NCBI GenBank assembly: GCA_045545475.1
Contig: JAZQAZ010000020.1
Location: 32,001-96,000 of the forward strand
Direction: 5' to 3'
Length of the DNA stretch: 64,000 bases
DNA from: Clostridia bacterium
GTDB taxonomy: Bacteria > Bacillota > Clostridia > CAKSNL01 > HGM11501
Shown: positions 1 through 64,000 of the stretch, piece after piece
Layout of the letters: every line of letters begins with the position of its first letter
How positions within the stretch are numbered: the stretch's first letter is position 1
Made by a program: the position numbers and the translations under genes
The notes under the pieces: model-generated
Seen by the model: the letters and a program-made list of their open reading frames with translations, nothing else
Told to the model about the DNA's origin: nothing
Database searches by the model: none

Positions 1-2
1 AG

Positions 3-86
3 GTAGTGGAAGAAGGCGAATTTCTGGTGTTTGTTGCACACGACTCATCAGACAGCGAGCTTTCGGCAACATTTTTCGTTGAATAA
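3..86 (+). CDS. 3' end of a gene truncated by the window edge; probable GH3 beta-glucosidase C-terminal (Fn3-like) tail
   Basis: Frame 3 reads VVEEGEFLVFVAHDSSDSELSATFFVE*, resembling the VEPGEF..vG.SS.D tail of GH3 enzymes. Confidence 0.5.
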   Translation, partial: VVEEGEFLVFVAHDSSDSELSATFFVE

Positions 87-107
87 AATCTATAAGGAGG
101 GATTTTG

Positions 108-1403
108 ATGTTTTCCGAAACCTTCAGAGGTGGTATACATCCCAATGACCACAAGGAACAGACTAAAAATGTGGCGGTCAAAAAAATAAAACCCGGTGAA
201 ATACTTACATATGTTTTGAGCCAGGGCGGAAGAGGATGCACGCCTTTAGTACAAAAGGGAGACAGGGTGTTAAAGGGGCAGATGATTGCAGACAGCAATG
301 AATTTGTTTCAGCACCCATTCACGCCAGTGTATCTGGTACGGTTGAAAAAATTGAAAAGGTAATTACTCAAAAGGGAGATATGGCAGATGCCATTATCGT
401 AAGAAACGACTTTGCCGAAGAATCGGTTGAGCTTCATCCCATTCGTCCCGAAGGCTATGTTACCAAGGAGGAACTGGTTAAAGAAGTCCGCAGGGCAGGT
501 ATTGTGGGAATGGGTGGTGCAGGCTTTCCTACACATGTTAAGCTTGCAACAGACAAAAAAATAGACACGATTATCGTAAACGGCTCCGAGTGCGAACCTT
601 ATCTTACCAGCGATTACCGTGTATTGGTTGAAAAACCCGAAGCCATGATTGACGGACTTGACATAGTTATTCATGCTTACGGTGTAAAAAACGGTATTAT
701 AGCAATTGAAGATAATAAGAAAGACGTTGTTCCGTCCCTTACCAAAAAGATTAAAAGCTCAATGAAGATAAAGGTTCTTAAAACAAAATATCCTCAGGGA
801 AGTGAAAAACAGCTTATCTATGCCGTTACCGGAAGAATTGTTCCCGAAGGCGGGCTTCCTGCGGATGTGGGAGTTTTGGTACTTAATGTTGATACTATGG
901 CATCGATAAGCCGTGCCATAAGGCGAGGACTTCCCATAACTAGAAGAACGGTTACAATTTCGGGCAAGGCTGTAAAAGAGCCGGGGAACTATTTTGTAAG
1001 AATAGGTATGAGCTTCGAGGAAATCTTTGAGGCGGCAGGCGGCTTTACAGAAAAGCCTGCAAAACTCATAACAGGCGGTCCTATGATGGGTGGAGCAATT
1101 TATTCCCTTAAAATTCCTTTCACAAAAACCAATTCGGGAATTTTAGCACTTACGGAAGAAGAACTCGGCACGAAGGATGAGGTGGCCTGCATCAGATGCG
1201 GACGGTGCGTTGAAGCGTGTCCCATGGGACTTATGCCGGTTAGCCTTACAAAGTGCATAAGGGAAAAAGACTGGGAACAGGCAAAAAAGTCGGGACTTAT
1301 GTCTTGTATAGAATGCGGATGCTGTGCATATACCTGTCCTTCAGACAGAAATCCCGTGGCTGTAATACGTCGCGGAAAGAATGCAATCCGTAGCGGAAAG
1401 TGA
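108..1403 (+). CDS. rnfC: Rnf electron transport complex subunit C
   Basis: GGIHP N-terminus, AGIVGMGGAGFPTHVK, NGSECEPYLTSD, KYPQGSEKQL, two 4Fe-4S motifs (CIRCGRCVEACP, CIECGCCAYTCP); RBS AAGGAGG. Confidence 0.97.
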   Translation: MFSETFRGGIHPNDHKEQTKNVAVKKIKPGEILTYVLSQGGRGCTPLVQKGDRVLKGQMIADSNEFVSAPIHASVSGTVEKIEKVITQKGDMADAIIVRNDFAEESVELHPIRPEGYVTKEELVKEVRRAGIVGMGGAGFPTHVKLATDKKIDTIIVNGSECEPYLTSDYRVLVEKPEAMIDGLDIVIHAYGVKNGIIAIEDNKKDVVPSLTKKIKSSMKIKVLKTKYPQGSEKQLIYAVTGRIVPEGGLPADVGVLVLNVDTMASISRAIRRGLPITRRTVTISGKAVKEPGNYFVRIGMSFEEIFEAAGGFTEKPAKLITGGPMMGGAIYSLKIPFTKTNSGILALTEEELGTKDEVACIRCGRCVEACPMGLMPVSLTKCIREKDWEQAKKSGLMSCIECGCCAYTCPSDRNPVAVIRRGKNAIRSGK

Positions 1404-1413
1404 GGCGGAATGA

Positions 1414-2394
1414 ATGGAAAATTTTGATGAAAAAAGCTTGAAGGTTTCTGAAACTCCTCATTTAAGGAGCTATAAGAAAACTTCCAATATTATGTTCAAG
1501 GTGTTCCTTGCTCTTTGTCCGGCGGCGTTTTACGGAGTATATGTTTTCGGGCCGAGAGCGGCAATTATGATTCTGGTTTCAATTGCAGCTTGTCTCTTGT
1601 CTGAAACTGTTTATAATCTTATTGCGAAGAAAAAAAATACCGTTTCCGACGGAAGTGCCTTGGTTACAGGGATGCTTATTGCGATGAATGTGTCATCGTT
1701 AATGCCATACTGGCAGGTTGCATTGGGATGTGCGTTTGCAATAATTGTTGTAAAACAGCTTTTCGGAGGACTTGGATGTAACTTCATGAATCCGGCACTG
1801 GCAGGTCGTGCGTTTTTAATGGCGTCTTTTGCAGGGAATATGACTTCCTGGGCTGTTCCCTTTGATAAGAGTTTTAGCGCGGCCGAGGCTGTAACCGGTG
1901 CAACACCTCTTGCCGTGGCAAATACAAGCGAAGCGGCATCCTTATCGAATTTGTTTTTCGGAAATACCGGCGGATGTATCGGTGAAACAAGTGCACTTTT
2001 GCTTATTCTCGGCGGAGTTTATCTCATAGCCACAGGAATAATAAGAATACATATGCCCCTTAGTTATATAGGAACGGTATTCGTACTTACACTTATCACC
2101 ACATCATTTGATTTCATGCTTACACTTAAATATCTTCTTTCCGGCGGTCTTATGCTTGGTGCCTTCTTTATGGCAACCGACTATGTAACAAGCCCCATAA
2201 CAGGAAAGGGAAGAGTGGTTGGCGGTATCCTTTGCGGTATCTTAACCGTAGCAATAAGAGTTTACGGCGGATATCCTGAGGGCGTTAGTTATTCAATTTT
2301 GCTTATGAATGCGGCAACACCTTTGATTGACAAAGTATGTCGCAGAAAGAGATTTGGGGAGGTGTCTACATGGAAAAAGAAAAAACAGGCATAA
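1414..2394 (+). CDS. rnfD: Rnf complex subunit D
   Basis: KQLFGGLGCNFMNPAL, FMN site TGATP, GGCIGETS, FFMATDYVTSP, GGYPEGVSY. Confidence 0.97.
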   Translation: MENFDEKSLKVSETPHLRSYKKTSNIMFKVFLALCPAAFYGVYVFGPRAAIMILVSIAACLLSETVYNLIAKKKNTVSDGSALVTGMLIAMNVSSLMPYWQVALGCAFAIIVVKQLFGGLGCNFMNPALAGRAFLMASFAGNMTSWAVPFDKSFSAAEAVTGATPLAVANTSEAASLSNLFFGNTGGCIGETSALLLILGGVYLIATGIIRIHMPLSYIGTVFVLTLITTSFDFMLTLKYLLSGGLMLGAFFMATDYVTSPITGKGRVVGGILCGILTVAIRVYGGYPEGVSYSILLMNAATPLIDKVCRRKRFGEVSTWKKKKQA

Positions 2395-2942
2395 TTTCTG
2401 TTGCATTAAAGCTTTTTATAATCTGTTTTGTTTCAACTCTTATTTTGGCTTTTGTTAACACACTCACCAAGGAAATAATTGAAGAAAATAATAAAAAAGT
2501 TTTTGCTGAAGGATGCGAGTATGTGCTTCCGGGAGCTGACAAAACCGAGGTTATTGATATATCTTCTTATCTTCCCGGTGCTGAGGCGGCTCTTTCATAC
2601 GATGCACAGGGCTTCGTTATGGGTATTTCCATTAAGCAGAGCATAAAAGGTTATAACTCCGGTCTTGTGCTTATGACAGGTGTGGCAAGAGACGGCGTGA
2701 CCGTTACAGGTATAAAGATTTTAGAACACTCTGAAACCCCCGGACTTGGAGCTCTTGCTGACAGCGAAAACTTTACGGAGCAGTTCAGAGAAAAAGTAGC
2801 ACCCTTAAAAACAGAAAAAGACGGCGGAGAAATCGTAGCTATAACAGGTGCAACAAAAACCACCAAGGGAATAATAGATAACGGCGTAAATAAAGCGGTT
2901 GAAGCCGCGTCTGAATATTTCAAAAAGGAGGGGATTGAATGA
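2370..2942 (+). CDS. rnfG: Rnf complex subunit G (FMN-binding)
   Basis: N-terminal TM, HSETPGLG, ITGATKT FMN site; start placed at ATG 2370 after GGAGG. Confidence 0.93.
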   Translation: MEKEKTGIISVALKLFIICFVSTLILAFVNTLTKEIIEENNKKVFAEGCEYVLPGADKTEVIDISSYLPGAEAALSYDAQGFVMGISIKQSIKGYNSGLVLMTGVARDGVTVTGIKILEHSETPGLGALADSENFTEQFREKVAPLKTEKDGGEIVAITGATKTTKGIIDNGVNKAVEAASEYFKKEGIE

Positions 2943-3508
2943 AACTTTTGAAAGACAGCCTTAAACGAGGTATAATCACTGAAAATCCCACCTTTGTGCT
3001 GGTGCTTGGTATGTGTCCTACGCTTGCTGTAACAACCACTGTGGCAAACGGAATCGGTATGGGACTTTCTGCAACCGTTGTGTTAATGCTTTCAAACTTC
3101 TTTATTTCACTTCTTCGTAAATTCATACCCCAGAAGGTAAGAATTGCGGCGTACATAGTTGTTATTGCAAGCTTTGTAACGATAGTGCAGATGCTTCTTC
3201 AGGCGTATTTCCCGGACCTTTATAAGAGCCTGGGAATATTCATTCCGCTAATCGTTGTAAACTGTATAATTCTTGCAAGAGCAGAAGCTTTTGCGTCCAA
3301 GAACGGACCTTTTGCATCACTTCTTGACGGACTTGGCATGGGCCTTGGATTTACAGTTTCGCTGACACTTATTTCGGCAATAAGACAGGTTTTGGGTTCG
3401 GTATTGAACATCGGATTTTTCACACTTCCTCCGGGGGGATTTTTGGTACTGGGACTTCTTCTTGCTGCATTTGGTGTACTCAGTAATAAAGGAGGTAAGG
3501 ATAAATGA
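2939..3508 (+). CDS. rnfE: Rnf complex subunit E
   Basis: ENPTFVLVLGMCPTLAVT, FIPLIVVNCIILARAE, PPGGF. Confidence 0.97.
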   Translation: MKLLKDSLKRGIITENPTFVLVLGMCPTLAVTTTVANGIGMGLSATVVLMLSNFFISLLRKFIPQKVRIAAYIVVIASFVTIVQMLLQAYFPDLYKSLGIFIPLIVVNCIILARAEAFASKNGPFASLLDGLGMGLGFTVSLTLISAIRQVLGSVLNIGFFTLPPGGFLVLGLLLAAFGVLSNKGGKDK

Positions 3509-4089
3509 TAGCAGAACTTTTTGCAATTTCTCTTGCGGCAATACTGGTTGAAAACTTTGTATTGGTGCAGTTTATGGGTATTTGTCCTTTCCTCGGCGTT
3601 TCCAAAAAGGTTGAAACGGCCCTTGGTATGGGCATTGCTGTTACATTTGTAATGGCTATATCTAATCTTCTTACGTTTATCGTGCAGAAGTATATTCTGG
3701 AAAAACTTAATATCGAATATCTGCAGACAATAGTGTTTATTTTGATTATTGCGGCATTGGTTCAGTTTGTTGAAATGTTCTTGCAGAAATCACTTCCCAC
3801 GCTTTATGCATCCCTTGGTATTTATCTTCCTCTTATAACAACAAACTGTGCGGTACTGGGTGTTGCAATAACTGCGGCAGACGAGTCTTCAAGTGTAATT
3901 ACTGCTGTATGGCAGGGAGCTATGGCAGGCGTGGGCTTCCTTCTTGCGATACTTCTTCTTGCCGGTATCAGAGAAAGACTTGACGATGAGAAATATCCCA
4001 AGGCTTTAAGAGGCTTCCCGATAGCACTTATTACAGCATCGCTTCTTGCCATAGCATTCTTAGGCTTCTCGGGCTTTACTGTAGGTTAA
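3505..4089 (+). CDS. rnfA: Rnf complex subunit A
   Basis: NFVLVQFMGICPFLGVSKK, YLPLITTNCAVLG. Confidence 0.97.
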   Translation: MIAELFAISLAAILVENFVLVQFMGICPFLGVSKKVETALGMGIAVTFVMAISNLLTFIVQKYILEKLNIEYLQTIVFILIIAALVQFVEMFLQKSLPTLYASLGIYLPLITTNCAVLGVAITAADESSSVITAVWQGAMAGVGFLLAILLLAGIRERLDDEKYPKALRGFPIALITASLLAIAFLGFSGFTVG

Positions 4090-4101
4090 GGAGGGTGCGT
4101 T

Positions 4102-4887
4102 ATGAATTTTATGGATATTTTAATTCCTGCATTAATTGTGGGTGCAATTGGTCTTTTTTTCGGTGCACTTCTTGCTGTTGCCGGAATTATCTTTAAGGTG
4201 AAGAAGGATGAAAGAATTCCGTTAATTGAGGAAACTCTTCCGGGGGCAAACTGTGGCGGATGCGGCTATGCGGGATGCTCCGCTTATGCTGAAGCCGTTG
4301 CTGCAGGCGAAGCTCACTGCGACCTCTGCTCCGTCGGAGGAGAGGCTGTTGCTTCCTACATTGCGGAAATAATGGGAGAAAAGTCAGAGTTTGTTAAAAA
4401 GTACGCTTTTGTGGGATGCGAACATGGTGCGGCAGACAGATATGTGTATGAAGGCGCACAGGACTGTGTTTATGCGGCGCAGCTTTCAGGCGGGCCCAAG
4501 AGCTGTACATACGGATGTATCGGTCTCGGTAACTGCGTAAAGGTTTGTCCTACCGCTGCCCTTTCAATGGTTGACGGAAATCCCCATGTTGAAAGGGATA
4601 AGTGCACAGGCTGCGGAGCTTGTATGAGAGCCTGCCCCAGAGGACTTATCAGAATAGTTCCCGAAAAGGCAAAGCTTGCGGTTTCCTGTAATTCTCACGA
4701 TAAGGGTGCGGCAATGAGAAATACCTGCCCCAACGGCTGTATCGGTTGCGGAAAGTGCGAAAGAGTTTGTACTAACGGAGCTATCAAGGTAGTGGATAAT
4801 CTGGCACAGATTGATTATGACAAGTGTATTGCCTGCGGTAAGTGCCTTGAGTCCTGCCCCAAGAAAATTATTAAATACATAATTTGA
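4102..4887 (+). CDS. rnfB: Rnf complex subunit B (polyferredoxin)
   Basis: LPGANCGGCGYAGC and multiple CxxCxxCxxxCP motifs. Confidence 0.97.
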   Translation: MNFMDILIPALIVGAIGLFFGALLAVAGIIFKVKKDERIPLIEETLPGANCGGCGYAGCSAYAEAVAAGEAHCDLCSVGGEAVASYIAEIMGEKSEFVKKYAFVGCEHGAADRYVYEGAQDCVYAAQLSGGPKSCTYGCIGLGNCVKVCPTAALSMVDGNPHVERDKCTGCGACMRACPRGLIRIVPEKAKLAVSCNSHDKGAAMRNTCPNGCIGCGKCERVCTNGAIKVVDNLAQIDYDKCIACGKCLESCPKKIIKYII

Positions 4888-4897
4888 CAATTAGATG

Positions 4898-4930
4898 AGG
4901 GAGAAATGCATTGCATTTCTCCCTTTATTT
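4898..4930 (+). terminator. Intrinsic terminator of the rnf operon
   Basis: AGGGAGAAATGCA-T-TGCATTTCTCCCT followed by TTATTT. Confidence 0.8.
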
Positions 4931-4942
4931 AAATGAAAACAC

Positions 4943-4971
4943 TTGACTATTGGATGATTTTGTAATAAAAT
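4943..4971 (+). promoter_or_regulatory. Sigma-A promoter of rhaA
   Basis: TTGACT-17 bp-TAAAAT. Confidence 0.7.
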
Positions 4972-5000
4972 ATAAATAACTATGTTAGGAGGTAAAAATT

Positions 5001-6251
5001 ATGACTAAAAGATATCAGGACGCAAAAGAAATCTATGCAAAGCTTGGCATTGACACAGATGCTGTCATCGAAAAGCTTAAGACAATTCCCGTATCCCTTC
5101 ACTGCTGGCAGGGCGATGACGTTATCGGTTTCGACCATGACGGTCCTTTGACAGGTGGTATTCAGACAACAGGTAACTATCCCGGTAAGGCAAGAACTCC
5201 CGAAGAGCTTATGGCTGATATGGAAAAGGTTATGAGCCTTTGCCCCGGTATGAAGAAGATAAACGTTCACGCTTGCTATGCTATTTTTAATGGCGAGTTC
5301 GTTGACAGAGACAAGCTTGAACCCAAGCACTTCGCTCCTTGGGTTGCACTTGCAAAGAAGTATGGTATGGGTCTTGATTTTAACCCCACATTCTTCTCTC
5401 ATCCCATGGCTGACTCCGGTCTTACTCTTTCAAGCCCCGACGAGAATATAAGAAAATTCTGGATCGAACACGGTAAAGCTTGTATCAGAATTTCCGAATA
5501 TTTTGCAAAGGAAACAGGCGTTCCCTGCGTAATGAACATCTGGACAGGCGACGGATTTAAGGATATCCCCGCTGACAGAATGGGTCCCAGAGTTCGTTAT
5601 AAGGAATCCATCGAGGAAATCTTAGCTGAACCCTTCGACAAGAATCTTGTTAAGCCTTGTGTTGAATCCAAGGTATTCGGTATCGGCGTTGAAGCTTATA
5701 CAACAGGTTCTGCTGAATTCTCTCTTACATTTGCAGCAACACATGACGGATGCTTACCTCTTATGGATAACGGTCACTACCATCCCACAGAAGTTGTTTC
5801 CGATAAGATTCCTGCACTTCTTGCATTCTTCCCCGAAATCGCACTTCACATCACAAGACCCATCAGATGGGACTCTGACCACGTTGTGCTTTTCGACGAC
5901 GAGACAAGAGAGATGGCAAAGGAAATCGTAAGAAACGATGCTCTTGACAGAGTTTATATGGCTCTTGACTATTTTGATGCTTCCATTAACCGTATCGCAG
6001 CTTGGTCTGTAGGACTTCGCAGCTGGCAGAAGGCACTCCTTATGGCTATGTGCACACCCAATGCAAAGTTCAAGGCTCTTCAGGACGAAGGTAAGCTTAC
6101 AGAGCTTCTTGTTATGCAGGAAGAAGTTAAGACACTTCCCTTCGGCGATATCTGGGCTGAATACTGCGAGCGTTGCGGCGTAAAGGGCGATGCTTCCTGG
6201 TACGACGAAGTTGTGGCATACGAAAAGGACGTTCTTTCCAAGAGAGCATAA
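5001..6251 (+). CDS. rhaA: L-rhamnose isomerase
   Basis: SLHCWQGDDV, GGIQTTGNYPGKARTP, DFNPTFFSHP, ESKVFGIGVE, RWDSDHV, LDYFDASINR. Confidence 0.97.
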   Translation: MTKRYQDAKEIYAKLGIDTDAVIEKLKTIPVSLHCWQGDDVIGFDHDGPLTGGIQTTGNYPGKARTPEELMADMEKVMSLCPGMKKINVHACYAIFNGEFVDRDKLEPKHFAPWVALAKKYGMGLDFNPTFFSHPMADSGLTLSSPDENIRKFWIEHGKACIRISEYFAKETGVPCVMNIWTGDGFKDIPADRMGPRVRYKESIEEILAEPFDKNLVKPCVESKVFGIGVEAYTTGSAEFSLTFAATHDGCLPLMDNGHYHPTEVVSDKIPALLAFFPEIALHITRPIRWDSDHVVLFDDETREMAKEIVRNDALDRVYMALDYFDASINRIAAWSVGLRSWQKALLMAMCTPNAKFKALQDEGKLTELLVMQEEVKTLPFGDIWAEYCERCGVKGDASWYDEVVAYEKDVLSKRA

Positions 6252-6264
6252 AATTACATATAAG

Positions 6265-6298
6265 AAAAAAGATGGACGGTTTTCCGTCCATCTTTTTT
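6265..6298. terminator. Bidirectional terminator between rhaA and the topoisomerase gene
   Basis: AAAAAAGATGGACGG-TTTT-CCGTCCATCTTTTTT. Confidence 0.85.
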
Positions 6299-6331
6299 GT
6301 CATTCTGAGGGAATTTATGACCGAAGAATCT
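6298..6331 (+). repeat. Dispersed TGTC/CGTC-type palindromic repeat (TGTCATTCTGAG...CGAAGAATCT)
   Basis: Near-identical to the reverse complement of 53834-53868. Confidence 0.75.
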
Positions 6332-6349
6332 GAAACATAGAGCCTTCAA

Positions 6350-8347
6350 TCAGCTTATATCAAGCATATCCATATACTGGTTTCCGTTTTCGGCAATATA
6401 GTCCTTTCTACCGTCTAAGTTGGAGCCCAAGAAAAGCTCAAACATATCTGCGGTTTCCTTGGCATCGGAAGGCATAACCTTTATCAAGCGTCGGGATTCG
6501 GGGCACATTGTGGTAAGCCACATCATTTCCGCTTCGTTTTCACCGAGTCCCTTTGAACGCTGGATAGTATATTTAATACCTTCGGCATCTAAAGGAGCTA
6601 AAATCTCGTTCTTTTCGTTTTCGTCATAGGCAAAGAAGGTTCTGCCCTTTTTCTCCTTGGTGTTGATTTCAAAGAGGGGGGTTTCTGCAATAAACACCTT
6701 TCCTTCCTCAATTAAAGAGGGGGTGAGAATGTAAATCATTGTTAGCACAAGGGTTCTTATCTGGAAGCCGTCATAGTCGGCATCGGTACAGATGATGATT
6801 TTGCTGTAGTTAAGGGCATTTATATCAAAGTCGGAAAATTCCTTATTTAATTTGGTCTTTGCTTCGATTCCGCAACCCATAATTCGTATAAGGTCTAAGA
6901 TAATGTCGCTTTTGAAAATCTTATCAAAGTCAGCCTTTAAGCAGTTAAGAATCTTACCTCTTATTGGCATAATTGCCTGAAACTCAGCATCACGGCTCAT
7001 TTTACAGCTTCCTGCCGCAGAGTCACCCTCTACTATAAAGAGCTCACGACGTGAAACATCCTTAGTTCTGCAGTCGATAAACTTCTTTATCTTTGTTGTA
7101 ACGTCAAGGGAAGATGAAATCTTCTTGCTCTTTAAGTTTACTCTGGTACGCTCGGCTGTTTCACGGCTTCTCTTATTTAAGAGAACACGCTCTGCAATCT
7201 TATCTGCCTCGGCACGGTTTTCGATAAAGTAAACCTCTAAGTTATGCTTTAAGAAATCAGTCAGTGCTTCTTTGATAAAGGCATTGGTTACAGCCTTCTT
7301 AGTCTGGTGTTCATAGCTTGCGATGGTGGAGAAGGAGCTTATTATGAGGATAAGGCAGTCTGCAACATCGTTAAAGGTTATTTTTGATTCGTTTTTCTGA
7401 TACTTGTTTGACTGGCGAATATACTGGTCTATGGCATAAACCAAAGCGGTTTTGGTAGCTGAATCGTGAACGCCGCCGTATTCAAGAAAGCTTGAATTAT
7501 GGTAGAACTCTATCATGGGGTCCGACGGTGTAAAACAGAAAGCTGCTTCCATTCTTACCTTGTATTCAGGCTTATCAGCCCTGTCTCGGCCGCTTCTCTC
7601 GGATTCGATATAGCGAATGGCTGTTTCTGCATTTTCACCTGCCAGTTCCTCTGCATGGCCCTTTATGCCTTCGGGATAGCAGAATTCGTATTTCTGCGTA
7701 CCTTCTGCTGTTTCATCAAAAAGAATAAATGTAAGACCTGCATTGACAATGGCCTGACGTTTTAACGTCTCCGTGAAAAATTCAATTGGAATATTAATAT
7801 CTGTGAAAACCTCGAGGTCGGGACGCCATTTCTGAATGGTGTAGGTTTTCTTGAAATTGGTTTCTATTTTTAAGAGGCCGCCTACATTTTCACCCTTTTC
7901 AAAGTGGAGGGAATAGATGTAGTTGTCACGGCATACCTCAACGTCCATATATTCGGAGGAATACTGTGTGGCACAGGCACCAAGGCCGTTTAAGCCTAAG
8001 CTGTATTTATAAGTGTCCGAGTCATTGCCGTGGTATTTACCGCCGGCGTAAAGCTCGCAAAATACAAGCTCCCAGTTGTAACGCTCCTCTTTTTCATTGT
8101 AATCCAGGGGAATTCCGCGTCCGTAGTCCTTTACCTGAATGGAATGGTCGGAAAAACGGGTGACCTCAATTACTTTACCGAAGCCTGCTCTGGCCTCGTC
8201 TATGGAGTTGGAGAGAATTTCGAAAAACGTGTGTTCGCAGCCTTCCAGACCGTTGGAACCCAAAATATTACCGGGATTATATCTTACTCTCTCGGCACCC
8301 TTAAGGCTTTGGATGGCCTGGTTATCGTAGGTGTTTTTTGCACACAT
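6350..8347 (-). CDS. Type IIA DNA topoisomerase subunit B (GyrB/ParE family)
   Basis: GHKL motifs EILSNSIDE, DYGRGIP, AGGK, GLNGLG; TOPRIM motifs VEGDSA, PIRGKILN, TDADYDG, SKGLGE. Confidence 0.93.
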   Translation of the reverse strand: MCAKNTYDNQAIQSLKGAERVRYNPGNILGSNGLEGCEHTFFEILSNSIDEARAGFGKVIEVTRFSDHSIQVKDYGRGIPLDYNEKEERYNWELVFCELYAGGKYHGNDSDTYKYSLGLNGLGACATQYSSEYMDVEVCRDNYIYSLHFEKGENVGGLLKIETNFKKTYTIQKWRPDLEVFTDINIPIEFFTETLKRQAIVNAGLTFILFDETAEGTQKYEFCYPEGIKGHAEELAGENAETAIRYIESERSGRDRADKPEYKVRMEAAFCFTPSDPMIEFYHNSSFLEYGGVHDSATKTALVYAIDQYIRQSNKYQKNESKITFNDVADCLILIISSFSTIASYEHQTKKAVTNAFIKEALTDFLKHNLEVYFIENRAEADKIAERVLLNKRSRETAERTRVNLKSKKISSSLDVTTKIKKFIDCRTKDVSRRELFIVEGDSAAGSCKMSRDAEFQAIMPIRGKILNCLKADFDKIFKSDIILDLIRIMGCGIEAKTKLNKEFSDFDINALNYSKIIICTDADYDGFQIRTLVLTMIYILTPSLIEEGKVFIAETPLFEINTKEKKGRTFFAYDENEKNEILAPLDAEGIKYTIQRSKGLGENEAEMMWLTTMCPESRRLIKVMPSDAKETADMFELFLGSNLDGRKDYIAENGNQYMDMLDIS

Positions 8348-8381
8348 GGTTTGTACCTCTTTCGTTAATTTTATGGGATAT

Positions 8382-8415
8382 AAAAAGCTTAATGGGCGGA
8401 TATAATCCGCCCGTT
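8382..8415 (-). terminator. Hairpin/terminator between the VanW-like gene and the topoisomerase B gene
   Basis: AATGGGCGGA-TATAA-TCCGCCCGTT with a T tract downstream on the minus strand. Confidence 0.55.
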
Positions 8416-8419
8416 GGTT

Positions 8420-10243
8420 TTATAATTCTGATACTGCGGGTGCTTCCGTTACGGGAGCAGTTGTTTCGGGAACCGCCGGAGTCTCTGTTACAGGCGTACT
8501 TGTTTCAGGAACTGCCGGAGTCTCTGTTACAGGAGTGCTTGTTTCGGGAACCGCCGGAGTCTCTGTTACAGGCGTACTTGTTTCGGGAACTACCGGAGTT
8601 TCTGTTACGGGAGCAGATGTTTCTGGTGATTCGGTAACAGGAGCATTGGGATCGGTAACTTCGGTGGAAGCTGCAAGCTCTGCATTTGTTCCGACACGCT
8701 TAACTTCTTTGTGAGCCATATAATAGCTTGTGGATTCTAAAGTTCTTGATTTAACTTCTCCGTCAACGGATACGATTCTGTAAACTGTGCACTTTGAACC
8801 ATTGGAACCCTTTTCGTCTATTTTTTCTTCTCCAAGGGGGAGAGTGGGGTCTTCGATAGTATCTGTTGTATAAGGAACGGCAGAAATACCTGTGGTTTCA
8901 AAAGATACTTCGAAGTTTTCTGTTTTGGTTCCCACAATTTCGCATATAACCTGTTTGCTGTCTGTGGTGTAAGCAACAATTTTTACGGGAAAGTCAGTAT
9001 CGTTGGAGAATTTGAAATCAACAGTGCCGTAGTCAACTGTGGCATCAAGTCCTATGGGAACATATGCAACACGGAACATATGGCAAAGTCTTTCTTCTAT
9101 CTTAAGGTTAGCCTTAAGAACTGATACATAAAGAGTTGATGAAACCTGACAGATGCCGCCGCCGTATTCCTGAACTGTCTCACCGTTAAGATATGCACCT
9201 GCCATCTTATAGCCTGCGGCAGCTGTACGTCTTCCAAGGGTATCGTTATAGGAGAAAACTTCACCGGGAAGAAGGATTTTTCCGTTGCAGCTTGATGCTG
9301 CAAGAGCCACGTTATGTGATCTGTTGGCACCGCTTGAAGAGTAGCTTGTGGTATATGAACTTAAAACATCACGGAAAAGTGCTTCTTCAAGTTCGTCTCT
9401 TGTATATTTGGCAAGCTCAATTGTAGCTGGGATTTCAAAAGTTTCACCGGGTTTTGTGTGCTTTTCAATAAGTTCCTTGGCAAGTTTTGCATTAACAGTA
9501 ACCTTGTCGTTTCCGTCGGTTATTTTTATGTTTCCGTCGGCATCTCTGTAATATGAAGCGGAAACAGCTTCTTTGGAATATTTATCTATAATAAGGTCAA
9601 TGTCAAGGGGAATGGGGTCGATGTTTTCAATTACGAAAGTAACAGAAGAAAAGTCAAGGTTTTTCATTGCATCGGCAAGAGTTTCTCGTGCTGTTACGGG
9701 ATTGATTGTGCGTGCACTTTTGCCGTTTGTAACAATGATTGCATCTTCTGTGAATTCATAGCTTGCCTGAACGGATTTGTCATAAGATGTAAAAGAAGCC
9801 ATGGTTTCGTCGAATATACGGTTGTTGATGTGAACGGAAAGCTCATGCTCTGTTTCTATGCCGAAAAGCGATTTAATGGCAGGCATGATAGATGAGAAAA
9901 ATCCGTCATGACCGTAATTATAAGCATTTTCAGCGGAGAGGCGACAATCATAGTCCGCACCGAATTGTGAATATGTAGCCTCTAAAACATCGTCGCCTGC
10001 AGTTATAATTATCTTTTCGTCCTTTATCACACTTATGCGGTCAAGGAGTTTTTCTTCAGCCTCATCTATGGTGCAACCTGAAAGGTCAACACCTCCCACG
10101 GTTACGCCTTTAAGTATAGTATCGCTTCCTGACTTTACAAGAGTTAACGTAACAGTTGCGATTATGAGGAGCAAAATTACTGCGACAACAATTATTGCAA
10201 TAATGGGGCCCTTTTTATTTCCTGATGAGTTTGTAAATGCCAT
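8420..10243 (-). CDS. VanW-family membrane-anchored protein (YoaR-like, putative peptidoglycan-binding region, VanW, G5-like, Pro/Thr tail)
   Basis: N-terminal TM; NRSHNVALAA, PGEVFSYN, GGGICQVSSTLY, YVPIGLDATV, DFKFSN. Confidence 0.9.
   Translation of the reverse strand: MAFTNSSGNKKGPIIAIIVVAVILLLIIATVTLTLVKSGSDTILKGVTVGGVDLSGCTIDEAEEKLLDRISVIKDEKIIITAGDDVLEATYSQFGADYDCRLSAENAYNYGHDGFFSSIMPAIKSLFGIETEHELSVHINNRIFDETMASFTSYDKSVQASYEFTEDAIIVTNGKSARTINPVTARETLADAMKNLDFSSVTFVIENIDPIPLDIDLIIDKYSKEAVSASYYRDADGNIKITDGNDKVTVNAKLAKELIEKHTKPGETFEIPATIELAKYTRDELEEALFRDVLSSYTTSYSSSGANRSHNVALAASSCNGKILLPGEVFSYNDTLGRRTAAAGYKMAGAYLNGETVQEYGGGICQVSSTLYVSVLKANLKIEERLCHMFRVAYVPIGLDATVDYGTVDFKFSNDTDFPVKIVAYTTDSKQVICEIVGTKTENFEVSFETTGISAVPYTTDTIEDPTLPLGEEKIDEKGSNGSKCTVYRIVSVDGEVKSRTLESTSYYMAHKEVKRVGTNAELAASTEVTDPNAPVTESPETSAPVTETPVVPETSTPVTETPAVPETSTPVTETPAVPETSTPVTETPAVPETTAPVTEAPAVSEL
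8461..8616 (-). repeat. 39-bp coding tandem repeat, 4 copies plus partial flanks (PVTETPAVPETST)
   Basis: TTGTTTCGGGAACCGCCGGAGTCTCTGTTACAGGCGTAC-like units start at 8461, 8500, 8539 and 8578. Confidence 0.9.
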
Positions 10244-10403
10244 TTGTTGTTCAATCCTTTCTCGATTTATGTTAAATATACTTGAATTTCAAAAAATATA
10301 TTGCTACATTATATTATAACAAAAAAATATAGGGTTGTAAACAGTTATTTTATATAAAAAAGAATAATATTAGGCTGTGCAAATAATGAAAACGTAAAAA
10401 GTT

Positions 10404-11147
10404 TCATCGACTGTTAATGTGCATATATGTAAATTGACGTCTGAAGGCTGTAGGAGATAACCCTTCGTGATATTTGAAAAAGTTTATAAAAGCGTTAGAA
10501 TTCACAAAGTTGAGGGATGCAGAGATTTCCTTTACGGAAAGGTTTGTGTTGGATAAAAGATTTTTGGCCGAGTTCACTATGGCACGGTCAATCAAAGCTT
10601 TTAAGGCAAATCCGCAGTGCTTTTTCGTGAGCCTGGAAAGATGTTCGCTGCTGTAGGAAAAATGGGTGGCAACTTTTTCGGCAGTAAGTTCGATTGTGGC
10701 GTTTGCCTGAATGTAGGAAAGAGCTTCTCTTACAGATCTTGGTAAAGTTTCTCTGCTGTTTTCGTAAGTGAGAAGTGAAAGAATATGCATGAGAATGGCA
10801 TCTTTCAATCCCTGATGTACGCCGGGAACCAGGCTGTAGTGCATAAGTTCCCTGAATAGATGAGGAGATGAAAAGTTCTTTGCAAAGCACGGAGCATCAA
10901 TTTCTCCGTCATGGTAAAAGTGCAGCCAGTAAAAGGAAACAGGACCGTTACTTGGCTTAAGTCCTCTGTGCATAATTCCTGCCTTCAATATTGCCGCTTC
11001 TCCTTTTTGGAGGATGATGGGGTTGCCATCCTCTTCTAAATATATATCATTTTTGAGATTGTAGATAAGCTCATGAGTTTTCTCTGTCCGCTTGGGATGA
11101 ATCCACAAAACATCCGAATCAAACAATCCCATGTAATCGAATTTCAT
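10404..11147 (-). CDS. AraC-family transcriptional regulator
   Basis: Cupin-like N-terminus; C-terminal double HTH (SVKEISASLNF...FFKYHEGLSPTAFR); divergent from GH127. Confidence 0.92.
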   Translation of the reverse strand: MKFDYMGLFDSDVLWIHPKRTEKTHELIYNLKNDIYLEEDGNPIILQKGEAAILKAGIMHRGLKPSNGPVSFYWLHFYHDGEIDAPCFAKNFSSPHLFRELMHYSLVPGVHQGLKDAILMHILSLLTYENSRETLPRSVREALSYIQANATIELTAEKVATHFSYSSEHLSRLTKKHCGFALKALIDRAIVNSAKNLLSNTNLSVKEISASLNFVNSNAFINFFKYHEGLSPTAFRRQFTYMHINSR

Positions 11148-11249
11148 ATCAATTTTTCACACCTTTTATCTGTTTTTGATATCTTGTCATAATGCAGGAA
11201 AAATTATATAATGAATTCAAAGAAAAGTCAATAAAAAGGGGGATTTTCC

Positions 11250-13055
11250 ATGAATTACATGAAAAATAAAAATGTGGAAATTACCGGCGGATACTGGAAA
11301 AGCAAGGAAGAAATAAATCGGAAAATCACAATGGATGCAGTATGGATCCGCTTTTCTGAAACCGGAAGAATAAAGGCTATTGCCTTTAACTACGAAAAGG
11401 ACGAAGATTTTACCGTGCATCACTTCTGGGATTCGGATGTTGCAAAGTGGATGGAAGCGGCAGCTTATTTCATAGGAAAAGGATATAACGAATTTTCTGA
11501 ACGAATGGAATATCTTGTTGACGGGATAGTAAATAATCAGATGGAAGACGGATATTTTAACTCTTTTTATCAGTATCCCGGGAAAATCGGCGGACGCTTT
11601 GCCGACAGAAACATGCATGAGCTTTACTGTGCGGGACACTTAATGGAGGCAGCATGTGCATATTACGAAGCGACAGGAAAAGACAGATTTCTAAGAGCGA
11701 TGGAACGCTATGCCGACCTTATAGAAAGGGTATTCATAAAAGAAGAAAGTGCTGCATTTTCAACCCCGGGCCATGAGGAGATAGAGCTTGCTCTTGTGAA
11801 AATGTATAAAACCACGGGAAATGAAAAATACCTTGATATGGCAAAATTTTTTATAGATAAAAGAGGCACAGATAAAAAAGATTACGGAGACAGATGGGGG
11901 ATTGTTGGCGTAGGCCTTTATTCCCAGAGTCATATTCCCGTAAGGGAACAAAAAACAGCAGAAGGTCATGCCGTAAGAGCTACATATCTTTATTCAGCCA
12001 TGGCTGATGTTGCAAAAATCTGTGGCGATAAAGCTCTGAAGGAAGCTTGCGAAAAGATTTTTTCGGACATTGTAACTAAAAAAATGTATATAACCGGCTC
12101 TGTTGGCTCGGGACGCCTTGGCGAGGCGTTTACCGTAGACTATGATTTGCCAAATGAGACGGCCTATGCGGAAACCTGTGCAGCAATCGGCCTTGCGTTT
12201 TTCGCAAACCGTATGACGGAACTTGAAAAAGATGCTTTTTATGCCGACGTAGCAGAGCGGGCTCTTTATAACGGAATGATGTCGGGCCTCGGAATAGAAG
12301 GAGATGACTTCTTTTATACAAATCCTCTTGAAATTTGTTTGTTGCATCATGGCAAGGATGTTTCCGTTAAGGAGTCTGAATGGCTTCCCATAACACAAAG
12401 AAAGAAAATATTCGATTGTTCCTGCTGTCCGCCTAATCTGAACCGTGTGCTTGCCTCGTTTGGCGGTATGATTTACGGATATGAAGGGAAAACGGTTTAT
12501 GTGAATCAGTTTGCAGAAAGCAAAGGGGATGAAAACGGACTTTGGATAAAGCAGAAAACCAATTACCCGAATGACGGTAAGGTTATAATAGAAAGTAATG
12601 CCGAAAGGCTTTGTGTAAGAATTCCCTCCTGGTGCACGAAATTTACTTCCGATGTTCCCTTTAAGGAAGAGAAGGGATATGCGGTATTTGACGGAGGATG
12701 TGCGGAAATAAACATGGAGATGAAGCCTGTGATTATCGAAGCAGATCCGAACATCAGGGATAATTATGGTAAGGCGGCACTCACATTTGGACCGATTGTT
12801 TACTGCCTTGAAGGAGTGGACAATAAAGATATTTTTACTGCAAGACTTTTAAGAGACAGCGAATTTTCTTTAGAATATGACGAAAAATTCATGTTGAAGC
12901 GAATAAAGGCTAAAGGCGAAAGAAAAATAGGCACGGAAAAGCTTTACTTTGCAATGAATAATGAAAAAGAAGAGGTAACACTTGATTTTATTCCTTACAG
13001 TTGCTTTGCAAACAGAGGAGAGTGCGATATGAGGGTATGGATTGATTTGACATAA
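11250..13055 (+). CDS. GH127 beta-L-arabinofuranosidase-family glycoside hydrolase
   Basis: FWDSDVAKWMEAA, HELYCAGHL, GHEEIELAL, GHAVRA, YAETCAAIG, CSCCPPN. Confidence 0.95.
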   Translation: MNYMKNKNVEITGGYWKSKEEINRKITMDAVWIRFSETGRIKAIAFNYEKDEDFTVHHFWDSDVAKWMEAAAYFIGKGYNEFSERMEYLVDGIVNNQMEDGYFNSFYQYPGKIGGRFADRNMHELYCAGHLMEAACAYYEATGKDRFLRAMERYADLIERVFIKEESAAFSTPGHEEIELALVKMYKTTGNEKYLDMAKFFIDKRGTDKKDYGDRWGIVGVGLYSQSHIPVREQKTAEGHAVRATYLYSAMADVAKICGDKALKEACEKIFSDIVTKKMYITGSVGSGRLGEAFTVDYDLPNETAYAETCAAIGLAFFANRMTELEKDAFYADVAERALYNGMMSGLGIEGDDFFYTNPLEICLLHHGKDVSVKESEWLPITQRKKIFDCSCCPPNLNRVLASFGGMIYGYEGKTVYVNQFAESKGDENGLWIKQKTNYPNDGKVIIESNAERLCVRIPSWCTKFTSDVPFKEEKGYAVFDGGCAEINMEMKPVIIEADPNIRDNYGKAALTFGPIVYCLEGVDNKDIFTARLLRDSEFSLEYDEKFMLKRIKAKGERKIGTEKLYFAMNNEKEEVTLDFIPYSCFANRGECDMRVWIDLT

Positions 13056-13139
13056 TGCACTAAAAAACATTTAAAATGCAATTTTGATAGGCAAAAAAAC
13101 AAAAAAATCAATCTGTTTATTTATTTTTATAAAAAAAGC

Positions 13140-13168
13140 TTGCATAAAAATAAAACAGGTGGTATAAT
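13140..13168 (+). promoter_or_regulatory. Sigma-A promoter of the amino-acid ABC operon
   Basis: TTGCAT-17 bp-TATAAT with extended -10 TG. Confidence 0.75.
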
Positions 13169-13200
13169 AGAGAACGATTAAAATATTGGAGGTAATATTT

Positions 13201-13962
13201 ATGAAAAAGTTATTGGCACTCATGCTTGCTCTTCTTATGGTATTCGCATTCTGCGGATGCGGCGAAGAAGCAGTAGAGGAAAACACAGAAGAAGTAAAGG
13301 TTCTTACAATGGCAACAAATGCAGAATTTCCTCCCTTCGAATATCTTGAAGGTGAAGAAATCGTAGGTGCTGACATTGACATTGCAATGGCTATCGCTGA
13401 AAAGCTCGGCAGAGAACTTAAGATTTCTAATATCGACTTTGATGCAGCTTTAACAGGTGCAGCAACAGGTAAGTATGATATGGCTGTTGCAGGAATCACA
13501 GCAAACGATGAGAGAAGAGCAAACATGAACTTCTCTATAGACTACTATACAGCTTCTCAGGCTATCATAGTAATGGCTGACAGCGAAATTGCTACAGCAG
13601 CTGATCTTGAAGGTAAGACTATTTCCTGCCAGGAAGGAACAACAGGTGAGCAGTATCTTCTTGATAACGGCTTTGCAATCCAGTCTTTCAAGACCGGTGC
13701 AGAAGCAATCACAGCTCTTACAGCAGGTAAGGTTGATGCTGTTGTAATAGACAATGCTGTTGCATTAGCTCTTTCTTCCAAGCAGGAAGGTAAGACAAAG
13801 GTTCTTGACGAAGCTCTTACAAAGGAAGCTTACGCAATCGCATTAAAGAAGGGTAACGACGAACTTACAGCAGAAATCGATGCAGCTCTTGAAGAACTCA
13901 AGGCTGATGGTACTCTTAAAGCAATATTTGAAAAATACGAATTGCCTTACGACGAGCAGTAA
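13201..13962 (+). CDS. Polar amino-acid ABC transporter substrate-binding lipoprotein
   Basis: Lipobox FCGC; ATNAEFPPFEY, GADIDIA, SBP_bac_3-type motifs. Confidence 0.93.
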   Translation: MKKLLALMLALLMVFAFCGCGEEAVEENTEEVKVLTMATNAEFPPFEYLEGEEIVGADIDIAMAIAEKLGRELKISNIDFDAALTGAATGKYDMAVAGITANDERRANMNFSIDYYTASQAIIVMADSEIATAADLEGKTISCQEGTTGEQYLLDNGFAIQSFKTGAEAITALTAGKVDAVVIDNAVALALSSKQEGKTKVLDEALTKEAYAIALKKGNDELTAEIDAALEELKADGTLKAIFEKYELPYDEQ

Positions 13963-13977
13963 GATGATGTTGAACTT

Positions 13978-14009
13978 AAAAAGCGGCGTATGTATGCGCC
14001 GCTTTTTTT
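13978..14009 (+). terminator. Intra-operon stem-loop after the substrate-binding gene
   Basis: AAAAAGCGGCGTA-TGTA-TGCGCCGCTTTTTTT. Confidence 0.7.
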
Positions 14010-14038
14010 GAAGAATTATAAATGAAAGGTAATATGCT

Positions 14039-14752
14039 ATGTTTACTGCAATAGTTGAATGGTTTAACAAGTGGACAGATACGCTGTATAATACGTTTAT
14101 TGTCGGCGACAGATATATGACGCTGATTCGTGGACTGGAAAAAACCCTTATCATAACTTTCGGAGCCTTGCTTATAGGTGTTGTTATAGGTACGATCGTT
14201 GCCATAATAAAGGTTTTTGCCGAAGGAAATTCTAAGATGAAATTTGTTGATGTATTATGCAATATATATCTTACGGTTATAAGAGGAACGCCGGTGGTTG
14301 TTCAGTTGCTTATTGCATTTTTCATCATATTCGTTAGTGCAGAAGACGGAACATGGGTTGCAACTTTGACATTCGGTATAAATTCCGGTGCTTATGTTGC
14401 TGAAACAATCAGGTCCGGTATTCTGGCTATAGGAAAAGGGCAGACTGAAGCCGGTCGTTCTCTTGGCTTAAGTAAGGTACAGACGATGTGGCTTATTATA
14501 CTTCCGCAGGCTTTTAAAAACATTCTTCCTGCGATAGGCAATGAAATGATTGCACTGCTTAAAGAAACTTCAGTTGCCGGATATGTGGCTGTAATAGACC
14601 TTACAAAAGCGGGAAATCAGATAAAGAACACAACATATGATCAGATTAATCCTATACTTTTAGTTGCGATTACATATCTTGTGATGGTAATTATATTAAC
14701 AAAACTTCTGGGAATTCTTGAAAGGAGGCTGCGTCAGAGTGATAAACGTTAA
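14039..14752 (+). CDS. Polar amino-acid ABC transporter permease
   Basis: [40 protein letters not shown]. Confidence 0.95.
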
Positions 14753-15461
14753 AGGTCTAAAAAAAGCCTTCGGAGATCATGTTGTATTAAATGGAATTGA
14801 TCAGCATATCAAAAAGGGGGAAGTTGTCTGCATAATCGGACCTTCCGGAAGCGGCAAGTCTACATTTCTTCGCTGCCTTAATCTTTTGGAACAGCCTACT
14901 GCAGGTCAGATTTTCATAAATGGTAATGACATTACGGATAAAAAGCAGAATATAAATAAACTTCGTCAGAAGATGGGGATGGTTTTCCAGCAGTTTAATC
15001 TTTTTCCTCATATGTCTGTAAAGAAAAATATTATGCTTGCACCCGTAAAGCTTAAGCTTATGAGTGAGGAAGAAGCTGAGAAAAAGGCAATTTCGCTTCT
15101 TGAAAGAGTAGGTCTTCCCGAAAAGGCGGACGCATATCCCGGACAGCTTTCCGGTGGTCAGCAGCAGAGAGTTGCAATTGCAAGAGCTCTTGCGATGAAT
15201 CCTGAAGTTATGCTTTTTGACGAGCCTACAAGTGCGCTTGATCCCGAAATGGTAGGAGAGGTTCTTCAGGTTATGAAGGAGCTTGCCAAAGAAGGCATGA
15301 CAATGGCTGTTGTTACCCACGAAATGGGATTTGCAAGGGAAGTTGCAGACAGAGTTTTATTCATTGACGAGGGAATCGTCATGGAAGAAGGAACTCCCGA
15401 GGAAATTTTCTCAAATCCGAAGAATGAAAGAACAAAATCATTCTTAAGCAAGGTACTTTAA
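14739..15461 (+). CDS. Polar amino-acid ABC transporter ATPase (GlnQ-like)
   Basis: Walker [35 protein letters not shown]; GTG start after AAGGAGG. Confidence 0.95.
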
Positions 15462-15469
15462 TAAAAATT

Positions 15470-15495
15470 AAAAAGGCTGCGTTCGCAGCCTTTTT
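15470..15495 (+). terminator. Intrinsic terminator
   Basis: AAAAAGGCTGC-GTTC-GCAGCCTTTTT. Confidence 0.8.
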
Positions 15496-15518
15496 GTAAC
15501 CGTTGGAATGGTGAAAAT

Positions 15519-17615
15519 ATGATATTGATTATTGCGGAAAAGCCGAGCCTGGCAAGAAATATAGTTTCGGCAATCGGAAAAATGAACAAAAAGGGTGGAT
15601 ACTTTGAAGGCTCAGGTTATGTTGTTACCTGGGCTTTCGGGCATTTGTTTTCCCTTGCCGACATAGAATACTATTCTCCTTCGGAAAGTGGCAGGTGGTC
15701 GATGGAAAACATTCCCTGCTTTCCTGAAAAATTTCATTTCGAGCTTAAGCATGACAAGGGAGGAAGTGTGGATTCCGGAGTTAAAGGTCAGTTTGAAACT
15801 ATAAAGATGCTTTGCGGAAGAAGCGATGTTGATACCATAGTAAATGCAGGAGACTCTGACCGTGAAGGTGAAATCATCGTAAGAATATGCGTTGATAAGA
15901 CCGGGGTTAGCGGAAAAGCCTTCAAAAGACTGTGGCTTCCCGACCAGACGGAAGAAACAATATCCGAGGGTCTTAAAACAATGAAGGATGAGACTGAATA
16001 TGATTATCTTGCATCAGAAGGTTATGCGAGGACTTATATAGACTGGCTCTACGGTGTAAATCTCACAAGATATGCATCTCTTAAAACCGGCACATTGCTT
16101 CGTGTGGGAAGAGTAATTGTACCCATTGTAAAGGCGATTTATGACCGTGATATGGCAATCAGAAATTTTGTGCCGGAAATTTATTATGCGCCGCTTTCAA
16201 AGTGCGAAACCAAGGGAGAAGAAATTGAACTTTTAAGCAAAAAGAAATTCTCCAAGGATGAACTTGCCGAAGGTGCGGAATATTGTAATAAGCTGAATTC
16301 TGAAAAAGCAATTGTTAAGGAAAAGAAAACAAAAAAGGATATCCTTTCGCCCGGTAAGCTTTATTCTCTTACAAAGCTTCAGAATGTTTTGGGTAAAAAA
16401 TATAAAATGAGTATGGATGAAAGTTTAAGAGTGCTTCAGGGACTTTACGAAAAAGGATATGTAACTTATCCCAGAACAAACTCTGAATATCTTGCCAAGG
16501 CTGAGGCGGGGAAAATTAAAAACATAATTTCAGCATTCTGTAACCTTGGATACGATCTTGTTTTTAAAGATAAGAAAACCATATTTGACGATTCGAAAAT
16601 CGAGTCTCATTCGGCACTTACACCTACACATAAAATTCCAAAGAAGGAACAGCTAACAGATGCGGAGTATAAAGTTTACAGCACTGTTATGCGTCGCTTT
16701 GCGGCAGTTTTCTGCAAGGAAGAATGTAAGGTGGAGAAGACAGAAATTACAATTGCAGTGGGAGATATAGAAACCTTTACGTTAAAGGGTGTAATAATGA
16801 AAGAGCCGGGATGGACAAAATATGACGATTACGGCAAAAAGGATAAAACTTTGCCACCTTTGGAAAAGGGCGACGAGGTGAATACGGAGTTTATCCTGAC
16901 AGAAAAGGAAACTTCTCCTCCTAAGCATTATACCATCGAAACTCTTAATAATTATCTTAAAAATCCTTTCAAGGATGACCTGGCTGAAACAAAGGATGAA
17001 GATGATGCGGAAGAATACCGAGCAATCTTTGAAGGCCTTGAGCTTGGAACAGAGGCTACAAGAACAGGAATAATAGACAATGCAAAAAAGAGCGGATATA
17101 TCGCTCTTAAAAAGGATGTTTATACCATACTTCCCGGCGGTGAATTTCTGATAGAAGCACTCTCTAAAATGAACATTAGCATGGACAAATACAAAACCAG
17201 TGAGCTTGGAAAGGCTCTTAAAAAAGTTTTCAGGGGAGAAATGGAAATTGCCGAAAGTGTGGAAATCGCAAAGGCTGAAATTGCAGAAGTGTTCAAAAAA
17301 GATTCTGCACCTCCTGAAAAAAGCTCCGATACCGGATTTTTCGGAGATGTGGCAGGAAACTGCCCCATGTGCGGAAAGGAAGTTATAAGAAACCGCTTTG
17401 GCTATGGCTGTCGTGGTTATAAAGAAGGATGCTCTTTTAAAGTGGGAGAAACTATTTGCGGAAAAACTATTTCGATGGCTAATGTGAAGAAACTTCTTGC
17501 AACCGGAAGAACCTATAAAATAGAAGGTTTTGTTTCGAAAAAGAGCGGGAAAAGCTTCGATGCGTATCTTAAAATAGATAAAGACAAAAAGGTAGTATTT
17601 GATTTTAACGATTAA
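15519..17615 (+). CDS. topB: Type IA DNA topoisomerase (topoisomerase III-like)
   Basis: IAEKPS, TWAFGH, DSDREGE, catalytic TYPRT, HSALTPT, LGTEATR, C-terminal zinc ribbon and FVSKKSGKSFDA repeat. Confidence 0.88.
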   Translation: MILIIAEKPSLARNIVSAIGKMNKKGGYFEGSGYVVTWAFGHLFSLADIEYYSPSESGRWSMENIPCFPEKFHFELKHDKGGSVDSGVKGQFETIKMLCGRSDVDTIVNAGDSDREGEIIVRICVDKTGVSGKAFKRLWLPDQTEETISEGLKTMKDETEYDYLASEGYARTYIDWLYGVNLTRYASLKTGTLLRVGRVIVPIVKAIYDRDMAIRNFVPEIYYAPLSKCETKGEEIELLSKKKFSKDELAEGAEYCNKLNSEKAIVKEKKTKKDILSPGKLYSLTKLQNVLGKKYKMSMDESLRVLQGLYEKGYVTYPRTNSEYLAKAEAGKIKNIISAFCNLGYDLVFKDKKTIFDDSKIESHSALTPTHKIPKKEQLTDAEYKVYSTVMRRFAAVFCKEECKVEKTEITIAVGDIETFTLKGVIMKEPGWTKYDDYGKKDKTLPPLEKGDEVNTEFILTEKETSPPKHYTIETLNNYLKNPFKDDLAETKDEDDAEEYRAIFEGLELGTEATRTGIIDNAKKSGYIALKKDVYTILPGGEFLIEALSKMNISMDKYKTSELGKALKKVFRGEMEIAESVEIAKAEIAEVFKKDSAPPEKSSDTGFFGDVAGNCPMCGKEVIRNRFGYGCRGYKEGCSFKVGETICGKTISMANVKKLLATGRTYKIEGFVSKKSGKSFDAYLKIDKDKKVVFDFND

Positions 17616-17632
17616 TAAATTAAGAAAGAGGG

Positions 17633-18082
17633 ATGACTATGCTGATTAAGACTGTTACAGATGAAAAAATTGAAGGGGTAAAATTATACAACAGCTATTG
17701 CCGTGAAGAAGGCGCGGAAAACTTCTCCGAATTTGAACTTAACCTTGTGGAGATGGAATACGATGCTGCCTTTGCCGAAATGCTTAAAGATGAAATTGAG
17801 AAATATTATATGCACACCGTATTTACTTACGATTACGAAAGCAGTAGCGATGCGGGGGACGGGCGAGAGGATTATTACACAGAAGAAGGCGATGAAAAAA
17901 TAGATATTGATATGTGCATAGTTAAAGACGGCAGGCTTTTTGGAGTTATGTGCGAAAGCTTTGAAATACAGAGATTCTTGCTTCTTGATTGCCCGGAAAC
18001 CATCATTAGCCATCCGGGAAATTACGGGGGCAGGAATTATCACTTTTACAGAAACAAGTGCTTTAAGCTGCTGAAAAAATAA
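17633..18082 (+). CDS. Hypothetical acidic protein
   Basis: 149-aa ORF with a purine-rich RBS, co-oriented with topB and followed by a terminator; no family recognised. Confidence 0.7.
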   Translation: MTMLIKTVTDEKIEGVKLYNSYCREEGAENFSEFELNLVEMEYDAAFAEMLKDEIEKYYMHTVFTYDYESSSDAGDGREDYYTEEGDEKIDIDMCIVKDGRLFGVMCESFEIQRFLLLDCPETIISHPGNYGGRNYHFYRNKCFKLLKK

Positions 18083-18108
18083 TTTTAGAAAAAGTATCAT
18101 AAAAGATT

Positions 18109-18138
18109 AAAGGTCGCGGCAATTTGCCGCGACCTTTT
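18109..18138. terminator. Bidirectional terminator
   Basis: AAAGGTCGCGGC-AATTT-GCCGCGACCTTTT between convergent genes. Confidence 0.85.
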
Positions 18139-18162
18139 GATGTCATAAGGAAGGTATTCTTT

Positions 18163-19485
18163 TTATATATTTTTGAACCTTGTTACATTTTCAAGATAAA
18201 TTGCGTCTCTCGCATCTTCTTTTTCGGTTACAAATTCCACGTTGACGAGTTTTAAGTTGTCAACATCCCTGGCGATGAGTCCGAATGCGGGAGGCCTGCG
18301 TCCGTAGCGTATGCTTTCTGCATAGCCTTGGCGTACCTGAGGAACGGGATTTTGTTTCCAGTCCTCGCATCCTCCGCCGGGGAGGGATAAGAAGATATTT
18401 GAAAGGGAAATGTTCTTTATGATACTGTCGGGCTGACCGATTATAAGGGCGGGAGTTGTTACGGGCATCTGGGTCACATCGTTTTCCGTGTGACAGTCAT
18501 AGTTCCATGTGGGACCTTCCCAGGCTACATAAGGACCTGTTGCTGTAATGTTTGAGAAAGAGATATTTCTGATTTCGCCGACCGTCGTACCTTCCGGGCC
18601 TCTTGCACGATTCATAACAATGAGCATTAAAGGATTACCGACGTTTCTCATTGAAATGTTGGAAACTGAAAAACCTTCAATCAAAGCACCGTCAATACAT
18701 TCAAGGGCAATTCCTGAATAGCGGGTGTCATAAATGGTACATCCTGTAATGGTAGTGTTTATGAAAGCCGTATTGGACTCCGTTCCGAATTTTATGGCGT
18801 TGCAACGGCTTTTTACCACGCAGTTTGAAATGGAAAGGTTTTCCATAGCCTTGAATTTTCCCAGAGTAAAGGAGCTTTTGGGAACGATGCCGTCATCCCC
18901 TGCATCTATTATACAGTCGGAAATAACCACATTTTTACAGCTATCGGGACTTATACCGTCAATGTGAACGAAGAGGTCAAGTCCTGTAACTCTTACGTTT
19001 TCGCAGCCTGCAAAGTAAACTGCAAGGTCTGTTGCATTTATCATGGTAAGGTCACGGATTACCACATTCGTACAGTTTTTGAAAGCCACTATTTTGCAAC
19101 CTCTGTTCCAATGCGGTTGAACTTCCCAAATGGACTGCATATCTATTTTCCCAAGGCCTGTCAAGGCAATGTCTGAAACGGAATCGGCATGAAATAAGCT
19201 GTGATGGAAGAAGCTGTGGCTTCTGTCCTGATATACCGTGTTTGAAGCATCATCTTCAAGTGGTTCAAAATCTTCGGGATTTTTGCTGCCTAAAACAGTT
19301 GCACCTTTTTCGATATGTATTTCAACATTATTCTTAAAGTGTACTGTACTTAAAACAAAGCTTCCGCCGGAAATTAAAACCCTGCCTCCGCCAGCCTCGT
19401 AGCATGCATCAATTGCTGACTGGACCGCTTTTGTGTCTAATGTTTTTCCGTCGCCCTTTGCGCCGAAGTCTTTTACGTTAAACAT
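18163..19485 (-). CDS. GH28-related / pectin-lyase-fold beta-helix glycoside hydrolase, no signal peptide
   Basis: FNVKDFGAKGDGKTLDT..QSAIDAC, DGI.PDSCKNV, AGDDGI..KS, AIKFGTES. Confidence 0.85.
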   Translation of the reverse strand: MFNVKDFGAKGDGKTLDTKAVQSAIDACYEAGGGRVLISGGSFVLSTVHFKNNVEIHIEKGATVLGSKNPEDFEPLEDDASNTVYQDRSHSFFHHSLFHADSVSDIALTGLGKIDMQSIWEVQPHWNRGCKIVAFKNCTNVVIRDLTMINATDLAVYFAGCENVRVTGLDLFVHIDGISPDSCKNVVISDCIIDAGDDGIVPKSSFTLGKFKAMENLSISNCVVKSRCNAIKFGTESNTAFINTTITGCTIYDTRYSGIALECIDGALIEGFSVSNISMRNVGNPLMLIVMNRARGPEGTTVGEIRNISFSNITATGPYVAWEGPTWNYDCHTENDVTQMPVTTPALIIGQPDSIIKNISLSNIFLSLPGGGCEDWKQNPVPQVRQGYAESIRYGRRPPAFGLIARDVDNLKLVNVEFVTEKEDARDAIYLENVTRFKNI

Positions 19486-19489
19486 AAAA

Positions 19490-20017
19490 TCAACCTTTCA
19501 TTATTATTTTTTGACCGCAATAGTTGCAGAAAATACTGTCTTTGTCAATTTCACATTCGCAGGCAGGACATATATATCCAACCTTTACGGGAATAGAAGT
19601 GGGAACTTCTTTTTTAAAAGTTTTTATAAAAATGCCGGAAGCGACAAGAATGATTCCGGAGGCGATAAAGATTATGCTTAATAAGGGAATGGAGTAATTT
19701 GTAAGGAAAGCAGAGACGAAGGGAAGAAATGGAAGATATTTTACCGGGTGAAGTGTCATTGATATGGTGGGATCATCAGGACCTTTGAAGCTTGCACTTC
19801 CGGAATATTCACTTCCCGTAGATGTATAATAATGATAATCAATTTCCGTAAGATAAGTTTCGTTTCCTGAAGGAGTGAATGCGACATTGTCGCATACAGC
19901 CGTGGTCTCCAAGCCGAAAAGAAATGTGGCGGGATTAAGAAGACCGGCAATTAAAAGAAGCAGACCGAAAGTAATTAAGGCGGTTTTCAACATGGTTTTT
20001 AAAAAGCTTCTTTTCAT
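19490..20017 (-). CDS. Hypothetical two-TM membrane protein with C-terminal zinc ribbon
   Basis: Two hydrophobic segments; CPACECEIDKDSIFCNYCG. Confidence 0.75.
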   Translation of the reverse strand: MKRSFLKTMLKTALITFGLLLLIAGLLNPATFLFGLETTAVCDNVAFTPSGNETYLTEIDYHYYTSTGSEYSGSASFKGPDDPTISMTLHPVKYLPFLPFVSAFLTNYSIPLLSIIFIASGIILVASGIFIKTFKKEVPTSIPVKVGYICPACECEIDKDSIFCNYCGQKIIMKG

Positions 20018-20147
20018 ATTAATCAAATCCTTTCTTTGATATATTTAAAGCTTACTTTTATTATAACATTGTATGTCGGATTTTGCAAGGAAAAGCTTTC
20101 TTAGGTCGAAAATAAAAGAAAGGAAAGAAAAAGTTTGTCAAAAGGAC

Positions 20148-20176
20148 TTGACGAAATATGAGCTTTATGGTAGAAT
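20148..20176 (+). promoter_or_regulatory. Sigma-A promoter of the lysine riboswitch transcript
   Basis: TTGACG-17 bp-TAGAAT with extended -10 TG. Confidence 0.75.
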
Positions 20177-20191
20177 TAAGAAAAAATAAGA

Positions 20192-20346
20192 GATAGAGGC
20201 GCGAAAGCCAAGAGTATTTCCGGTAAAAACTTCGGGCAGAAGAGGGGAAGAAAGGGGCCTTTGCCGAAGCAGGAGAAATAGCCACGTTTTTTCTGCTGGG
20301 TCAATGCAGAATATGTATTGAACTGTCGCATCTGCGGAGTGCTATC
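20192..20346 (+). ncRNA. Lysine riboswitch (L-box)
   Basis: GATAG/CTATC P1; conserved AGAGGCGCGA, AGAGTA, GAAAGGGG, GCCGAA, CTGGG, GAATA, ACTGTC, GGAGTGCT; terminator-like GCGGA...TCCGC-TTATTT at about 20369-20403. Confidence 0.92.
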
Positions 20347-20424
20347 GGGGAATTGACTAAAATTTACTGCGGATGAACTATGCTTCTTCCGCTTATTTAT
20401 TTTAAAAATACGGAGGTATGTAAA

Positions 20425-22260
20425 ATGAAAAAGGCAAAAAATCTCAAAATTTTCTTCAGCCTTATGCTCGTATTTACTGTTATGGCATCTATGCTTATGA
20501 CAGTTATGGCAGAACCTGAAGAAACATTAATCGGCGAGGATGCGGAAGTAATTGCAGAAGCCGAAATTCCGGCAGAAGAAGCCGCTCCCGAAGAGGTTGC
20601 GGAAGAAACAATCGAAGAAGAATTCGACGCATGGGGTTATATTGACGGATATTCCGACAACGTTACAGGCGACGAAAACTTCGATGAAAACCTTGATAAG
20701 GCTTTAGCTGTGGCGAAAGAAGAAATTCCTGTTTATGCAACATGGCTTTCTCTTCTTCCTCCCATCATCGCAATTGCACTTGCACTCATCACAAAGGAAG
20801 TTTATTCTTCTCTCTTCATCGGTATTGCATCAGGTGCACTCCTTTATGCAAACTTCAATTTCACAGGAACACTTGACCATCTTTTCCAGGACGGATTCAT
20901 TTCATCCGTGGCAGACTCCTATAACATCGGTATTATAATTTTCCTTATTGTACTCGGTGCTATAGTTTCCCTTATGAATAAGTCAGGCGGAAGTGCTGCA
21001 TTCGGAAGATGGGCATCTACTCACATTAAGTCCAAGGTTGGAGCACAGCTTGCAACAATTGCACTTGGTGTACTTATCTTTGTTGACGACTACTTTAACT
21101 GTCTTACAGTTGGTTCTGTTATGCGTCCCGTATCCGACAAGTTCAAGCTTTCCAGAGCTAAGCTTGCTTATGTAATCGACGCTACGGCAGCTCCTGTATG
21201 TATCATTGCACCCGTATCCTCCTGGGCAGCTGCAGTTGCAGGCTTTGCTCCCGAAGGAGAAGGATTTGCACTCTTTATAAAGGCTATTCCCTGGAACTTC
21301 TATGCAATTCTTACCATCGTTATGATGATAACTATTGCTCTTATGAAGTTTGATTTCGGCCCCATGAAGAAGCATGAAGCGGCTGCTGAAAATGGTGACC
21401 TCTTCTCTTCTGCGGATGCGGAAATGTTTAAGGTGCTTGAAGATGCAGACGAAAACAAGAAGGGCAGCGTATGGGATCTTGTTGCTCCCGTACTTGTACT
21501 TATCGTAGGCTGCATATTCGGACTTATCTATTCCGGTGGCTTCTTTACAGCAGATGCTGAAGGCTTCCGCAATTTCGTGGTTGCGTTCTCAAATGCTGAT
21601 GCTTCTGTTGGTCTTGTATACGGTTCCTTCGGCGGACTTATCTTCAGCGTTATCTACTTCCTCTTAAGAAGAGTATTAAACTTCAAGCAGTGTATGGAAT
21701 CTCTTCCCGAGGGCTTCAAGGCAATGGTTCCCGCTATTATGATTCTTGCTTGTGCATGGACTCTTAAGACAATGACCGATTCTCTCGGTGCAAAGGTATT
21801 CATTGCTGAATTCGTAAGAAACTATGCAGGTGCAGTAGTAATTCTTCTTCCTGCAATCGTATTCTTAATCGCAGTTGGTCTTTCCTTCTCTACAGGGACT
21901 TCCTGGGGAACATTCGGTATCCTTATTCCCATCGTTCTCGCTATCTTCAGCGGAGTTGGTGCTGAATATGCATACCTTGAAATCATCGCTATCTCTGCTT
22001 GTATGGCAGGTGCTGTTTGCGGTGACCACTGCTCGCCCATATCGGATACGACGATTATGGCATCGGCAGGAAGCCAGTCAAACCACATAAACCACGTTAC
22101 AACTCAGCTTCCTTATGCTTTGACAGTTGCAGCAGTATCATTCGTATGCTACATAATCGCAGGTCTTGTAAAGAGTGCATACATCGCACTTCCCATCGGT
22201 ATCGTTCTTATGATAGGAACACTTCTTGTAATAAAGGCTGTTACAAAGAAAAATGCATAA
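20425..22260 (+). CDS. NhaC-family transporter, probable lysine transporter (LysW-type), with an N-terminal extension
   Basis: SLLPPIIAI.LAL.TKEV, FVDDYFNCL, IDATAAPVC, TGTSWGTFGI, GDHCSPISDTT; lies under the lysine riboswitch; ATG after GGAGG. Confidence 0.9.
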   Translation: MKKAKNLKIFFSLMLVFTVMASMLMTVMAEPEETLIGEDAEVIAEAEIPAEEAAPEEVAEETIEEEFDAWGYIDGYSDNVTGDENFDENLDKALAVAKEEIPVYATWLSLLPPIIAIALALITKEVYSSLFIGIASGALLYANFNFTGTLDHLFQDGFISSVADSYNIGIIIFLIVLGAIVSLMNKSGGSAAFGRWASTHIKSKVGAQLATIALGVLIFVDDYFNCLTVGSVMRPVSDKFKLSRAKLAYVIDATAAPVCIIAPVSSWAAAVAGFAPEGEGFALFIKAIPWNFYAILTIVMMITIALMKFDFGPMKKHEAAAENGDLFSSADAEMFKVLEDADENKKGSVWDLVAPVLVLIVGCIFGLIYSGGFFTADAEGFRNFVVAFSNADASVGLVYGSFGGLIFSVIYFLLRRVLNFKQCMESLPEGFKAMVPAIMILACAWTLKTMTDSLGAKVFIAEFVRNYAGAVVILLPAIVFLIAVGLSFSTGTSWGTFGILIPIVLAIFSGVGAEYAYLEIIAISACMAGAVCGDHCSPISDTTIMASAGSQSNHINHVTTQLPYALTVAAVSFVCYIIAGLVKSAYIALPIGIVLMIGTLLVIKAVTKKNA

Positions 22261-22268
22261 TTAAAGTT

Positions 22269-22304
22269 AAAAGCAACCGCCCATCGGGCGGTTGCTTTTC
22301 TTTT
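22269..22304 (+). terminator. Intrinsic terminator
   Basis: AAAAGCAACCGCCC-ATC-GGGCGGTTGCTTTTCTTTT. Confidence 0.85.
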
Positions 22305-22332
22305 AAAAGATTTTGGAATTTAGGTTTTCAGG

Positions 22333-22361
22333 TTGACAGCTTTTTTTGCTTGTGTTATAAT
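22333..22361 (+). promoter_or_regulatory. Consensus sigma-A promoter of the cohesin/dockerin cluster
   Basis: TTGACA-17 bp-TATAAT with extended -10 TG. Confidence 0.85.
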
Positions 22362-22411
22362 TAAGTGTAGTATGGACAAATTGTAATTTTATATACAAGG
22401 AGGAATGCACG

Positions 22412-23098
22412 ATGAAGAAAATTGCAATTCTTTTTATGGCAGTGCTTATCATTTCTGCTCTTACGGTTGGCGTTTCGTTTGCCGAGAGCGGTACGGTTTC
22501 TGTCACAAATGCAGAAGGCTATGCCGGAAAAGCCGTTGAGGTTGATGTGGTTATAGATGATAATCCGGGAAGCATAGCATCTGTTATGACGGTGAAATAT
22601 GATACCGATGCTCTTACACTTACAAAGGTGAAGGATGCGGAAGAAATGGGGGATAACAACCACAGCGATAATCTGTCGGCTGATGAATATTATCTTTCGT
22701 GGTTTAATCCGCTGGCAGAAGAAGATTACAGCTTTAACGGAACGGTTGTCACATTAAGCTTTGAAATCGCTGATGATGCCGAGCTGGGAGACTATGACAT
22801 AACGGTGGAGGTAAAGGAAGCATACGATACAGACCTCAATCCTGTTACATATATTGAAACGGCTGGAAAGATTACCGTTGTTGAAGCACCGCCTTACATA
22901 CTGGGTGACATAGATATGGACGGAGAGGTTAAGCTTTCGGATGCTGTTCTTTTATTCCGTCACAGCTTAAACCAGAGCTTATATCCTGTGGATTACAGCG
23001 GAGATATGGATTTTACAGGTGACGGAAAGGTGACGATTGACGATGCGGTATTAATCTTCCGACACAGCTTGAATCCGGGATTATATCCTCTTGACTGA
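22412..23098 (+). CDS. Secreted cohesin plus dockerin protein
   Basis: Signal peptide; cohesin-like GKAVEVDVVIDDNPG...YDTDALTL...NGTVVTLSFEI...GDYDITV; duplicated Ca-loop GDIDMDGEVKLSDA / DFTGDGKVTIDDA. Confidence 0.82.
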   Translation: MKKIAILFMAVLIISALTVGVSFAESGTVSVTNAEGYAGKAVEVDVVIDDNPGSIASVMTVKYDTDALTLTKVKDAEEMGDNNHSDNLSADEYYLSWFNPLAEEDYSFNGTVVTLSFEIADDAELGDYDITVEVKEAYDTDLNPVTYIETAGKITVVEAPPYILGDIDMDGEVKLSDAVLLFRHSLNQSLYPVDYSGDMDFTGDGKVTIDDAVLIFRHSLNPGLYPLD

Positions 23099-23118
23099 TA
23101 TAGAAAGGAATGAATGAA

Positions 23119-26100
23119 ATGAAAAAAATATTATCAGCTATACTTTCTGTTTTAATGATAATAAGCCTTGTGCCTGCCACTGCATTCGCAGCTGCGGCAG
23201 ATGCGGTTATCACCATAGTTGCAGGTGAAGCCTATGCGGGAAAAACAGTTGAAGTAAGTATATCAATAGATACCGAAAAAGAGTGGAGCTCACTTGGTTT
23301 CATATTAGATTATGACGAAGACATTCTTGTGTACGACAGAGTGTCCTATGGGGAAGTTGCCGAAAAGAACCTTTTCGGCAAGGAAAATGTATACGACCCG
23401 TCAACCTCTTATGTTGCTGTAGGGTTTGCGTCTGCGCAGGCTACATCCGGCGAAATCATTACTCTTACATTTACGGTAGACGAAGATGCAGAAGAAGGCG
23501 ATGTGTATGTTTCTGCTACAGAGATTAATTTTGAATACGATACCCTTACTGCAGAAGCATCAAGCGATGCTGTATCTGTAAAGCGTTATAACTTCACAGG
23601 CCTCACCTTAAAGGGAGCCACCTACACCTATGACGGTAGCGAAAAGGAAATCCTTGTTACAGGTACTCTTCCCGAGGGAGCAGAGGTAGACTACGAAGAC
23701 AATAAGGGAACAGATGCGGGAACATATAAGGCAAAGGCGATTGTTACTAAGAAGGGCTACAATACCCTTAATCTTTCAGCTGATCTCGTAATAAAGCCCG
23801 CAATGCTTGAAATAAAGGATATGTCCGTTAAGGATAAGACTTATGATAAAACAGCGGATGCCGAGATCGTTGAAGGAACACTTACAGGAATTATCGGGGA
23901 TGACGATGTTGAAGCGGTATATCCCGAAAATGGAACATTTGCTCAGGTGGATGTAAAGAGCACAGCAATAGCTGTCAGTCTTGATGAAATCACCCTTACA
24001 GGTGAGGATGCAGGAAACTACACATTAAAGCAGCCCACAGGCTTAAAGGCTAAGATAACAAAGGCTCCCATCACAGTTACTGCGGACAGCTTTGAGCTTA
24101 CCGTTGGCGATGAAATTCCCGACCTTACATATAAAATTACCGAAGGTGAACTTTTCGGCTCTGACGATTTTGAGGGCGAGCTTTCAACAAGGGCAACAAC
24201 CGAAGAGGAAGGGACCTTTGATATAACAAAGGGAACCTTTAAGACAACTGCAAACTACGACCTTACATTTATCCCCGGTACGATTACAGTTCTTGAAAAG
24301 CCTGTGCAGGAAATTACAGTGGCAGACTTTGAGGATGTGACCTACGGCGATGAAGGCTTTAAGTTAAATGTAGAAGAGGGAAGCAAGGTAACAGCGTCTG
24401 AGATTGTTTTTGCATCAAGCAACGAAAATGTTGCAACAATTGATGCAGAAGGCAATGTCACAATAAAGAACGCAGGCGAAACAGAAATTTCCGTAACCAA
24501 GGCAGGGGATGATACCTATGCCGCATTTAACTGGAAAAAGACTCTTAAAGTAAATAAAGTGGAAATTACAGTTAATGCAGAAAGCGGACAGGGTAAGAGA
24601 ATCGGAAACGATGACCCCGAGCTTTTATACACCTACGAAGGTGAGCTTGTAGGCGATGATGCGTTTACAGGTGTGCTTACAAGAAAGAGCGGAGAGACGA
24701 TTGGTTTCTATGATATTTTAATCGGAACTCTTACACTGGGAGATAACTACAATATCACATTTAACAGTGCAAAGTTTGAAATAGCCGATAAAGTGGCTCA
24801 GGATATAACGGTAGAAACTATCGGAACAAAAACCTATGGCGATGAGCCCTTTGCAATAGAAGTTACAGAAGGACTTGTTGTTTCAGGCGAAGATATCGTG
24901 TACGAATCAAGCAACGAAAATGTTGCTGTTATCGAAGACGGCGTAATTACCATCAAAGGCACAGGCTACACATATATTACCGTAAGCAAGAGAGGCGACG
25001 GTACACATAAGGACTTCTCGGATAAGCAGAAGCTTACGGTGGCGAAGGGAAATATTACAGTTGACGTAGTAGAAGGCCAGTATAAGAGAATCGGAACGGA
25101 AGATCCGGTGTTCGAATATGAGTATGAAGGTAAGCTTGCTGAAGGCGACGAATTTACCGGTGCTCTTACAAGAAGAAGCGGTGAAAAAGTTGGCTTATAT
25201 GATATCTTAATCGGTACACTTAAACTTAACTCCAATTATAAAATAACATTCAACAGTGCAAAGTTTGAAATTATCGATAAGCTCAGACAGGACGTTACCG
25301 TTGATGAGCTTGCGGAAGTGACCTATGGTGACGAGGCGTTTAAGCTTGGCGTGGAAAAGGGCGATGAGGTAACTGATTCTGAGATAATCTTTGCATCAAG
25401 CAACGAAGATGTTGCAACAATTGACGCAGAAGGCAATATCACAATAAAGAATGCAGGTGTCACCGAAATTTCCGTGACCAAGGCAGGAAATGAAGATTAT
25501 GCAGACTTCAGCCTCACACAGACACTTAAGGTTAATAAAGCTGAAATAAAGATTATCGTAACTCCCGGTCAGTCAAAGAAGGTAGGAAGCGATGATCCTG
25601 TAATTGCATACACCTACGAAGGAACGCTTGCGACAGGAGATGAAATTACAGGTGCTCTTGCGAGAAAAGAGGGCGAAGCAATCGGTACATATCCTGTTTA
25701 TATAGGAACGCTTGATATAACAAACGGCATAAATTATGATGTTAAATTTGTTTCTGCCACCTTTGAAATAACCGAAAAGACAGCACAGACAATTACTCTC
25801 ACAGAGATTCCTGCACTTACATACGGGGATGCTCCTTATGCAGTTACTGTGACCAAGGATGAAACTGCAAACCTTGAAGCATACATCTATGAATCCGATA
25901 ACGAAGACGTACTTACTATTGCCGATGGTGTTATCACAATAAAGGCAGCAGGCGAAGCAACAATAAAAGTAACCGAGCCCGGAAACGATGAGTATGCATC
26001 AGGCATAGCTACACAGAAGGTTACTGTCAATAAAAAAGCGATTTTGGTTGATTCGATAGATCTTGCAGCAAAGACAGCTGTGATTGTCGGTATTTTGGAT

Positions 26101-27099
26101 TCCGATGAAGTTGCGTTAGACTTCAATAAGCTTCAGCTTGAAATGGTCGAAGATATTGATGAATCCACATCTGTTGTGCTTGCTAAGAATTTTGTGCTTA
26201 CAGGCGAAAAAGCGGTAAATTACATCTTTGCATCAGAAGCTATCGAAACAACGGTTGCCAAAAACAACATTGCAACAGTAGCCGTTACGGCAGACAAGGG
26301 CGAAATCGAAGGCGACGGCACATACCTTTTGGGTGCGGAAGTTACCCTTAAGGCAATTGCTCCCAAAAACTATAAGTTCGCAGGATGGTATCTTGACGGA
26401 GTGAAGTTGTCCGGCGATACGGTTATAACAATAGCACTGACCGAGGATAAGAATCTTACCGCTAAATTTACAAAGAAGAGCACCGGCGGTGGAGGCGGTG
26501 GCGGAACAAGCTACTGCACAGTTAAGTTTGACACCGACGGAGGAAGCACTGTTACATCGTTCAAGGTTGAACATGGTGCCGTCCTTGGCGATGTTACAGC
26601 TCCTACCAAGGAAGGCTATGAATTCGGCGGATGGTTCCTTGATAAAGAATTTACAACCGAAGTTACTGCTGAATCCAAGATAAAGGGTAATATTACTCTC
26701 TATGCACGCTGGGTTGAAAAGGCGAAGAAAGAAATAGTTCTTACAATTGGAGAAAAGGATGCAACTGTATTCGGAGAAGGTAAGGCAAACGATGTTGCAC
26801 CCATTATCAGAAACGACAGAACAATGCTTCCTGCAAGATTTGTCGCAGAGGCACTTGGAGCAACGGTTACATGGAACGAAGAGACAAGAAAGGTTACAAT
26901 AACTAAGGATGAACTCGTAATTATTATTACCATTGATTCCGATAAGGCAACTGTTAACGGCGAGGAAGTAACACTTGATTCTCCGGCATTCATTGAAAAT
27001 GACAGAACATATACCCCTGTAAGATTTGTTGCGGAAGCACTTGGTGCAAATGTTGCATGGGAAGAAGAGACACAGAAGGTAACAATTACCGTAAAATGA
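23119..27099 (+). CDS. Large secreted surface protein: cohesin-like, MBG/YDG-like, four MBG plus Ig-like repeats, InlB B-repeat-like, C-terminal copper-amine-oxidase N-terminal-type domain
   Basis: Signal peptide; GKTVEVSISI...LDYDEDIL...GEIITLTFTV; TYDGSEK, DKTYD; repeated TYGDE.F / SSNENVATI / LTRKSGE; poly-Gly linker; FDTDGGS...PTKEGYEFGGW; RTMLPARFVAEALGA.V.W twice. Confidence 0.85.
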   Translation: MKKILSAILSVLMIISLVPATAFAAAADAVITIVAGEAYAGKTVEVSISIDTEKEWSSLGFILDYDEDILVYDRVSYGEVAEKNLFGKENVYDPSTSYVAVGFASAQATSGEIITLTFTVDEDAEEGDVYVSATEINFEYDTLTAEASSDAVSVKRYNFTGLTLKGATYTYDGSEKEILVTGTLPEGAEVDYEDNKGTDAGTYKAKAIVTKKGYNTLNLSADLVIKPAMLEIKDMSVKDKTYDKTADAEIVEGTLTGIIGDDDVEAVYPENGTFAQVDVKSTAIAVSLDEITLTGEDAGNYTLKQPTGLKAKITKAPITVTADSFELTVGDEIPDLTYKITEGELFGSDDFEGELSTRATTEEEGTFDITKGTFKTTANYDLTFIPGTITVLEKPVQEITVADFEDVTYGDEGFKLNVEEGSKVTASEIVFASSNENVATIDAEGNVTIKNAGETEISVTKAGDDTYAAFNWKKTLKVNKVEITVNAESGQGKRIGNDDPELLYTYEGELVGDDAFTGVLTRKSGETIGFYDILIGTLTLGDNYNITFNSAKFEIADKVAQDITVETIGTKTYGDEPFAIEVTEGLVVSGEDIVYESSNENVAVIEDGVITIKGTGYTYITVSKRGDGTHKDFSDKQKLTVAKGNITVDVVEGQYKRIGTEDPVFEYEYEGKLAEGDEFTGALTRRSGEKVGLYDILIGTLKLNSNYKITFNSAKFEIIDKLRQDVTVDELAEVTYGDEAFKLGVEKGDEVTDSEIIFASSNEDVATIDAEGNITIKNAGVTEISVTKAGNEDYADFSLTQTLKVNKAEIKIIVTPGQSKKVGSDDPVIAYTYEGTLATGDEITGALARKEGEAIGTYPVYIGTLDITNGINYDVKFVSATFEITEKTAQTITLTEIPALTYGDAPYAVTVTKDETANLEAYIYESDNEDVLTIADGVITIKAAGEATIKVTEPGNDEYASGIATQKVTVNKKAILVDSIDLAAKTAVIVGILDSDEVALDFNKLQLEMVEDIDESTSVVLAKNFVLTGEKAVNYIFASEAIETTVAKNNIATVAVTADKGEIEGDGTYLLGAEVTLKAIAPKNYKFAGWYLDGVKLSGDTVITIALTEDKNLTAKFTKKSTGGGGGGGTSYCTVKFDTDGGSTVTSFKVEHGAVLGDVTAPTKEGYEFGGWFLDKEFTTEVTAESKIKGNITLYARWVEKAKKEIVLTIGEKDATVFGEGKANDVAPIIRNDRTMLPARFVAEALGATVTWNEETRKVTITKDELVIIITIDSDKATVNGEEVTLDSPAFIENDRTYTPVRFVAEALGANVAWEEETQKVTITVK
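24060..26035 (+). repeat. Four internal repeats of about 490 bp (MBG plus Ig-like unit)
   Basis: Recurring GCATCAAGCAACGAA.ATGTTGC and ACCTA(C/T)GG.GA; the Ig-like parts of units 1 and 3 are most alike; boundaries approximate. Confidence 0.8.
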
Positions 27100-27107
27100 T
27101 GCACATG

Positions 27108-27139
27108 AAAATGGGCTGTAATTTCTACAGCCCATTTTT
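27108..27139 (+). terminator. Stem-loop/terminator between the large surface protein and the third cohesin gene
   Basis: AAAATGGGCTGTA-ATTTC-TACAGCCCATTTTT. Confidence 0.8.
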
Positions 27140-27166
27140 GAAGGATTGCGTGAAAGGAAGAAAGAA

Positions 27167-27844
27167 ATGAAAAAACTTTTCTGTATAATTGCCGCAATAG
27201 TCCTGGTGTTTGGAATAACTGTGTCTGCAGAGGAAAGTAAAGTTACTGTTATTGGTATGAGTGCAACTGTGGGAAAGCTGGTTGATTTGAGAATTTCTCT
27301 TGCGGGAAACACAGGTCTTGATTCTCTTACGTTAGACTTGGAATATGACTCTTCCGCACTTCTTATGTATGAGATATGTGACACGGGCCTTTTGAAAGGA
27401 GCACATCACGGATATAATGAAGAAGCAGAAGGATTCAGACTTTGCTGGACTGAAGGCGGAAGTGCCGACGGAACAATTGCAATTATTACCTTTATGGTAA
27501 CCGGCAATGCTGAAATAGGAAGCTATGCTGTTACAGCACTTAGTGAAGATGTATCGGTTATCGGAGGATTCGTAAAGGTATGCGAAGATACTCCGGGAGA
27601 TGTTACAGGTGACGGTGTGCTGGATACAGAAGATGCCGAGGCTATATCGGAATATGCGGCAGGATGGAGTGAAACGGAAGTTACATTCGATTCGGGAGAT
27701 ATTAACGGAGACGGTAAAGTAAATCTGCTTGACGCCATTATCGTTGCGAGAAATGCAGCAGGTAAAGTTGGTTATATCATAGATGAAGAATGGGAAAAAG
27801 CAGAAGATACAAATCTTACCGAGCACGATTATGATGAAGAATAA
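27167..27844 (+). CDS. Secreted cohesin plus dockerin protein with acidic tail
   Basis: Signal peptide; GKLVDLRISLAGNTGL...LEYDSSAL...DGTIAIITFMV...GSYAVT; GDVTGDGVLDTEDA / GDINGDGKVNLLDA. Confidence 0.82.
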   Translation: MKKLFCIIAAIVLVFGITVSAEESKVTVIGMSATVGKLVDLRISLAGNTGLDSLTLDLEYDSSALLMYEICDTGLLKGAHHGYNEEAEGFRLCWTEGGSADGTIAIITFMVTGNAEIGSYAVTALSEDVSVIGGFVKVCEDTPGDVTGDGVLDTEDAEAISEYAAGWSETEVTFDSGDINGDGKVNLLDAIIVARNAAGKVGYIIDEEWEKAEDTNLTEHDYDEE

Positions 27845-27880
27845 AAAGACATCTGTCATTTTTGACAGATGTCTTTTTTT
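27843..27880. terminator. Bidirectional terminator overlapping the prmC stop
   Basis: AAAAAGACATCTGTCA-TTTT-TGACAGATGTCTTTTT. Confidence 0.85.
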
Positions 27881-28692
27881 ATTCCGGTCACAACTCGGTC
27901 GTTTCCGGAAAAATCTTTAAGCACTCGGATGTCGGTGAATAGCGGGGATAAAATGTCTGAAACATCTTTAGCCTGATCAAATCCGATTTCATAGATTAAA
28001 ATTCCGCCGGGATTCAGCGAAGTGAAAGCTTTTTTGGTTATTGTGCGGTAGAAAATAAGGCCGTCATCTCCGCCATCAAGAGCCGTTAAGGGTTCGAAAT
28101 CCTTTACGTTTATGCCGAGGGTGGGAATTACATCGCTCCTTATATATGGCGGATTTGATATAATTGTATCGTATTTTTCTTTAAGGTTTTCATTTAATAT
28201 ATCAACATGGAAAAAGTTTACGAAAGCATTATTTGCCACGGCGTTTTTTTCGGCGATGACAAGTGCTTTTTCGCTTATATCGCAAGCGGAAACGGAAACA
28301 TCTTTTCCGTATTTTGCAATGCTTACGGCGATGGCACCGCTGCCTGTTCCGATGTCAAGGACACTTCCATGGCAGTTATCAATAGCGTATTCCACCAAAA
28401 TTTCTGTGTCGGGACGGGGGATAAGAACGTTTTCGTCCACATAAAAAGGTAACCCCATAAATTCTTTTTCGTTTGTGATGTAGGCAATGGGTTCTTCGGC
28501 TTTTCTGCGTTCAAGATAAGTTTTATACAATTCAAGGGATTCTGTGCTTATTTCTTCATCTCTGTTTCTTAAAAGAAAAAGCCTGTCGCAGTTACAGGCT
28601 TTTTCAAGAAGAATTTTTGAATCAAGTGAGGGTGTTTCGCTTACCTCGGATAATTGCGAGGTCCCCATTATCAAAGCTTCTTTAATTACCAT
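27856..28692 (-). CDS. prmC: Release factor glutamine methyltransferase
   Basis: EPIAYI, VLIPRPDTE, LDIGTGSGAIA, SNPPY, ALDGGDDGL. Confidence 0.96.
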   Translation of the reverse strand: MVIKEALIMGTSQLSEVSETPSLDSKILLEKACNCDRLFLLRNRDEEISTESLELYKTYLERRKAEEPIAYITNEKEFMGLPFYVDENVLIPRPDTEILVEYAIDNCHGSVLDIGTGSGAIAVSIAKYGKDVSVSACDISEKALVIAEKNAVANNAFVNFFHVDILNENLKEKYDTIISNPPYIRSDVIPTLGINVKDFEPLTALDGGDDGLIFYRTITKKAFTSLNPGGILIYEIGFDQAKDVSDILSPLFTDIRVLKDFSGNDRVVTGIKKDICQK

Positions 28693-29630
28693 TTGTCGCT
28701 TTCTCCTTCTTCGGGAAGTACGGCTGTCATGGCTTTTATTGCCACCTCAATCATTTTATCATCGGGTTCTTTGGTGGTTATTTTCTGAAGCCAAAGCCCC
28801 GGCTTGCTTAAAACTTTCACAATCGGGTTTTCGCTTCTGCCTGCCCATTTGATTATTTCAAAGGAGACGCCGGCGATAAGTGGGAGACATAAAAGCTTTA
28901 TAAGAATACGCTGCCAGACAACGTCAACTTTTACAAACATAAAAACAAGAATGCTGATAATAAGAACGAATACCAAAAAGCTTGTTCCGCATCTGGGATG
29001 AAGGCGGCACTGTTCTCTGCAGTTTTCCACAGTTAACGGCAGGCCTTTTTCGTAACAGGCAATGGTTTTGTGCTCAGCACCGTGATACATGAATACACGC
29101 TTTACATCTTTCTGGAGAGTGCATAAGAGAATGTAGCCGACAAAAATTATAATACGAGATACGCTTTCTGTTATACTTCTTATTGATGCCAATGTGTTTT
29201 CGTCAAGATTTTTGAAAAGAAAGGCGATGCCTTCTCCTATGAGAATGGGGAGAAGAAAGAAAAGTCCCACACTCATGAGTATTGCAAGTACGACCGAAAA
29301 GTATATTACAAAATCTTTTAACTTGTCACCGAATTTGGCTGCGAGCCATTTTTCGAATTTGGACTCTTCTGCACTATCTTCTTCAATATCCACAAATTCA
29401 GCACTCCACATGAGGGCCTTCATACTGGTAACCATGGATTCCACAAAGGAAACCATTCCGCGAATAATAGGGATTTTTTTAAAAATGCTTTTGTTTATAG
29501 TGATGTCCGAAACCTTGAGTTCAATTTCTCCGTCACTTTTTCTTACGGCCATACCCATTTTAGAGGGGCCACGCATCATTATTCCTTCCATAAGGGCACT
29601 TCCGCCGATTGAAGTTTTTTTCTGTTCCAT
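28686..29630 (-). CDS. DUF1385 (YqhQ-like) membrane protein
   Basis: IGG.A..EGIMMRG, RVFMYHGAEHK, HPRCGTSF, LQKITTKEPD. Confidence 0.92.
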   Translation of the reverse strand: MEQKKTSIGGSALMEGIMMRGPSKMGMAVRKSDGEIELKVSDITINKSIFKKIPIIRGMVSFVESMVTSMKALMWSAEFVDIEEDSAEESKFEKWLAAKFGDKLKDFVIYFSVVLAILMSVGLFFLLPILIGEGIAFLFKNLDENTLASIRSITESVSRIIIFVGYILLCTLQKDVKRVFMYHGAEHKTIACYEKGLPLTVENCREQCRLHPRCGTSFLVFVLIISILVFMFVKVDVVWQRILIKLLCLPLIAGVSFEIIKWAGRSENPIVKVLSKPGLWLQKITTKEPDDKMIEVAIKAMTAVLPEEGESDKW

Positions 29631-29829
29631 AATATTTTCCTTTCATAGTGCTTAATAAGCTTGTTTATTATATCAAATTGCAGAAACATTTTCAAGGGGA
29701 AAATAATAAATCATAAAAAGTTTACATTTGATGATTTTGCAATTGGCTTTTTTGTGGATTTTGTGCAAAGAGATTATAGGTTATTTAGAATAAACAACCA
29801 AAAAAAATTAAAATTTGCTAAAATTTGTG

Positions 29830-29858
29830 TTGATTTTTTGTGCAATATAGTGTATAAT
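29830..29858 (+). promoter_or_regulatory. Sigma-A promoter of the carbohydrate ABC-like operon
   Basis: TTGATT-17 bp-TATAAT. Confidence 0.7.
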
Positions 29859-29970
29859 ATGATATACGCCTTTTTACGCTTGTAAAATACTCACAAAATT
29901 ACCATTTTTTGGTAATCAGGAGCGTTTCAAGCGGGCTGCGCGATACTATAAACGTACAGGAGGTTTTAAA

Positions 29971-32900
29971 ATGACGGCAAGAAAAGTTATGGCACTTATA
30001 CTTGCAACGCTTGTTGCGGCAACGGGATTTACCGCAATGGGAGTGCAGGATGTTAAGGCCAGCGCAAGCACTACATTTGAGGCACTTGATTTTGACTACG
30101 ACAGAAACAATGTGTATGCTAATTTCATAGAAAAGCATGCAGACGTAGCAAAACCTGAGGAGGAAATTCTGATATCAGCATCTTCCTTTGTGAGTGCAAA
30201 AAGCTCTGAGGGGATTTTCGCAAGGGAATCCGTTGACGGAGTAGATGATGTTGTTGAATTTTCAGAAGATGTACAGTGGGTTGAATATGAGGTTACGGTG
30301 CCTGTTGCCGGACTTTATAATATCGCCTATATGGTACGCAGCCATGAAAGCATTAAAAATGATATCGAATTCGGTGTTTCGGTTAACGGCGAATATCAAT
30401 ATAACGAAGCAATGACAATTCAGGCATTCCGTGGATTTAAAAATGATGAAACAGGTTTCGAAATTGTCATTGATGAGGAAGGCAATCAGTCTGCTGTGTT
30501 TGCTCAGGATAGAGGCAATGACCTTCGTCCTAAGCAGATTAAAGACATAAAGTGGAGAAATGAGTGGATTGTAGACTCTGCAGGTCTTATTGACGATCCT
30601 TTATATTTCCTTTTGAATGAAGGCGTAAACACAATCCGTTTTGAAACGGTTGGCGAACCTTTCTATATGTCTGGAATTAAACTTACACAGTTTATTCAGC
30701 CTAAAAGCTATAAAGAGGTTTCCGCTGAATATGAGGCAAACGGATATAAGCCGGTAGAATGTCAGATAAAGATTCAGGCAGAAACTGCAAATGAATTTTC
30801 TCATTCTTCTCTTTATCCTCTTTCCGAGAGAAATAATCCTCAGATGGAACCCAGCCATACCAGCAAAACAAGAATCAATGCTGCCGGAGGTTCGAACTGG
30901 GGATCAGCAAGAAGCTGGCTTAAGTGGACATTCAACGCTCCTGAATCAGGACTTTATCAGCTTGCTATAAAGTTTGAACAGAGCGACTATGTTGGTATGT
31001 TTGCCACAAGAAGTCTTAAGATTGACGGCGAATATCCCTTCGCTGAAATGAAATACTTGAGATTCGGTTATGATTCTTCCTGGCAGTTCTTAAGACCTCA
31101 GGATGAAAACGGAGAACCCTACTACATATATCTTGAAAAAGGTGAACATGAACTCCAGCTTACAGTAAGTCTTGGTGAGATGGCTTCCATTGTTGACAGA
31201 CTTACAACAGCTGTATACAGACTTAATAAGGTATATTCTGATATAGTAATGCTGGCATCCACCACTCCTGACCAGTACAGAGACTATTATTATGACAGAA
31301 ATATTCCTACATTGATGAGCGACCTTACCTGGGCAAGAGAAGAACTTTATGATATAAAGGAAGAAATTCTTGCTGTAACAGGAACAGGCTCCAGCCAGAC
31401 CGCAACACTTGAAACTTTCGTTCTTCAGCTTGATGTGCTGATTGAAGATCCCGACGAATTCAATAAGTTGCTTGAATCCTTCAAGAATAATATAGCTTCC
31501 ATCAGCCAGTGGATTATTGATAATAAGAAGCAGCCCATAAAGATTGACTACTTTGTTTTAGGCGGAGCTGAACTTGAACTTGACAGAGCATCTGCAGGTT
31601 TCTTCAAGGGATTCTGGGCAGGCACAAAGTCTTTCTTTGCATCCTTCTTTGAAGACTATGATATTATCGGTGCTGTTTCCGGCGAAGGCAGAAAGGTTAA
31701 GGTATGGGTAAATACCGGTCGTGACCAGATTAATATTATCAACAATATGGTTAACGACGAATTTACTCCCAAGACAGGCATAAACGTGCAGCTTGAGCTT
31801 GTACAGGGTAATATGATTGAGGCAACTCTTGCTAAAAAGGGTCCTGACGTTGCACTTATGATTGCAGCTGACCAGCCTGTTAACTACGCTATCCGTAATG
31901 CTCTTGTAGACCTTTCGGATTTTGAGGGAGAAACAATTGAGTGGATTGATGAAAACGGAAAAACTCAGACCTATGAGGTAAGAGGATTCACTGATGTATT
32001 CGGAAGATATCAGCATCAGAATTTCGAAGCCTTTGCATTCCAGATGAATGAACATAAGGATGAGGAAGCAGAACTTCAGGGAGAGACATGGACTTGCGAA
32101 AACTGCGGAACAGTTAATAATACAGGCATCTGCTCAACATGTAACTATAAGAAGTATTATGCATATTATGCGATCCCCGAAACACAGACCTTCAATATGA
32201 TGTTCTACAGAAAGGACATTCTTGCACAGCTTGGTTTGGGTGTTCCCGAGACATGGGATGATTTCTTTGCGCTTCTTCCCGTTATAAGAAGAAACAATCT
32301 GGAGGTTGGTGTTCCTGCCGCCACAATGTATCAGATTCTTCTTTATCAGTACGGCGGAAGCTACTACACAGCAGATAAGCATGCATCAGGTCTTACAACA
32401 CCCGAGGCACAGAAGGCATTTATCACAGTTGCGGACTGTTTCACAAAGTATGACTTCCCGCTTACCTTTAACTTCTATACAAGATTCAGAAGCGGTGAAA
32501 TGCCCATATCTATTCAGCCCTACGCACAGTTCAATATGATAAATGCGGCAGCCCCCGAAATTCAGGGACTCTGGGATATGACAAAGGTTCCCGGAACTTT
32601 GAAGGAGGACGGAACAATCGATAACGGGCAGAACGTATCTTCTGCTGGATGCATAATGTTCCAGAACACAAAGGATAAGGATGCTGCTTGGGCATTTATG
32701 GAATGGTACAACAGAAACGAAATGCAGACACGTTACGGCGAAGAGCTTGAATCCGTTATGGGTTCTGCAGGCCGTTACGCAGCAGCAAACATTGAAGCAT
32801 TCAGAAGTCTTGCTTGGACAAGACAGCAGACTAAGCTTTTGAGCGAGCAGATGGAAGCACTTACGGGTGTGCCTGAGGTTCCCGGAAGCTATTTCACCGG

Positions 32901-33030
32901 AAGAACAGTAACTCTTGCATTCAACGATGCTTACATCGAAATGGAGAATCCTTATAAGGCTCTTTCTGAGAGAGCAGAGGATCTCGATGAAGAAATTGCA
33001 AGAAAATACGAAGAATTCGGATTATATTGA
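29971..33030 (+). CDS. Very large extracellular solute-binding protein (two N-terminal CBM-like beta-sandwich regions plus C-terminal sugar-SBP domain)
   Basis: Signal peptide; VEYEVTVPVAGLYNI, LKWTFNAPESGLYQL; VWVNTGRDQ, FTPKTGINV, GPDVAL, AIPETQTFNMMFYRKDIL, PETWDD, PEVPGSY. Confidence 0.9.
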   Translation: MTARKVMALILATLVAATGFTAMGVQDVKASASTTFEALDFDYDRNNVYANFIEKHADVAKPEEEILISASSFVSAKSSEGIFARESVDGVDDVVEFSEDVQWVEYEVTVPVAGLYNIAYMVRSHESIKNDIEFGVSVNGEYQYNEAMTIQAFRGFKNDETGFEIVIDEEGNQSAVFAQDRGNDLRPKQIKDIKWRNEWIVDSAGLIDDPLYFLLNEGVNTIRFETVGEPFYMSGIKLTQFIQPKSYKEVSAEYEANGYKPVECQIKIQAETANEFSHSSLYPLSERNNPQMEPSHTSKTRINAAGGSNWGSARSWLKWTFNAPESGLYQLAIKFEQSDYVGMFATRSLKIDGEYPFAEMKYLRFGYDSSWQFLRPQDENGEPYYIYLEKGEHELQLTVSLGEMASIVDRLTTAVYRLNKVYSDIVMLASTTPDQYRDYYYDRNIPTLMSDLTWAREELYDIKEEILAVTGTGSSQTATLETFVLQLDVLIEDPDEFNKLLESFKNNIASISQWIIDNKKQPIKIDYFVLGGAELELDRASAGFFKGFWAGTKSFFASFFEDYDIIGAVSGEGRKVKVWVNTGRDQINIINNMVNDEFTPKTGINVQLELVQGNMIEATLAKKGPDVALMIAADQPVNYAIRNALVDLSDFEGETIEWIDENGKTQTYEVRGFTDVFGRYQHQNFEAFAFQMNEHKDEEAELQGETWTCENCGTVNNTGICSTCNYKKYYAYYAIPETQTFNMMFYRKDILAQLGLGVPETWDDFFALLPVIRRNNLEVGVPAATMYQILLYQYGGSYYTADKHASGLTTPEAQKAFITVADCFTKYDFPLTFNFYTRFRSGEMPISIQPYAQFNMINAAAPEIQGLWDMTKVPGTLKEDGTIDNGQNVSSAGCIMFQNTKDKDAAWAFMEWYNRNEMQTRYGEELESVMGSAGRYAAANIEAFRSLAWTRQQTKLLSEQMEALTGVPEVPGSYFTGRTVTLAFNDAYIEMENPYKALSERAEDLDEEIARKYEEFGLY

Positions 33031-33046
33031 TAAGGAGGGATGAGTT

Positions 33047-33985
33047 GTGATTTTTAAGAAGAAAAAGAAAGACGATAGACTTCCGAACGAAAATGTAAGA
33101 AATACCTGGCTCGAGATAAAGACAAATAAGTCCAACTATCTTCTGGTTGCACCGTATATGCTCATCTTCCTGACATTTACGGTTATCCCGGTACTTTCAT
33201 CAATGGTACTGAGCTTCACATACTTTAACCTTTTGGAATTCCCCGAGTGGAGAGGTTGGCTCAACTATCAGAGACTTTTCTTAGAGGACGACATATTTAT
33301 GATAGGTCTTAAAAACACCTTGATGTTTGCGTTTATTTTAGGACCCACAAGCTATGTGTTGTGCTTCCTCTTTGCGTGGTTGGTAAACGAATTGCCCCCA
33401 AAAATAAGAGCGTTTATGACACTTTTATTCTACGCTCCTTCCATATGTTCATCGGTTTACACCATCTGGCTTTACATCTTCAGTGGTGACTCCACAGGTC
33501 TTGTGAACTCCTACATGCTTAAGTGGGGATGGATAAATACTCCCATTCAGTTCTTCACAAATACAAGCTATAACGTGGGAATCATCATTGTTATCCAGCT
33601 TTGGCTCAGCCTTGGTACTTCGTTCCTTTCCTTTATCGCAGGCTTCCAGTCCCTTGATAAGAGTTATTTTGAAGCGGGTGCCATCGACGGTATCAAAAAC
33701 CGTTTCCAGGAGCTTATTTACATAACAATCCCGGAAATGAGACCTCAGATGATGTTCGGTGCCGTAATGCAGATTGCATCATCTTTTGGTGTAGGTGCTA
33801 TCTGTAGAACGCTTGGCGGTTTCCCCAGTACGGACTATTCACTTCGTACAATAGAAACTCATATTTATGACTACGGTACAACACGTTATGAAATGGGTTA
33901 TGCTTCGGCTATTGCATTCTTACTCTGTTTAATGATGATTGTGACAAGAAACCTGATGGCTAAGCTCATCAGAGTAGACGATTAA
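33047..33985 (+). CDS. Carbohydrate ABC permease (UgpA/MalF-like)
   Basis: EAGAIDG EAA-loop, YEMGYASAIA, six TM segments. Confidence 0.93.
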   Translation: MIFKKKKKDDRLPNENVRNTWLEIKTNKSNYLLVAPYMLIFLTFTVIPVLSSMVLSFTYFNLLEFPEWRGWLNYQRLFLEDDIFMIGLKNTLMFAFILGPTSYVLCFLFAWLVNELPPKIRAFMTLLFYAPSICSSVYTIWLYIFSGDSTGLVNSYMLKWGWINTPIQFFTNTSYNVGIIIVIQLWLSLGTSFLSFIAGFQSLDKSYFEAGAIDGIKNRFQELIYITIPEMRPQMMFGAVMQIASSFGVGAICRTLGGFPSTDYSLRTIETHIYDYGTTRYEMGYASAIAFLLCLMMIVTRNLMAKLIRVDD

Positions 33986-34001
33986 GAAAGGAGGAACAAA
34001 A

Positions 34002-34970
34002 ATGTCAACAGATACAATGATGTCTTCAGGAAATACTGAAGTTAATGTTAATGAACTCCCCGAGCATTTAAGAGAACACGTTCCTCCGAAAAGAATGAGG
34101 GCTAAGAAGAAAAGAATCAACCGTTCACTCGGCGGTGACTTCTTCGTAATATTCTTCCTTATATTGATGGCACTCTTCATGGGCGTACCGCTTTACTATT
34201 CAATAATAAACGCGTTCAAGCCCTTGAATGAGCTCTTCATTTTCCCACCCAGATTTTATGTTGTACAGCCTACACTTGCTAACTTCAAGCAGGTATTCGA
34301 TCTGGCATCTGACCTTTGGGTTCCCTTCTCAAGATACGTATTTAACAGCTTGTTTGTCAGCGTAACGGTTACCGTTGGTCACGTTGTACTTGCATCCATG
34401 GCGGCATATCCCCTTGAGAAAGCAAAGTTCCCCGGTTCAAAGGGAATGTTCCAGCTTGTACAGATTACACTTCTTTTCACAGGCGGTACAATGGCGGTTC
34501 CTCAGTACGTAGTAATGGCTCTTCTCGGCCTTGTAAATACTTACTGGGCACTCATCCTTCCTGCTGTAGGCGGAAGCTTAGGTCTTTTCCTTATGAAGCA
34601 GTTTATGAGAGGTATTCCTGATTCAATGCTTGAAGCTGCTAAAATTGACGGAGCAAACGAGCTTACCATTTTCTGGAGACTTGTAATGCCTAATGTAAAG
34701 CCTGCATGGCTTACACTTTCAATCTTCTCCTTCCAGGGTATATGGAATGCGACAGGTAATAACTTTATTTATTCGGAAGAACTTAAAATGCTTCCCACGG
34801 CACTTAACCAGATTTATGCCGCTGACGCTGCAACAGGTGTTGGTAACGTTGCCCGACAGGGTGCGGCAGCTGCCGTTGCACTTATTCTTATGATACCGCC
34901 GATTATATTCTTTGTAATCACACAGAGTAATGTCATTGAAACAATGGCGTTCTCCGGTATGAAAGACTGA
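34002..34970 (+). CDS. Carbohydrate ABC permease (UgpE/MalG-like)
   Basis: AFKPLNELFIFPP, IPDSMLEAAKIDGA, P.VKPAWLT. Confidence 0.93.
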   Translation: MSTDTMMSSGNTEVNVNELPEHLREHVPPKRMRAKKKRINRSLGGDFFVIFFLILMALFMGVPLYYSIINAFKPLNELFIFPPRFYVVQPTLANFKQVFDLASDLWVPFSRYVFNSLFVSVTVTVGHVVLASMAAYPLEKAKFPGSKGMFQLVQITLLFTGGTMAVPQYVVMALLGLVNTYWALILPAVGGSLGLFLMKQFMRGIPDSMLEAAKIDGANELTIFWRLVMPNVKPAWLTLSIFSFQGIWNATGNNFIYSEELKMLPTALNQIYAADAATGVGNVARQGAAAAVALILMIPPIIFFVITQSNVIETMAFSGMKD

Positions 34971-34985
34971 TAGGAGGGAAGATAA

Positions 34986-37097
34986 ATGGCTGTTAATAAA
35001 AAACTCAATAAGGCAGCAAAAATTCTTTCCTGCCTTATGCTTACAATTGCAATCTTAGCATCTTCCTTGTTGGTTTATGCAGAAGATCCTTATCACGGAT
35101 ATAACTACAACTATTACGGTGAAGCATCAGCTCCTAACGGATACCTTCCCACAGAAGCTTACAACGGCTTTGAATGGAACACAGGATATCTTAAAAATCC
35201 CTCCGATATGTATGTGGATGTAAATAACTTCCTTTATATATTGGATACCGGTAACGGTCGTATCATAGTCCTTGACCCTGAGCTTAATTTAAGCAAGATA
35301 ATTGACTCTTTCACAGATGAAGACGGTAACCCCACAACCCTTAAAAATCCCCAGGGTATATGCGTAACTCCCGACGGTGAAATTTATATCTGCGACACAG
35401 AAAATGCAAGGGTTATCGTAATAGATCAGAACGGTAAAATAGAAAGAAGCTACGGAAAGCCCGTATCAGACCTTGTATCCACCGATCTCATCTTCCGTCC
35501 TAAGAAAATCGAAGTAACCGCAACAGGCGATATGTATGTTCTTGCGGACAATATCGTTGACGGTGCAATGATTATTGCAGAAAACGGAGAGTTTGGCGGA
35601 TTCTTCGCAACCGACGCCGTAACAGTAACAGCAGACATCATTCAGCTTATCTTCTACAGAAGCTTCATGAGTGAAGAACAGATAAAGAAAATGATGTCCA
35701 TTCAGCCCGTTCCCTTCGACAATATGTATCTTGACGGTGACTTCTTATATACTGCAACTCTTTTCTTAAGAAACGAGGATCAGATAAGAAAGGTTAACCC
35801 TGCCGGAAACAATCTCTTTGCCGGAAACGAATATGGTGAAGCTTATGTGGGCGGCGGTGGCTCAGGATATGAACAGGCGTCATTTATCGACGTTAATGTC
35901 AGCGAAAAAGGCTTTGTTTACGCTCTTGACAGAAACTTCTGTAAGGTGTTCGTATACAATCAGGATAACGAACTTCTTATGATATTCGGCGGAAATGAGC
36001 AGACATTGGGTCAGTATTCTAATCCTACAGCTATTGAAACAATAGGGGATACTGTTTTAATTCTTGACGGAAGCAAAAACAATCTTACAGTACTTGAACC
36101 CACATATTACGGATCTCAGATAATGCTCGGTTCATATATGTATGAACATGGCGAATATGAAAAAGCTTTGGAACCCTGGTACGAAGTGCTTAAGCTTAAT
36201 ACAAACTCAGAGCTTGCGTACAGAGGTATCGCAAGAGCTGAATACCTAAAAGGTGAATACCTTGCTGCAATGGAGCATTATCATGCTGCATATGACAGAG
36301 AGGGATACTCCGAAGCCCGTGAAAAGTACAGAGGTCAGTACATAATGGATAACTTTGCTATGATAATGGGTATTATTATAGCTTTGGTTGTAATATTGGT
36401 TATCTACAGTAAAAACAAGAAGAAGATTTTTGCGAAAATCGGATATAAAACTCTTGAAGAAACCGGCTATGCAGGAATGGCTAAGTGGAAATATCCCTTC
36501 TACAACATGCTTCATCCCAGCGTAGGTATGAGCGAAATGCGTTACAACAAGAAAGAATCGCTTCCTCTTGCACTGTTCTTCGCATTCATGTGGTATGCTT
36601 CAGCGGTAATCATGCGTCAGTATGAAGACTATATCTTTAACGATACCAATATCAACAACTTGAACATCTTTATGATTTTTGCAACTACAATCGGCATTCT
36701 TCTTGTAGGTTGTATTGCAAACTGGGCAATTACAACTCTTGTTGATGGTAAGGGTACATTCAAGAATATATTCATTTACGCATCTTATGCACTTATTCCG
36801 ACCACAATAGCGGCATTCATCGTGACAATCATCAGCCAGGTAATGGTTGAAAATGAAGCGGTGTTTGTAACAGCTATACTTTTCGTAGGCTATGCATGGA
36901 CTGCAATACTTCTTTTCATGGGTATGATGACGGTTCACACATTCACAACAAAGAAGGCAATTCTCATGACTCTGTTAACAGCGGTGGGTATGCTTATCAT
37001 AGTATTCCTTATGATGCTTCTGGTGGTTTTATACAGCCAGGTATCTACCTTTATTACAACAATCATGTATGAATTGTTCTATAAGCTTGCTATATAA
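34986..37097 (+). CDS. NHL beta-propeller / TPR / YIP1-domain fusion membrane protein
   Basis: Signal peptide; NHL repeats (LKNPSDM..LYILDTGNGRI, LKNPQGI..IYICDTENARV); TPR-like helices; C-terminal five-TM YIP1-like region (DGKGTFKNIF..SYALIP). Confidence 0.82.
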   Translation: MAVNKKLNKAAKILSCLMLTIAILASSLLVYAEDPYHGYNYNYYGEASAPNGYLPTEAYNGFEWNTGYLKNPSDMYVDVNNFLYILDTGNGRIIVLDPELNLSKIIDSFTDEDGNPTTLKNPQGICVTPDGEIYICDTENARVIVIDQNGKIERSYGKPVSDLVSTDLIFRPKKIEVTATGDMYVLADNIVDGAMIIAENGEFGGFFATDAVTVTADIIQLIFYRSFMSEEQIKKMMSIQPVPFDNMYLDGDFLYTATLFLRNEDQIRKVNPAGNNLFAGNEYGEAYVGGGGSGYEQASFIDVNVSEKGFVYALDRNFCKVFVYNQDNELLMIFGGNEQTLGQYSNPTAIETIGDTVLILDGSKNNLTVLEPTYYGSQIMLGSYMYEHGEYEKALEPWYEVLKLNTNSELAYRGIARAEYLKGEYLAAMEHYHAAYDREGYSEAREKYRGQYIMDNFAMIMGIIIALVVILVIYSKNKKKIFAKIGYKTLEETGYAGMAKWKYPFYNMLHPSVGMSEMRYNKKESLPLALFFAFMWYASAVIMRQYEDYIFNDTNINNLNIFMIFATTIGILLVGCIANWAITTLVDGKGTFKNIFIYASYALIPTTIAAFIVTIISQVMVENEAVFVTAILFVGYAWTAILLFMGMMTVHTFTTKKAILMTLLTAVGMLIIVFLMMLLVVLYSQVSTFITTIMYELFYKLAI

Positions 37098-37114
37098 GAA
37101 AGGAGAGATAAATT

Positions 37115-39487
37115 ATGAAAAAATATATTTCAACAGTTTTAATACTTACTCTCCTTGTATCTCTTCTTACAGGTTTTTCTGCTGTTGCAACTGAGACGAC
37201 AGCGGAAACTACAGAAGCGGCTGCAACAGGAACCGTTACTCTTACCGAGGCAATGAAGAATTCCTTTAAGGCTGAGATGGCTGCCAAGACTCCCGATAAT
37301 GAGAGTATTGAGCCTCAGTTTACACTCATTACAGAAAACGAAAACCTTGCTCTTTATGCAATTACCGATAATGCAGAAAAGCGTATGGGTGAAGTTGCTG
37401 TATTGGATAAGGAAACGGGCTATGTATGGCGCAGTAATCCTATAGGAAACGATGCCGATATCATCGGTCAGGCATCCGGTCACGCTTTTTATAGAACTAA
37501 ATCTCAGATAGCTGTATCCTTCACGCAAGGTTATAACTATTTCGATGCGAACATGTACTATGAAAGCGTTCTTTCCGACAAGGTTTCCTGTAAGGTTGAA
37601 GATGATGCTGTTAAATTTGTTTTCAAATTCAGGGAAGTGGATTTCGTAATTCCCGTAAGATACACTCTTGAGGACGATGCCTTTGTGGCAGAAGTACTTC
37701 TTAACGATGAAGAGGCACTTCTCAGCTACTCAAGAATGGGTACCATCGCTGTAGGTCACTTAGGTGAAACAGTTGAACAGGAAGTTGACTACAATATCAC
37801 CGAGATTAAGCTTCTTCCTGCAATGGGTGCAACAAGCTATAATGAATCCGGTTATATGTTCATTCCCGACGGAAGCGGTGCCCTTATTTACATGAATAAC
37901 GGCCGTTCCAATATAACACAGCCTTATTCGGCTCCCGTATTCGGAAACTATAAGGAAAGTAAGTCTGAAGATTATAACAGAAAAGCTTCCGATCGTTATA
38001 TGCTTCCTGTATTCGGAACAGTAAAGGATGACGGACACGCACTTATGGGTGTTGTTACCGATAATGCATCTGTTTCCTTTGTAAATGCAGAAGTAAGCGG
38101 ATATGAAACAGCTTATAACAAGGTTTATTCTTCCTATCTTCATAAGATTATAAAAGGTGCTGACAAAGAAGGAACAGCTCAGCCTATGAGCCAGGAACTT
38201 CGCGACCTTGAGAAAAATTATAAGGTAAAATACTACTGCTTAAGCGGGGATGACGCTTCTTATGTCGGAATGGCCAAGCGTTACCGTGAGTATCTCGTAG
38301 AAGAAAAGGGAATGAAAAAAGCTGACGATTACAGAGAAGGTGCTCTTCTCCTTGATATGTATGCCGGCGTTGAGAAGAAAACCAGTATTCTTGGTATTCC
38401 CTGGAATAAGTTTGAAGTTATGACAACCTATGAAGATATCAGAAATATTTCTGACGATATGGAAGAAGCGGGAATAGACAATGTTATCTTTAAGTATAAC
38501 GACTGGATAAAGAAATCCGGCCGTAAAAAGATTCAGGTTAAGCCCAACTTTGAAGGCTCTATAGGCGGAAAGAGTGGCTACACCAAGACTAAGAATCATC
38601 TTGATTCCAAGAATATGAGTCTTTATATGAACATAGACTTCATAAACTTCTCTGAATCCGGAAACGGTTACAGCCGTCTTTCTGATTCCGTAAAGTATAC
38701 TAGCCAGGCTCCCGCATATCAGTCAAGCGGAATTTCTGCTCACGTTAACATGGGTTCAAGATGGTGTCTGTTGAAAGCACCTTTGGTAAAGGAAGCAGCA
38801 TTTAAGTTTGCTGACAAATGCGAAAGCGCAAATATCACAGCAGTTTCCATTGAAAATATCGGCGGAACGGTATATTCCGACGGTGCAAATAAAAACGGTC
38901 ATACAAGAGGCGAGTGTGCAAATCAGTTTACTGAAATTCTTGCAGGCTACAAGGAAAGATCAATTAATCTTCTTTCCACAGAACCAAGCGAATATGCTGC
39001 TGTATATTCTGACGTTCTTGCTGATATTCCCTCAAAGGATACATATATTGAAATTGCCGATGAGGCGGTTCCTTTCTACCAGATTGCAGTAAGAGGCTAC
39101 AAGACATATACAACGGAAACCGTAAATATGTCAAGTAATCCCGAAAATATTATACTTAATGCCGTTGAAAGCGGTTCAAGCCTTCTTTACAGCCTTGTTG
39201 CCGGAGAAACAACAGGACTTAAGGAAACCTACTTGAAGTATCTTTACAGCTGTAACTATTCACAGTGGAAAGAGGCTATAATCGAAGAATACACTGCTTA
39301 TTCCGAAGTTATGAAAATGGTTGAAGGTGCAGATATTGACAACCACGAAAAAATCGTAGAAAACGTTTATAAGACCACTTATAATAACGGAGTGGAAGTT
39401 TATGTAAACTATTCAGACGAAGCTTATCAGACTGAAAGCGGAGTTACAGTAGAAGCTAAGAGCTACATAGCAGAAAGGGGTGAGTGA
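37115..39487 (+). CDS. Secreted DUF5696-type protein (possible glycosidase-like fold)
   Basis: Signal peptide; DKETGYVWRSNP, GYMFIPDGSGALI..NNG, LPVFG, VPFYQIA, TTYNNGVEVYVNY. Confidence 0.8.
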   Translation: MKKYISTVLILTLLVSLLTGFSAVATETTAETTEAAATGTVTLTEAMKNSFKAEMAAKTPDNESIEPQFTLITENENLALYAITDNAEKRMGEVAVLDKETGYVWRSNPIGNDADIIGQASGHAFYRTKSQIAVSFTQGYNYFDANMYYESVLSDKVSCKVEDDAVKFVFKFREVDFVIPVRYTLEDDAFVAEVLLNDEEALLSYSRMGTIAVGHLGETVEQEVDYNITEIKLLPAMGATSYNESGYMFIPDGSGALIYMNNGRSNITQPYSAPVFGNYKESKSEDYNRKASDRYMLPVFGTVKDDGHALMGVVTDNASVSFVNAEVSGYETAYNKVYSSYLHKIIKGADKEGTAQPMSQELRDLEKNYKVKYYCLSGDDASYVGMAKRYREYLVEEKGMKKADDYREGALLLDMYAGVEKKTSILGIPWNKFEVMTTYEDIRNISDDMEEAGIDNVIFKYNDWIKKSGRKKIQVKPNFEGSIGGKSGYTKTKNHLDSKNMSLYMNIDFINFSESGNGYSRLSDSVKYTSQAPAYQSSGISAHVNMGSRWCLLKAPLVKEAAFKFADKCESANITAVSIENIGGTVYSDGANKNGHTRGECANQFTEILAGYKERSINLLSTEPSEYAAVYSDVLADIPSKDTYIEIADEAVPFYQIAVRGYKTYTTETVNMSSNPENIILNAVESGSSLLYSLVAGETTGLKETYLKYLYSCNYSQWKEAIIEEYTAYSEVMKMVEGADIDNHEKIVENVYKTTYNNGVEVYVNYSDEAYQTESGVTVEAKSYIAERGE

Positions 39488-39489
39488 TA

Positions 39490-40515
39490 ATGGCGAAAAA
39501 AGAAAATACTGCTTCAACTGAAGTAAAGGAAGAAGTTATACTTGACAGCGAAAGAAAACCAACCAAGGAAGAAATCAAAGCGGCGAAAGAAGCGGCAAAG
39601 CGTGCAAAGAAGCAGAGAAAAGCTGCTGCAGCACTTTCTGAGCGTCAGGCGAGAGCCGGATATTGGTTCATCCTTCCTTGGATTGTCGGAGTAATCTTTT
39701 TATTCCTTGTTCCCGTTGTTACATCACTCATATATTCCTTCTGTGAGGTTGGCGTAAGAGCTGGCGGTATAAAGCTGGACTTCCAGGGAATAGATAACTA
39801 TATCTATATCTTCAGAAAAGATCCTGACTTTATTCCCGCACTTCTTGACTCCCTTAAGGATATGCTTTATCAGGTGCCTATCATAGCATTCTTCGGTATG
39901 TTTATCGCACAGATACTGAATCAGAAGTTCGTGGGAAGAACTCTTGCAAGAGTAATGTTCTTCCTTCCCGTAATCATTGCATCCGGTGTTATCCTTGAAA
40001 TTCTTTCAAAAACCGGTATGAGCACTTCTGTTTCCCTCAATGAATCATCAAACATCTTTACATTCCAGGAAGAGTCAGTTATCTTGAAGATTCTTAATCA
40101 GAGCGGTCTTAGCCCTGCTATTATCGATTACTTAAAGAGTCTTGTGGGTAACATCTTCGACATCACCTGGAAGAGCGGTATTCAGATTCTTTTATATCTT
40201 TCTGCTCTTCAGGGTATTCCGAAATCCTATTACGAGGTTTCATCAATGGAAGGTGCAACAGCATGGGAAGAATACTGGAAGATTACATTCCCTCTTTTAT
40301 CACCCATGACTCTTGTGTGCGTTGTTTATACAATCATTGACTCCTTCACATATTATCAGAACAAGGTTATGCAGCTTATCGACAAAAACGGCGTTGCAAC
40401 AGGTAATGCAGGTATTGCGGCGGCAATGGCATGGACATACTTCATCATCATTGCGGTTATACTTGTGCTTATTGTAAAGTTTGTATTTGCTAAGACTGTA
40501 TATACTGAAGAGTAA
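39490..40515 (+). CDS. Carbohydrate ABC permease (second pair, UgpA-like)
   Basis: GYWFILPWIVG, FFLPVIIASG, LQGIPKSYYEVSSMEGATAWE..WKITFP. Confidence 0.92.
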   Translation: MAKKENTASTEVKEEVILDSERKPTKEEIKAAKEAAKRAKKQRKAAAALSERQARAGYWFILPWIVGVIFLFLVPVVTSLIYSFCEVGVRAGGIKLDFQGIDNYIYIFRKDPDFIPALLDSLKDMLYQVPIIAFFGMFIAQILNQKFVGRTLARVMFFLPVIIASGVILEILSKTGMSTSVSLNESSNIFTFQEESVILKILNQSGLSPAIIDYLKSLVGNIFDITWKSGIQILLYLSALQGIPKSYYEVSSMEGATAWEEYWKITFPLLSPMTLVCVVYTIIDSFTYYQNKVMQLIDKNGVATGNAGIAAAMAWTYFIIIAVILVLIVKFVFAKTVYTEE

Positions 40516-40527
40516 GGAGGTGCCGGA

Positions 40528-41586
40528 ATGAGACCAGAGTTATCACAGCTTAATAAAAAGCAGTTCAAAGACGAAATGAAGCGCCGTGACGAGGAAATGA
40601 AATCCAGCGGCAAAGAAAACAGTATCGGCTTAAAGCGTTTCGGCTCAGCCTTTTTCAAAAAGCAGGTAGCACATTTTATATATGCTATTTTCAGAGCATT
40701 CCTGCTTATCGGCCTTTCTTACATAGTACTTTATCCTGTATTCAAGATGCTCAGTAATGCATTTTCCGAAGACTATGTAAAGTCAGCAACAAGTATCTGG
40801 ATACCCAATAATGTTGGTATGAATAACTTCGGATATGCCGTTACCTTGCTTAAGTACTGGGAATCCTTCTGGGCAAGCGTAAAAGTTGCATTGGGAAGTT
40901 CTATTCTTCAGGTTATATCTGCAGCACTTGCGGGTTACGGTTTTGCGAGATTTAAGTTTAAGGGAAGAGGAGCACTTTTCGCACTTGTTATCTTAACTAT
41001 GATAGTTCCTCCTCAGACATATCTTATTTCAATGTTCATGACTTACAGAAAGTTTGACCTTTTCGGTATCCTTGATATCGTGGGACTTATAGCAGGTAAG
41101 GACATGACCTGGAACTTAATCGGTACTCCCTGGACAATGTGGATTCCCGCAATTCTTGGTGTAGGCCTCAGAGGCGGACTTTTCATCTACATTTTCAGAC
41201 AGTTCTTCAGAGGTATGAGTAAGGAACTTGAAGAAGCAGCGTACATTGACGGATGCGGTCCCTTCATGACATTCCTCAGAATCATGGTTCCCAACGCTTT
41301 GTCATCAGGACTTGTAGTATTCTTGTTCTCACTGGTATGGCACTGGAACGACTACTTCACAGTATCTATGATGTATACAGCTCCCAACAAGCCGAGACCT
41401 TTAACTCTCACTCTTATGTCCGAGTACAAAACACTCGGTGTTACACTCTTCGGTGAGGGTGACGTTAACTCAACATACATTCTTAATGCGGCATGTGCAC
41501 TTATAATTCTGCCTTTGCTTTTGGTATTCGCAGTTGCACAGAGATTCTTCATCGAGAGTATGGATAAGGTTGGTATCAAGGGTTAA
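40528..41586 (+). CDS. Carbohydrate ABC permease (second pair, UgpE-like)
   Basis: GYGFARFKFKG, FRQFFRG...ELEEAAYIDG, VWHWND. Confidence 0.92.
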   Translation: MRPELSQLNKKQFKDEMKRRDEEMKSSGKENSIGLKRFGSAFFKKQVAHFIYAIFRAFLLIGLSYIVLYPVFKMLSNAFSEDYVKSATSIWIPNNVGMNNFGYAVTLLKYWESFWASVKVALGSSILQVISAALAGYGFARFKFKGRGALFALVILTMIVPPQTYLISMFMTYRKFDLFGILDIVGLIAGKDMTWNLIGTPWTMWIPAILGVGLRGGLFIYIFRQFFRGMSKELEEAAYIDGCGPFMTFLRIMVPNALSSGLVVFLFSLVWHWNDYFTVSMMYTAPNKPRPLTLTLMSEYKTLGVTLFGEGDVNSTYILNAACALIILPLLLVFAVAQRFFIESMDKVGIKG

Positions 41587-41595
41587 AATGCTTAT

Positions 41596-41633
41596 AACAA
41601 ATCCGATTGCACGGCAATCGGATTTGTTTTTTT
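41596..41633 (+). terminator. Terminator of the ABC-like operon
   Basis: AACAAATCCGATTGC-ACG-GCAATCGGATTTGTTTTTTT. Confidence 0.88.
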
Positions 41634-41679
41634 ATCAATCATTTTTTTAGAAAAAAGCCATGAAAAAAATAAATAACTC

Positions 41680-41708
41680 TTGACAAATGCTTTAATTTAT
41701 GGTATTCT
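41680..41708 (+). promoter_or_regulatory. tRNA promoter
   Basis: TTGACA-17 bp-TATTCT with extended -10 TG and an upstream A-rich tract. Confidence 0.75.
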
Positions 41709-41722
41709 ATCTTTCGTGGTAA

Positions 41723-41811
41723 GCCCGAGTGGCGGAACTGGCAGACGCACAGGACTTAAAATCCTGCGCCCGTTAAAAGTCGTACCGGTTCGATTCCGGT
41801 CTCGGGCACCA
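41723..41811 (+). tRNA. tRNA-Leu (anticodon UAA), CCA encoded
   Basis: Acceptor GCCCGAG/CTCGGGC, D arm TGGCGGAACTGGCAGACGC, anticodon arm CAGGA-CTTAAAA-TCCTG, long variable arm, T arm ACCGG-TTCGATT-CCGGT, ACCA end. Confidence 0.96.
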
Positions 41812-41812
41812 G

Positions 41813-41840
41813 AAAAAAGACATCTTCGGATGTCTTTTTT
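41813..41840 (+). terminator. tRNA terminator
   Basis: AAAAAAGACATC-TTCG-GATGTCTTTTTT. Confidence 0.88.
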
Positions 41841-41841
41841 C

Positions 41842-41989
41842 AGTTATATTTGCCTTTGGCAAGTTTATATTGCTGCACAGTTATATTCGGATTACACCGA
41901 GTGATATTGTGCTTCGCACAGTTTAATGGCAAATATAATATCACTTTTACTCTGTAAAAATATCACTCCAACGAAGTTGGAATATCACT
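41842..41989. repeat. Mini-hairpin array A: AGT(G/T)ATAT linkers alternating with variable hairpins, then inverted ATATCACT linkers
   Basis: Four forward linkers (41842, 41862, 41879, 41900) and three reverse linkers (41938, 41960, 41982) separated by short hairpins. Confidence 0.85.
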
Positions 41990-42007
41990 AAAATAACCTG
42001 CATCTAT

Positions 42008-42073
42008 TGTGAAATGCACTTTGTGCGTGAAATATTGCTTCGCAATATGAAATACGCCTGCGGCGTGTGGATT
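42008..42073. repeat. Mini-hairpin array B: (G/A)TGAAAT linkers alternating with variable triloop hairpins
   Basis: GTGAAAT-GCAC(TTT)GTGC-GTGAAAT-ATTGC(TTC)GCAAT-ATGAAAT-ACGCC(TGC)GGCGT-GTGGATT. Confidence 0.85.
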
Positions 42074-42090
42074 TATACCATATATAGTTT

Positions 42091-42115
42091 GTAGGGAAGG
42101 GGCTTGCTCCTTCCG
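42091..42115 (+). repeat. GTAG-type REP-like palindrome
   Basis: GTAG-GGAAGGGGC-TT-GCTCCTTCC-G; second copy at 54793. Confidence 0.8.
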
Positions 42116-42146
42116 GAAGATGTAAATTAATAGGCTATGGCTGAAG

Positions 42147-42179
42147 AAAGACGGCTTTTTTTAGAAAGTGGTCTTTTTT
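42147..42179 (+). terminator. Imperfect terminator closing the repeat locus
   Basis: AAAGACGGCTTT-TTTTAG-AAAGTGGTCTTT-TTT. Confidence 0.5.
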
Positions 42180-42238
42180 ATTTTTAGTGCTTGATTTATC
42201 TCTTTGCTTGTGCTATACTGCATTCCGAGGTGACAGAA

Positions 42239-43468
42239 ATGGACAACAATAAAAGAGTTAAGCTTGGTTGCTATTGGACCAATATTTCAATGTCTGTGGT
42301 GGGAAATATTTCGCCAATACTTTTTCTTACCTTCAGGGAGCTTTACGGAGTATCGTTTTCACTTCTGGGGCTTTTGGTGCTTGTTAATTTTTGCACACAG
42401 CTTACAATTGATTTGATATTTTCGTTTTTTTCGCATAAATTCAATATTGCAAAAACAGTTAAGCTGACACCTGTAATTACGGTGGCAGGACTTCTCATAT
42501 ATTCGCTGTGGCCTGTTATAAGCCCTGAAACAGCTTTTGTTGGTATAGTTTTGGGTACGGTTGTGTTCTCATCTTCGGGAGGCCTTTGCGAGGTTTTAAT
42601 AAGTCCTGTAATAGCTGCAATTCCTGCAGACGATCCCGACAGGGAGATGAGCAAGCTTCATTCAATTTATGCCTGGGGCGTGGTGGGCGTTGTCATTTTC
42701 TCAACGGCTTTTCTTCTTCTTTTCGGAGCTGAAAACTGGTACATACTTTCTCTTATTCTTACAATAGTTCCTATATTTGCGGCAGTATTGTTTGCAGGGG
42801 TAAAAATTCCCGAAATGGAAACTCCCGAAAAAGTAACCGGAGCATTGAAGCAGCTTAAAAACAAAACGCTCTTAACCTCGGTTTTTGCAATTTTTCTTGG
42901 CGGTGCAGCAGAGTGTACTATGGCACAGTGGTGCTCGGGTTACCTTGAAGAGGTAACTAAAATTCCCAAGGTGTTTGGAGATATATTCGGAATGGCACTC
43001 TTTTCCCTTATGCTGGGACTGGGAAGAAGCTTGTACGCAAAAATAGGAAAGAATATAAACAAGGTTCTTCTTATGTGCTCAATTGGGGCAACTCTTTGCT
43101 ATTTCACAGCGGCAGTTTCTCCGTTCCCCGTAATTACACTGATAGCCTGTGCACTTACCGGATTTTGCACATCTATGCTTTGGCCGGGAAATTTGATTGC
43201 GGCATCTGACAGAATGCCTCACGGAGGAGTATTTTTATATGCCATGATGGCATCGGGAGGAGACCTGGGAGCATCGGTCGTGCCTCAGATGCTTGGAATA
43301 GTCACCGATGCGGTAATGGAAAATGAGGCTCTTGTGAGCCTTGCATCGAAAATGGGGCTTGAAGCAGAGCAGCTCGGAATGCGATGCGGAATGCTTATCG
43401 GTATGCTTTTCCCGCTTATGGCAATCCCTGTATTTATAAGCTTTATGAAAGAAAAAAAGAAGGCGTGA
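42239..43468 (+). CDS. MFS transporter
   Basis: About 12 TM segments; GGLCEVLISP, MSKLHS.YAWG, GGDLGAS. Confidence 0.9.
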   Translation: MDNNKRVKLGCYWTNISMSVVGNISPILFLTFRELYGVSFSLLGLLVLVNFCTQLTIDLIFSFFSHKFNIAKTVKLTPVITVAGLLIYSLWPVISPETAFVGIVLGTVVFSSSGGLCEVLISPVIAAIPADDPDREMSKLHSIYAWGVVGVVIFSTAFLLLFGAENWYILSLILTIVPIFAAVLFAGVKIPEMETPEKVTGALKQLKNKTLLTSVFAIFLGGAAECTMAQWCSGYLEEVTKIPKVFGDIFGMALFSLMLGLGRSLYAKIGKNINKVLLMCSIGATLCYFTAAVSPFPVITLIACALTGFCTSMLWPGNLIAASDRMPHGGVFLYAMMASGGDLGASVVPQMLGIVTDAVMENEALVSLASKMGLEAEQLGMRCGMLIGMLFPLMAIPVFISFMKEKKKA

Positions 43469-43502
43469 AAAATCCCCGGGATGTTACATTCCGGGGATTT
43501 TT
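43468..43502 (+). terminator. Intrinsic terminator
   Basis: AAAAATCCCCGGGATG-TTA-CATTCCGGGGATTTTT. Confidence 0.8.
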
Positions 43503-43574
43503 AATGCGGTTTCTATTGAAATGGCCGAAGGTTTATGGTAAAATGAAAATGCTTATATTTAAATAAGGATACGA

Positions 43575-44351
43575 ATGAAAAGGATAATGGAAATGGGAGA
43601 TAGTAAGAACCGTATGTCAAAGACGAGAAGGATATATTTTTTAAGACTTATCGGAAGAATTGTTGTATTTGCCATTGCGATTCTTACATATATATTTGAT
43701 ATTGATACATTTGAAATTGCAAAAGGATGGAACTTTTTCAAGGAGCCTTCGCTGCTTCATCTTTTGTGGTTTGTATGGATGTGCGATATGATATTGCAGC
43801 TTATCCCGGTTAAATCGCATATATCTATAGGTTCTCAAAAAGTGTTTGAGTCGCTTTTTAAGCCGATAAAGGAAAAAGTTAATTATAAAAATTTAAAGCA
43901 GTATATAAAAGATACTAGTGCAACCGCATACAAAGTTATGCTTATCTGGATTACTCTGACTGTTTGTATAAGCTTACTTTACTTATATGGAGTTATTGAT
44001 GCCGGAATGATGGTGCTGTTGTCAACGCTTTTTTATGTGTGCGATTTGATATGTGTCCTTATCTGGTGTCCGTTCAGGCTCATAATGCATAATAAGTGCT
44101 GTACAACTTGCAGAATATTTAATTGGGATCACCTTATGATGTTTTTACCAATAATAGCAGTAAACAGCTTTTTCACCTGGTCACTTATTATATTTGCATT
44201 TGCTGTGTGGCTTATATGGGAGTTATGCGTGCTTATATATCCTGAAAGATTTTGGGAAAACAGCAATATGGCTCTTCGATGCTCGGAATGCACAGATAAG
44301 CTTTGCACGCAATACTGCAGAAAATTAAGAACAAAAACTTTGGAAAAATAG
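43575..44351 (+). CDS. Cysteine-rich hypothetical membrane protein
   Basis: About five TM segments; CDLICVLIWCPF...KCCTTCRIFNWDH and CSECTDKLCTQYC; start codon uncertain. Confidence 0.75.
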   Translation: MKRIMEMGDSKNRMSKTRRIYFLRLIGRIVVFAIAILTYIFDIDTFEIAKGWNFFKEPSLLHLLWFVWMCDMILQLIPVKSHISIGSQKVFESLFKPIKEKVNYKNLKQYIKDTSATAYKVMLIWITLTVCISLLYLYGVIDAGMMVLLSTLFYVCDLICVLIWCPFRLIMHNKCCTTCRIFNWDHLMMFLPIIAVNSFFTWSLIIFAFAVWLIWELCVLIYPERFWENSNMALRCSECTDKLCTQYCRKLRTKTLEK

Positions 44352-44421
44352 ATTCTTGAATACATAATAAAATCTTCCAAAAAAGTTAAGGCGGAATTTT
44401 TAAAGTGACAGGAGTGTTTTT

Positions 44422-45510
44422 ATGGATCACAATGAAAGACCGGTTTATCATTTTAAGCCGGAAAAGGGATGGATAAACGATCCTAACGGACTGGTCTATT
44501 TTAATGGGTATTACCATGTTTTTTATCAGCATTGTCCGAATTATGAAAAGCCCAAACTGGAGCCTGTGCATTGGGGCCATGCAAGAACAAAGGACTTTTT
44601 GACATGGGAAGAACTGCCCATAGCTCTTTCGCCGGACAAATTCTATGACAGCGAAGGTTGCTGGTCGGGAACAGCAATTGTAAAGGATGATATACTTTAT
44701 CTTTTCTACGCTTCCGTGACAACTGGAACTTGTCAGTCTGTCAGCGTTGCATATTCAAAGGATGGTATAAATTTTGAGAAGTATGAAAAAAATCCTGTTA
44801 TAGAAACCTATCCCGAAGACGGAGGCCCGGATTTCAGGGATCCTGCTGTTAGCTTTATAGACGGAAAATACCGCTTGGTCATGGCAACAGGACATCCCGA
44901 AACTAAAAAAGGCCGCCTGCTTATATATGAAAGTGAAGATTTGCTTAGCTGGAATTACGGTGGAATAATAAGAGAATGGGATAATACTATCTATGCAGAA
45001 TGTCCTTCGTTGATAGATGAGGGAGAACGTGTTTTGCTTGCGGCGTCTGTGTGTCTGGTGGGATGGAAGCATTATTTCAGCGTGATGTACGGTAAGTTTG
45101 AAAACGGAGTATTTAAGGAATTTTTAAGTGGAAATGTGGACAGAGGTCCCGATCAGTATGCCGGACAGATATTTCGGGATCATAAAGGCAGGAGCCTTCT
45201 TATAACATGGATTCCCGGATGGGACTATCAGGGTTACGCCGAGAAAGATGTTGGCTGTATGTCAGTACCGCGTGAGATGTTTACAAAGGACGGAAAGATA
45301 TACGGTTATCCTGTAAAAGAAGTCAGGCATTTGCTTACAGACAGCGATCCTTTACTTAAAATGACCGAAGAGGGTTTTGAAATTGAGAGAACAGGCAGAG
45401 AAAATGTAGTCCATAAAGGTAAGATTGATGATATAAAAATTCTCCATGACAAGTATATAATGGAAGTTTTCGTAAATGGCGGAGAAACCATTTATACGGT
45501 TTTATTGTAA
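44422..45510 (+). CDS. GH32-family glycoside hydrolase (beta-fructofuranosidase-like), cytoplasmic
   Basis: Catalytic motifs WINDPNG, FRDP and ECP; also HWGHA and WSG. Confidence 0.93.
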   Translation: MDHNERPVYHFKPEKGWINDPNGLVYFNGYYHVFYQHCPNYEKPKLEPVHWGHARTKDFLTWEELPIALSPDKFYDSEGCWSGTAIVKDDILYLFYASVTTGTCQSVSVAYSKDGINFEKYEKNPVIETYPEDGGPDFRDPAVSFIDGKYRLVMATGHPETKKGRLLIYESEDLLSWNYGGIIREWDNTIYAECPSLIDEGERVLLAASVCLVGWKHYFSVMYGKFENGVFKEFLSGNVDRGPDQYAGQIFRDHKGRSLLITWIPGWDYQGYAEKDVGCMSVPREMFTKDGKIYGYPVKEVRHLLTDSDPLLKMTEEGFEIERTGRENVVHKGKIDDIKILHDKYIMEVFVNGGETIYTVLL

Positions 45511-45532
45511 TTGGAAGAAAGGAAGTAAATCC

Positions 45533-46174
45533 ATGACAGAATGGATAAGATATATACTTGAGATCGCAGGAACAATCGCCTTTGCGATTTCGGGGGCACT
45601 GGTTGCAATAGGTGCAGGACTTGATCTTTTCGGAGTAATATTCATAGGTGCCGTAACCGCAGTTGGCGGAGGAATAATGCGGGATATTCTGCTTGGAATA
45701 AATCCTCCTTCGGCACTTACTAATCTTACATGGATAGGTCTTGCGATATTTGTATCGCTGGCGGTTTTTGCTGCGGCATATATAATGAGAGAAAAATTTA
45801 ATTCCGTAAAGAGTAAGATAGAACATATTAATAACATCTTTGATGCATGTGGTCTGGCAGCATTCACGGTTACAGGAGCGGAGGTTGCGATTGCAGCAGG
45901 ACATTCGGATAACTTCTTTATCCCGGTGCTTCTGGGAATGATAACCGGTGTCGGTGGGGGAATATTCAGGGATATTCTGACAGATACCACGCCTTATGTG
46001 CTTAAAAAGCACGTTTATGCATTGGCTTCAATAGCAGGCGGACTTTTGTATTATTTCTTAAGCAGATCGGGACACGGGATCGCTGTGGCCGTTGCCATAG
46101 CAACAGTTGTAGCCATAAGGCTTCTTGCTACAAAATACCACTGGAGTCTTCCTAAATTACACATTGAAGAATGA
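45533..46174 (+). CDS. TRIC / UPF0126 (YadS-like) membrane protein
   Basis: GTIAFAISGA, TAVGGGIMRD, DACGLAAF, TGVGGGIFRD. Confidence 0.92.
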   Translation: MTEWIRYILEIAGTIAFAISGALVAIGAGLDLFGVIFIGAVTAVGGGIMRDILLGINPPSALTNLTWIGLAIFVSLAVFAAAYIMREKFNSVKSKIEHINNIFDACGLAAFTVTGAEVAIAAGHSDNFFIPVLLGMITGVGGGIFRDILTDTTPYVLKKHVYALASIAGGLLYYFLSRSGHGIAVAVAIATVVAIRLLATKYHWSLPKLHIEE

Positions 46175-46175
46175 A

Positions 46176-46202
46176 AAAAAGTCAGGCAAAGCCTGACTTT
46201 TT
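46176..46202. terminator. Bidirectional terminator
   Basis: AAAAAGTCAGGC-AAA-GCCTGACTTTTT. Confidence 0.85.
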
Positions 46203-46222
46203 ATTTTACTTAAAAGTATTAT

Positions 46223-47290
46223 TTATTTCATTATGTGCTTATTTTGTGTCTTAACCATACTGATTGTTCTCATGATAGATAAGATGTCTTCGTCGGTAAT
46301 GGGGAACTCGGCACCTTCTACATAAGAATCGTAAAGGTACTGCCAGAAGCTTGCCATAGTAGTTCCGCCTGCAACAGCTTCAAATTCTTCTTCAATCCAA
46401 TTAATGGTGAATCCCGATTCGTAAGTGCCGGTTTTTCCGAAAGCGGCACCGGGAGTTTCGGGGCTTGAGATTATTTCGGGAATTTCCTGTGCAGGATCGA
46501 TATAACGAAGTCTGATTTTTTCGTTATCGAAAAAGGCGGCACCTCTGTCACCGTAAACCTCGTAATATCTGCCGCGGTTAATTGCCATACCGCCGCTTAT
46601 GCACATATTTACAACTCTGTCATTGTCACCGATAAAACGGATGCGCAAATGGTCTTCACAATCACCGCCTGCGGCTACATGATGAAGATAACTCTGCATT
46701 TCAAAGGAGGACGTTCCTAAAAGTTTAAGGGACTGGTCGATAATGTGGGGGCCCCAGTTAAGGAGCTGTCCGCCACCAAATGAGGAAATTGTCTGCCAGT
46801 CATCTCTGTGCTGGAAGTCATTCTGCTCGGTGTTGATTTCATAAATTCTGCCAAGCTTACCTGAATTTACTATATCCATAATTTTCATGAATGCATCTTC
46901 AAAACGTCTTTGCTGATGAACGAAAAGCCTCGGAGTACCTTCCTTATTTGCATATTTATATAAGTCGAGAATTTCTTCATAGGAAATGGTTGCGGGCTTT
47001 TCGAGAAGGACATCCTTTCCTGCTTTAAGGGCCATAAGAGCGTGCTTGTGGTGGTCGCAGGAGCGGGTTGCAACATAAACCATATCTATGTCATCCTGCT
47101 TAAGCATTTCTTCATATTCAGAATATGTCTTACATCCAAAGGTGTTTGCCATTCTGTTACGGCGTTCTTCAATAAGGTCGCAGGCTGCAACAATTTTATA
47201 CTTATCGGAATAATATTTGCTGATTTCTCCGTTTGCCATGGGCCAGCCGATTCGACCTATACCAACGATAGCTATGTTAATTACTTTCAT
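46223..47290 (-). CDS. Gfo/Idh/MocA-family oxidoreductase
   Basis: IVGIGRIG Rossmann motif, LLEKP, GGGQLLNWGPHIIDQ. Confidence 0.92.
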   Translation of the reverse strand: MKVINIAIVGIGRIGWPMANGEISKYYSDKYKIVAACDLIEERRNRMANTFGCKTYSEYEEMLKQDDIDMVYVATRSCDHHKHALMALKAGKDVLLEKPATISYEEILDLYKYANKEGTPRLFVHQQRRFEDAFMKIMDIVNSGKLGRIYEINTEQNDFQHRDDWQTISSFGGGQLLNWGPHIIDQSLKLLGTSSFEMQSYLHHVAAGGDCEDHLRIRFIGDNDRVVNMCISGGMAINRGRYYEVYGDRGAAFFDNEKIRLRYIDPAQEIPEIISSPETPGAAFGKTGTYESGFTINWIEEEFEAVAGGTTMASFWQYLYDSYVEGAEFPITDEDILSIMRTISMVKTQNKHIMK

Positions 47291-47306
47291 AAAAATGCTC
47301 CTTTTC

Positions 47307-48095
47307 TTATTTCATTTCGGGGAATTTATTTATTACGTTGTCAAAGCTTCTTTTAAGGCAGTCGAACGGGTCTTCGTCATAAGTGAAGTCCTGCTCAACG
47401 AGAGCATATTCACATCCTGCATTATAAAGGGCTTTTATGTAGGAATCATAATCAAGTATTCCCTCGTATATTGGACGAAGATATACTGGAACATTGTTGC
47501 AGCTTCCGTCCTCGGGAAGAGGCTTGTAGTCCTTTAAGTGAATTATTGGAAGACGTCCTTTAAGGTTATTTATAAGCTTTACAACGTCGCTTTGGGCGTG
47601 GGCTGCCCAGCCTAAATCTAGGGTGAAGCCCAGTGCATCTTCGGGGAAATCTTCTGCGATACGCTCTATTACGTCAAATCCATCGAGCTTATCAAATTCA
47701 AACCAATGGTTGTGATACATAAGTTTTGCCCCCATATCACGCATTTTAAGGGCGGCGGGAAGAAAGATTTTCTTGAATTCTTTGTATCCCTCAAGGCTTC
47801 CTCTCATTTCATTGGGCATACCGCCGATACCGATGTGATTGCAACCGAAAATTCTGTGATCTGATACAACCTTTTCCGTTTCCTCTGAAATTCTCTTTGG
47901 ATCAATGTGGGTAAGAACGCATTTTAAATCATTTTTCGCAAGTTTGTCACTGAGCCACTCGGGTTCGTAAGCACAGGTACCTGAAACCTGAACCACCTTA
48001 TAACCCATTCCGGCGACTTTTTCAAGGCAGTTTTCAAAGCCCTGAAGTGTGGTGGTCTGGCGAAACAATGTGTAAAGCTGTGCACCTATCTGCAT
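47307..48095 (-). CDS. Sugar phosphate isomerase/epimerase (AP endonuclease 2-type TIM barrel)
   Basis: IGAQLYT, YHNHWFEF, LDLGW, IHLKD, VEQD. Confidence 0.92.
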   Translation of the reverse strand: MQIGAQLYTLFRQTTTLQGFENCLEKVAGMGYKVVQVSGTCAYEPEWLSDKLAKNDLKCVLTHIDPKRISEETEKVVSDHRIFGCNHIGIGGMPNEMRGSLEGYKEFKKIFLPAALKMRDMGAKLMYHNHWFEFDKLDGFDVIERIAEDFPEDALGFTLDLGWAAHAQSDVVKLINNLKGRLPIIHLKDYKPLPEDGSCNNVPVYLRPIYEGILDYDSYIKALYNAGCEYALVEQDFTYDEDPFDCLKRSFDNVINKFPEMK

Positions 48096-48181
48096 AATAT
48101 TACCTCCTTAAATAGCTAATACAAGCGTATATTACACCATTGATTTTTTTAAGTCAATAGTAAATTGTTTCCTTTTTTATA

Positions 48182-48210
48182 TTGCAAATTGTGCCATTTT
48201 GTGGTATAAT
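48182..48210 (+). promoter_or_regulatory. Sigma-A promoter upstream of AraC-polA
   Basis: TTGCAA-17 bp-TATAAT with extended -10 TG. Confidence 0.7.
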
Positions 48211-48268
48211 ATTAGAAAATATATTATGGTCTTTTAAAACTTCGGAAAACAAATTAAGAGGAGAAAAA

Positions 48269-49126
48269 ATGCTTGTTAAAAGATTCGGTCATTGTTATAT
48301 AGAAGATATCTCTTTCGGACACAAGGTGGCAGAACCGCCACTAAAAAAAGACGGTCTGCATACTCACGAAATGTGCGAAATATACTGTGCTTTCAAAGGT
48401 AGCGGAAGGTATATAATCGAAGGCTCGGAGCATAAGATTGAAAAAGGAAAACTGATTTTAATGCGCCCGGGTGAATTTCACAGAGCACATCTGGATGAGG
48501 AAATGTATGAAAGCCTGGTGATAAATTTTCCTCCGGTGTTAGTTGATTCATTTGACCCCGAAAGGAAGCTTTTGAGACCGTTTTTTGATAGGCCGCTCGG
48601 AAAGAATAACGTATATTTAAGACAAAATGTGGCAAACACTGTTATATACGAACTTTTTAATAGAATGGATGAGTGCAGTGGCGATAATTACGATAACGGC
48701 ATAAAGGTTAAGGCACTCCTGTTTTCGGTTCTTATGGAACTTAATTCACTTTTTGATGCAAAGCTGTACGAAGAGGTTAAAGTTAAAAACAAGCAGGCAT
48801 CGGAAATTTCAGAATATATAAATTCTCATCTTACCGAGGCTTTGTCCATAGAAAAATTGTGCACTAAATTTTTTATAAGCAGGACACAGCTTAACAGAAA
48901 ATTCAAAGAGGCAACGGGAACTTCGGTATGGGAATATGTTACGGCTAAAAGACTTATGATGGCAAGAAGTATGATACTTGGCGGAACGGGAAGCGTCGAG
49001 GCGGCAGCAAGCTCCGGATTCGGAGATTATTCCGCTTTTTACAGAGCATACACTAAAAAGTATGGCGTAAAGCCTTCGGATAAAACTGATACGATAAAAT
49101 ACAACCTGAAAGAGGAAATGTTATGA
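48269..49126 (+). CDS. AraC-family transcriptional regulator
   Basis: Cupin LHTHEMCEI...PGEFH; HTH FKEATG...GFGDYSAFYRAY. Confidence 0.92.
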   Translation: MLVKRFGHCYIEDISFGHKVAEPPLKKDGLHTHEMCEIYCAFKGSGRYIIEGSEHKIEKGKLILMRPGEFHRAHLDEEMYESLVINFPPVLVDSFDPERKLLRPFFDRPLGKNNVYLRQNVANTVIYELFNRMDECSGDNYDNGIKVKALLFSVLMELNSLFDAKLYEEVKVKNKQASEISEYINSHLTEALSIEKLCTKFFISRTQLNRKFKEATGTSVWEYVTAKRLMMARSMILGGTGSVEAAASSGFGDYSAFYRAYTKKYGVKPSDKTDTIKYNLKEEML

Positions 49127-51720
49127 AAAAATTCCTTATTATTGACGGAAACAGCATAATGAACCGTGCCTTTTACGGCATAAAGCTTCTCACGAATTCT
49201 GAGGGGCTTTACACCAATGCGGTTTACGGTTTTTTAAATATTCTGTTTAAGAATATTGATGCGATAAATCCAGACTATATAGCAGTTGCCTTTGATCTTA
49301 AGGCTCCCACTTTCCGCCATAAGCGTTATGCGGAATACAAGGCTCAGAGAAAGGGGATGCCGGAAGAACTTTTTATGCAGATGCCAATTATCAAAGAGGT
49401 TCTTTCTGCGATGAACATAGTAATCCTTGAAAAGGAAGGCTATGAGGCAGACGATATAATCGGAACAATGGCAAAAAGATGCGAAGATTCCGGTATTGAA
49501 TGTGACATTGTAACAGGGGATAAGGACGATTTGCAGCTGGCAAGCAGCACAACAAAGGTATACTTAACCGTAACATCCAAGGGGCAAACTTCAACGGACA
49601 TTTATGATGAGAACGCAGTTTATGCAAAATACGGCGTTACTCCTAAAGAATTTATTGATGTCAAAGGTCTTATGGGAGATACTTCTGACAACATCCCGGG
49701 AGTTGCAGGAATTGGTGAAAAAACGGCATTTGCTCTTATAGGCGAATATAAGAGTATTGATGCGGTTTATGAAAATATTGAGACTGCAAAGCTTGGTCCC
49801 TCCGCAAAGCAAAAACTTGTTGCGGGTAAGGATATGGCTTATTTGAGTAAGGAACTTGCAACAATTGATATAAATAGCCCTATTGCAGAAACTGTTGATG
49901 AGTGTGCGGTTTCAAAATACAACAACGAAGCTCTTTTGAGCCTGTTTACACGTTTGGAATTTAAGAGCTTTATAGAGCGTTGTAAGGTGGAAACTGTATC
50001 TGAGAAAAATCTCATTTCTGCAAAAGAAATTACGGATGAATCGGAACTTAAGGGTATTTTATCAGGTATTGATGAATTTTGCTATTATCTTTTTAAAAGA
50101 GATGGGTTGCCTTGTGCAATTGCCTTTTTAAAGGGTGATGAGGTATATTATAGCGAATTTTCTGTTTCTGCATATAAGGATGTTTTTGAAAATGAAAACA
50201 TTCCTAAAATTTCTCACGGCATAAAAGAGGATATTGTAATTTTGAATAAGCTTAATGTGGAATATAAAACTTATGCTTTCGATGCCGAAATAGGTGCATA
50301 TATTTTAGATCCTACGGCATCGGATTATAAGCTTTCACGCCTTTCCATGGCATATCTTTCCCGTCTTACAGAGGATTTTGAAGACAAGAAATCTGTTTTA
50401 ATTAACGACAATGAAAGAAAGCTTGAGCTATCTGCAGATGCTGTTATGGCAGTAAGAGATTTGAGAAAGACTCTTTTGGAAAAAATAAAGGAAAACGGGC
50501 AGGAATTTTTACTTTACGAGGTGGAACTTCCTTTAATCAGCGTGCTTGCTGATATGGAAATAACAGGCTTCACAGTTGATGCAAAAATGCTTGAGGCTTA
50601 TGGAAAAGAGCTTGAACTTCGTATAAAATCCCTGGAGGACAGCATTTACTTTATGGCAGGAGAGGAGTTTAACATAAACTCTCCCAAGCAGCTTGGAACA
50701 GTTCTGTTTGAACATTTAAGCCTTCCTGTTATAAAGAAGACTAAAACCGGTTATTCCACCGATGCAGAAGTTTTGTCGGAGCTTTCGGGAAAATATCCGA
50801 TCGTCGAATCGATTCTCGAATACCGCCAGATGGCAAAGCTTAAAGGAACGTATGTTGACGGAATGCTTCCATTAATCGGTGAGGACGGAAAGATTCATTC
50901 GACCTTCAATCAGACCGTAACCGCAACGGGAAGAATAAGCTCTGCAGAGCCGAATTTACAGAATATACCCGTAAGAATGGAAGAGGGAAGACGTCTTCGT
51001 AAAATGTTTACCGCAGACAGCGAAAATGAGATTTTAATTGATGCGGACTATTCACAGATTGAGCTTCGTGTGCTTTCACATCTTTCAGGGGACGCTGCGA
51101 TGCAAAAGGCCTTCCTTGACGGAACTGACATTCACAAAAGATGTGCATCGGAAATTTTTGGTGTTCCCGAAGATGAGGTTACCGAGTCCATGCGTCGTCG
51201 TGCAAAGGCGGTAAACTTTGGCATAGTTTACGGAATAAGTGAATTCGGTCTCGCAAAGGATATTCACGTTACCCGTGCGGAGGCAAAGCGATACATGGAG
51301 GCGTATTTTGCAACCTATCCTAAAATAAAAGCCTTCATGGATAACACAGTGGCAGAGGCAAAGGTGGACGGAATAGTTAAAACCATGTTCGGTCGCCGTC
51401 GCTATATTCCCGAAATTTTATCAGGAAACTTCAACACCCGCTCTTTCGGTGAACGTGCGGCAATGAATACTCCGGTTCAGGGTACTGCGGCAGATATAAT
51501 AAAAATAGCCATGGTAAGGGTAAGCAAGGCCCTTTCTGAGGAAACGGAAAGATGCCGCCTTATATTGCAGGTACATGACGAATTAATCGTTTCAGCACCC
51601 GTTAATGAGGCGGATAAAGCTGAAGAAATTTTAGTAAGGGAAATGGAAAACGCTGCAAAAATTGCAGTTCCGCTCCTTGCGGATGCGGGCCGCGGCTTTT
51701 CCTGGTATGATGCAAAATGA
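49123..51720 (+). CDS. polA: DNA polymerase I
   Basis: IIDGNS..RAFY, GYEADD, GDTSDNIPGV, TGRISSAEPNLQNIP, DYSQIELR, AKAVNFGIVYG, QVHDEL. Confidence 0.98.
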   Translation: MKKFLIIDGNSIMNRAFYGIKLLTNSEGLYTNAVYGFLNILFKNIDAINPDYIAVAFDLKAPTFRHKRYAEYKAQRKGMPEELFMQMPIIKEVLSAMNIVILEKEGYEADDIIGTMAKRCEDSGIECDIVTGDKDDLQLASSTTKVYLTVTSKGQTSTDIYDENAVYAKYGVTPKEFIDVKGLMGDTSDNIPGVAGIGEKTAFALIGEYKSIDAVYENIETAKLGPSAKQKLVAGKDMAYLSKELATIDINSPIAETVDECAVSKYNNEALLSLFTRLEFKSFIERCKVETVSEKNLISAKEITDESELKGILSGIDEFCYYLFKRDGLPCAIAFLKGDEVYYSEFSVSAYKDVFENENIPKISHGIKEDIVILNKLNVEYKTYAFDAEIGAYILDPTASDYKLSRLSMAYLSRLTEDFEDKKSVLINDNERKLELSADAVMAVRDLRKTLLEKIKENGQEFLLYEVELPLISVLADMEITGFTVDAKMLEAYGKELELRIKSLEDSIYFMAGEEFNINSPKQLGTVLFEHLSLPVIKKTKTGYSTDAEVLSELSGKYPIVESILEYRQMAKLKGTYVDGMLPLIGEDGKIHSTFNQTVTATGRISSAEPNLQNIPVRMEEGRRLRKMFTADSENEILIDADYSQIELRVLSHLSGDAAMQKAFLDGTDIHKRCASEIFGVPEDEVTESMRRRAKAVNFGIVYGISEFGLAKDIHVTRAEAKRYMEAYFATYPKIKAFMDNTVAEAKVDGIVKTMFGRRRYIPEILSGNFNTRSFGERAAMNTPVQGTAADIIKIAMVRVSKALSEETERCRLILQVHDELIVSAPVNEADKAEEILVREMENAAKIAVPLLADAGRGFSWYDAK

Positions 51721-52310
51721 GATATGTACTTGGATTAACCGGCGGAACAGGTGCGGGAAAAAGCTTGATAAGTGCAATACTTCAAAAAAAAGGTGCAAAG
51801 ATAATTGATGCTGATAAATTAAGCCGTGAAATAACAAAAAAGGGCGGAATAGCTTTGCCTGAAATAGAAAAAGCTTTTCCCGGTGTTGTCGAAAACGGAA
51901 TACTTGACAGAAAAGCTCTTGGGAGAATAGTTTTTTCTGATAAGGAAAAGCTTTTAATATTAAATGAAATTACGCATAAATATATTATTAAGCTTACGAA
52001 AGAAGCTATAGAAACATCAGATGGTCTTATAGTTCTCGATGCACCGCTCCTTTTTGAAGCAGGCGAGGATAAGCTTTGCGACAAGGTTATTTTCGTGGAG
52101 GCTGACGAGGCTCAGAGGCTTGAAAGAATAGTGAAAAGGGATAATTTAAGTTATGAAGATGCAATGGCAAGAATAAAAGCACGAGATCTTGACATTGTAA
52201 AGGCAAAGTGTGACTTTGTCATAGTGAATGACGGTGATGCAGATAGACTTGAAAAGGAAACAATGGAGAAAGTATTTAAATGTGTCGGAAAGGATATTTT
52301 TAATAAATGA
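51717..52310 (+). CDS. coaE: Dephospho-CoA kinase
   Basis: GLTGGTGAGKS, IIDAD, LDRKALG, DAPLLFE; follows polA. Confidence 0.95.
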   Translation: MRYVLGLTGGTGAGKSLISAILQKKGAKIIDADKLSREITKKGGIALPEIEKAFPGVVENGILDRKALGRIVFSDKEKLLILNEITHKYIIKLTKEAIETSDGLIVLDAPLLFEAGEDKLCDKVIFVEADEAQRLERIVKRDNLSYEDAMARIKARDLDIVKAKCDFVIVNDGDADRLEKETMEKVFKCVGKDIFNK

Positions 52311-52840
52311 AGAAAATTTTAAGGCTTTTTATCCTTATTCTTATTGTGGCCGTGGCGTTTTCGTTCCTGCTTGGTAAAATCGAGGTTAAGTATAAGGATG
52401 AAATTGATATAATTGCGAAAGAATATTCTCTTGACAGATTTTTGGTTTATGCCCTTATAATGGCTGAAAGCGGTTTTGAGCCTGAGGCTGAATCTGTAAA
52501 AGGAGCATCCGGGCTTATGCAGCTTACACCGGATACTGCTCTTTGGTGTGCCGGAAAAGTGGGAGATGAAAATCTCGCAGCTGAAATAACGCTCCCGGAA
52601 GTCAACATACGTCTGGGATGCTTTTACCTTCGCTATCTTCTGGATAGATATGGAGGGGAGGAAACAAGTGCACTTGCAGCATATAATGCGGGAAGTTCCA
52701 ATGTTGATGAATGGCTTGCAGACGGCACTTATTCTCCCGACGGAAAAAGCCTTACGGGAGCACCGTTCCCCGAAACAGATAATTATATTAAGAAAATAGC
52801 TTTTTATAAAAAGCTTTATACGCTTTTGTACGGAGAATAA
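52307..52840 (+). CDS. Lytic transglycosylase (SLT domain)
   Basis: IMAESGF, GASGLMQL, ALAAYNAG, FPET..Y. Confidence 0.93.
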   Translation: MKKILRLFILILIVAVAFSFLLGKIEVKYKDEIDIIAKEYSLDRFLVYALIMAESGFEPEAESVKGASGLMQLTPDTALWCAGKVGDENLAAEITLPEVNIRLGCFYLRYLLDRYGGEETSALAAYNAGSSNVDEWLADGTYSPDGKSLTGAPFPETDNYIKKIAFYKKLYTLLYGE

Positions 52841-52842
52841 AT

Positions 52843-53670
52843 ATGGCAAATATAATTGAAATTACTGATATAAATAATCCTTGCCTGGATGTCTACTGTC
52901 GTTTAACTGAAGCACAGCTTAAAAACAAACTTGACAGAGAAAAAGGACTTTTCATAGCAGAAAGTCCAAATGTTATAAAGTACGCTCTTGAGCGTGGATA
53001 TGAGCCGGTTTCACTTCTTATGGAAAGAAAGCGAATTGAGGGAAGCGGAAAAGAAATAGTGGAAAAAGCAGGAGGAATTCCCATATACACGGCAGACGGT
53101 GAAATACTTGAAAGTCTTACAGGTTACCCTCTTACACGGGGAATTTTATGTGCCATGAAGCGTCCGGCCTTGAAGAAGCCTGAAGAAATACTGAAGGGAG
53201 CAAGGCGTGTTGCGGTATTGGAAGACATTGTTGACACAACGAATGTCGGGGCAATTTTTAGAAGTGCGGCGGCACTTGGAATTGATGCGGTGCTTTTAAC
53301 GCCTTCATGCTCTGATCCCTTAAACAGAAGAACGGTGAGAGTCAGTATGGGTACAGTTTTTCAGGTGCCATGGACATACATTGGGGAGGATGCTTCCTCC
53401 TGGCCGCAAAAAGGACTTTCATTCCTTCACGAAAGAGGATTTGCAAGCTGTGCTATGGCTCTTTGGAATAACTCTGTTTCAATTGACGATGAAGGGTTAA
53501 AGAAAGAGGACAAGCTTGCAATAATCTTAGGAACGGAAGGCACCGGACTTAAAACCGAGACAATTGAATTGAGTACATATACTGTAAAAATCCCAATGCA
53601 GCACGGCGTTGATTCGCTTAATGTGGCATCGGCATCTGCGGTTGCCTTCTGGGAACTTAGGAAAAGATAA
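52843..53670 (+). CDS. TrmH/SpoU-family RNA methyltransferase
   Basis: NVGAIFRSAAALG, RVSMG, ILGTEGTGL, IPMQHGVDSLNVA. Confidence 0.93.
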   Translation: MANIIEITDINNPCLDVYCRLTEAQLKNKLDREKGLFIAESPNVIKYALERGYEPVSLLMERKRIEGSGKEIVEKAGGIPIYTADGEILESLTGYPLTRGILCAMKRPALKKPEEILKGARRVAVLEDIVDTTNVGAIFRSAAALGIDAVLLTPSCSDPLNRRTVRVSMGTVFQVPWTYIGEDASSWPQKGLSFLHERGFASCAMALWNNSVSIDDEGLKKEDKLAIILGTEGTGLKTETIELSTYTVKIPMQHGVDSLNVASASAVAFWELRKR

Positions 53671-53701
53671 AAGCTTTGGTGCAATGCACCAAAGCTTTTT
53701 T
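53670..53701 (+). terminator. Terminator of the polA operon
   Basis: AAAAGCTTTGGTGC-AAT-GCACCAAAGCTTTTTT. Confidence 0.85.
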
Positions 53702-53703
53702 AT

Positions 53704-53760
53704 CGGGACATTCGTGAATGTCTCCTACATTATTAAGCAGGGGAGATTTGTAATCGCCTG
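53704..53760. repeat. Pair of oppositely oriented GTAG-type REP-like palindromes
   Basis: Minus strand GTAGGAGACATTC-AC-GAATGTCCCG (53704-53728); degenerate plus strand GCAGGGGAGATT-TGT-AATCGCCTG (53737-53760). Confidence 0.65.
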
Positions 53761-53764
53761 AATT

Positions 53765-53868
53765 TGACATTCTGACGACGGAGTTTATTAAAAACTCCTA
53801 TGGAAGAATCTTAAAAACGAAAACAGCGTGCAGAGATTCTTCGCTCATTTCATTCGCTCAGAATGACA
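53765..53868. repeat. Inverted pair of TGTC/CGTC-type palindromic repeats
   Basis: TGACATTCTGAC...GAAGAATCT (53765-53811) facing AGATTCTTCG...CTCAGAATGACA (53834-53868). Confidence 0.8.
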
Positions 53869-53929
53869 GAGAGGAGAAGGTGCTCAGAATGACTGAGAGG
53901 ATAAGGTGTTCAAAATGACAGAGAGGAGA
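53856..53929. repeat. 26-bp tandem repeat, about 2.8 copies
   Basis: GCTCAGAATGACAGAGAGGAGAAGGT / GCTCAGAATGACTGAGAGGATAAGGT / GTTCAAAATGACAGAGAGGAGA. Confidence 0.88.
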
Positions 53930-54739
53930 TTATATAAACTTTCTTATAACCTCGGCAACAAAGCCTTCGTTGTTTGTAAGGGGAGAAATATATTTTGCAG
54001 TCTTTTTCGCACCCTCGGTTGCATTTTTCGGGACTGCGGAAAATGCAGCAAAGTTAAGCATTGGATTGTCGTTTTCCGAGTCGCCCATAGCAACGGTTTT
54101 TGATAAATCGAGACCAAAATGCTCGCATACCCATTTTATTCCCTTGTCCTTTCCGTTTGCTTTTAAGGATAAATCGTAATATCCCAGTGTGGAGTGAATG
54201 GTGAAAAACTTTGAAAGCTTCATAAATTCATCCTTGCCGTCTTTTTCGGGGAAGGCAATCATCTTGGATAAGCGGATGTTGTTTTCTCTTATATAATCCT
54301 CTCCCGTGATTATGGCATCGTCCTTTGAAAAAGCAAGAAGTCTGTCCTTCTGGGTTTTCATTTCGCTTATGGGTACGTGGGTGTTGTTTTCCGGCACATT
54401 AAGTTCGTACTTCTGAAATTCCGTATCGAAATAAAAATGCCAGCCGCACTTTTTGCATATATTATAAATTTCAATGGTTTCATCTACTGTGGTGTAATTT
54501 TCAAAAATCACATTTCTTCCGTGAAAAATTGTGGCACCGAGACTTGTTATAACTCCGTCAACCCCGGTATCAAAGGAAATCTGGTCGGGAAGGCGGCTTA
54601 CCGAGCGGCCCGTGTTTATAAAAACCATATGCCCCCTGGCACGGGCTTCTTTTATTGCTTTTAAGTTTTCCTCAGGAACCTGCTTTTCATCATTTGCCAA
54701 TGTCCCGTCAATATCTATAAAAAATGTAAATCTATCCAT
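53930..54739 (-). CDS. Cof-type HAD-IIB hydrolase
   Basis: DIDGTL, NTGRS, K..GI, MGDSEND.PML. Confidence 0.93.
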   Translation of the reverse strand: MDRFTFFIDIDGTLANDEKQVPEENLKAIKEARARGHMVFINTGRSVSRLPDQISFDTGVDGVITSLGATIFHGRNVIFENYTTVDETIEIYNICKKCGWHFYFDTEFQKYELNVPENNTHVPISEMKTQKDRLLAFSKDDAIITGEDYIRENNIRLSKMIAFPEKDGKDEFMKLSKFFTIHSTLGYYDLSLKANGKDKGIKWVCEHFGLDLSKTVAMGDSENDNPMLNFAAFSAVPKNATEGAKKTAKYISPLTNNEGFVAEVIRKFI

Positions 54740-54792
54740 ACAAACACCTCTTAAGCAGTATAGCATAAAGAAATAGAAATTGCAAATGAAAT

Positions 54793-54817
54793 GTAGTGGA
54801 GGGGCTTGCTCCTCCCG
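54793..54817 (+). repeat. GTAG-type REP-like palindrome
   Basis: GTAGTGGAGGGGC-TT-GCTCCTCCCG, 22 of 25 nt identical to 42091-42115. Confidence 0.8.
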
Positions 54818-54842
54818 TTTATCTTAAAGGAGAAGTGAATAA

Positions 54843-54873
54843 AAAGGTTCCGATTGAAATAATCGGAACCTTT
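54843..54873 (-). terminator. Intrinsic terminator
   Basis: AAAGGTTCCGATT-GAAAT-AATCGGAACCTTT. Confidence 0.8.
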
Positions 54874-54878
54874 AATAC

Positions 54879-56189
54879 TTATTTCTTAAGCTTATCCTTG
54901 GGAATGTTTACATAGTCAAATACGTTAACGGGCATACCTGAAGCCATTGACTTATTGGCACAGATACCTGTCATAATACTCATTGCACCGTCGATGTGAC
55001 TTGCCGCTCTGTGGAGAGGATCATAAGGAGCATTGGGATTGAAGATATCGTCAAGCATAACGGGATCGCCGCCGCCGTGTCCGCCTTCTATTTTTTTGAT
55101 CTCAACCTCATAGGGGGGCTGGAACTGAGGATAAACAACGATGCTTCTACCCTTTACAAGACCTTCCTTTTCGGAAGCATCCTGACCGTTGATATAAATA
55201 TCCTCAACAACTCTCATTTCAACTCGTCCCTTGGTACCGGTGATGCAAACCTTAAGTCCTTCGTAGGGAGAGAAAGCATTTAATGAGTAGCTCATAATTG
55301 CGCCGTTTGCATAGTTAACAAGTACGTTCATTGTATCTTCAATGCTGATACCGTCGCCGAATACGCTCTGGTCACGAACATAACCGTCGTCCTTTTCAGC
55401 CTCCAGATACATGGTACGGAGATAGGGGCTTGCCTCCATATTTATTGCAAAGGGATCGCCCTTGGCGTTTTCGGAGCCGTGGCAGCGGGTATAAAACTTT
55501 GTGATGCCGCGTTCTTCCGCATTTTCTCTTCCGTAGAACTTAAGTCCGCCCTGCGCATAAACTTTAACGGGGTAGGAGTTAATCCAGAAGTTTACAAGGT
55601 CGAAGTGGTGAGTTGCCTTATGAACCATAAGACCGCCGGAGTTTCTCTTGTCTCTGTGCCAGCGTCTGAAATAGTCTGCACCGTGAGCTGTGTTTAAGAG
55701 CCACTCAAAATGAATCTGCTTAACGTCACCGATTGTTCCTTCTGCAATAATTTCGCGGAGCTTTGAGTGATGGGGAGCATAACGGTAGTTAAATGAAACT
55801 CTTAAGTTTTTGCCTGTTCTTTCAATGGCATCGAGTATTTCGTTGCACTTATCGTCGTCAACCGTCATGGGCTTTTCGGAAATAACGTCGCAGCCCATTT
55901 CCATAGCCTTAACGATGTAACGGTGGTGCGTTCTGTCGATGGAGGTTACGATGACAACATCGGGCTTTTCTGTTTCAATCATCTTTTCGAACTCATCTGC
56001 ACCGTAAAGGTTAACATCGTGATAACCGAAGTTTTCCATTAAAATTTTTCTGCCAAGCTCAAGTCTTGTTCTGTTGATGTCGCAAAATGCGGTAAGTTCG
56101 CAGAGATCTTTGTATGTTGTGGCAAGTGCATTTGTCCACATTCTGGATCTTCCGCCGATACCCACCTGTACATATCTTTTCTTTTCCAT
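54879..56189 (-). CDS. Gfo/Idh/MocA-family oxidoreductase (YteT-like)
   Basis: VGIGGR, ISEKPM, FNYRYAP, HGADYFRRWHR, GLMVHKATHHFD, GGHGGGD. Confidence 0.92.
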   Translation of the reverse strand: MEKKRYVQVGIGGRSRMWTNALATTYKDLCELTAFCDINRTRLELGRKILMENFGYHDVNLYGADEFEKMIETEKPDVVIVTSIDRTHHRYIVKAMEMGCDVISEKPMTVDDDKCNEILDAIERTGKNLRVSFNYRYAPHHSKLREIIAEGTIGDVKQIHFEWLLNTAHGADYFRRWHRDKRNSGGLMVHKATHHFDLVNFWINSYPVKVYAQGGLKFYGRENAEERGITKFYTRCHGSENAKGDPFAINMEASPYLRTMYLEAEKDDGYVRDQSVFGDGISIEDTMNVLVNYANGAIMSYSLNAFSPYEGLKVCITGTKGRVEMRVVEDIYINGQDASEKEGLVKGRSIVVYPQFQPPYEVEIKKIEGGHGGGDPVMLDDIFNPNAPYDPLHRAASHIDGAMSIMTGICANKSMASGMPVNVFDYVNIPKDKLKK

Positions 56190-56332
56190 AAAAATTTCCT
56201 CCTTAAAGAAATTTATTATTGACAAACCATTGTCTTCTTTTATATAATACACCTATAAATTTGTTTTTTCTATAAAAATATAACTATTTTTTTTCAAAAA
56301 AACAAAAATATTGCACTTTTTGGGGGGCGCTT

Positions 56333-57151
56333 ATGGATATAATACAAACTTCCGGCAAAAAAATTACTGCCGAGCGCAGCAGCTATGTAAGGCACAAAAG
56401 TATGAAATATCTTCAGCTTCACGATTATTACGAGGGCTATTTTCTTCTGGAAGGCGAAAGAAAATATTTCATTGACAGCAAGCTTTATTCCCTTCAGGCA
56501 GGTGATTTTGTTTTGGTACCTCCCGATGTGCTTCACAGAAGTGTGGGGGATAATGCCGGCTTTTATTCAAGAGTGCTTTTGACCATTCCGAAAAAGTTTA
56601 TGGAAAAAGAACTTGTTACGGAATTTTATGAAGGAGGCACAGAATACGTGCTTAAAATTCCTGCAAAGCGAAGGAAATATCTTGAATCCATACTTGAAAA
56701 AATGGAATATGAAACGGGAAGAAATGATTCTCACAGCGAGTATCTTTTAAAAAGCTATGCAAATGAGCTTTTCATATTTTTAATAAGAATAAAGGCAAGA
56801 ACGGACTTTTCAAGGGCGGACAAGGAAGCAGACCGCGTGATAGGCGAGGCAGCAAGCTTTATAAGGGAAAATTTTGATAAACCGCTTACTCTTGAAATTA
56901 CGGCAAGGCGTGTCCGAATGAGCAAAACCTATTTCTGTAAAATGTTCCGTGAAAAAACGGGCTTCGGCTTTTCCGATTATCTTGCGGGGGTAAGAATAAC
57001 AGAGGCTGCAAAAATGCTTACCGATACCGATATGAATATAACGGAAATTGCTACAAAGTGCGGCTTTAATGACAGCTCCTACTTTGCAACGGTGTTCAAA
57101 AGAATAAAAGGTGTAACACCCGTTAAGTACAGAAAGTCAAGAGAAATTTAA
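56333..57151 (+). CDS. AraC-family transcriptional regulator
   Basis: HDYYE.YFL..GER, C-terminal ITEIA..CGFNDSSYF..VFKR.KG.TP..YR; divergent from the oxidoreductase. Confidence 0.93.
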   Translation: MDIIQTSGKKITAERSSYVRHKSMKYLQLHDYYEGYFLLEGERKYFIDSKLYSLQAGDFVLVPPDVLHRSVGDNAGFYSRVLLTIPKKFMEKELVTEFYEGGTEYVLKIPAKRRKYLESILEKMEYETGRNDSHSEYLLKSYANELFIFLIRIKARTDFSRADKEADRVIGEAASFIRENFDKPLTLEITARRVRMSKTYFCKMFREKTGFGFSDYLAGVRITEAAKMLTDTDMNITEIATKCGFNDSSYFATVFKRIKGVTPVKYRKSREI

Positions 57152-57169
57152 TTTTAGTCAATTTGTATA

Positions 57170-57198
57170 TTGAAAAATAACTGATATGATGCTATAAT
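57170..57198 (+). promoter_or_regulatory. Sigma-A promoter of ilvE
   Basis: TTGAAA-17 bp-TATAAT with extended -10 TG. Confidence 0.75.
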
Positions 57199-57231
57199 CA
57201 ATCTATATTTAAAAAGAAAGAGGCGTTTTAA

Positions 57232-58257
57232 ATGGAAAAGAAGAATATTGACTGGCAGAACTTAGGCTTCGGTTATGTAAAGACAGACTACCGCTATGTG
57301 TCCGACTTTAAGGACGGTGCCTGGGACGAAGGCAGACTTACAGAGGATGCAACAATTGCAATAAGCGAATGTGCAGGCGTATTCCAGTATGCTCAGACCT
57401 GCTTTGAAGGTCTTAAAGCATATACAACAGAAGACGGAAAAATTGTTACCTTCCGTCCCGACCTTAATGCACAGAGAATGGCAGACTCCGCAAGAAGACT
57501 TGAGATGCCCGTTTTCCCCGAGGACAGATTTGTTGAAGCTGTAGCCGAGGTAGTAAAAGCAAACGCAGCTTATGTTCCTCCCTACGGAAGCGGTGCGACC
57601 CTTTATTTAAGACCCTTTATGATAGGCTCAAACCCCGTTATCGGTGTTAAGCCTGCAACAGAATATCAGTTCAGAATTTTTGCAACGCCCGTTGGCCCTT
57701 ACTTCAAGGGCGGCGTTAAGCCCCTTACACTTAAGGTTGCCGATTTTGACAGAGCTGCTCCCAACGGAACAGGTAACGTTAAGGCAGGTCTTAACTATGC
57801 AATGAGCCTGCACGCTATCGTAACTGCTCACGACGAAGGCTATGACGAAAATATGTACTTAGATGCCAAGACTCACACAAAGGTTGAAGAAACAGGCGGC
57901 GCAAACTTTATTTTCGTAACAAAGGATAAAAAGGTTGTAACTCCCAAATCAAACAGTATTCTTCCTTCAATTACACGCCGTTCATTAATGGTTGTTGCCA
58001 AGGAATATTTAGGTCTTGAGGCAGAGGAAAGAGAAATCACTTTAGAAGAAGTTAAAGACTTTGCTGAGTGCGGTCTTTGCGGAACAGCAGCTGTTATTTC
58101 TCCCGTTGGTAAAATTGTTGACCACGGCAAGGAAATCGCATTCCCCAGCGGTATGAGCGAAATGGGCGAAATTACAAAGAAGCTTTACGACACATTGACA
58201 GGTATCCAGATGGGCAGAATCGAAGCTCCCAAGGGCTGGATAAAGGAAATTCTTTAA
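57232..58257 (+). CDS. ilvE: Branched-chain amino-acid aminotransferase
   Basis: DW.NLGF.Y, YAQTCFEGLKAY, LYLRPF, KAGLNYA, EETGGAN, SILPSITRRS, CGTAAVISP. Confidence 0.96.
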   Translation: MEKKNIDWQNLGFGYVKTDYRYVSDFKDGAWDEGRLTEDATIAISECAGVFQYAQTCFEGLKAYTTEDGKIVTFRPDLNAQRMADSARRLEMPVFPEDRFVEAVAEVVKANAAYVPPYGSGATLYLRPFMIGSNPVIGVKPATEYQFRIFATPVGPYFKGGVKPLTLKVADFDRAAPNGTGNVKAGLNYAMSLHAIVTAHDEGYDENMYLDAKTHTKVEETGGANFIFVTKDKKVVTPKSNSILPSITRRSLMVVAKEYLGLEAEEREITLEEVKDFAECGLCGTAAVISPVGKIVDHGKEIAFPSGMSEMGEITKKLYDTLTGIQMGRIEAPKGWIKEIL

Positions 58258-58270
58258 TAAAAAGTGTGCC

Positions 58271-58295
58271 AAAGGGGCACGGAATGTGCCCCTTT
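58271..58295 (+). terminator. Terminator after ilvE
   Basis: AAAGGGGCAC-GGAAT-GTGCCCCTTT. Confidence 0.75.
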
Positions 58296-58326
58296 AAATA
58301 TTTTTTCAAAAATATAAAAAAAGTTC

Positions 58327-58355
58327 TTGCATTATTTAAAACTTTGTGTTATAAT
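58327..58355 (+). promoter_or_regulatory. Sigma-A promoter of rpmE
   Basis: TTGCAT-17 bp-TATAAT with extended -10 TG. Confidence 0.75.
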
Positions 58356-58416
58356 TATGCGGTAATAGGCTGTCGGCAAAATCCGACGGCGCAAAATGAA
58401 CGAGAGGTGAACGTAA

Positions 58417-58623
58417 ATGAGAGAAGGAATTCATCCTGATTATAAGCAGACAACAATCAAGTGTGCTTGTGGCGAAGTAATCGAAACAGGTTCCACAAAA
58501 GAAAACATCACAGTTGAAATCTGCTCCAAGTGCCATCCCTTCTACACAGGAAAGCAGAAGCTTGTTGATACAGGCGGTCGTGTAGAAAGATTCAGAAAGA
58601 AATTTAATCTTGAAAGCAAATAA
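58417..58623 (+). CDS. rpmE: 50S ribosomal protein L31 (zinc-binding type)
   Basis: [36 protein letters not shown]. Confidence 0.98.
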
Positions 58624-58650
58624 AAAAAGTGGGCAACGCCCGCTTTTTTT
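58623..58650 (+). terminator. Terminator after rpmE
   Basis: AAAAAAGTGGGC-AAC-GCCCGCTTTTTTT. Confidence 0.85.
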
Positions 58651-58717
58651 GTTTCTATATTGAAATTTTTTTCTATGTGTGGTAATATATAGTAAAAAGA
58701 GAAAGGTGGATTGAAAA

Positions 58718-59341
58718 ATGGATTTTGGTGTAATTGTTTTAGGTTTGGTGGTTTTATTAATTTATATCGCTTTATTTGCGTATCTGATTGCTAATTATGT
58801 TTTGGAATCTCTTGCTTTTTATAAGATAGCAAAAGCAAAAGAAATTGAAAACCCCTGGCTTTCATGGATTCCTGTTTGCAACTATTACATAATAGGCCGA
58901 ATCGCAAACGAATATGATAAAGAGAAGGGCTATGACAGAAAGTGGCACAAACCACTTTTGACTTTCGGAATAATTTTTGCAGCTGTTATGTCTGTGGGAT
59001 ATGTTGTATTCATTGCCGGAACGGTGATTATGAGTATGGACTACGGTTATATGGACTATTCATCAACGCTGGGAGTAAGCCTTTTTGCAATAGGCTATGC
59101 AGGAATTTTAGTCGGTGCTGTTGCGGCGGCGGTAACCAATATACTGCGTGGGATATGTGTATATAAAATATTTGAAGCACTTAATCCTGAAAAGGCTATC
59201 AAATATATAATACTTTATTTTCTTGTGCCACTTGCAGGTCCGATATGTCTTTTGAAAAACAGCGACAGGGCGTATCCTGAAAAAGTTGAAACACCTATAT
59301 TTGAATTTACTGAAGAATCGGAAAGTCCAGAGGAAAAGTGA
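58718..59341 (+). CDS. Hypothetical membrane protein
   Basis: About four TM segments; Y.IAK...ENPWLSWIPV.NYYI.G motif typical of uncharacterised clostridial membrane proteins. Confidence 0.75.
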   Translation: MDFGVIVLGLVVLLIYIALFAYLIANYVLESLAFYKIAKAKEIENPWLSWIPVCNYYIIGRIANEYDKEKGYDRKWHKPLLTFGIIFAAVMSVGYVVFIAGTVIMSMDYGYMDYSSTLGVSLFAIGYAGILVGAVAAAVTNILRGICVYKIFEALNPEKAIKYIILYFLVPLAGPICLLKNSDRAYPEKVETPIFEFTEESESPEEK

Positions 59342-59351
59342 ATAAAAAGTG

Positions 59352-59394
59352 ACAAGGCATCGAAGCTGTCGCTTCGATGCCTTGTTTATTTTTT
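59352..59394. terminator. Terminator between convergent genes
   Basis: ACAAGGCATCGAAGC-TGTC-GCTTCGATGCCTTGT-TTATTTTTT. Confidence 0.85.
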
Positions 59395-59404
59395 GTGAAG
59401 ATAT

Positions 59405-60220
59405 TTATTCCGCAAAGTCAAACAAAAGTTCATCCTTTAGCCATGCGGCGCTTAAATTGGCCCAGCTTGACGCATGAGGCTTTTGGGGTGCAAGCCCCAT
59501 ACCGTGACCGCCTGTGGGATAGATATGTAATTCAAAGGGAACTTTGTTTTCGGAAAGTGCCTTTGCCATATCAATGCTGTTGGAAACGGGAACCACAGGA
59601 TCTTCTGCGGTATGCCACAAAAATGTGGGCGGGGTTTCAGGATTAACCTGCTTTTCTGCCGATAAAAAGTCCGAAAGTGCCATATATTCGTCACCGGGAT
59701 AATCGGATAAAAGATTTTTTCTTGAGCCGATGTGGGTATACTTACTGCTAAATGAAAGCACGCCGTAGCAAAGAATCGCGCCGTTGGGACGGGCGGAAAC
59801 TTCATCAATTTCATCCTTTGCCTCAACTTCAAAATCGTAATGGGTGAGTAACGTTGATGCCAGATGACCGCCTGCGGAAAAGCCGAGGATTGCTATCTGG
59901 TCTGGATTTACGTTGTATTCCTTGGCGTGGTAGCGGACATATCTGATGGCACGAAGGGCATCGTAAAGCATTGCGGGATGGTTGTAGGGGGCAAGGCGGT
60001 AGGTTACAACAAAGGCATTAAAGCCGTTATTGTTATAAAATTCGGCAATTTTTGAGCCTTCTTTTTCCAGTGATAAATGGTGATATCCTCCGCCGGGGAA
60101 AATGATTACGGTGCCAAGGGGTTTATCTGAATCAATCAAAAACGGCTCCATTGCAGGAATCTGACCAAGTTCTTCTTTATAAAGCGGAATATTTTCCTTT
60201 TCCCATAAATTAATCATCAT
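59405..60220 (-). CDS. Alpha/beta hydrolase (acetyl/feruloyl esterase-like)
   Basis: FPGGGY, GFSAGGHL nucleophile elbow, EDPVV, GGHGMG. Confidence 0.9.
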   Translation of the reverse strand: MMINLWEKENIPLYKEELGQIPAMEPFLIDSDKPLGTVIIFPGGGYHHLSLEKEGSKIAEFYNNNGFNAFVVTYRLAPYNHPAMLYDALRAIRYVRYHAKEYNVNPDQIAILGFSAGGHLASTLLTHYDFEVEAKDEIDEVSARPNGAILCYGVLSFSSKYTHIGSRKNLLSDYPGDEYMALSDFLSAEKQVNPETPPTFLWHTAEDPVVPVSNSIDMAKALSENKVPFELHIYPTGGHGMGLAPQKPHASSWANLSAAWLKDELLFDFAE

Positions 60221-61458
60221 ACCAAATCCTCCTTTACTGTTCTTCTTATAAGATCGTAAACGTGAAGCATTGCCGAATTTCTCACGCGGTCTCTTGCACC
60301 GGGAATGAAAAGCTTAAAGGCTTTTTCACACTTTTCGGTGGAAATTGCAATCCATACCGTACCTACGGGCTTATCGGGAGTGCCGCCTGTGGGGCCTGCG
60401 ATACCGCTGGTGGAAACGCCGATGTCACTGCCTGCTTTAAGGCGGACACCCTTTGCCATCTGAAGCACGGTCTCTTCCGATACTGCACCGCATTTTTCAA
60501 GTGTTTCGGGAGAGACACCCAAGGCATTTACCTTGGCGGAATTTGCATAGGTAACGGCACCGTATAAAAACACCTCGGAGGAGCCTGAAAGGTCTGTTAT
60601 AGCCGAGGCAATCATACCGCCGGTACAGCTTTCAGCCGATGCAAAGGTAAGCTTTTTTTCGCGGAGCAAATCAAGAACGCATTGAGGCAGGGAATAGGTG
60701 AGCCCTTCGCCGTAAATTAAATCGCCGAAAATTTCGTAAATTTCCTTCTTTACGGGAGCGATTAAAGCTTCGGCTTCGTCCTTGGTTTTTGCCCTTGCAC
60801 TTATTCTTAAGGAAAGTTCCCCGGGATTTACATAGGGTGCAACGGTGGGATTGCTTGATGATGTCAAGTGAGCGATTTTTTTCTCTGCCTCAGCTTCGCC
60901 CATACCGAAAATTCTTATAAAGTCCGACTTTACGGTAACGCCGCTCTTTTCCTCGAAGAAAGGAATTAAATATTCCGTAAACATAGGCTTCATTTCGCGG
61001 GGAGGACCGGGCATCATAACAGCAATTTTGCCGTCCTTTTCAATCAGTACACCCGGGGCGGTGCCGAACTTGTTATATAAAGTAACTGCACCTTCGGGGA
61101 TAAGTGCCTGTTTTGTGTTTGAAGGTGTCATTTCCCGTCCGCGGCTTTTGAAATATTCCGTAATCTGAGAAAGTGCCGCTTCATCCATCTTAAGGGGCAT
61201 ATTAAAATATTCTGCCACGGTTTCCTTTGTCATATCGTCATATGTGGGACCAAGACCGCCTGTCATAATAACACAGTCGCTTCTTTTAAAAGCAAGGTCA
61301 AGGGATTCCTTCAATCTTTCTGCATTGTCGCCCACAACCGTGTGATAGTGGACATTCAATCCAAGCTCGGAAAGCCTTGCTGTGATAAACTGGGCATTGG
61401 TGTTTGCAATTTGCCCCATTAAAAGCTCGGTTCCGATTGCGAGTATTTCAGCGTTCAC
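60217..61458 (-). CDS. cinA: Competence/damage-inducible protein A (NMN deamidase fusion)
   Basis: AIGTELLMGQIANTNA, TGGLGPT.DD, PGPPREM, AESCTGG, GIAGP.GG; GTG start after GAGAGGA. Confidence 0.95.
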   Translation of the reverse strand: MNAEILAIGTELLMGQIANTNAQFITARLSELGLNVHYHTVVGDNAERLKESLDLAFKRSDCVIMTGGLGPTYDDMTKETVAEYFNMPLKMDEAALSQITEYFKSRGREMTPSNTKQALIPEGAVTLYNKFGTAPGVLIEKDGKIAVMMPGPPREMKPMFTEYLIPFFEEKSGVTVKSDFIRIFGMGEAEAEKKIAHLTSSSNPTVAPYVNPGELSLRISARAKTKDEAEALIAPVKKEIYEIFGDLIYGEGLTYSLPQCVLDLLREKKLTFASAESCTGGMIASAITDLSGSSEVFLYGAVTYANSAKVNALGVSPETLEKCGAVSEETVLQMAKGVRLKAGSDIGVSTSGIAGPTGGTPDKPVGTVWIAISTEKCEKAFKLFIPGARDRVRNSAMLHVYDLIRRTVKEDLV

Positions 61459-61478
61459 GTAAGTCAATCCTCTCAAGA

Positions 61479-62651
61479 TTAATATTTTCTTATGTTTATC
61501 GTCTCAATTCCTTCGATGGCTTTCTGACAAAGCTCGTCAAAGGGAATGTGGCTTTCGCTCTTTAATATATTTTCAATGTTGGGACGTGTTGTTGGGTGCT
61601 TGGGTGTAAACACCGTACAGCAATCCTCATAGGGAAGAATGGAGGTTTCGAAGGTGTCGATTTTTCTTGCAATCTGAACAATTTCATCCTTGTCCATACC
61701 TATGCAGGGACGGAAAACGGGAATATCCGTAACCGAATCTGTAACGCCCAGTGCCCAAACCGTCTGGCTTGCAACCTGGCCGATGGATTCGCCTGTGATA
61801 AGACCCTGACACTCTCTCTTTTTAGCAACCTCGTTTGCTATTTTCATCATCATTCTTCGCATGATTAATGTCATGTGCTCAGAAGGACAGTTATCACGGA
61901 TGGCAAGCTGTGCTTCGGTGAAGGGAACAATGTGAAGAGGCATACTTCCTGTATAGTCCGCAATGCGGTCAGCTAAGGTTAAAACCTTTTCCTTTGCCTT
62001 TTCGCCTGTATAAGGATAGCTGAAGAAGTGTATTCCCTCAACGTAAACGCCGCGCTTTGCAATCATATGTCCTGCGACGGGGCTGTCAATACCGCCTGAT
62101 AAAAGAAGCATTGCTCTTCCGTTTGTGCCTGTGGGCATACCGCCTGCAGCCTTTATTCTTCCGGCGTAAACGAAGGCATCGGTATCTCTTATTTCAACAC
62201 GGACAACAACGTCAGGGTTTATTACATCAACTGTTAAATGGGGGAAGGCTTCAAGAAGTGCACCGCCCACCATTGCGGAAATTTCAGGAGACTTATAGGG
62301 AAAAGATTTGTCCGCACGGCGTGACTCAACCTTGAAAGTGTTAACGCCCGTAAGGGCATCGCTCAAATACTCGGGAGCAAAGTTCATAATCTTTTCCATA
62401 TCCTTTTCGATTATGCCTGCTCGGGAAAGATTTACAATTCCGAAAACTTTTGAAAGGCGGCCTACCATTTCGTCAATGTCATCTTCCTTTTCGGGAAGAA
62501 CATAAACCGTTGCCTGCTGATCGTAAATCTTAAAGTCACCCACGGTTTTCAGGCTACGCTTCATATTACCCTTAAGCATATCCTGAAAACGACGGCGGTT
62601 TCCGCCCTTTAATATAAGTTCGCCTGTCTTGGCAAGTATCATTTCTCTCAT
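61479..62651 (-). CDS. thiI: tRNA 4-thiouridine synthase (THUMP plus PP-loop, no rhodanese domain)
   Basis: GELILKG.NR, LLLSGGIDSPVA, TGESIGQVASQT, PYEDCC. Confidence 0.96.
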   Translation of the reverse strand: MREMILAKTGELILKGGNRRRFQDMLKGNMKRSLKTVGDFKIYDQQATVYVLPEKEDDIDEMVGRLSKVFGIVNLSRAGIIEKDMEKIMNFAPEYLSDALTGVNTFKVESRRADKSFPYKSPEISAMVGGALLEAFPHLTVDVINPDVVVRVEIRDTDAFVYAGRIKAAGGMPTGTNGRAMLLLSGGIDSPVAGHMIAKRGVYVEGIHFFSYPYTGEKAKEKVLTLADRIADYTGSMPLHIVPFTEAQLAIRDNCPSEHMTLIMRRMMMKIANEVAKKRECQGLITGESIGQVASQTVWALGVTDSVTDIPVFRPCIGMDKDEIVQIARKIDTFETSILPYEDCCTVFTPKHPTTRPNIENILKSESHIPFDELCQKAIEGIETINIRKY

Positions 62652-63763
62652 CTTAATATCTCCAGTTTCTTTAGTATAGTTTGATATGTTTCTTCAAGTT
62701 CCTCGGCAGTTGTGTGCTTTGAAAAGCTGAAACGTATTGCGTTATCCGGGAAGGGTACGTTCATGGCGGCCAAAGTGGAACTGCCCTTTGCACCCTTTGC
62801 ACATGCGGAACCCGAGCTTACATAAATGCCTTCTTCGGAAAGTGCATTAAGCATTATTTCCGAGCGGATTCCCTTAAAGGATACGTTTAATACATAGGGA
62901 ACAGAAGAAACGAGGTTTCCGTTTAAGTATACATCGGGGAGACTTAAAAGTTTTTCTGCAAAGTCTTTTTTTAGCTGTGCCATACGCTCGTAATGCTCAC
63001 CGGGATTGATTTCCTTTGCCGCAGCACCAAAGCCTGCAATTCCTATCATATTTTCTGTGCCGGAGCGAATGTTTCCCTCCTGTCCGCCGCCGAAAACGAT
63101 GGACCTAAGACTTGTAACCTTGTCACCTTTATATAATGCACCAACGCCCTTTGGGCCGTGTACCTTGTGACTGCTTACGGTAAGTAAGTCAATGCCCCAC
63201 TTTGCAGGATAAAGGTCGATTTTTCCGTAGGACTGCACCGCATCCACATGGAAAAGTGCCCTCGGTGCTTTACGCTTTATCATAGGAGCCAGCTTTTCTA
63301 TTGGGAGAATAGCTCCCGTTTCGTTGTTGACGTGCATAACGCTGACAAGTGATGTCTTGTCGTTAACGGCATCTAATATTTTTTCAGCTTTCACGCTTCC
63401 GTCTTCTTCGGGAGATACGAAGAGCACTTCAAAGCCAAGGGTTTCAAGATGCATAAATGCATTTTTCACAGCATCGTGCTCAATCGCCGTAGTTACAATT
63501 CTTTTTCCCGCCTTTATGTTTGCACCGCCTAAGATGGCAAGATTATCGCTTTCGGTTCCTCCTGAGGTGAAAATTATATTTTTCGCATTGGTGTGAAGTG
63601 ATGAGGCAACAGATGCCCTTGCTTCATTAAGTATACGCTCAGACGAAAGCCCCAAAGTATAGCGGGAGGAGGGGTTTCCAAATTCCTCTTCCATCATACG
63701 GATGGAAGCTTTTACGGCTGATTCCGTCGGCTTTGTCGTAGCACTGTTATCAAGATAAATCAA
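62648..63763 (-). CDS. Cysteine desulfurase (NifS/IscS/NifZ-type) partnered with ThiI
   Basis: IYLDNSATT, FTSGGTESDN, HVDAVQ, SSHKVHGPKG, RSGTEN, SSGSAC; TTG start inferred from the RBS. Confidence 0.95.
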   Translation of the reverse strand: MIYLDNSATTKPTESAVKASIRMMEEEFGNPSSRYTLGLSSERILNEARASVASSLHTNAKNIIFTSGGTESDNLAILGGANIKAGKRIVTTAIEHDAVKNAFMHLETLGFEVLFVSPEEDGSVKAEKILDAVNDKTSLVSVMHVNNETGAILPIEKLAPMIKRKAPRALFHVDAVQSYGKIDLYPAKWGIDLLTVSSHKVHGPKGVGALYKGDKVTSLRSIVFGGGQEGNIRSGTENMIGIAGFGAAAKEINPGEHYERMAQLKKDFAEKLLSLPDVYLNGNLVSSVPYVLNVSFKGIRSEIMLNALSEEGIYVSSGSACAKGAKGSSTLAAMNVPFPDNAIRFSFSKHTTAEELEETYQTILKKLEILR

Positions 63764-63904
63764 AGGAAACATCCTTTCTTTTTGCATTACCTTATATTAT
63801 AACATCAGAAATGAAGAATTTCAATAAATATATTAAGTTAATTTTATCTTTACAAAAATAACTTTGTATGATAAAATTAAAAATACGTTAAAGGAGGAAT
63901 AAAT

Positions 63905-64000
63905 ATGAAAAAAATTTTGGCTCTTGCTATGGCTCTTGCAATTGTTGCAACACTTGTGGGCTGCGGCGGAACGGTAACTTTCAATACAGAAGACTGGGCA
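63905..64000 (+). CDS. 5' end of a lipoprotein truncated by the window edge
   Basis: RBS AAGGAGG; MKKILALAMALAIVATLVGC lipobox. Confidence 0.8.
   Translation, partial: MKKILALAMALAIVATLVGCGGTVTFNTEDWA

Follow-up and report, generated by a model that had tools for sequence, protein, structure and literature searches.

The catalogued motif closest to the element described here is Gut-1, classed as a likely non-coding RNA of the human gut only, with no function given in the passages that introduce it (Weinberg et al. 2010, PMC2864571). The relevant proteins belong to the Avd/23S-IVP family, described as pentameric four-helix-bundle barrels (PMC10053308). In the diversity-generating retroelement (DGR) of a Bordetella phage, Avd forms a pentamer whose five protomers all take part in binding an RNA stem-loop, with flipped-out bases lodged in equivalent crevices between the protomers (bioRxiv 10.1101/2023.10.23.563531). 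Intervening sequences (IVS) of 23S rRNA encode members of this protein family, as S23p/IVP, and are described as selfish inserts that are linked to a stable-RNA operon and have inverted repeats on either side (PMC4990558). Gut-1 was described in 2010 and has stayed an orphan motif; PF05635/TIGR02436 is a large family without known function outside DGRs. Among the publication titles, abstract openings and text passages searched, none ties Gut-1 to PF05635/TIGR02436 proteins.

The locus studied here lies in the window, by which we mean the whole 64-kb stretch of DNA that was analysed. A tRNA-Leu gene (anticodon taa; 41723-41811, + strand; called by ARAGORN, 57.4 bits with the Rfam tRNA model) is followed by a two-way terminator-like hairpin (41812-41841) of an A-run, a 13-bp stem and a T-run, which has the GC-rich stem and T-run of an intrinsic terminator. 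Directly behind this terminator, and hence behind a stable-RNA gene on the same strand, lies array A (41842-41989). It consists of a forward and an inverted arm with mutually complementary 7-nt words at a spacing of about 17-22 nt, the layout by which the two-arm family is defined here and which is not in print. The forward arm (41842-41927, + strand) alternates five words of the form AGT(T/G)(T)ATAT or AGTTTAAT with four mini-hairpins. The words are AGTTATAT (41842-41849), AGTTTATAT (41862-41870), AGTTATAT again (41879-41886), AGTGATAT (41900-41907) and a degenerate fifth, AGTTTAAT (41920-41927), which was absent from the original prediction. Forward words are degenerate here (GTTATAT three times, GTGATAT once) and likewise in 10 other aligned arrays. 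The hairpins between them are TTGCC(TTT)GGCAA (41850-41862), the decayed TGCTGCACA (41871-41879), TCGG(ATTACA)CCGA (41887-41900) and TGTGC(TTC)GCACA (41908-41920); the second is broken by a G-to-A change in comparison with genomes G002 and G039. The inverted arm (41938-41989, + strand) carries three exact copies of ATATCACT, starting at 41938, 41960 and 41982 (spacings 22 and 22 nt), around two AT-rich hairpins, TTTTAC(TCT)GTAAAA with a TCT loop (41946-41960) and (T)CCAAC(GAA)GTTGG(A) with a GAA loop (41967-41981). Of the 10 other aligned arrays, 8 have one more unit in this arm.

Read directly from the sequence, the linkers, hairpins and long-range complement of the original prediction are all in place. 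Its fixed linker AGTKATAT needs one correction, as the second forward word has an extra T and does not fit exactly. The window has 9 sites with this pattern, and 6 of these fall within the 148 nt of array A (expectation for the window 4.36, s.d. 1.99; 9 sites were reached by 2 of 100 shuffles). Array A is followed by a tail, AAAATAACCTGCATCTATT (41990-42008, + strand), similar to tails seen by eye after other gene-less arrays on contig C31 of the same genome and in G002. Array B (42007-42078, + strand) starts 18 nt downstream of array A and is a genuine Gut-1 forward arm, with GTGAAAT words and three hairpins (Rfam RF01706, 59.5 bits). No PF05635 gene was found directly downstream of array A, where the next gene encodes an MFS transporter, and the window as a whole contains no four-helix-bundle gene, as had been noted from the start.

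The original prediction had placed the array outside any described family, and this did not hold. In a permissive Rfam scan, both arms gave weak matches to Gut-1 (RF01706), the forward arm on the + strand (41841-41912; 32.2 bits, E = 4e-4) and the inverted arm on the - strand (41933-42010; 28.4 bits, E = 0.0037). The gathering cut-off of Gut-1 is 50 bits, so that both arms of array A fall below it and array B, the true Gut-1 copy next to them, lies above. Gut-1 consists of three short hairpins joined by GUGAAAU, and array A has the same alternation of hairpin and linker, with GUUAUAU or GUGAUAU as the linker. On the evidence of its sequence, array A is a linker variant of the catalogued motif. 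We are highly confident that 41842-41989 belongs to a modular two-arm array family, as a slightly eroded copy of its ATATCAC/GTGATAT-word subtype that lacks a gene, and that the GTGAAAT-word subtype of this family is Gut-1. The two share variable mini-hairpins joined by a constant 7-nt linker and their occurrence in DNA of the gut Clostridia type, and they differ in the word itself, which is GT(T/G)ATAT / ATATCAC in array A and GTGAAAT in Gut-1. The Rfam model describes the three hairpins of a single arm only, and lacks the inverted arm, the long-range stem described below, the position behind a tRNA terminator and the four-helix-bundle gene.

The prediction was sound in holding that the array is not a CRISPR, not a classical REP and not merely a terminator. 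A CRISPR was rejected on the grounds that the constant unit is only 7-8 nt long, the spacers are palindromes of 9-15 nt and the polarity flips. REP, BIME and REPIN elements, with their RAYT proteins, are multi-copy extragenic palindromes that often lie near terminators and occur both solo and clustered. The arrays resemble them in being multi-copy, terminator-associated, solo and clustered; however, it is the unpaired linker that is constant in the arrays and the stems that vary, which is the opposite of REP. Among distinct spacers, a perfect stem of at least 4 bp is present in 76 of 140 forward and 72 of 116 inverted ones (6.9% and 13% in shuffles), and 47 of these 76 and 49 of these 72 stems are distinct. 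This variability, together with a lone weak Y1_Tnp match (25.7 bits) on contig C30, led us to reject a REP/REPIN system with RAYT. The CsrB and RsmZ sponges and the TRAP-binding trp leader present several short words on or between hairpins to an oligomeric protein; the arrays differ from them in word, in protein fold and in their two-arm inverted design, and the parallel is one of analogy only.

Array A is closed by a long-range stem, P0. Its 5' strand (41844-41854, + strand) comprises the first word and the 5' half of hairpin 1, and its 3' strand, the turn (41928-41938, + strand), comprises the 3' half of hairpin 1 once more and the inverted word ATATAAT, which matches word 1, unlike the other inverted words. 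As predicted, the two strands are exact reverse complements, and a repeat search returns them as a pair of 14 nt at 93%. The + strand folded as RNA reaches -40.7 kcal/mol (z = -4.61), and its DNA fold has a z-score of -4.02; neither value was equalled in 200 shuffles. For the - strand, the z-scores are -3.36 as DNA (2 of 200 shuffles as good) and -2.97 as RNA (3 of 200). The minimum-energy fold of array A employs P0, and across 11 aligned ATATCAC-type arrays the 12 pairs of P0 are formed in 94.7% of the cells, with 2 pairs compensatory. In the wider family, an automated search with uncertain register found exact complements of at least 9 nt to the turn, in 23 of 49 arrays for the forward unit detected first and in 24 of 49 for a later one. 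An in-register rod, in which each forward word would pair with an inverted word, was rejected for the ATATCAC subtype only, because its GTTATAT words mismatch ATATCAC and the minimum-energy fold takes P0; in one relative, just 1 of 24 word nucleotides is paired in the rod manner. For other word types the rod is the predicted fold. RNAalifold, run on a MAFFT alignment in which forward hairpins 2-4 were misregistered between rows and their helices therefore left uncounted, picked hairpin 1 and one word:word helix.

The genome to which the window belongs (50 contigs, 95% complete) contains 17 Gut-1 matches, 9 of them above the cut-off, typically a + match followed immediately by a - match. These arrays share one build, in which a stable-RNA gene is followed by a hairpin flanked by an A-run and a T-run, then a forward arm of RTGAAAT words and GC-rich stems, a turn in which the 3' half of hairpin 1 recurs, and an inverted arm of ATTTCAC words, AT-rich stems and GAA loops. 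Two of them are followed by a PF05635 four-helix-bundle gene. Indeed, each of the four PF05635 genes of the genome is preceded by a two-arm array; three words are in use, and those before the other two genes are GCTAAAT/ATTTAGC and ATGATG/CATCAT. A word-blind detector found 10 two-arm loci in the genome, of which the one on C34 looks spurious, against 1, 0 and 0 in shuffled genomes; array A was missed because its forward words are degenerate. Gene-less arrays are common, with five or more in this genome alone. No ATATCAC-type PF05635 gene was found in this 95%-complete genome, and the window copy, without a cognate gene, is probably an orphan. No reverse transcriptase or Y1_Tnp gene lies near the arrays, and the single RVT_1 match of the genome is on C10, away from all four PF05635 genes, on which ground a DGR was rejected.

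ATATCAC-type arrays that do precede a gene were found in relatives. The sample of the host family comprised 14 genomes with 23 PF05635 genes, and by eye a word/hairpin array lies upstream of 19 of the 23, compact inverted heptads upstream of 2, and nothing or a degenerate form upstream of the remaining 2. Four of these arrays (G008:C3, G010:C209, G002:C63 and G002:C24) are of the ATATCAC type and have degenerate forward words like those in the window, with a strong promoter-like site directly after the last word. The order tRNA-Arg, terminator, ATATCAC-type array, four-helix-bundle gene is also present in MT835815.1, the sole match in the phage collection, an unverified and unannotated 17-kb contig that looks bacterial in its array part; the plasmid collection gave no match. 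Across the class, 20 of 301 genomes, from 13 of 175 genera, contain a strict three-word ATATCAC pattern (as many as 8 copies per genome) and none contains a control pattern, so the further copies that the prediction called for do exist. In an alignment of 11 ATATCAC-type arrays, 95.5% of the cells of P0 and two inverted-arm hairpins were paired, against 86.1% in shuffles (0 of 500 reached the observed value) and 43-52% with slid partners, and 11 of 25 pairs, 2 of them in P0, had changed on both sides. This covariation bears out the earlier claim that structure rather than sequence is conserved.

The original prediction had also named a link between such arrays and 23S-IVP/Avd-like four-helix-bundle genes. 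This link proved real in the genome itself, in the family and in the class sample. The class was sampled evenly, with 300 genomes, 98 of which have PF05635; of 150 matches listed, 124 were picked by hand, leaving out own-family rows that were already included and matches that were truncated, had several stops or lay no more than a few hundred bases from a contig start, and the first 120 were fetched. With the 23 family loci, this gave 143 genes. Two-arm arrays lie within 450 nt upstream of 44 of these under a strict rule (0 of 715 in shuffles) and of 49 under a lenient one (1 of 715). For another 28 genes, the 200 nt upstream contain plain tandem repeats, 27 of them with a period of exactly 7 (1 of 715 in shuffles), and 66 of the 143 have neither array nor heptad. 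Since some genes have arrays and others period-7 repeats, the 7-nt word is the common denominator and the hairpins are an optional spacing.

The words follow the proteins closely. On a tree of 49 proteins, restricted to lengths of 100 to 160 residues and to arrays with one of nine named word types, the nine types need 8 changes, which is the minimum possible; shuffles needed 31.9 on average, and none of 200 was as low. Protein clades with near-zero branch lengths span many host families, and such near-identical proteins in different hosts imply that the cassette moves horizontally. The linked gene product, of about 120 aa, belongs to PF05635/TIGR02436 (109 bits with TIGR02436), and among solved structures 2RLD is its nearest relative (E = 3e-29; an entry of 5 chains). 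It is thus a member of the superfamily of DGR Avd, although the ligand in the arrays would be a set of repeated words, whereas that of Avd is one 11-bp stem-loop. As with the 23S rRNA IVS, the modules are tied to stable RNAs: 17 of 49 arrays follow a tRNA gene (nine identities), always on the same strand and with none of the 49 behind an opposite-strand tRNA, and one module lies behind a 5S rRNA gene, again on the same strand. Unlike the IVS, the modules come after the RNA gene and its terminator and not inside it, and both inverted arms are upstream of the ORF instead of flanking it.

We propose that the array is a cis-acting nucleic-acid partner of the linked four-helix-bundle protein, a single-stranded platform that would present repeated words to its cognate pentamer, and give this reading a probability of about 0.5; the binding, its stoichiometry and the RNA form are all inferred. 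A full module starts with the terminator of a stable-RNA gene, or with a promoter and hairpin, and continues with a forward arm of about five 7-nt words between GC-rich mini-hairpins, a turn that pairs back to word 1 as P0, an inverted arm of 4-5 complementary words between AT-rich hairpins, and the gene for the Avd-like protein. The 7-nt word would be the recognition unit, co-diversifying with the protein, and the hairpins would fold the spacers away, so that the 21-22-nt period collapses to the 7-nt period of the tandem-heptad relatives. A single-stranded form is required here because the equivalence of hairpin arrays and heptads works only in single strands. The pentameric barrel might then read up to five words per arm through equivalent sites. 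The 66 four-helix-bundle genes that have neither array nor heptad count against this proposal, as does the want of an ATATCAC-type gene in the 95%-complete genome, and the co-variation of word and protein could also be the plain co-inheritance of neighbours.

For the working form of the platform, we lean slightly towards RNA over folded DNA. In the RNA form, the array would be part of an mRNA leader or a read-through transcript and may serve autoregulation or the assembly of a ribonucleoprotein. Three lines of evidence point this way. First, 29 of 49 arrays end no more than 30 nt before the start codon and are thus placed in the mRNA leader; 26 of the 29 have no tRNA, and in 15 of these 26 a promoter-like site precedes the array by no more than 110 nt (15.5% in shuffles), such sites being consensus matches only, at 9 or more of 12 positions. 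Second, G-U pairs in the inverted arm are biased towards the top, mRNA-sense strand (21 against 5 on the bottom strand; 4 against 6 in the forward arm). Third, the homologue Avd binds RNA. When the arrays are folded as single RNAs, 50.7% of the forward-word nucleotides pair with inverted-arm words, with at least 12 such nucleotides in 32 of 49 arrays, and the GCTAAAT array of C18 gives nested word:word helices with branching hairpins (z = -4.2). In such predicted folds, word-word pairing within one RNA would hide the words from a single-strand reader.

The strongest competing explanation, which we regard as possible but doubtful, is an element that acts at the level of DNA, whether as folded single strands, a branched cruciform or phased double-stranded sites (21-22 bp, two helical turns) for the same protein or a host factor. 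It could resemble an operator or iteron, or be a cis site for copying or inserting the module behind terminator hairpins. The loops speak for it. Triloops dominate in both arms (54 of 93 forward, 56 of 88 inverted) and are mostly closed by C-G, and C(GNA)G DNA mini-hairpins are unusually stable. Across the family, forward-arm loops read TNC on the top strand and inverted-arm loops read GNA, which extends to the whole family the earlier observation that loop polarity follows linker polarity. The GNA triloops are thus on the bottom strand in one arm and on the top strand in the other, which fits DNA mini-hairpins, or a design in two strands, better than one RNA. RNA folding energies slightly favour the same strands (bottom in the forward arm, +0.30 kcal/mol, p = 0.002; top in the inverted arm, -0.27 kcal/mol, p = 0.04).

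The position of the tRNA-linked form, to which array A belongs, also speaks for DNA. Of the 49 arrays, 20 end at least 45 nt before the start codon, 14 of these directly behind a same-strand tRNA, and 18 of the 20 have a promoter-like site in the gap (12.5% in shuffles). In tRNA-linked modules, the array is sandwiched between the terminator and this site, the last word lying within a few bases of the -35; behind a terminator and upstream of the promoter-like site of the gene, the array would be missed by the main mRNA. In modules linked to a promoter, the 5' hairpin is seen by eye to touch or overlap the -10, so that an RNA would begin inside the hairpin.

The mobility of the modules, seen in the near-zero-branch protein clades of many host families, would likewise suit a DNA element, and so would the state of the tRNA-Leu locus in relatives. 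Arrays A and B are present there in G002 (94% identical) and G010 (91%). In G004 (81%), this locus has another terminator, no arrays and tail-like remnants only, and in G007 and G009 the gene order is different and there are no arrays. The terminator stem GACATC/GATGTC and array A recur, 89% identical, behind a different tRNA in G039, which belongs to another family, and the terminator hairpin therefore travels with the array. Orthologous arrays with nearly identical flanks differ by whole hairpins, which points to exchange between copies. Nevertheless, no recombinase, HUH nuclease or reverse transcriptase adjoins any array, and the comparison of orthologous tRNA-Leu loci revealed neither a target-site duplication nor a clean empty site. 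A 7-bp heptad and an array phase of 21-22 bp cannot present words alike to one oligomer on B-DNA, stems of 4-6 bp are probably short for cruciform extrusion, and Avd, the sole experimentally characterised homologue, is an RNA binder.

It is improbable that the arrays are a passive by-product without a specific partner, either stacked terminator or insulator hairpins or the decaying remains of past insertions behind tRNA genes, in which case the window copy would be a dead relic. The state of the window copy is compatible with this: hairpin 2 is broken, the inverted arm is a unit short, a cognate gene is lacking, and array B alongside is truncated at the turn (GTGGATTTAT|ACC), where the orthologous copy in G002 has a complete inverted arm. 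In addition, a consensus scan flags two hairpins of array A, at 41848-41864 (+) and 41984-41964 (-), as terminator-like. The other hairpins have no T-runs, which argues against a terminator stack; in the family, the words are conserved while the stems vary with compensatory changes, and array A itself is nearly unchanged in G002, G010 and the distant G039. Least probable is a free-standing structured small RNA, as first proposed for Gut-1, with incidental hitch-hiking behind the gene linkage: the class assigned by Rfam and by Weinberg et al. (2010, PMC2864571), the strong folding z-scores, the frequent gene-less copies and a two-way terminator that could end a leftward transcript are in its favour, but the Rfam model covers one arm only, word type tracks protein clade perfectly, hairpin-less tandem heptads that replace the arrays before other clades make little sense for a structure-only RNA, and no promoter of their own was seen for tRNA-linked copies.

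Returning to the platform for a cognate pentamer, we take the window copy to be, most likely, either an inert relic, which is the more probable of the two, or a solo site served by a protein in trans. The significance for the window itself is thus modest, as array A is an orphan and probably inert. A bolder version, which we offer as tentative, would hold that arrays and plain heptads are two forms of one code, in which an Avd-like pentamer reads a 7-nt word that recurs about five times, taking up one copy per inter-protomer crevice. Word and protein would co-diversify as a mobile cassette that settles behind stable-RNA genes, the hairpins would only bring the words of single-stranded RNA or DNA into series, and solo arrays might be additional landing pads or decoys for a protein acting in trans. 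Under this version, the system would be a natural, re-addressable, word-reading pentamer that binds nucleic acid, and a free-living relative of both the 23S rRNA IVS and the Avd-RNA pair of DGRs. Should every protein clade have its own word type as ligand, the orphan motif and the orphan protein family would both become testable by gel shift, and the pair would reveal how nucleic acid is recognised by an Avd-like pentamer that has no reverse transcriptase beside it.

Several smaller observations concern the locus and its copies. G002 has a tandem duplication of the unit terminator, array A, tail and array B, in which the first array B has both arms, and the state in the window can be derived from a duplication of this type by recombination between the repeats. 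The stretch 41782-41945 is covered by contigs from RNA libraries, at a depth of no more than 2.5-15 that is like that of the flanking genes; DNA carry-over is possible. Three of these contigs, from two studies, bridge the 3' end of the tRNA, the terminator and the forward arm (41782/41809-41945), are 88-95% alike and come from relatives. The array family would also explain a common class of unannotated, assembly-breaking repeats behind tRNA genes in gut Clostridia, and in the present genome such a locus is cut in two, with its parts at the ends of contigs C48 and C31.

Directly 3' of array A lies a second array, B, which is a bona fide Gut-1 (RF01706) forward arm at window positions 42007-42078, continuing to 42090 (59.5 bits), and is truncated at its turn, reading GTGGATTTAT and then ACC. 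The inverted arm is complete in the ortholog of array B in G002, a relative from the host family, where the entire unit of terminator, array A, tail and array B stands in tandem duplicate. The genes around array A form a sugar-use cluster (window 37115-45510), with a DUF5696 protein and two ABC permeases on the upstream side of the tRNA and arrays, and an MFS transporter, an unassigned 258-aa ORF and a GH32 glycosidase on the downstream side.

Elsewhere in the same genome, contig C48 (at its end, 54511-54611) and contig C31 (at its start, 1-217) share one tRNA-terminator-array sequence; this means that the repeat interrupts the assembly there. The ATGATG-type module of contig C24 has a same-strand 5S rRNA gene about 400 nt upstream (C24:62617-62733, minus strand; L019:2451-2567 in the fetched locus), thus the modules follow rRNA operons besides tRNAs. 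The order promoter, tRNA-Arg, terminator, ATATCAC-type array and four-helix-bundle gene is found in locus L181 (MT835815.1:2074-8179), within a 17-kb record labelled as an unverified bacteriophage; this part of the record looks like ordinary bacterial DNA. At C4:20223-20560 of the own genome, outside the window, there is a complete tRNA that has a terminator of its own. About 190 nt beyond it come a 20-nt repeat of the tRNA 3' end, another terminator and a two-arm Gut-1 array, a layout that resembles a scar left by an element formerly integrated into the tRNA 3' end.

At many loci, one hairpin of the inverted arm often carries a non-palindromic conserved core of the form GAGC-AAA-GCGA(G), which recurs in arrays with quite different words (for example, C4:20712-20728, L018, L060 and L181:3108-3124) and may be a tandem G-A motif. 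In the class sample (L061-L180), 28 four-helix-bundle genes that lack hairpin arrays have plain tandem repeats at most 200 nt upstream, as in L100, L069, L071 and L152; the period is exactly 7 in 27 of them, and several of the repeats adjoin the ribosome-binding site. A compact variant located 3' of a tRNA terminator consists of contiguous TTCACT-type heptads, direct and then inverted, with no intervening hairpins (own genome C42:2690-2790; L026, the G004 tRNA-Leu locus; and L055 on G005 contig C19, which is also upstream of a four-helix-bundle gene).

In two modules of the own genome, at C18:2286-2610 and C24:61634-61160 (minus strand), the four-helix-bundle gene is followed by a second small ORF, which begins at or just past that gene's stop codon. 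The two ORFs are unlike each other; could they be cargo?
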